This document shows, one piece after another, positions 1 through 24,846 of a stretch of 24,846 bases of DNA. Origin of the DNA: a virus. Taxonomy: Duplodnaviria > Caudoviricetes. The stretch lies in the IMG/VR virus record IMGVR_UViG_3300034349_000020, positions 1 to 24,846 of that record; one strand, written 5' to 3'. The notes below the pieces were generated by a model, which had not been told where the DNA came from, did not search any database, and worked only from the letters and a program-made list of their open reading frames with translations. Made by a program: the position numbers and the translations under genes. Each line of letters starts with the position of its first letter. Positions within the stretch are counted from its first letter, which is position 1.

Positions 1-66
1 CTGCGAGACCTCCACGCGATTGGCGCAACGTTCAACCCCTCCGACCTGACATGGGTGCTCCAATGA
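1..66 (+). CDS. 3' end of an upstream gene (partial; ...LRDLHAIGATFNPSDLTWVLQ*)
   Basis: Frame is open from base 1 to TGA 64-66, which overlaps ATG 63 of the next gene (ATGA coupling). Confidence 0.5.
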   Translation: MRDLHAIGATFNPSDLTWVLQ

Positions 67-461
67 TCGTCCCCCTCGCGTTCGACATGCCGCTCAGGAC
101 CGCCAGCGGCTGCAACAACCGCGAGCACCACTTCGCGCGAGCCTCACGCGTCAAGCGGGAGCGGGCGATGACCGCCAGCCACCTGGCCCTGCAGGGCTAC
201 CAGCGGCTCGCCTGGTTGCGCGAGGCCCTGCCCCTGCGCATCACGCTCACTCGAGTCTCGCCGAGGGCGAAGTGGTTGCCCCTGAAGCGCTGCTGGCAGA
301 GCTGCGACGACGACGCGGTGCCGGCGGCCCTCAAGGGGGTGCGCGACGAGATCGCCGCCTGGCTGGGGCTGGATGACGGGGACGAGCGGCTGTCGTTCGT
401 GTACTCGCAGGACAAGGGACGCGCGCGCGCCGTCCGCGTGCGAATCGAGGCGCTCCGATGA
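63..461 (+). CDS. RusA-like Holliday junction resolvase/endodeoxyribonuclease
   Basis: N-terminal P-x4-SGCNNREH, RITLTRV strand, DDDAVPAALKGVRD...GLDD acidic/Lys pattern and C-terminal VRVRIE resemble the RusA family. Start placed at ATG 63 (ATGA overlap) rather than 51. Confidence 0.7.
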   Translation: MIVPLAFDMPLRTASGCNNREHHFARASRVKRERAMTASHLALQGYQRLAWLREALPLRITLTRVSPRAKWLPLKRCWQSCDDDAVPAALKGVRDEIAAWLGLDDGDERLSFVYSQDKGRARAVRVRIEALR

Positions 462-955
462 GCGACGGTCTTGAGCTTGCGCCTGTCACGCTGAGGGCTG
501 CGATTCGGTTCTGCCGAGAGGTCCACCGGCGACGCCCGGCCGTGCAGGGAGCCCTGTGGGCCGTCTCCGCCACGAGGGGTGGGCAGATTGTCGGCGTCGC
601 GATTGTCGGCCGTCCGTGTCGCCTACTCGACCGGCAGGGCGTTCTGGTTGTCTCGCGAGTCGCCGTCGCAGAAGGAGACAAGAGCGCGTCGGGTCACAAG
701 GGAGCCTGCTCGATGCTGTACGCGTCGGTATCCAGAGCCGCGCGAGCGATGGGCGCAACGGCCCTGTTCACGTACACGGACGCAGACGAGCCCGGGACAT
801 CTCTCAAGGCCGCAGGCTGGGTGATGGACGGGGAGACGGCGGGAGGAGAGTGGAGCCGACCATCTCGTCAGCGCTCGCTCGCGATCTGCTCAGGCGAAAA
901 GCACCGGTGGCGCTCCGGGTGGTCAATTCCAATGGCCGAGGTGAACCGTGATTGA
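458..955 (+). CDS. XF1762-family protein (Mom-like/GNAT-fold putative DNA-modifying acyltransferase)
   Basis: Motifs VTLRAAIRFCREVHR, IVGVAIVGRP, VSRVAV, GACSMLY, AMG...TYT..DEPGTSLKAAGW are characteristic of XF1762-family phage proteins. ATGA overlap with the upstream gene. Confidence 0.8.
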   Translation: MSDGLELAPVTLRAAIRFCREVHRRRPAVQGALWAVSATRGGQIVGVAIVGRPCRLLDRQGVLVVSRVAVAEGDKSASGHKGACSMLYASVSRAARAMGATALFTYTDADEPGTSLKAAGWVMDGETAGGEWSRPSRQRSLAICSGEKHRWRSGWSIPMAEVNRD

Positions 956-1205
956 CCCTGACGACGCAGCAGAGGCGTTTGAAGGCAGGCTCCTTGGTCT
1001 GTCAGGGGAGAACAAGCAGCTCCGCGTCGTGGCCCAGGTTCTTGGAGCGACAATCGACCGGCTGCGCGGCGAGAACCAGCGACTTGGCGCGACCATCGAC
1101 CGGATGGAGCGCGAGCTCCACGACCAGGGGCTCGAACTCGCCCAGGCGCAGCACCTGCTCGCTCGCCTCCCGAGGATCGTCCGGCAGGTCCTGTTCGATG
1201 GCTGA
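948..1205 (+). CDS. Hypothetical coiled-coil protein (85 aa)
   Basis: GTG start preceded by GAGGTG. Heptad-like L/E/R/Q-rich sequence with duplicated LGATIDR. Confidence 0.7.
   Translation: MIDPDDAAEAFEGRLLGLSGENKQLRVVAQVLGATIDRLRGENQRLGATIDRMERELHDQGLELAQAQHLLARLPRIVRQVLFDG
1041..1103 (+). repeat. 42-nt-period intragenic tandem duplication (LGATIDR x2)
   Basis: cttggagcgacaatcgaccgg at 1041-1061 and cttggcgcgaccatcgaccgg at 1083-1103. Confidence 0.75.
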
Positions 1206-1479
1206 GTGCTCGGTCGCCGGGTGTGGGCGCGCCGCTGCCAGGGCCGGCCTGTGCTGGCGCCACTTCGACCGCTCCAGAGGGCGCCACTACCGAGGCACGG
1301 CGCTGGCCGCCCTCGCCCCCCTGCGCAAGTACCGGGACCTGGATTCCGTGCGCGAGGCCGCCCTGGCCTACGCCGACGCGGACTCCCAGGAGGACTTCCA
1401 GGTGGCTCGGGAGCGGCTCAAGACCGCCCTGAGGGACTGGGCTGGGCTCAGGCAAGTGGTAAAGGGTCAACGAGGGTAG
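1198..1479 (+). CDS. Small CCCH zinc-finger protein (93 aa)
   Basis: ATG 1198 overlaps the end of the previous gene. Begins MAECSVAGCGRAAARAGLCWRHF (C-x4-C-x9-C-x2-H), a finger common in phage proteins, followed by a helical C-terminal part. Confidence 0.75.
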   Translation: MAECSVAGCGRAAARAGLCWRHFDRSRGRHYRGTALAALAPLRKYRDLDSVREAALAYADADSQEDFQVARERLKTALRDWAGLRQVVKGQRG

Positions 1480-1500
1480 GCGGGCTGATGCTCGTCTCGT
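1456..1500 (+). promoter_or_regulatory. Putative phage late promoter, copy 1 (GTGGTAAAGGGTCA-N16-TGATGCT-N3-CTCGT)
   Basis: Three blocks are identical to those at 23983-24026. It lies directly before terS, and the G of CTCGT is the first base of the terS GTG. Confidence 0.7.
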
Positions 1501-2014
1501 GCTCACTCCTCGAAAGCGGCAGTTCGCCAAGGAGTACCTCGTCGACCGCAACGCCCTTCAGGCTGCGCGGCGATGTGGGTATTCAGCGAAGACCGCGGGG
1601 AGCCAGGGCAGTCGACTGCTGAAGGATGTTGATGTCCGGGCACTTATCGACAAGGCGGTCGACAGGGTGTCCGCCAAGCTCGAGCTCAAGGCCGAGGACG
1701 TCCTCCGGGTTCTTCAGCGCGGGCTGACGTTCGACCCCTCCAGGCTGTTCGGTCCTGACGGCGAGCTGCTGCCCATCGACCAGATGCCCGAGGACGTCCG
1801 CTGCAACCTGGTGGGCCTCAAGACCCTCGACGTGAAGGCCGACGGGAAGACCACCGGGAGCCTCCGCGAAGTGAAGTGGACTCCGCCCATGGAGGCCGCC
1901 AAGGAGGCCGCCAAGCACCTGGGGCTCTACAAGCCCGAGAGGGTCGAGGTCGAGACGGGCCCGAACCTCTCCGGACTCCTGGCCCTGGCCGCTCAGCGCA
2001 GGGGGTCGAAGTGA
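1499..2014 (+). CDS. terS: Terminase small subunit
   Basis: LTPRKRQFAKEYLVDRNALQAARRCGYSAKTAGSQGSRLL is a classic Terminase_2 HTH N-terminus. C-terminal AKHLGLY. Immediately upstream of terL. Confidence 0.93.
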   Translation: MLTPRKRQFAKEYLVDRNALQAARRCGYSAKTAGSQGSRLLKDVDVRALIDKAVDRVSAKLELKAEDVLRVLQRGLTFDPSRLFGPDGELLPIDQMPEDVRCNLVGLKTLDVKADGKTTGSLREVKWTPPMEAAKEAAKHLGLYKPERVEVETGPNLSGLLALAAQRRGSK

Positions 2015-3603
2015 TCTCATCCCTCCTGCTCGCCCTGGCGCTCGCCGTCACCCCTCCAGCTCCCGCGGTGGGCGCCACTGTGCCCGGGTTCGATCCGGTT
2101 CAGGCGCCCCTCGCCGGTGGGCCCCCGCTCACTCCCGAGGACGAGGCAGCCGTTGACGCGCTGGCCTCCTGGATTGACGACCCGGTCAAGTTCGTCCGAG
2201 ACAACTTCGCCGCGGAGCCGGACGCCTGGCAGGTGACCGCGCTCGAGGCCGTGGCGCGCAGCCCGCGAGTGGCCCTGAACGCCTGCAAGGGCCCAGGGAA
2301 GAGCTGCGGCGAGGCGTGGGCGATCCTGTGGTTCCTCGCGACCCGCGTGGACGCCCAGGTCATCTGCACCAGCATCACCGCCGACAACCTCCGGGACGGG
2401 CTCTGGAAGGAGCTGGCCCTCTGGCACAGCAAGAGCCCGTTCCTCCAGCGCTGCTTTGACGTCCGCGGCGAGCGTATCGTCTCCCGCGAGCGCCCGAAGA
2501 CGTGGTGGGTGAGCGCCCGCTCCTGGTCTCAGAGCGCCGACCCTACCAAGCAGGCATCCACCCTCGCCGGCTTCCACGGTCGGCACATCCTCATCGTGCT
2601 CGACGAGGTGGGCAGCTACCCCGAGGGCGTGTTCGCCGCGGCGGAGGCCATCTTCGCCAACGAGCACTGCGACGAGGCCAAGCTCCTCGTGGGCGGCAAC
2701 CCCGAGTCCGTCGACGGGCCGCTCTACCGCATCGCCTCGAAGGACCGGGCCCGGTGGGTTGTCATCCATGTCACCGGAGACCCCGACGACCCCAAGCGCT
2801 CCCCTCGCATCTCGATCGTCTGGGCTCAGCAGCAGATCGACGACTGGGGCCGCGACAACGACTGGGTTCGCGTCAACGTCCTCGGCCTGTTCCCCAAGGT
2901 CTCGAGCGACAAGCTCCTGGGCCCCGACGACATCACCCTCGCCGAGAAGCGCACCGTCAGCGATGCGGACTACCTCTGCGAGCCCATCATCTTCGGCCTC
3001 GACGTGGCGCGCTTCGGCAGCGACCGATCGGTGCTCTACAAGCGCCAGGGTCCGGTGCTCTTCACGCCCGACGTGTGGCGCGGCCTAGACGGCAACCAGC
3101 TCGGGGACCGCGTGGCGGTGATCCTGGGTCGGCAGTCTCGCCGGCCTGACGCCGTCTTCGTCGACGCCGGGGGCCCGGGCGCGTCAGCGGTGGACCGGCT
3201 CCGACACCTCGGCTGGGGTGACATCCTCCTGCCCATCGACTTCGGGGGAAGCGCCCTCGACACCAAGTTCGCCAACCTCAAAGCCGAGATGGCCTGGAAG
3301 GCCGCGGACTGGGTCAAGAAGCTCGGCTGCCTGCCCCAGGGCGACGGCGAGCTGGCCTCCGAGCTGTGCGCTCCGAAGATCAGGTTCAAGACCGTGGGCA
3401 AGCGGACCGTCTTCGTCCTCGAGTCGAAGGAGGAGCTCAAGGCGCGCGGCGTCCCGTCCCCCGACAAGGCCGACGCGCTGGGCCTCACGTTCGCCGCTCC
3501 TGTCGCCCCACTGTCCGCCGCTGAGCGCCAGGCCCGGGCCCTCGGAATCGACACCAACAAGGTGCTGTCGGACTTCGACCCTCTCGGAGGCTCCAATGGG
3601 TAG
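2011..3603 (+). CDS. terL: Terminase large subunit
   Basis: PDAWQ adenine-binding motif, Walker A ACKGPGKS, Walker B ILIVLDE, coupling motif GNP, nuclease motifs GLDVARFGSDRS, FVDAGG and SPDKADAL. GTG 2011 overlaps the terS stop (GTGA). Confidence 0.95.
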   Translation: MISSLLLALALAVTPPAPAVGATVPGFDPVQAPLAGGPPLTPEDEAAVDALASWIDDPVKFVRDNFAAEPDAWQVTALEAVARSPRVALNACKGPGKSCGEAWAILWFLATRVDAQVICTSITADNLRDGLWKELALWHSKSPFLQRCFDVRGERIVSRERPKTWWVSARSWSQSADPTKQASTLAGFHGRHILIVLDEVGSYPEGVFAAAEAIFANEHCDEAKLLVGGNPESVDGPLYRIASKDRARWVVIHVTGDPDDPKRSPRISIVWAQQQIDDWGRDNDWVRVNVLGLFPKVSSDKLLGPDDITLAEKRTVSDADYLCEPIIFGLDVARFGSDRSVLYKRQGPVLFTPDVWRGLDGNQLGDRVAVILGRQSRRPDAVFVDAGGPGASAVDRLRHLGWGDILLPIDFGGSALDTKFANLKAEMAWKAADWVKKLGCLPQGDGELASELCAPKIRFKTVGKRTVFVLESKEELKARGVPSPDKADALGLTFAAPVAPLSAAERQARALGIDTNKVLSDFDPLGGSNG

Positions 3604-3850
3604 CGCCTACGCAGGCAACAGGCAGAAGGTCCAGAACGCCGCCCTCCAGTCTGACTTCGAGAAGGCGCAGGCCGCGACCGCTCCGAAGGACCCCGTGCCG
3701 CCCGCCGCCCCCGACCTCACCGACGAGGTCGTGAAGAAGGCTCGCCAGGCCGCGCTGCAGCGCCAGCAGAGCGCCCAGGGCCAGCGCAGCACCTTCCTCA
3801 CCGGCCCCCGCGGACTCGCCACCCCGCCCAAGACGCTCCTCGGAGGATGA
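3596..3850 (+). CDS. Small virion-associated protein preceding portal (84 aa)
   Basis: ATG 3596 with GGAGG RBS at 3586-3590. C-terminal RSTFLTGPRGL...KTLLGG is typical of the small pre-portal gene in BPP-1/T7-like podoviruses. Confidence 0.8.
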   Translation: MGSAYAGNRQKVQNAALQSDFEKAQAATAPKDPVPPAAPDLTDEVVKKARQAALQRQQSAQGQRSTFLTGPRGLATPPKTLLGG

Positions 3851-3851
3851 C

Positions 3852-5564
3852 CTGAACCCCATCCGCCAGCGCTACCTCGACCGGCACCAGCAGCTCAAGG
3901 ACGTCCGCGCGCCCTACATGGCGCTCTGGCGCGAGCTGGCGGAGCAGTTCCTGCCCTTCGCGGCCAGGTTCACCACGGGCGAGTCCCAGGGGCGAGGAGC
4001 GGTCAAGCGGAACGACAAGATCATCAACTCGGCGCCCGTGCGCGCCACCAGCGTTTGCCGCTCCGGCCTCGTTGCCGGCGTGACATCCCCCGCCCGTCCG
4101 TGGTCGAGGCTCCGGCGCGAGGGCTACCAGTCCGGAGTCGAGGAGGGCCACGAGTCGAAGACCTGGATGCGCAAGGTCGACGAGACGATGCGGGACCTGT
4201 TCTCGGGCTCGAACGTCTACACGGCCCTCAACGAGCTGTACGACTTCTGCGTCTTCGGGACCTCGTGCGTCTACGTGGGCGAGGACCTGAAGGACGGCAT
4301 CCGCTGCACCAACTACCCGCTCGGGAGCTACTGCCTCGACCAGGACAAGACCCAGCGGATCGACACGGTCTATCGCGAGTTCACGATGAGCACCGCGCAG
4401 ATGGTCGAGATGTTCGGCCTGAGCGCCTGCTCGAGCGCGGTGCAGGAGCAGTACAAGGCCAACAAGCTCTCCGAGCAGCACACCGTCCTCTTCGCCGTCG
4501 AGCCCAACCGCGACCTGGTGCGCGGCCGCCTCGACCGCAGCGGGATGCCCTGGCGCTCGGTCTGGCTCCAGCTCGACGGCGGGGACGGCATCCTCCGAGA
4601 GGGCGGCTACCACGAGTTCCCCTTCCTCGTCGCGCGCTGGGGAGTCACCGGCGAGGACGTGTACGCCAGCCAATGCCCTGGCATCGACGCCCTGGGCGAC
4701 GCCAAGCAGCTCCAGAAGCTCGAGCGCGACAAGCTCCAGGCGTTCACCCTCGCCGTTCGACCTCCGATGGTCGGCCCGTCGAGCATGCGCCAGGTCTCGC
4801 TGCTGCCCGGGTCGGTCACCTACAACGACAGCCCCACCTCCCGTTTCGAGGCGGCGGTGAGGATCGACCCGTCCGTCCTCCAGGCGTTCGCCAACGAGAT
4901 CGCCATCGTGACCAGGCGGATCGACGAGCTCTTCTACGTCACGCTCTGGCTGATGATCTCCGGGGACAGCCGGAGTCAGCCCGCCACCGCCGAGGAGATT
5001 CGAGCCAAGCAGGAGGAGAAGATGCTCCAGCTCGGCCCCACCCAGGACAAGCTCCAGGCCGAGGTGGTGGAGCAGCTGGTCGACCGCGCCTTCGGAATCA
5101 TGGCCCGTGGCGGCATGCTCCCTCCTCAGCCGGACGAGCTGCGCGGCCAGAAGCTCGCCGTCCAGCACACCTCGCTCCTGGCGCAGGCACGGAAGCTCCT
5201 GGAGACCGCGCCCATCGAGCGCTTCGCCTCCTTCGGGCAGGTGGCCGCCCAGACCGACAACACCATCCTCGACCGGATCGACGGCGACAAGATGCTGCGG
5301 GCATACGGCGAGGCGCTCAGCATCGCCCCCGACCTCATGCGGTCCGACGACGAGGTCGCCGCCATCCGCGACGGTCGCCAGCAGCAGCAGCAGGCGCAGG
5401 CGCAGGGCGAGGCGATGCTCGCCGCCACCCAGGGCGCCAAGAACCTGGCCCAGTCCCCGATGGACCAGGACAACGCGCTCAACCGCACCTTGGGCGCCCT
5501 CGGGCCCGGGGCACTCACCGCAGGCACTGGCGTGGGCGAAGTCGGCCCGCTGGGAGGCGTCTAG
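3852..5564 (+). CDS. Portal protein (head-to-tail connector, T7 gp8/Bbp21-like)
   Basis: WRELAEQFLP, SGLVAGVTSPARPW, SNVYTALNELY, FGTSC, IDTVYREF, VARW, ALGDAKQLQ, TAEEIRAKQEEKMLQLGP. Portal-like sequence extends upstream of ATG 3918. Start is uncertain; CTG 3852 lies 5 nt after GGAGG. Confidence 0.93.
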   Translation: MNPIRQRYLDRHQQLKDVRAPYMALWRELAEQFLPFAARFTTGESQGRGAVKRNDKIINSAPVRATSVCRSGLVAGVTSPARPWSRLRREGYQSGVEEGHESKTWMRKVDETMRDLFSGSNVYTALNELYDFCVFGTSCVYVGEDLKDGIRCTNYPLGSYCLDQDKTQRIDTVYREFTMSTAQMVEMFGLSACSSAVQEQYKANKLSEQHTVLFAVEPNRDLVRGRLDRSGMPWRSVWLQLDGGDGILREGGYHEFPFLVARWGVTGEDVYASQCPGIDALGDAKQLQKLERDKLQAFTLAVRPPMVGPSSMRQVSLLPGSVTYNDSPTSRFEAAVRIDPSVLQAFANEIAIVTRRIDELFYVTLWLMISGDSRSQPATAEEIRAKQEEKMLQLGPTQDKLQAEVVEQLVDRAFGIMARGGMLPPQPDELRGQKLAVQHTSLLAQARKLLETAPIERFASFGQVAAQTDNTILDRIDGDKMLRAYGEALSIAPDLMRSDDEVAAIRDGRQQQQQAQAQGEAMLAATQGAKNLAQSPMDQDNALNRTLGALGPGALTAGTGVGEVGPLGGV

Positions 5565-5918
5565 ATGGGCGCCATCAACGAGAACACCCAGGGTGCCCTG
5601 CGCAAGCTGCAAGCCCGCCGCGAGCGCCAGGGGCTCGAGGACCTCCGCGGGGTGCTCTCCACTCCCGGCGGTCGGCGGGTGGTCCACGCCCTGATCTCCA
5701 CCCTCCAGAACCACGGAGGGCCCATCTGGCGTCAGGGGGCCGAGGTCCACTGCACCACTGCCCTGCACGACACCGGGACCAATCTCGAGCGCCAGTGCCG
5801 AGAGGCCGCCCCCGAGCTGTTCCGCGCTCTTCGACACGAGGCCATCGAGGCCGAGGTCGAGGAGGAGCAGGTCCGACTCCACGCTTCTGGCTCCACCACC
5901 GAGGTTGACGATGGCTGA
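5565..5918 (+). CDS. Bbp19-like phage protein
   Basis: EDLRGVLSTPGGRRVV motif and PELFRAL..E; located between portal and scaffold. Confidence 0.75.
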   Translation: MGAINENTQGALRKLQARRERQGLEDLRGVLSTPGGRRVVHALISTLQNHGGPIWRQGAEVHCTTALHDTGTNLERQCREAAPELFRALRHEAIEAEVEEEQVRLHASGSTTEVDDG

Positions 5919-6612
5919 CACCACTCCCGCGCCGGTCCCCCCAGCCGCGGGCGGCACCACCCCAGCACCTGCAGCGGCTCCGGTCACCCCCGCGCCGACG
6001 ACGATGCTGGGCACCACTCCTGCGGCTCCTCCGGCCGTAGGCGACACCAGCAAGAACGATGCGACCAAGGACGGCAGCAAGGGCGGTGAGACTCCGAAGG
6101 GCGAGCCGGCGAAAGCCAACGAGGCAGCCCCCGCGGAGATCGCCATCAAGCTCCCGGATGGGGTCGTGGCGGACAAGCCGTTGATGGATGGATTCATCGC
6201 GCTGGCGAAGGAGTCCGGTCTGAAGGGCGAGTCCGCCCAGAAGATCGCCGACCTCTACGTCCAGGCGCAGGCCAGCCAGGCAAAGGCCGCCGAAGAGGCG
6301 CACGCGAAGCAAGTCGCGGCGTGGGCCGAGGAGGTCAAGGCCGACAAGCAGATCGGCGGAGCCTCGCTCGACGCGTCGATGGCTGTGGCCTCGCGGGCGG
6401 TGGCGCAGTTCGGCTCGCCGGAGCTCAAGGAGCTGCTCAACTCGAGCGGCCTCGGGAACCACCCGGCGCTGGTGCGGGCCTTCGTGAAGATCGGAAGGGC
6501 GATCTCGGAGGACTCCATCGCGGGAGCCGTTGGCGGAGGGAAGGCCGAATCCTCCGACGAGTCCCTCCTCCGGGGGCTCTACCCCAACAGCCCGGGCCTG
6601 TTCACCAAGTAA
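5911..6612 (+). CDS. Capsid assembly scaffolding protein
   Basis: Pro/Ala/Thr-rich N-terminus, IKLPDG, AKESGL..ESAQK, D.QIGG, GLGNHPALVRAFVKIGRAISED, LYP C-terminus. Directly precedes the MCP. GAGGT RBS before ATG 5911. Confidence 0.88.
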   Translation: MADTTPAPVPPAAGGTTPAPAAAPVTPAPTTMLGTTPAAPPAVGDTSKNDATKDGSKGGETPKGEPAKANEAAPAEIAIKLPDGVVADKPLMDGFIALAKESGLKGESAQKIADLYVQAQASQAKAAEEAHAKQVAAWAEEVKADKQIGGASLDASMAVASRAVAQFGSPELKELLNSSGLGNHPALVRAFVKIGRAISEDSIAGAVGGGKAESSDESLLRGLYPNSPGLFTK

Positions 6613-6653
6613 GCAGTCCAACCCCCATCCGAAGCTGAAAGGAAGCAACGACA

Positions 6654-7667
6654 ATGACCACCACCGTACTCAACTCGTCGATGCCCACGCTCTTGGACCT
6701 GGTAAAGCGCCAGGACCCCAACGGCGCCCAGGCGAAGATCATCGAGGTCCTCACCTCGCGCAACCCGATGCTCGAGGACATGGCCTGGCGCGAGGGCAAC
6801 CTCACCACCGGGCACCGCGTCACCAGCCGCACCTCGCTCCCGAGCCCAACCTGGCGCCGCATCAACGAGGGTGTCGGCGTGACCAAGAGCACCACCGGCC
6901 AGGTCGACGAGTCCTGCGGGATGATGGAGGGCTACAGCGCCGTCGACGCCGAGCTCGTCCGCCTCAACGGGGGCGCCGGCTTCCGGGCCACCGAGGATGC
7001 CGCGTTTATCCAGGCGTTCAACAACGAGCTGGCGACCGGGGTGATCTACCACTCCACCCACACCGCTCCCGAGAAGATCCAGGGTCTCGCCGCGCGGTAC
7101 AGCTCCACCACCTGCGCCGCCAAGAGCCAGATCGTCCTGTCGGACGCCGCGGCCGACGGCAGCGACAACACCAGCGTGTGGTGCGTTTGCTGGGGCGAGG
7201 GCGGGGTCTACGGCATCGTCCCCAAGGGCATGCCCGGCGGTCTCCAGCACAAGGACCTGGGCGAGCTGGCCTGGGACGCCTCCGACAGCACTGCGGCGGC
7301 CCCCAAGAAGTTCCAGGCGTTCGTCTCGCACTGGCAGATGCGGGCGGGCCTCGTGGTCGAGGACTGGCGCCAGGCTGCGCGCGTCGGCAACATCGACGTC
7401 GCCAAGCTGGTGTCCGATGCGGCCACCGGGTCGGACCTCGTCGACTCGATGATCCGCGCGTACCACAAGATCGGCAACCCGAACGCCGGTCGGATGTGTT
7501 GGTACGTCAACCGCACCGTCGCCACCTACCTGCACCTGCAGGCGCTGGCGAAGTCCAACAGCACCATCACCGTCGAGACCATCGCGGGCAAGCCGGTGAC
7601 CACGTTCCTCGGGGCGCCGGTCCGCACCACCGACGCGATCACCGACGCCGAGGACGCCCTGGTCTAG
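6654..7667 (+). CDS. Major capsid protein (Bbp17-like)
   Basis: PTLLDL.KR.DPNG, IIEVL...NPMLEDM.W.EGN..TGH, LPSPTWRRINEGV, DWRQAARVGNID, FLGAPVRTTDAI...E. 337 aa with very strong codon bias. Confidence 0.93.
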   Translation: MTTTVLNSSMPTLLDLVKRQDPNGAQAKIIEVLTSRNPMLEDMAWREGNLTTGHRVTSRTSLPSPTWRRINEGVGVTKSTTGQVDESCGMMEGYSAVDAELVRLNGGAGFRATEDAAFIQAFNNELATGVIYHSTHTAPEKIQGLAARYSSTTCAAKSQIVLSDAAADGSDNTSVWCVCWGEGGVYGIVPKGMPGGLQHKDLGELAWDASDSTAAAPKKFQAFVSHWQMRAGLVVEDWRQAARVGNIDVAKLVSDAATGSDLVDSMIRAYHKIGNPNAGRMCWYVNRTVATYLHLQALAKSNSTITVETIAGKPVTTFLGAPVRTTDAITDAEDALV

Positions 7668-7697
7668 TCCGCAGCAGCTCAACCCAACCAACCTGAT

Positions 7698-7726
7698 GGA
7701 CCGAGGGCTGAAAGGCCCTCCGGTCC
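7698..7726 (+). other. Intergenic RNA hairpin after major capsid gene
   Basis: ggaccg-agggc/tgaaag/gccct-c-cggtcc: 11-bp stem with one bulge and no U-tract. Confidence 0.6.
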
Positions 7727-7744
7727 GGAAAGAGAAGAGAAGCA

Positions 7745-8215
7745 ATGATCCTCGACAAGAACCTCCTTGTTTCGGACGCCCAGGACCTGGCGCAGACCAA
7801 CGCGTCGTACCTGAGCGACAAGTCCATCGACCTGTGGGCGGGCAACGCCGCTCTCCCCTCCATCCCGGGATACGGCACCGGCAAGCCCATCGCGGACATC
7901 GGCCGCGGGAACTGCCCGGAGCTGCTCGTCCAGGTCTCCACGCCGTTCGCCACCTCGGCGAGCGGCACCCTGCAGGTCGACCTCATCACCGCCACCGACG
8001 CCGCGTTGACGGGCTCGGTCACGGTGCTGAGCAGCACCCCCGTGCTGGCGGCCTCCGCGCTCGTGGCCGGGTACCAGTTCCGGCTTGGCGGCATCCCCGC
8101 CGGCATCACCCAGCGCTACCTCGGGCTGCGGTACGTGATCGGCACCGGCGCGATGAGCGCTGGGAAGATCACCGCCGGCCTGGTCCTCGACCGGCAGAGC
8201 AACCCGCTGGTGTAG
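7745..8215 (+). CDS. Bbp16-like capsid cement/decoration protein
   Basis: MILDKNLLVSDAQ, S...IDL, DIGRG, LVAGY, RYLGLRY, GKITAGLVLD; follows the MCP. Confidence 0.88.
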   Translation: MILDKNLLVSDAQDLAQTNASYLSDKSIDLWAGNAALPSIPGYGTGKPIADIGRGNCPELLVQVSTPFATSASGTLQVDLITATDAALTGSVTVLSSTPVLAASALVAGYQFRLGGIPAGITQRYLGLRYVIGTGAMSAGKITAGLVLDRQSNPLV

Positions 8216-8222
8216 TCCCACC

Positions 8223-8256
8223 GACGAGCGGCCCGTCCTCCGGCGGGCCGCTCGTC
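8223..8256 (+). terminator. Strong stem-loop, probable terminator/attenuator
   Basis: gacgagcggcccg (8223-8235) pairs perfectly with cgggccgctcgtc (8244-8256). Only a weak pyrimidine tail follows. Confidence 0.65.
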
Positions 8257-8283
8257 ATCCTCTGAGCAGCACGAGAGACGACC

Positions 8284-8511
8284 ATGCCCCTCTACATCAT
8301 CGGCGGCGACCCCAAGACCTCCACTGGACAGCCCCACTACCGGGACGGCCGGCTCTACCGCGACGGCGAGACCTGCGACATCCCGAAGGGCAAGAAGCCT
8401 CCCAGGGGCGCGAAGCTCATCGAGACCTCGACGCCCGAGGCACCCGTCGCCGACACCAGGTCGGAGGCTCCCAAGAAGGTCGAGGGGCGCCCGTCCGACC
8501 GCAAGGCCTAG
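8284..8511 (+). CDS. Small hypothetical virion-region protein (75 aa)
   Basis: ATG after GAGAG; high GC3; HYRDGRLYRDGETCDIP core with a Lys/Pro/Glu-rich tail. Confidence 0.75.
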   Translation: MPLYIIGGDPKTSTGQPHYRDGRLYRDGETCDIPKGKKPPRGAKLIETSTPEAPVADTRSEAPKKVEGRPSDRKA

Positions 8512-8565
8512 CCGTAGTCCCTGCAGGAACGACACGAACCCACCTACCAGGAAAGGAGGACGCCC

Positions 8566-9297
8566 ATGGCGCCCCCGAAGAGAATCAGGACCTGCGACAT
8601 CAAGGACGGCGCGATCACCCAGGCGAAGCTCGCCTCCGCGGCAGCGGTCGAGGCTGCCACGGTGACCAACGCCGAGATCTCCGCCTCCGCGGCCATCGCG
8701 CTGTCGAAGCTCGCCACCGGCGACCTCCCGGCGGCCATCAAGGTGAAGACCGCAAACCTCGCCGCCGCGAACGTCACCGCCACCGAGCTGGCGGCCGACG
8801 CCGTGGTCGACGTGAAGGTGGCGGCCAACGCGGCCATCGCCCTCACCAAGCTGGCCGACGGCGCGCTGAAGTCGACCATCACCCTCGACCCCGGCCTGAT
8901 GGTGCAGTCCGCCGTCATCGTCGTCTCGAGCGCGGAGCTCAAGGCGCTCAACACCACCGCCAAGACGCTCATCGCCTCCCCGGGCGCCGGCAACGCGATC
9001 CAGTTCCTGAGCGCGGTCGTGATGCACGACTACGCCACCGCCGCGTACACCGAGAGCAACGCCAACCTGGAGTTCCGCTACACCGACAAGGACGGCGCGA
9101 TCTGCGGCACCGGAGAGGCCACCGGGTTCCTCGACGCCACCGCGGACAAGATGATCGCCGTCGCCCCCGCGGCCTCCCCGCTGATGGTGGCGAACGCCGC
9201 CCTGGTGCTGGCCGCCGCCGCCAACCCCGCGGGCTCCGGCACCGGCGTCCTCCGGTGCCGGGTCACTTACCGCGTGGTCCCGTTCCAGCTGTCGTAG
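8566..9297 (+). CDS. Putative head fibre/decoration protein with fibre-type repeats
   Basis: Strong AAGGAGG RBS. IKDGAITQAKLA, AAIALSKLA and AAIALTKLA repeats precede a beta-rich C-terminal domain. Confidence 0.7.
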   Translation: MAPPKRIRTCDIKDGAITQAKLASAAAVEAATVTNAEISASAAIALSKLATGDLPAAIKVKTANLAAANVTATELAADAVVDVKVAANAAIALTKLADGALKSTITLDPGLMVQSAVIVVSSAELKALNTTAKTLIASPGAGNAIQFLSAVVMHDYATAAYTESNANLEFRYTDKDGAICGTGEATGFLDATADKMIAVAPAASPLMVANAALVLAAAANPAGSGTGVLRCRVTYRVVPFQLS

Positions 9298-9310
9298 TCC
9301 CTGCCTGACC

Positions 9311-9336
9311 GGGGCGGCCCAGTGGAGGGCCGCCCC
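9311..9336 (+). terminator. Stem-loop between head and tail genes
   Basis: ggggcggccc/agtgga/gggccgcccc: perfect 10-bp stem followed by actt. Confidence 0.65.
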
Positions 9337-9350
9337 ACTTCCGAGGGCCC

Positions 9351-10250
9351 ATGACCACCACCGCCACGAGCATCTGCAACCAGGCTCTCAGCCGCATCGG
9401 CGTGCGCAAGACCCTCGTCGACTACCTGACCGACACGAGCCAGGAGGCGGTGGAGTGCCGCAAGTTCTACGAGCTGGCGCGGGACTCGATGCTCTCGGAC
9501 TTCTGGTGGCCCTTCGCGACTCGCCGCGCGCTTCTCGTTGAGCAGCCTGCCTCGCTCATCACGGTTGTCCCGGGAACCAAGCCAGCTGACCGGAGTCTGC
9601 TCGCCTTCGCCGACACGACGGCGCCGGCCGCGTACACCATCTCCTTCCGGGTGGCGGTGGGAACGATCTTCGTGACGATCAACGGCGTGGCGGCGGGCAG
9701 CTTCTCAACGGACTTTGGGCCGCTCTCGATCGCCCTGGCAGACCACATCACGGGCGCAACTGGCGTCCTGTCCACCGACTTCAGTTCTCCTTCGCTCGAT
9801 GCGTCGGAAAACGACGTCTACGTGTTCGCGGTGACCGTCGTGGACCCCGACCCATCGGCCTGGGAGTACCGCTACGCCATCCCGGCGGACTGCTTGGCGC
9901 CTCAATACCTGTGGTGTGGAGCCCGCAACCCGCGCCCCGAACAGCAGATCCCATTTGACCTGTCGCACGACCCGGTGGTCTCGGGCCCCAGCCTCTTCTC
10001 CGACCTGGTGGACGCAGAGCTGGTCTACACGGTCGTCCCGCTGCCTGCCAACTTCCCCGCGCTGTTCACCGACGCCCTGGTCTGGAAGCTCGCGTCGGAG
10101 CTCGCCATGCCCCTGGCGGTCAAGCCTGAGCTGATGGCCTCCGCCGTCCAGATGCACGAGCGGGTGCTCGGGAAGGCCCGCTGCGCGGTGCTGAACAGCC
10201 AGAAGGCGGACCAGCCACCGGCCTCGGAGTACGAGGCAGCGAGGTACTGA
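9351..10250 (+). CDS. Tail tubular protein A / adaptor (T7 gp11-like) with internal insertion
   Basis: SICNQALSRIG, C.KFY..ARD..L...WWPFATRRA.L, WEYRYAIPADCL, AELVY, FPALFTDALVWKLASELAMPL, YEAARY. Confidence 0.88.
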   Translation: MTTTATSICNQALSRIGVRKTLVDYLTDTSQEAVECRKFYELARDSMLSDFWWPFATRRALLVEQPASLITVVPGTKPADRSLLAFADTTAPAAYTISFRVAVGTIFVTINGVAAGSFSTDFGPLSIALADHITGATGVLSTDFSSPSLDASENDVYVFAVTVVDPDPSAWEYRYAIPADCLAPQYLWCGARNPRPEQQIPFDLSHDPVVSGPSLFSDLVDAELVYTVVPLPANFPALFTDALVWKLASELAMPLAVKPELMASAVQMHERVLGKARCAVLNSQKADQPPASEYEAARY

Positions 10251-13200
10251 TGGGCGCCATGATCCGACAGGCCAGCTTCTCTGGCGGCGAGCTGGGCCCT
10301 GCTCTCCAGGGGCGCAGCGACATCGGCAAGTACGAGTCCGCGCTGGCCCGGTGCCGCAACTTCATCCCCACCCCACAGGGCCCAGCCGTGAACCGCCCAG
10401 GGTTCGAGCTGGTGGCGCCGGCCTTCGCATCCGCCACCTACCCGAACCAGGCGACCCGGCTCATCCCATTCGTTGCCTCCGACTCCCAGGCCTGCGTCCT
10501 GGAGCTCGGGCACTACACGATGCGGGTGGTCTACGACGGTGGCCTGGTCCAGGTGACGGACGCCGCGGCGTGGGAGATTGACACCGCCTACGTGGTCGAC
10601 CAGTACGTGACCTGCAACGGCATCACCTACTGGTGTGCGGTCAACGCTGGGGTGAACGTCAGGCCAGGAACGACCGCCGGGGCCTCCTGCTGGATGGCCC
10701 GGTCCGACTACGTGAAGACCACGCCTTGGACCTACGCGGAACTCGCGCGCCTGAAGTTCGCCCAGAGCGGGGACGTGCTGACGATCTGCGATGGGACCCG
10801 CGCACCCTACGACCTCACCCGGTTGGACTGGGACAACTGGACCCTCGCCGTCGTCTCGTTCGACCGGGGGACCATCTACATTCAACCCGGCTACGAGCCT
10901 CGGGTCATGACCGAGCCGCTCCCCACCGCCGACGCGACCCATGCGGCCCGGGAGTGGGCCTGGAAGCTCACCCACGTCTACGACGACGGGCACGGCGGGC
11001 TCATCGAGTCCGCCCCCTACACCATCGCCCACAGGAGCGTGGCGGTCACCGGGTGCACGCCGGACGACATCACGCCCGGATACAACTCGGCCAGATCCTA
11101 TGCGACCGGGAACAAGGTGCGGACTTCGACGGCGGGCACCAACACCGGGAAGAACACGTTCCAGACCTCGCTCCACGATGACAACCAAGGCCACGCCCTC
11201 ACCGATGCAACCTGGTGGTCGGCCGAGCAGTACGCCGACCTACTCCTTCCGGGGACCTATCCGCTCTACGTCGACAAGCCGCTCACCTTCGACAACCTGG
11301 TGACGGACAACTCGTCCACCAACCCGACGGGGCGGCCGGTGGTCGGCGTCCGGGTCTACCGCGGTCGCGGAGAGGTGTTCGGGCTCGTGTGGGCGACCTC
11401 GTTCGCCGCGGGTTCGGCCAGCCCTCTGTTCGTCGACTACGGCGAGGAGCCTGACTACAGCTCGCCGCCGCCGGACGGGCGCAACCCATTCGTCGCAACC
11501 GCAGGCACCGAGTACCCGGTGGCGGTCGCCTACTTCCAGCAGCGCAAGGTCTACGCCGGAACCAACCTCCGCCCGGCCTGGATGGCCCTCTCGCGCACGG
11601 GGGACTTCAACAACTTCGACCGGCACTTCCCCGGAATGGACGACGACTCCATCGAACTGACCCTGGCGTCGAGGAAGTTCGAGGAGGTCCGCAGCCTGCT
11701 CCCGGGCCGCCGGCTGCTCGCCATGACCGCCTCGAGCGCCTGGCCCATCGGAGGAGCCGGGAACGGAGACCCGCTCAGCCGCACCTCCATCGACGCCACA
11801 GCGCAGGGGGCGCGCGGCTCCACCTGGCTCGACTCCATCGAGGTCGACGACGGGGTGGCCCTGTTCGTGTGCTCGCGAGGAGGCCACGTTCGCGACATCC
11901 TCTTCCAGGCCACCCAGGACGGGCTCACCGGCCAGGACCTCAGCGTTCTGGCCCCCCACTTCTTCGACGGCCACAGCATCGTCGACTGGACCTATCAGGC
12001 CCTGCCGTACTCGGTGATTTGGTGCGCGCGGGACGACGGTGCGCTCCTCTCGCTCACCTACGTCCGGGACCAGCAGGTCTGGGCCTGGGCCCTCCACGAG
12101 ACCTCTGGTGCGGTGCAGAACGTGTGCGCCATCCCAGAGGGCGACAACGACGCGCTCTATCTCGTGGTCGCCATCGGGACCACCGACGGCGCCGGTGGGA
12201 TCATTCCCCCCACCCATGGCGGTGGAGTGCTCGCCGGATCGGGCAGCAGGCTCATCTACCGGATGGCCTCTCGGGTCGTGACCGACGTCTCCGAGGGCTC
12301 GTTCGTCGATGCAGCGGCCATCTACGACGGGCTCAACGAGGACGACGGGTGCCTGCTCTCTTTGACCGCCATTGAGGGTGGAGTCTGGATCGGCCGGTCG
12401 GACGGGCTCACCGACGAGCTGACCACGCTGGAGGCGGGGGACCAGATCGTGTTCGGGCCGGACACCGCCACCCCGCTGGTCGTGACCTTGACCGCGGCGC
12501 CTGGCTACGGTGGCGGGGCGACTGGAACCATCCCAGCAGGCGGAACCCCCGAGGTCACCGCGACTGCCGACTGGGCGATCCGGAGGAAGACCATCGGTGG
12601 AATCCGGCGCGCCGCGGACTACTGGATCAACACCGATGCGGACCAGAGGGTCTACCTCGAACTGATCAGCGGGGCCTCATGGGCGGCCGGCGCTCCGGTC
12701 TACGTCAAGCCGTGGGCCAGCTCGGCGAACGTGGCGCGCGGATGGAGGCGGGGGACCATCGTCCTGGTGGGCGCCACCTCAGGCTCGCCCTCTGCCCTCC
12801 GGCTGACCGGTGACACCTCCGAGGCCACCTACCGGGCCCCGGCAATCGCCCTCGACGCCATAGGCGGCGACTATCAGGGCGGCGCCGCCGAGGCGCTGGC
12901 GGACTACGGAATCCAGGAGGCCCTTGGCGGCCTGCTCGACCACCTGCTCGAGGGCCAGGTGGTCTCGGTGCTGGCGGATGGGGTCGTGATTCCCGACCTG
13001 GTCGTGTCCGCCGCCAAGACCATCGCCCTCCCGACCCCGGCGCAGCGGGTGATCGTCGGCCTGCCCTACACCTCCGACCTGGAGCTGCTGGACGTCGCCT
13101 CAGAGAAGACCCGCAACAAGAACGTGGTCCGCGCCTTCTGGGAGGTCGCCACCCCCGCGAGCATCAGCGTGGGCGAGTCCCTGGACAGCCTGACCACATG

Positions 13201-13369
13201 CCCCGTGGCTGGTCCTGTCACGGGAGCCTGGGAGGATTCACCAGAACTTGTCGAGGTGCGGACCGGCAGCTCCTGGAACAAGGGCGGGCGGGCCGTCCTC
13301 TCCAACTCCGACCCGGTCCCGGTCACCGTCTACGGCGTCTCCCGCGAGGTGGAAGGTGGCGGCTCATAG
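10250..13369 (+). CDS. Tail tubular protein B / nozzle (T7 gp12/P22 gp10-like)
   Basis: QASFSGGELGP.L.GR.D..KY, NFIPTPQGPAVNRPG, RLIPF, FAQSGDVL, YPVAVAYFQQR, SRTGDFNNF, DLSVLAPHFF, QQVWAWALHET, GLPYTS. Confidence 0.92.
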   Translation: MGAMIRQASFSGGELGPALQGRSDIGKYESALARCRNFIPTPQGPAVNRPGFELVAPAFASATYPNQATRLIPFVASDSQACVLELGHYTMRVVYDGGLVQVTDAAAWEIDTAYVVDQYVTCNGITYWCAVNAGVNVRPGTTAGASCWMARSDYVKTTPWTYAELARLKFAQSGDVLTICDGTRAPYDLTRLDWDNWTLAVVSFDRGTIYIQPGYEPRVMTEPLPTADATHAAREWAWKLTHVYDDGHGGLIESAPYTIAHRSVAVTGCTPDDITPGYNSARSYATGNKVRTSTAGTNTGKNTFQTSLHDDNQGHALTDATWWSAEQYADLLLPGTYPLYVDKPLTFDNLVTDNSSTNPTGRPVVGVRVYRGRGEVFGLVWATSFAAGSASPLFVDYGEEPDYSSPPPDGRNPFVATAGTEYPVAVAYFQQRKVYAGTNLRPAWMALSRTGDFNNFDRHFPGMDDDSIELTLASRKFEEVRSLLPGRRLLAMTASSAWPIGGAGNGDPLSRTSIDATAQGARGSTWLDSIEVDDGVALFVCSRGGHVRDILFQATQDGLTGQDLSVLAPHFFDGHSIVDWTYQALPYSVIWCARDDGALLSLTYVRDQQVWAWALHETSGAVQNVCAIPEGDNDALYLVVAIGTTDGAGGIIPPTHGGGVLAGSGSRLIYRMASRVVTDVSEGSFVDAAAIYDGLNEDDGCLLSLTAIEGGVWIGRSDGLTDELTTLEAGDQIVFGPDTATPLVVTLTAAPGYGGGATGTIPAGGTPEVTATADWAIRRKTIGGIRRAADYWINTDADQRVYLELISGASWAAGAPVYVKPWASSANVARGWRRGTIVLVGATSGSPSALRLTGDTSEATYRAPAIALDAIGGDYQGGAAEALADYGIQEALGGLLDHLLEGQVVSVLADGVVIPDLVVSAAKTIALPTPAQRVIVGLPYTSDLELLDVASEKTRNKNVVRAFWEVATPASISVGESLDSLTTCPVAGPVTGAWEDSPELVEVRTGSSWNKGGRAVLSNSDPVPVTVYGVSREVEGGGS

Positions 13370-13868
13370 GGTCCAGGTCGTCGAGGCGACGGTGGCGCAC
13401 GCGGAGCAGCTCGCCCCGCGCATGCGCTCCGCCGACACGCTCGAGGTCCAGTCCTCCGCCGGGATGACCCCGCTGGCGGCCCTGCTTGCCTCGCTGCGGG
13501 CCTCCGTCTACTCCCGGGCCCTGCTCATCGACGGCGAGCCCGCGGCCCTCTGGGGCGTCGCGCCGGCCGCTGGCGATGACCAGGACATCGGCGTGGTGTG
13601 GCTGCTCACCGGGGACCTGGCCGACCGCCACCCACTCGCCCTCATGGTCCACTGCCGCGCCGAGCTCCAGCGCATGCTCGAGGTCCGCCCGGTGCTCACC
13701 AACGCCGTCGACGAGCGCTACCCCGGGGCTGTCCGCTGGCTGCGCTGGCTGGGGTTCGAGGTGGGGGAGGCCGTGCCGTTCGGAACCTCGGGCCTGCCGT
13801 TCCACCCCATCGCCATCGCCGCCGCACCCGTCGCCGCTCGAGCAACGACAGGAGACCACCATGTGTGA
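13356..13868 (+). CDS. GNAT-fold internal virion protein A (T7 gp13-like putative acetyltransferase)
   Basis: RMRSADTLEV, GVVWLLTG, LTNAVDERYPGAVRWLRWLGF. GTG 13356 follows GAGG. Syntenic position after tail tubular B. Confidence 0.85.
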   Translation: MAAHRVQVVEATVAHAEQLAPRMRSADTLEVQSSAGMTPLAALLASLRASVYSRALLIDGEPAALWGVAPAAGDDQDIGVVWLLTGDLADRHPLALMVHCRAELQRMLEVRPVLTNAVDERYPGAVRWLRWLGFEVGEAVPFGTSGLPFHPIAIAAAPVAARATTGDHHV

Positions 13869-14394
13869 GCCCACCACCATCGCCCTTGCCGCAGGAGCCG
13901 GGGTCAGCCTCGTCGGGGCGGCCTCATCCGCTAGCGCGCAAAGCAAGGAGGCCGCCTACAACGCGAAGCTCGCCGAGCAGAACCAGCAGCGCGTCGAGCT
14001 GGCCGCCGCAGACGCTCGGGACCGCGGGGAGCGGGAGGTGGGCCTTCGCCAGCTCCAGGCCGGGCAGCTCCGAGGCAAGCAGCGCCTGGCCCTCGCCGCC
14101 TCCGGAGTGGACATCCAGAGCGGGACCGCCCTCGACGTTATGGAGGACTCAGCCGCGTCCGCGGCTGTCGACTCGGCCACGCTCCGCAACAACGCCGCGC
14201 GCGAGGCCTACGGTTACAAGACCCAGGCGCTCCAGATCGGCGAGCAGGCCAAGCTCGACGCGCTGAAGAGCAGCAACCAGCAGACCGCCACGCTCCTCGG
14301 CGGGGTCACGGGGGCCGCCACCCAGGGCCTCAAGGCGTACGGGGCGGGCAAGGGCGCCGGCCTGTGGGGCGGAACGGCCAAGCCTGTCGCGTAG
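13861..14394 (+). CDS. Internal virion (ejection) protein, T7 gp14-like
   Basis: MCEPTTIALAAGAGVSLVGAA start, AYNAKLAEQN, GKQRLALAASGVDIQSGTALDV, NAAREAYGY. AGGAG RBS. Confidence 0.88.
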   Translation: MCEPTTIALAAGAGVSLVGAASSASAQSKEAAYNAKLAEQNQQRVELAAADARDRGEREVGLRQLQAGQLRGKQRLALAASGVDIQSGTALDVMEDSAASAAVDSATLRNNAAREAYGYKTQALQIGEQAKLDALKSSNQQTATLLGGVTGAATQGLKAYGAGKGAGLWGGTAKPVA

Positions 14395-14428
14395 GACACC
14401 CGAAGCCGGACCCCTACTAGGAGCCCCG

Positions 14429-16297
14429 ATGCCCACGATCCCAGTCGAAGACCTGCCCCAGATCCAGAGTCGCCCCCGCGGCGCCAACACCATCAACCTC
14501 GACGCCCGCGGCGCCTTCGGGAGCGGAGTGCCCGAGGTCGCCCAGGCGGTCGGCCAGGTCGCCAACGAGGCGGCCGGCATGTTCGCCCGGGAGAAGGCGA
14601 AGGCCGACGACTCGATGGCGCTGGAGGCGCTCAACGAACTGGAGAGCCACGCCGTTGACGTCAAGTCGGGCCGGGACCGTGGGGTCCTGAACCTCAAAGG
14701 GGACCAGGCGGTCCAGGCCTCGGGCCCGGCGCTCGACTCCATCACCCAGAAGCGCGACCAGCTCGCGGGCGGGCTGACCAACCCGGACCAGAGGAAACTC
14801 TTTCTCCAGCGGGCAGCCTCGACACTGATCTCGTCCAAGCAGCAGGTGGAGACCCACGTCGCCCACCAGGTGTCCGTCGGCCAAGAGCAGACGATGCAGG
14901 CGCTGCAGGCGACGAAGACGAACGCCATCGTCACCGCGTATGACGACCAGCCGGTGCGGGACCTCGAGATCCGCAACATGGAGGACCTCATCCGGACGAA
15001 GTCCGCCAACGACGGCGAGAGCAGCACCGTCGCAGACGCCCGGGTCGAGGCCTGGAAGGCGAAGACCACCGGCGCGGTGCTCAACGCGTACCTCGCCCAC
15101 CAGGACGGGGAGAAGGCCGCCGCCTACTTCGCGCAGGTGGAGGACCAGCTGGACCCGCCGCACCGGGAGGACTACCAGCGCCAGATCACCGCCACGCTCA
15201 CCGCCCAGCAGAGCGACCGGAACGCCAGCGAGTTCACGAACTCCCACCGGAACCCGGTGACCAAGTTCGTCGACGATGTGGCCGCGCGCGCCGAGCTGGA
15301 GAAGATGCAGCCGGGGAAGCTGAAGGACGAGACCGCGCAACGCCTGAACCACCGGCTGGCCCTCGCAAAGTCGGACGAGCAAGAGACGAAGGTCGGCTGG
15401 GCGGACGAGGCCCGGACGCTCTACCGCCAGAGGAACGCGCTCGGCGGCGGCATCGGCGCCCTGATGTCGGCGCTCAGCCCAACCCAGCGCCAGCGGCTCA
15501 TCGACCACGCCCCGCGCGAGTGGCAGAACCTGGTGGACCAGGCCAAGAGCGATGGGGACTACTGGCGCCGGCTCAAGGAGAAGGCCCCGCACGGCGAGAC
15601 TCCGGACCAGGTGCGAGCGAACGTCGCGGCAATGTTCGACCTCGCCCAGCACCCCGAGGAGAACTCCGGCCTATCCGCCCCGGCCTTCATGGACCGGTGG
15701 GGCTCGAAGCTGGCCCCGAAGGACCTGGAGGCTCGCGCAGCCCAGGCCGCCCGGCTCAAGAGCGGGAAGCCAGGCTGGGATCAGAAGGCCCTCATCGACC
15801 AGATGCAGAGCGCCGGTGTGGTCCCCCGGGCCGCCTCGGGAAGCGTGAAGCCCAACGACCCGGGGACGTGGCCCGACGAGGCGGTGGCCGCCTACTCGGG
15901 GCTCTCCCGCCAGCTCGACGATCTGGACAAGGACTGGCGCGAGCACCACAACGGCCAGGCCCTGCCCAAGTCCGAGGCCTCCGCCTACGTCGCCGAGAAG
16001 CTCGCCAAGGGTGAGATCGAGCGGCCCTGGTGGTTCGACGAGAAGACCACTCGTCTCCAGGCGGAGCTCAAGGGAAAGGGCGCTCAGTTCAAGCCCTCCG
16101 GTCCAGGCAACGCAAGCCCCGCCGCGCCACAGCCCCAGCCGGAGCCCGCTGCTGATGCCGCCGGGCCCCTCCGCGGCGGACTGACGCCCCCCGGTGTCCC
16201 AGGTTCGTTCGTGTCGCGTGTGCGCGCTTCGCACCCCGACGCGAGCCCAGAGCAGATCGCCAACGCCTACCGCGCCTTCCAGAAGCGAGGCCAGTAA
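14429..16297 (+). CDS. Internal virion (ejection) protein, gp15 position (622 aa)
   Basis: MPTIP start, G.L.LKG.QA motif, mostly helical. AGGAG RBS. Lies between the gp14-like gene and the giant protein. Confidence 0.8.
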   Translation: MPTIPVEDLPQIQSRPRGANTINLDARGAFGSGVPEVAQAVGQVANEAAGMFAREKAKADDSMALEALNELESHAVDVKSGRDRGVLNLKGDQAVQASGPALDSITQKRDQLAGGLTNPDQRKLFLQRAASTLISSKQQVETHVAHQVSVGQEQTMQALQATKTNAIVTAYDDQPVRDLEIRNMEDLIRTKSANDGESSTVADARVEAWKAKTTGAVLNAYLAHQDGEKAAAYFAQVEDQLDPPHREDYQRQITATLTAQQSDRNASEFTNSHRNPVTKFVDDVAARAELEKMQPGKLKDETAQRLNHRLALAKSDEQETKVGWADEARTLYRQRNALGGGIGALMSALSPTQRQRLIDHAPREWQNLVDQAKSDGDYWRRLKEKAPHGETPDQVRANVAAMFDLAQHPEENSGLSAPAFMDRWGSKLAPKDLEARAAQAARLKSGKPGWDQKALIDQMQSAGVVPRAASGSVKPNDPGTWPDEAVAAYSGLSRQLDDLDKDWREHHNGQALPKSEASAYVAEKLAKGEIERPWWFDEKTTRLQAELKGKGAQFKPSGPGNASPAAPQPQPEPAADAAGPLRGGLTPPGVPGSFVSRVRASHPDASPEQIANAYRAFQKRGQ

Positions 16298-19200
16298 TGC
16301 CCGACGCCATCGACGCCGCAATCGAGGAGACCTTCGGCCCCTCGAAGGGGAAGCCCACCGAGTCCGCCGATCCGGCATTCGACTCCGCCATGGAAGAGGT
16401 GTTCGGCGGAGGGAAGGCCCCGACGGCAACAGCAACCGTCGCGCCCGTCGACGCCTCGCAACTCGGCATCAACGGGGATTCGGCCCCCGGAGTCCAGCTC
16501 GTCGCGCCTGTGGATGAGACGCAGATCGGACTCAACGGCGAGGCCCCGCCAACGATGCCGGCGCCTCCGGTCCAAGCGCCGTCTGCCGACTTCCCGATGG
16601 TGGTCCCGCGTCAGGCGACCCCGGCGGAACTCGAGGGCGAGGTCGACTACAAGAGCACCCTCGACTTCGCGGCATACCGCGCCGCCCACTCCGACGTCAC
16701 CGCCGAGAAGCTGCAGCAGATCATGCAGATGAAGGCGGCCAGGCCAGACCTGTCGCCGCAGTTCATCGCCGACAACATGGCGCTGGTGCGCCAGAACGTG
16801 GACCAGGCGTCAATCAAGGAGGCGCTCTCCCGCTCTCCGAGGCTCGTCCAGCACCTTCGGGACGCCACCACTCCGGTCGTGAAGGACGAGATCGCCGACG
16901 CCAGCAAGCTGGAGTGGTGGGTCACGGGCAAGTGGGAGATGGCCCCCGGCCTCCTCGGAATCCCCCAGCTCCAACTCAAGACCGCCCCGGCAGGTCCCCG
17001 GGCCGCCTGGAACTCCGTGCTGGAGCAGGAGTACATGGCTCGGACTGGCGCGCAGGCGAGCGGCTTCAGCTCGCCAGAGAACGACGCCAGGATCGCGGAA
17101 CTGGAGGCGCGGGGGACGCGCGACTTCGGGGACAAGACCTGGCTGCAGGGCTCCATGGTGAAGGCCAGCGGTATGGCTCCGTACCTGGCCGAGTCGATGG
17201 TGGCGCGTGGAGCGGGGGCCGTCATCGGAGCGTCGGCTACTGGCCCCGGGGGAGTCGCAGCGGGCCAGTACGCCGGCGGGTTCGCTGTCGACTACTTCCA
17301 GAACCTGGGCCCGCAGTTCCGGATGCTCAAGAAGCTGGTGGCGGAGGACGGCAAGCCGCTCCTGTCCGATGACGAGGCCCGGGTCATGGCGACCGGAGCT
17401 TCGGTGGTGAACGCCGGCCTGGGGGCGGTGCTCGGGAAGGTGCTCACCGGGGCCGCGTCCCGCGTGCTGGGCATCAACGTGATGACCGAGGCCCTGGCCC
17501 AGAAGACCGTGCAGTCGGCCTTCAAGAACGCCATCCGCGAGGGAGGCACAACGCAGGCCGTTGGGACCCTGCTCATGGCCTCGCAGGTCGCGGTGAACCA
17601 GGGCACCGCATACCTGGCGCGCTCCAGCCGCGGTCAGGACGTCGACGCCTACGAGGAGATCGTCAAGCCTACCGTTGAGTCTGTGAAGGAGTCCGTCCAG
17701 GCGCTCGGTCCGCTCTCGGCCATGGCGGCGGGGCGAGCTCTCCATGCAGGAATCGGCGCAGCGCACATGAGTTCGGTTGACGTCGCGAGCTTTGACCGAG
17801 CGGTCGCCCAGGCCGAGAAGTCCAAGATGCGCACCTCGGCCCCCGACCAGTTCGAGGAGATGGTCGGGACCATGTCCCAGGGGGCGAAGGTCTTCGTCAA
17901 CGCCGAGGTCTTCGTGGAGCGGGCGACCAAGGCCGGGCTCGACCCCGCCGAACTCGCCACCCGCATCATGGGGGACGGAGCGTCGTTCGCTGAGGCCCTT
18001 CGGACCAAGGGTGACCTCGCCATCCCGAAGGAGCAGTACCTCGCCCGAGTGGTTGGCACCGACGTCCACACCGCTCTCAAGGACGACGTGCGGATGCGGC
18101 AGGAAGGGCTGTCCAACCGGCAGCTCGGGGAACTCGACGCCAAGGCCAAGGAGTACGCCGCCCTCCCGCCGGACAAGATGGAGGCCCAGCAGCGCGCGGT
18201 GTACGACCACTTCTACAGCCAGGCCGCCGAGGGCGGGAAGCGCAGCCACAACGAGTCGGACGCCAGCGCCAAGCTCACCGCTGCCACCTTCCGCGGCTGG
18301 GCGGACAAGTACAACGAGAACGCCGCCAAGCTCGGGGAGCCGCTCACCGACGCCTGGCAGATGTACGAGCGCCTGGGCAAGCCGCGCATCGGGACCAGTC
18401 TCGAGGAGATGGCGAAGGGCGAGGCCCGGATGGCGCAGGCGGATCTCACCCGCCCCGAGGCCGTGAGGAACATCGAGCTCCACGTCGCGAAGGAGAAGGA
18501 CCTGGCGGCCAGGCACGAGGCGGCCAAGAGGGAGTACTTCCTCGACCGCAACACCCAGACCTACGCCGCGCACGTTGGCGAGCACCTCGCCAGAGACCCG
18601 AAGCGCCCGATCCTCTACCTGGCCCACATCATCAACACCAAGGACCTGAACGACACCCACGGACACGAGACCGCGGACGCCGGCATTCGGGCCCTCGCTC
18701 AGTCCGCGCGCGAGGCCGGCATCCCCGACCCCGTTAAGAACGGCGGCGACATCGCCTTCTACGGGGACGAGACCCACGGGGATGCGGTGCAGGCAATCGC
18801 CCAGCGCAAGGTGGGCGACCAGTACAAGGTTCGGATCGAGCAGGCCCCTGTGGACGTGGCGAAGAAGTGGGCCACGCCGGAGGGGACCGGGAACCTCGAC
18901 GCGGCCTACAAGGAGTCGCGCGCCCAGTCCGAGAAGAACAGGGCCGATGGAGGCGAGGACACCCACCGGAAGTCGTGGCCCAAGTCTGCGGACAAGGACG
19001 CCCCGAAGGTGGACTGGGACAACCGGTCGGCGGAGGCCAAGAACGCCCACCTCACGCCCGAGGAGAAGGTGGCGAAGTTCGGGCTCAACGAGAAAGACCC
19101 CGCCGTGCTCGCCTACCGCGAGAAGGCCAAGGCGCTCACCGCGCCCACTGCCGAGCTGCTGGCGAAGGTCCCGCGCGAGACCATCGTCAAGGACCTGTCG

Positions 19201-22200
19201 CCGGAGATTCACGCCATCGGGGACAAGATGGGCACCAGGGCCCTGGCCGAGGCCACCTACTTCGACGACTCTGGCATCCTCAGCCACAAGGGGTTCGACG
19301 TGCAGCCGGAGCGGGCGGTCAAGGCGTCCATCGACCTCCGCCTGGTGAAGCTCGTGGACGACGCCAAGGAGGGGTTCGGGAAGATCCGGTGCGACCGGTT
19401 CGTCGGCCTGTTCGGTAGGGTCGTCGCCGAGCACGATGGGCTCAAGGCCTACTTCGCCCACGCCAACATGGGCGGCGACGAGTTCATGGCCGCGTTCCAC
19501 AACGAGCTGGCTGCCACGACCTACTTGGGAGACTTGCGCGAGGTGCTGAACGAGAGCACCGTATACGCAGCGGATAGAGATGTGGTCGGGCCGAATGGCG
19601 AGAAGCAACTTCGGCTCAGAGTGAAGAAGGGCATCGAGTTCGCATACGGTCTCGGCGACACCTTCGAGAAGGCCGACAAGGACGCACTCCCGAAGAACAA
19701 GGCGAACGACCCAGCCCCAAGGCCGATTGAAACCCTCTGGGGGAAAGAGGCGGAAGATGCCCTCCGAAAACTCGAAGCCGACGACCTCGCTACCGACCTC
19801 AACGAGCCGCAACCCTCACGGGACCTCGTACGAACGTCTCTCTCGGCGCTTGAAGGAGCGCCTGGAGAAGTCGGGGCTAACCGGAGCGGTCCTGGAGTCG
19901 AAGCCAGGGGAGCCGGTCTACGAGGAGTGGAAGGCCAAGTACCACCCGGAAGCGAAGTAGCCTCCCTCCCCGAAGGCGGCCAGGTCACCCTCAAACAGAA
20001 GGACAAGGGCCCGGGCGACCGCGGCTCCTTCACCTTCAGGTTCGGACCCGAGGGCAAGTCCCGCGACTTCCAGCTCGCCATTCTCAACGGCGACAAGAGC
20101 ACCCTCGCTCACGAGACCTTCCACTGGCTCTCGATGGTGATAGGGGACCTTGCGCAGGACGCCAACGCGCCGGAGTCCATCAAGGCGGACTACGCCAAGC
20201 TCATCGGCTGGATGGGCCACGCGGACCACGCGGACCGCACGGCATCCTTCAAGGAGCGCATCGCCCTGGAGGCGAAGGAGGCGCGCACCCCGGCCGAGGA
20301 GGCCCGCGTCCGAGAGCTGGCGGCCAAGGAGGAGCGCGCGAGCTACGGCTGGGAGCAGTACCTGTCGGAAGGCAAGGCGCCCTCCGCCGAGCTGGCCGGG
20401 GTGTTCCGCCGGTTCGCCAACTGGATGGTCCGGATCTACAAGGGCATCAAGGGAGAGGGCGTGGACGCCGAGTACCGCGCTCGCTACGGCCACGGCATCG
20501 AGCTGTCGGACGAGGTGCGCGGCATCTTCGACCGGCTCCTCGCCAGCGACGAGGAGATCAAGAAGGCCCAGGTCGCCACCGAGGCCTTGCCGTTCCCGGC
20601 CATGGGCAAGCTCACGCCGGAGGAGCAGACCGAGTATGACGCCAGCCTGGCCGATGCCACGGAGAAGGGGCGCCGGGACCTCCTGCGCCGCCTGGCCTCT
20701 CAGGATAAGGGCTACGTGGCGGAGGAGCGCGACCGCGTGCGCGGGGAGGTGGAGTCCGAGCTGGCTTCCGACCCCACCTACTCGGCGCTCGACCACCTGC
20801 AGAACAGCTCCATCCCCGGGCTCGAGGGCCAGCGACTGGACCGCGCCGCCCTGGTTAAGGAGTACGGGGCGGACTTCGTGCGGACGCTTCCCCGGGGCAT
20901 CTTCGAGACGGAGAAGGGCAAGCCCGGAATGGGCGCAGACGAGACCGCGGCCCACCTCGGGTTCGAGTCCGGCGACGCGATGGTGCGGGCGATGTCAGCG
21001 GCGGAGCCCCGGAAGGAGCTGGTGGAGAAGGAGACCCAGGCGCGCCTCGAGAAGCTGTATGGCCCGACCCTGCTGAACGACCCGCAGAAGCTCGCCGCCC
21101 TGGCAATGGACTCCGTGCACACCGACGACGGCGCTCGGCACATCGTCCTGGAGGTGCAGGCGATGGCTCGCCAGCTCGACCCCAAGAAGGGACGGATGGA
21201 GCCGCTGGAGCCCCGCCTGGTGAAGGAACTCGCGCGGCGCATCGTGGAGGGCAAGAAGATCGGGGAGCTACTGCCCAACTCCTACCTGGTGGCCGAGAGC
21301 GCGACGGCCCGGAAGGCCATTGAGCTGGCGGGGGCCGGGAAGTTCGAGGAGGCCCGCGACCAGAAGGAGGCGCAGCTCCTCAACCGCTACCTCTACCGCG
21401 CCGCGCGGGACATCCGGGACGAGATGGAATCCGCCAAGGAGTTCCTCTCGAAGCGGACGACGGACAGCTACCGCGGGGACCTCGGGAAGGCCTCTCCTGA
21501 CCTCCTGGCGGCGCATGACGCGATCCTCGGGGCCATTGGTCTGACCGACCGGACCCAGAACGTGAACCAGACGCTGCAGGCGCTGAACGCGCTCGAGCGG
21601 TTCGTGGAGAACGACGCCGGGGAGCTGGCCTTCGACGTCGACGCGGTGCGTGACCTGCTGGCCGAGCCCAGCGCGTGGCGGGACCTCAACCCGGACGAGG
21701 CGCGCAACCTGCTCAACGCGGTGAAGAACATCAGGCAGACCGCCAAGGACGTGAACGAGATCGAGGTCGAGGGCCAGCGCATGGAGCTGGCCGAGGTCAT
21801 CGCCCAGATCTCGAAGGACGCCGAGCGGCTCCCTGACCACGGACTGCCTGCGGCCGACCGGGTCCTGGAGAGCGCGGGACACAGGGCGGGAGCTGCTGTC
21901 CAGAGCCTGGATGCCGCGCTCCTCGACCCCGAGCGGCTCCTCGGGATGCTGGGGCCGACCGCCAAGCGCGTGATCGTCGACGGGTACATCAAGGCCCGGA
22001 ACTACAAGGACGAGCTGAACGGGAAGACGCTGAAGTTCTACGAGAAGTGGGAGCAGCTCCCGAAGGAGATGCGGGCGCGCCGGTACGACATCATCGCGGG
22101 CCTCGAGAAGGGGCTTCCAATCGAGACGATGTCCGGCCCGCGCTCGCGCCAGTGGCTGTGGATGGTGGCGCTCAACATGGGCAACCAGTCCAACCGGGAC

Positions 22201-23976
22201 CGTCTCCTCGGGGGCTACAACTGGAACGAGGGGGAGGTGCTGAAGGTGATGGGCAAGCACCTGACCAAGGAGGAGTGCGACTTCCTCCAGAGTGTCTGGA
22301 CCCACAACGACAAGGACCTGTGGCCCCTCGTGGCCGCGAAGGAAGCCCGAAAGACCGGCCTCCCTCCGGAGAAGATCAAGGCCACCCCCTTTGAGCTCCA
22401 GCTCGCCGACGGCACCACGGCCAAGCTCGAGGGCGGGTACTTCCCCGCCAAGTACGACCCTCGCCCGGGCGTGAGCAAGAACGACCTCGGGGGGCGGCAG
22501 GCGGAGGCGAACATCGCCAGCCTCTACGGGTCCAGCTACGTCCGGCAGGGGACCCAGAAGAGCCACACGAAGAAGCGCGCCGACGTCTACTCGGACGCGG
22601 TCAACCTCGAGTGGGGTACCGTCCCCTCCCACCTGGCGCAGGTGCTCCACGACCTCGCCTTCGACGAGTACGTCCGGCAGACCGGCCGGCTCTTCTTCAA
22701 TCCGGACATGCAGCGGCTCATGGCCCGGCGCCTCGGGGAGGAGCGGGCAATCCAGCCCAAGGAGTGGCTCAAGTACGTCGCGAACAGCTCGGCCGACTCA
22801 GTCCCGGCATCCGTCGCGGGCGTCATGAACATCTTGGGCGGGCTCCGGAACCGGGCGGTGGTTGGGGCGATTGGGCACTCGATGAGCGTCGCCGCGGGTG
22901 ACATCACCAACGCCGCTGTGGCGATGTTCGGAGGGCTCACGAAGGCCAAGTACGCGGTCCCGTCCTTCATCGAGACTCTGGTCCCGTTTCACTACGGGGC
23001 CGTGAGGGAGCAGGCGATGGCCCTCTCCTACGAACTACCTCACCGCCAGGATTCCTCCTCGATGAAGCTGCAGGAGGCGCTCCGCGACATCGGGAAGGCG
23101 GGACGGCAGAGCGTGGCCGGAGGGGCTCTGGAGGCGGCGCGGGCCACGAGTTGGATCTTCATGGATCACATGGACCGGCTGTGCTCGACCCAGATCTGGC
23201 TCGCTCGCTACCGGCAGGGCCTCGCCGATGGGCTCACCGCCGGCAAGGATGGGGAGGCGTCGCGGACGGCCGACGCCGCGGTGCGAGCTGCTCTTCCGGG
23301 GCACGACATCGCCGAGCAGTCGGCCCTGATGAGGGACAAGCGCGGCGTCGGCGCCCTGCTCCTCTTCCACGGCTACTTCAACAAGCTCTACAACATCGAG
23401 CGCGGGCTCGGACATGAGGCGGCGACCGCCGTTCGGAACAGGGACCCGGGCGCGGCCCTGAAGGTGGCGGAGAACGTGGGGCGCGCCCTGGCGGTCCTCG
23501 CCGTCGCGAACGTCGCGGGGGACTACATCAGCGGCCGAGGCAAGGAGGACGACGAGACCTATGGCGAGTGGGTCGGCCGCAAGATGCTGGCGGCGCCGGC
23601 CGGGTTGCTCCCGTTCGGCGCGGCCATCGGCGAGCCCTTGGCCGACAAGCTGGTGACCGGGAAGGTCCGGAAGCTCAGTGTACGGGCAGCTCCTGCGCTC
23701 GGAGTCATCCAGCAGGTGATGGAGACCATCGGCCGTGCCGCCGACGAGGGGCGACCTGGAGACAAGCGGGTCTGGGACGCCATCCAGCTGGCGCTCCTCG
23801 CCCTCAAGCTCCCCGCGAACCAACCTCGCAAGACCGGCGAGTACCTGACCGACCTGGCGCTCGGGGACAAGAGCCCGAAGGACCCGGTGGACCTGCTGGG
23901 CAGTGTGGTCTACGGGAGCCGAGACAGGCAGCCAGCGAACCCCGCGCGGGACTTGAGCGAGGCCCTGCAGCGCTGA
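16297..23976 (+). CDS. Giant internal virion/DNA-ejection polyvalent protein (2559 aa) with tandem GGDEF-like domains and an HExxH zincin-like domain
   Basis: gp16 position with TAATG coupling. KDLNDTHGHETAD...GGDI (aa ~782-819), IDLRLVK...MGGDEF (aa ~1012-1063), STLAHETFHW...EERASYGWEQYL...FRRFANWMVRIY (aa ~1268-1381), ALNMGNQSN, LEGGYFPAKYD. Confidence 0.9.
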   Translation: MPDAIDAAIEETFGPSKGKPTESADPAFDSAMEEVFGGGKAPTATATVAPVDASQLGINGDSAPGVQLVAPVDETQIGLNGEAPPTMPAPPVQAPSADFPMVVPRQATPAELEGEVDYKSTLDFAAYRAAHSDVTAEKLQQIMQMKAARPDLSPQFIADNMALVRQNVDQASIKEALSRSPRLVQHLRDATTPVVKDEIADASKLEWWVTGKWEMAPGLLGIPQLQLKTAPAGPRAAWNSVLEQEYMARTGAQASGFSSPENDARIAELEARGTRDFGDKTWLQGSMVKASGMAPYLAESMVARGAGAVIGASATGPGGVAAGQYAGGFAVDYFQNLGPQFRMLKKLVAEDGKPLLSDDEARVMATGASVVNAGLGAVLGKVLTGAASRVLGINVMTEALAQKTVQSAFKNAIREGGTTQAVGTLLMASQVAVNQGTAYLARSSRGQDVDAYEEIVKPTVESVKESVQALGPLSAMAAGRALHAGIGAAHMSSVDVASFDRAVAQAEKSKMRTSAPDQFEEMVGTMSQGAKVFVNAEVFVERATKAGLDPAELATRIMGDGASFAEALRTKGDLAIPKEQYLARVVGTDVHTALKDDVRMRQEGLSNRQLGELDAKAKEYAALPPDKMEAQQRAVYDHFYSQAAEGGKRSHNESDASAKLTAATFRGWADKYNENAAKLGEPLTDAWQMYERLGKPRIGTSLEEMAKGEARMAQADLTRPEAVRNIELHVAKEKDLAARHEAAKREYFLDRNTQTYAAHVGEHLARDPKRPILYLAHIINTKDLNDTHGHETADAGIRALAQSAREAGIPDPVKNGGDIAFYGDETHGDAVQAIAQRKVGDQYKVRIEQAPVDVAKKWATPEGTGNLDAAYKESRAQSEKNRADGGEDTHRKSWPKSADKDAPKVDWDNRSAEAKNAHLTPEEKVAKFGLNEKDPAVLAYREKAKALTAPTAELLAKVPRETIVKDLSPEIHAIGDKMGTRALAEATYFDDSGILSHKGFDVQPERAVKASIDLRLVKLVDDAKEGFGKIRCDRFVGLFGRVVAEHDGLKAYFAHANMGGDEFMAAFHNELAATTYLGDLREVLNESTVYAADRDVVGPNGEKQLRLRVKKGIEFAYGLGDTFEKADKDALPKNKANDPAPRPIETLWGKEAEDALRKLEADDLATDLNEPQPSRDLVRTSLSALEGAPGEVGANRSGPGVEARGAGLRGVEGQVPPGSEVASLPEGGQVTLKQKDKGPGDRGSFTFRFGPEGKSRDFQLAILNGDKSTLAHETFHWLSMVIGDLAQDANAPESIKADYAKLIGWMGHADHADRTASFKERIALEAKEARTPAEEARVRELAAKEERASYGWEQYLSEGKAPSAELAGVFRRFANWMVRIYKGIKGEGVDAEYRARYGHGIELSDEVRGIFDRLLASDEEIKKAQVATEALPFPAMGKLTPEEQTEYDASLADATEKGRRDLLRRLASQDKGYVAEERDRVRGEVESELASDPTYSALDHLQNSSIPGLEGQRLDRAALVKEYGADFVRTLPRGIFETEKGKPGMGADETAAHLGFESGDAMVRAMSAAEPRKELVEKETQARLEKLYGPTLLNDPQKLAALAMDSVHTDDGARHIVLEVQAMARQLDPKKGRMEPLEPRLVKELARRIVEGKKIGELLPNSYLVAESATARKAIELAGAGKFEEARDQKEAQLLNRYLYRAARDIRDEMESAKEFLSKRTTDSYRGDLGKASPDLLAAHDAILGAIGLTDRTQNVNQTLQALNALERFVENDAGELAFDVDAVRDLLAEPSAWRDLNPDEARNLLNAVKNIRQTAKDVNEIEVEGQRMELAEVIAQISKDAERLPDHGLPAADRVLESAGHRAGAAVQSLDAALLDPERLLGMLGPTAKRVIVDGYIKARNYKDELNGKTLKFYEKWEQLPKEMRARRYDIIAGLEKGLPIETMSGPRSRQWLWMVALNMGNQSNRDRLLGGYNWNEGEVLKVMGKHLTKEECDFLQSVWTHNDKDLWPLVAAKEARKTGLPPEKIKATPFELQLADGTTAKLEGGYFPAKYDPRPGVSKNDLGGRQAEANIASLYGSSYVRQGTQKSHTKKRADVYSDAVNLEWGTVPSHLAQVLHDLAFDEYVRQTGRLFFNPDMQRLMARRLGEERAIQPKEWLKYVANSSADSVPASVAGVMNILGGLRNRAVVGAIGHSMSVAAGDITNAAVAMFGGLTKAKYAVPSFIETLVPFHYGAVREQAMALSYELPHRQDSSSMKLQEALRDIGKAGRQSVAGGALEAARATSWIFMDHMDRLCSTQIWLARYRQGLADGLTAGKDGEASRTADAAVRAALPGHDIAEQSALMRDKRGVGALLLFHGYFNKLYNIERGLGHEAATAVRNRDPGAALKVAENVGRALAVLAVANVAGDYISGRGKEDDETYGEWVGRKMLAAPAGLLPFGAAIGEPLADKLVTGKVRKLSVRAAPALGVIQQVMETIGRAADEGRPGDKRVWDAIQLALLALKLPANQPRKTGEYLTDLALGDKSPKDPVDLLGSVVYGSRDRQPANPARDLSEALQR
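18535..18945 (+). other. Degenerate GGDEF-like domain 1 within the giant protein
   Basis: HIINTKDLNDTHGHETAD matches DIDxFKxxNDxxGHxxGD with exact spacing. GGDIA at 18742-18756. Confidence 0.7.
19258..19701 (+). other. GGDEF domain 2 within the giant protein
   Basis: DDSGILSHKGF, SIDLRLVKLVDD...FGKIRCD, literal GGDEF at 19471-19485, FAYGLG...ADKDAL..NK. Confidence 0.8.
19757..19960 (+). CDS. Nested +1-frame ORF (67 aa) overprinted in the giant gene
   Basis: AAGAGG 6 nt before ATG 19757. By hand count about 56/67 codons end in G/C in this frame, versus about half in the host frame over the same bases. Confidence 0.72.
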   Translation: MPSENSKPTTSLPTSTSRNPHGTSYERLSRRLKERLEKSGLTGAVLESKPGEPVYEEWKAKYHPEAK

Positions 23977-23982
23977 GCCCAG

Positions 23983-24026
23983 GTGGTAAAGGGTCAGACC
24001 CGATCCAGGCGTGATGCTGGCCTCGT
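23983..24026 (+). promoter_or_regulatory. Putative phage late promoter, copy 2 (GTGGTAAAGGGTCA-N15-TGATGCT-N3-CTCGT)
   Basis: Intergenic, starting a few bases after the giant gene stop. Same three blocks as 1456-1500. Confidence 0.7.
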
Positions 24027-24048
24027 CCACTCGAGAACGAGGCCACAC

Positions 24049-24597
24049 ATGCGCGCAGTAATCTCCGCCGTCCTGGTTGCTCTCGCCGTCACCATCGGCC
24101 TCGCCGCCCTCGCAGATCCCCCGCGCCAGGTGGTGATCGGTCCGCAGCCCCGGGACGGCTCAGAGGACCCTCCGGTCAAGGTCAAGCCCAGCGCCTACTC
24201 GCTCAGCCAGGGCTGCACGGTGGGCCCCCTGGACGCGGGGCAGTCGAGGTCCTGCACGCGCGCCGTCCAAGCGTGCGCGGCCGCGGGGCAGGACGCGGGT
24301 CCGGCCTCGACGCTGACGATCCCGGACGTGACGCTCAGGTGGCGGTGTACGGCGCGGGGGAGCGACATGTGCCTGGCGAACGGCGAGGCGGTCACCTCGT
24401 GCACGAACACCGCTCCGCTGGCGCCCGCTCAGACCGTCTGGCTGCCCTCGGGCGCGGCGGAGGAACTACCGTTCTCGGCGACGAGCGCGTCCACCGGGGT
24501 CGACGCTGGGAACGGGAACCTGGCGGCGACCGTCTACGTGCTCGCGGCGTCGGGTGGGAGCGGGTGTCTGAAATGTGAAGGCCTCGACATCCCATGA
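24049..24597 (+). CDS. Secreted Cys-rich hypothetical protein (182 aa)
   Basis: GAGG RBS before ATG 24049. Signal peptide MRAVISAVLVALAVTIGLAALA-DPP; 8 Cys; three DAG tripeptides. Confidence 0.8.
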   Translation: MRAVISAVLVALAVTIGLAALADPPRQVVIGPQPRDGSEDPPVKVKPSAYSLSQGCTVGPLDAGQSRSCTRAVQACAAAGQDAGPASTLTIPDVTLRWRCTARGSDMCLANGEAVTSCTNTAPLAPAQTVWLPSGAAEELPFSATSASTGVDAGNGNLAATVYVLAASGGSGCLKCEGLDIP

Positions 24598-24605
24598 GGT
24601 CGCCC

Positions 24606-24846
24606 GTGAAGAATCTTATTCTGCTGGTGCTCGCGCTCCCGCTCCTCCTCGGGGCCGAGGGGAGGATCGGGACCCGGAACAGGACCCGGACCTCCACGCT
24701 GGCGGCTGGCGGGACTCCGGTCGTGCTCGATACGGGCGCGATGGCGACGTTCGGCACAATCGCCACGGGCTACGTGCTGCCCAAGGGCGGGGCCATGACC
24801 GTGACGCGGAATGCGACGGAGTTTTACGGTCCCGGGCCAAGCGGCA
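24606..24846 (+). CDS. Signal-peptide protein, 5' part (runs off window)
   Basis: GTG 24606 after GAGGT (alternative ATG 24594 overlaps the upstream stop). MKNLILLVLALPLLLGA-EGRIG...MTVTRNATEFYGPGPSG; frame open to the window end. Confidence 0.7.
   Translation, partial: MKNLILLVLALPLLLGAEGRIGTRNRTRTSTLAAGGTPVVLDTGAMATFGTIATGYVLPKGGAMTVTRNATEFYGPGPSG

Follow-up and report, generated by a model that had tools for sequence, protein, structure and literature searches.

A probable small gene nested out of frame behind a twin GGDEF module of a phage polyvalent protein: a predicted partner of the enclosing enzyme

Introduction

Genes embedded out of frame in another gene of the same strand are familiar from lambda Rz/Rz1 and from phiX174; these are lysis or assembly genes in which both frames are constrained, and the products of Rz and Rz1 interact. 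Bacterial examples of small proteins made inside the gene of the enzyme on which they act have also been described. In the Rpn systems of Escherichia coli, a small and highly variable protein is translated from an internal promoter and start within the gene of the enzyme that it controls (10.1101/2023.05.02.539157), while GndA, an out-of-frame microprotein encoded in gnd, has an amphipathic helix and acts on Gnd itself (10.64898/2026.10.22.760973). Phage polyvalent proteins are giant, multi-domain virion proteins with an HExxH peptidase and, in some cases, GGDEF domains, for which interference with host nucleotide signalling has been proposed (PMC5512222).

The present work concerns a 24.8-kb virus record (IMGVR_UViG_3300034349_000020), referred to as the window over its whole length of 24,846 nucleotides, which carries a 67-codon ORF, very probably a gene, in the +1 frame of a giant gene, directly after a GGDEF module. 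As in the Rpn intragenic antitoxins, a small variable protein lies within the gene of its partner enzyme; RpnS, however, is described as an in-frame C-terminal piece of a host defence nuclease, whereas the gene studied here occupies the +1 frame in the middle of a phage virion polyprotein, its product is unrelated in sequence to the partner, and inhibition is only putative. As with GndA, the product is an out-of-frame small protein, predicted by structural modelling to bind the protein of the gene around it; GndA, in contrast, is reported to relocate a housekeeping enzyme under heat shock and overlaps the coding core of that enzyme, whereas the nested gene studied here overlaps a linker, and its slot persists throughout a phage family although the proteins encoded in it change. 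The same-strand, out-of-frame embedding is shared with lambda Rz/Rz1 and phiX174, but the host frame here behaves as a spacer. In its giant size, its multi-domain build, its HExxH peptidase and its GGDEF domains, the host, a probable virion protein, resembles the polyvalent proteins of PMC5512222; the main text of that article does not contain the words 'overlap' or 'linker', its two uses of 'nested' refer to a hairpin fold, and its searched passages mention no out-of-frame partner gene. With toxin-antitoxin and effector-immunity pairs the locus shares a partner gene that is adjacent and co-occurring (33/33 loci). The nested gene would work like an Rpn-type antitoxin or a GndA-type partner, and it belongs to neither family. 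Within the open-access literature, the main text of PMC5512222 included, no description of nested genes in polyvalent proteins was found.

The Giant Polyvalent Gene

16297..23976, + strand: gene of the giant polyvalent virion (likely ejection) protein, 2559 aa; phrog_9880, E 2.5e-200; no stop across the nested gene
20110..20124, + strand: HETFH (HExxH) motif, aa 1272, of a zincin-like peptidase domain after the linker; family role according to PMC5512222

The window contains a podovirus-like structural operon encoding terminase, portal, capsid and tail proteins and a T7 gp14-like internal virion protein. The giant gene is its last large gene and lies, by gene context, 3' of the tail, T7 gp14-like and gp15-position genes. 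Relatives of the giant protein, among them proteins of Pseudomonas phage AF and Bordetella BPP-1, share 23-28% identity with its C-terminal half, and the central domains are swapped among its metagenomic relatives (ART-PolyVal, ParB, methylase and others). Pfam gave no match on the whole giant protein; most homologues carry PF18834, a family whose name we take to be LPD22. Unrelated enzyme domains and an HExxH peptidase occur in a single giant chain, here as the GGDEF pair and the HETFH motif, and the protein fits the description of phage polyvalent virion proteins (PMC5512222). Its gene follows that of the T7 gp14-like protein within the structural operon, and from this context only we infer that it is probably packaged and injected.

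The DNA between 18500 and 21499 has no close relative among GenBank phages, and none was found by a single-protein scan. The same GGDEF module occurs in six named genomes, five of which carry a Myxococcota label, and 8 of the 401 genomes in a Myxococcota sample matched. A 523-kb contig and, at 2.3 Mb, a genome contig both contain relatives, and therefore some are probably prophages. Elsewhere in the window, a Mom-like DNA modification gene (458-955; phrog_1384, E 8e-24) lies 5' of the terminase genes, and 7745-8215 is the true coding frame as against the longer ORF 7696-8265.

A Fused Pair of Degenerate and Intact GGDEF Domains

18529..18981, + strand: GGDEF domain 1, degenerate, about aa 745-895; K782, N785, D786, H790 and R891 kept, metal Asp and motif Glu absent (GGDI)
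19240..19716, + strand: GGDEF domain 2 (GGDEF2), about aa 982-1140; D1013 and GGDEF 1059-1063 intact, RxxD feedback site absent

The earlier note, made from the window alone, had placed a GGDEF domain 5' of the nested ORF; two were found there, by a family profile against the PDB and by fold. Neither domain reaches the Pfam cut-off by itself (best E 0.005), while the profile built from 28 sequences matched the PDB over two stretches with an E of 8.8e-15, WspR being matched twice. The pair was modelled with a pLDDT of 87 and a pTM of 0.85, and the fold of GGDEF2 (model residues 247-405) matches that of DgcR (Z 15.0, rmsd 2.1, 138 aligned). D1013, G1060, D1061 and E1062 are invariant in 28/28 aligned sequences, as are N785 and H790 of domain 1, which retains a K-x-x-N-D-x-x-x-H motif and an Arg. 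The metal position of domain 1 is His in the window and Asp in 2/27 homologues, and Ile or Phe replaces the motif Glu. The RxxD feedback motif of GGDEF domains, whose position was located here from the WspR alignment, is present in 0/33 loci, window included. The window's GGDEF2 lies on a long, unstarred branch.

The module shares its fold, and in domain 2 the metal Asp and the GGDEF motif, with the GGDEF diguanylate cyclases (PF00990; WspR, PleD, DgcR). Canonical enzymes are described as homodimers in which both half-sites are competent and an I-site is often present; the Glu in the fourth position of the motif serves as the base for activating the nucleotide of the opposite half-site (PMC6456294). 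Here, in contrast, a degenerate and an intact domain share one chain, with neither RxxD nor a sensor domain. Two catalytically complete half-sites are not found within this chain, although two giant chains could still pair. Since domain 1 lacks both the metal Asp and the general-base Glu, the label 'cyclase' stays putative for the pair. If the base acts across half-sites as described, the sequence of the pair implies that a single chain could make one phosphodiester bond, in one direction, and its product therefore need not be c-di-GMP. The fused pair (18529-19716), with its invariant complementary residues, may make a linear or otherwise non-canonical dinucleotide.

The Nested Gene in the Window

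19757..19960, + strand: nested +1-frame gene, 67 aa; ATG 19757, TAG 19958-19960; marked by codon inversion, Shine-Dalgarno (SD) sequence and predicted helices
19745..19750, + strand: SD-like AAGAGG of the nested gene, 6 nt 5' of ATG 19757
19756..19959, + strand: host-frame linker, aa 1154-1221, probably a read-through of the nested gene

The ORF, its translation, its ATG and its TAG are exactly as the earlier note had reported them, and so are the AAGAGG 6 nt before the start and the codon counts, with A/T-ending codons making up 33/68 in the host frame and 11/67 in the nested frame. The host-frame value is the maximum across the whole giant gene (median 5 per 68; gene mean 10%). With a codon model drawn from the window itself, the +1 frame has a coding-versus-shadow score of +54, whereas none of 2246 other windows along the giant gene scores above -46. 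In GC-rich DNA a +1 frame stays open over 68 codons often enough (P about 0.27) to be unremarkable, and the evidence for a gene is thus the codon inversion and not the openness. This signal comes mostly from 19811 onwards, the first 18 or so nested codons being near neutral; the +1 frame is open further 5', including a TTG at 19727, and 19757 is the sole ATG near the start. Anti-SD pairing of AAGAGG (-8.4 kcal/mol) ranks third among 18 out-of-frame ATGs in the giant gene, whose own start has -7.9. In the protein, residues 1-23 are predicted to be disordered and residues 24-39, 44-47 and 53-62 to be helical; modelled alone it reaches a pTM of 0.35.

A second dataset contains a 257-nt contig with three differences (depth 2.1) in which the frame is open; two residues are changed in each frame, and the contig therefore discriminates neither. 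Of two other DNA runs compared, one gave short pieces identical to the window and one may be its source; a search for RNA runs with this sequence listed none. The nested ORF is very probably a real gene. Two antisense ORFs (19521-20102, which has no Pfam match, and 16810-19812) were treated as GC-rich shadows. The GC content of third positions is lowered (0.68) at 19561-19660, over a hairpin insertion in GGDEF2, and it is lower in the stretch before the GGDEF2 end in 31/32 loci.

Conservation of the Slot Across Loci

The family set consists of 32 distinct homologous GGDEF2 loci and the window (33 in all). Left out were 12 pattern matches lacking a GGDEF2 match, seven duplicates and five later loci that repeat earlier contigs (L124, L125, L128, L132 and L134); the near-identical L085 and L108 are both counted, and kinship among loci inflates every family count. 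To count as a filled slot, the +1 frame had to begin at the GGDEF2 end, stay open for 45 codons or more and have GC-rich third positions. A filled slot was found in 33/33 loci, window included, versus 5/374 control offsets. Stops in the +1 frame of relatives, which the earlier note said would count against the gene, were not seen, the +1 ORF being open in 33/33 loci. The frame of the giant gene runs through the linker without a stop in all of them.

A screen of 72 giant genes found 30 nested ORFs in 22 of them, all in the +1 frame and all with an ATG: in 3/3 giant genes with GGDEF and 19/69 without. A nested ORF just before the peptidase occurs in only 4/69 giant genes without GGDEF, and the ORF therefore follows GGDEF and not the peptidase. 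Other nested families track other neighbouring modules.

Several further arrangements were observed. A nested family starting with MPSQLE is conserved in L005, L008, L023 and L038, after an unnamed host domain; nested ORFs lie just 5' of ART-PolyVal in L012, L041 and L060, and 5' of a Zeta-toxin domain in L073; in L044 the ORF seems to be fused from the family of L060 and that of L049 and L057. L087 has a second +1 nested ORF in tandem, directly 3' of the first, whose product is hydrophobic and membrane-protein-like. In L096, L121 and L130 the nested ORF is retained and the host frame has a stop shortly 5' of GGDEF2, which may reflect a broken gene, an assembly error or a single-domain form.

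Starts and a Candidate Internal Promoter

An ATG near the start was present in 32/32 loci of the set then collected, against a background of 0.009 per codon. Seventeen loci share one ATG position, where the median SD energy is -6.5; the 147 control ATGs have a median of -2.5. The host codon over the commonest start reads xAT in 17 cases and xAC in 7, versus 149 and 841 elsewhere. By these sequence statistics, the nested starts are selected.

A TAnnnT hexamer lies 65-70 nt before the GGDEF2 end in 17/31 homologues (0.02 expected per locus), 10 of which have TG at the -35 position with a 17-nt spacer. The nested ATG falls exactly 6 nt after the hexamer in 11 homologues, which suggests a leaderless message, and 24-30 nt after it in six. 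The promoter-like pair TGGCAA-17 nt-TAnnnT lies within coding sequence, at this same distance from the GGDEF2 end, in L001, L003, L082-L085, L087, L088, L090, L091 and L096, and also in L104, L111, L113, L118, L127 and L129. Part of the hexamer spacing is fixed by a Phe-x-Tyr-Gly motif of the host protein, so that the evidence for a promoter consists of rare codon choices, in related loci that are not independent. Upstream of the nested ORFs of other families TAnnnT occurs in 9/27 cases at mixed positions, and therefore no general rule can be drawn.

19622..19650, + strand: candidate internal promoter, TGAAGA, 17 nt, TACGGT; a weak copy, one of five TAnnnT in the 7.7-kb gene

The window is atypical of its family. 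The family hexamer and the usual start are absent; TACGGT stands at 19645, a few codons 3' of the position conserved in homologues, and the ATG follows 106 nt further on. A scan for consensus promoters and terminators found nothing, and did not pick up the TACGGT candidate.

These features bear on two readings in which the window ORF is not a gene of its own. In the first, it would go untranslated, either as what remains of a nested gene that was once real or as a by-product of the composition of a Gly/Glu/Val-rich linker; the absence of the usual start and promoter position and the lack of any homologue of the window protein might suggest this. The frame is nonetheless intact, with a good SD sequence, normal codon usage, predicted helices and a confidently modelled interface, and it is open in the near-identical contig from another study, a weak point given its three differences and depth of 2.1; a relic is improbable. 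In the second, ribosomal frameshifting would yield a truncated giant protein ending in the nested peptide, a route to which the openness of the +1 frame from within the GGDEF2 end and a GGGAAAG heptamer (19741-19747, overlapping the SD sequence) would lend themselves. However, GGGAAAG is phased for a -1 slip from the nested into the host frame and not into the nested frame, it is not conserved, slippery heptamers occur in only 4/33 loci, and what is conserved instead are ATG, SD and promoter signals. A programmed frameshift was rejected on the phasing and the count of heptamers, and we regard it as highly improbable.

Diversity, Selection and Origin of the Nested Proteins

The nested proteins are highly variable: pairwise scores sort 27 of them into 12 groups. 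Of the 21 candidates chosen by eye for a hairpin-plus-helix family, 10 pass a leave-one-out profile test. The window protein joins no group and has no significant match to any. By eye it resembled the nested proteins found with the closest GGDEF2 subfamily, a likeness that was rejected: in tests against three subsets, the last of them hand-picked, 839, 191 and 35 of 1000 shuffles scored as high. The IMG/VR scan, a search of 5.8 billion proteins, Pfam and PHROGs returned no relatives of the 67-aa protein, and the ESM Atlas gave unnamed clusters only (best 0.95, no alignment), which serve as a lead.

Nested proteins diverge faster than the enzyme, with identities of 64% versus 82%, 64% versus 74% and 32-45% versus 71-72%. 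In alignments guided by the nested frame, pN is below pS in that frame in 11/12 homologous pairs, and pN exceeds pS in the host frame in seven; substitutions are spread nearly evenly over the three nested codon positions (129, 119 and 140). The constraint on the nested frame is thus real but loose. The claim of the earlier note that selection acts on this frame is borne out weakly in the family, by the 11/12 pairs, while the window ORF has no informative relative.

When an ordinary gene of this phage is read in the -1 frame, the chance of meeting no stop over 68 codons is about 0.67, and the simplest history is accordingly that a small gene beside the enzyme was swallowed by read-through. De novo overprinting implies an enclosing frame that keeps the codon usage of the genome; here it is the nested frame that has this usage and the host frame that has lost it, the linker looking like read-through. 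The earlier description of the nested gene as overprinted is therefore probably backwards. The small gene looks older than the host linker, an order of events that we infer.

Predicted Complex With GGDEF2

19387..19572, + strand: predicted partner-binding surface, aa 1031-1051 and 1067-1092, from the complex model

The GGDEF pair (aa 736-1157, alignment of 28) was modelled together with the 67-aa protein, a check proposed in the earlier note. The complex scored 0.69 (0.73, 0.64, 0.69), and the best of three controls 0.00, a result that supports binding as far as a model can. The mark was reached by 116/157 solved and 2/215 mismatched pairs, counts that are only rough with a custom alignment, and in the method's description 7/44 neighbouring genes picked blind also passed. 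Contacts agreed between runs by at least 73%, with a partner pLDDT of at least 67. In the model, helix 24-39 and residues 41-50 and 55-63 of the partner contact two helices of domain 2 and the loop that would carry RxxD; D1013 and 1059-1063 lie outside the interface, and the exposed interface columns of GGDEF2 are variable. The partner is thus predicted to sit not at the active site but on the back of GGDEF2, the face normally used for feedback by c-di-GMP. On this modelling the nested protein probably binds GGDEF2, the model being silent on affinity and on the sign of the effect. The earlier idea of a partner beside its enzyme thereby keeps two of its elements: the nested gene is tied to the GGDEF module in 33/33 loci, and its product is a physical partner by prediction.

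As the interface leaves the active site uncovered, binding need not inhibit. The protein could instead activate its partner, serve as a chaperone in folding or packaging, or determine localisation, and this placement of the site speaks for such roles, as do the phage peptides reported to bind YfiN and raise c-di-GMP (PMC8085984) and the relocation of Gnd by GndA in E. coli (10.64898/2026.10.22.760973). Yet the predicted face is the one where feedback control was lost, and a promoter within the GGDEF sequence would permit expression without the giant gene, needless for a chaperone; a binder that does not inhibit seems unlikely on balance.

The same prediction weighs on the possibility that the gene is real and has no tie to the enzyme, being independent cargo (for example for superinfection exclusion or anti-defence) behind a promoter-bearing module boundary. 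Many unrelated nested proteins do fill the slot, L087 adds its hydrophobic second ORF, the -1 read-through of any ordinary gene would often stay open over this length, and nested ORFs occur elsewhere in 19/69 giant genes without GGDEF. Against this, the slot is filled at every GGDEF locus of the set while 50/69 other giant genes have none in their usual linkers, other nested families track particular neighbouring domains, and the complex prediction passed with all controls at 0.00. Independent cargo is a rather unlikely account.

Proposed Role

The reading that we favour, by a little more than an even chance, is that the nested ORF is a separately translated small gene whose product, predicted to bind GGDEF2, likely restrains it as a private antidote. 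The giant protein would be packaged and injected into the host. Fusion would keep its degenerate and active GGDEF domains always paired, and the pair, not being subject to product feedback, would disturb host nucleotide signalling whenever present. While virions are built, the small protein would hold the enzyme down by docking at the back of domain 2, on a loop and the helix-helix groove; the internal promoter, if it works, would extend this restraint to the lysogen or to early infection. Because the -1 frame of the small gene is stop-poor in GC-rich DNA, enzyme and partner could be accommodated midway along a polyprotein and be transferred together as a single cassette.

A wider and doubtful extension, offered tentatively, is that polyvalent proteins are strings of enzyme-plus-antidote cassettes whose antidotes occupy the +1 frame of the 'linkers', some with promoters of their own. 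The GGDEF pair would then be a one-way enzyme that joins two nucleotides once, releasing a linear dinucleotide or another non-canonical signal on injection, and the fast-changing partner would provide kin-specific immunity to lysogens.

Concluding Remarks

Nested genes of this kind are missed entirely by annotation. If they encode cognate regulators, this would explain how potentially harmful enzyme modules can be made, packaged and carried in one chain, and why the linkers between them resemble Gly/Arg/Glu noise. A hidden partner would also provide a handle for cloning and assaying a polyvalent domain by co-expression. The c-di-GMP field would take an interest in a natural small protein that binds the feedback face of a GGDEF domain, as the model predicts, and in a fused asymmetric GGDEF pair.
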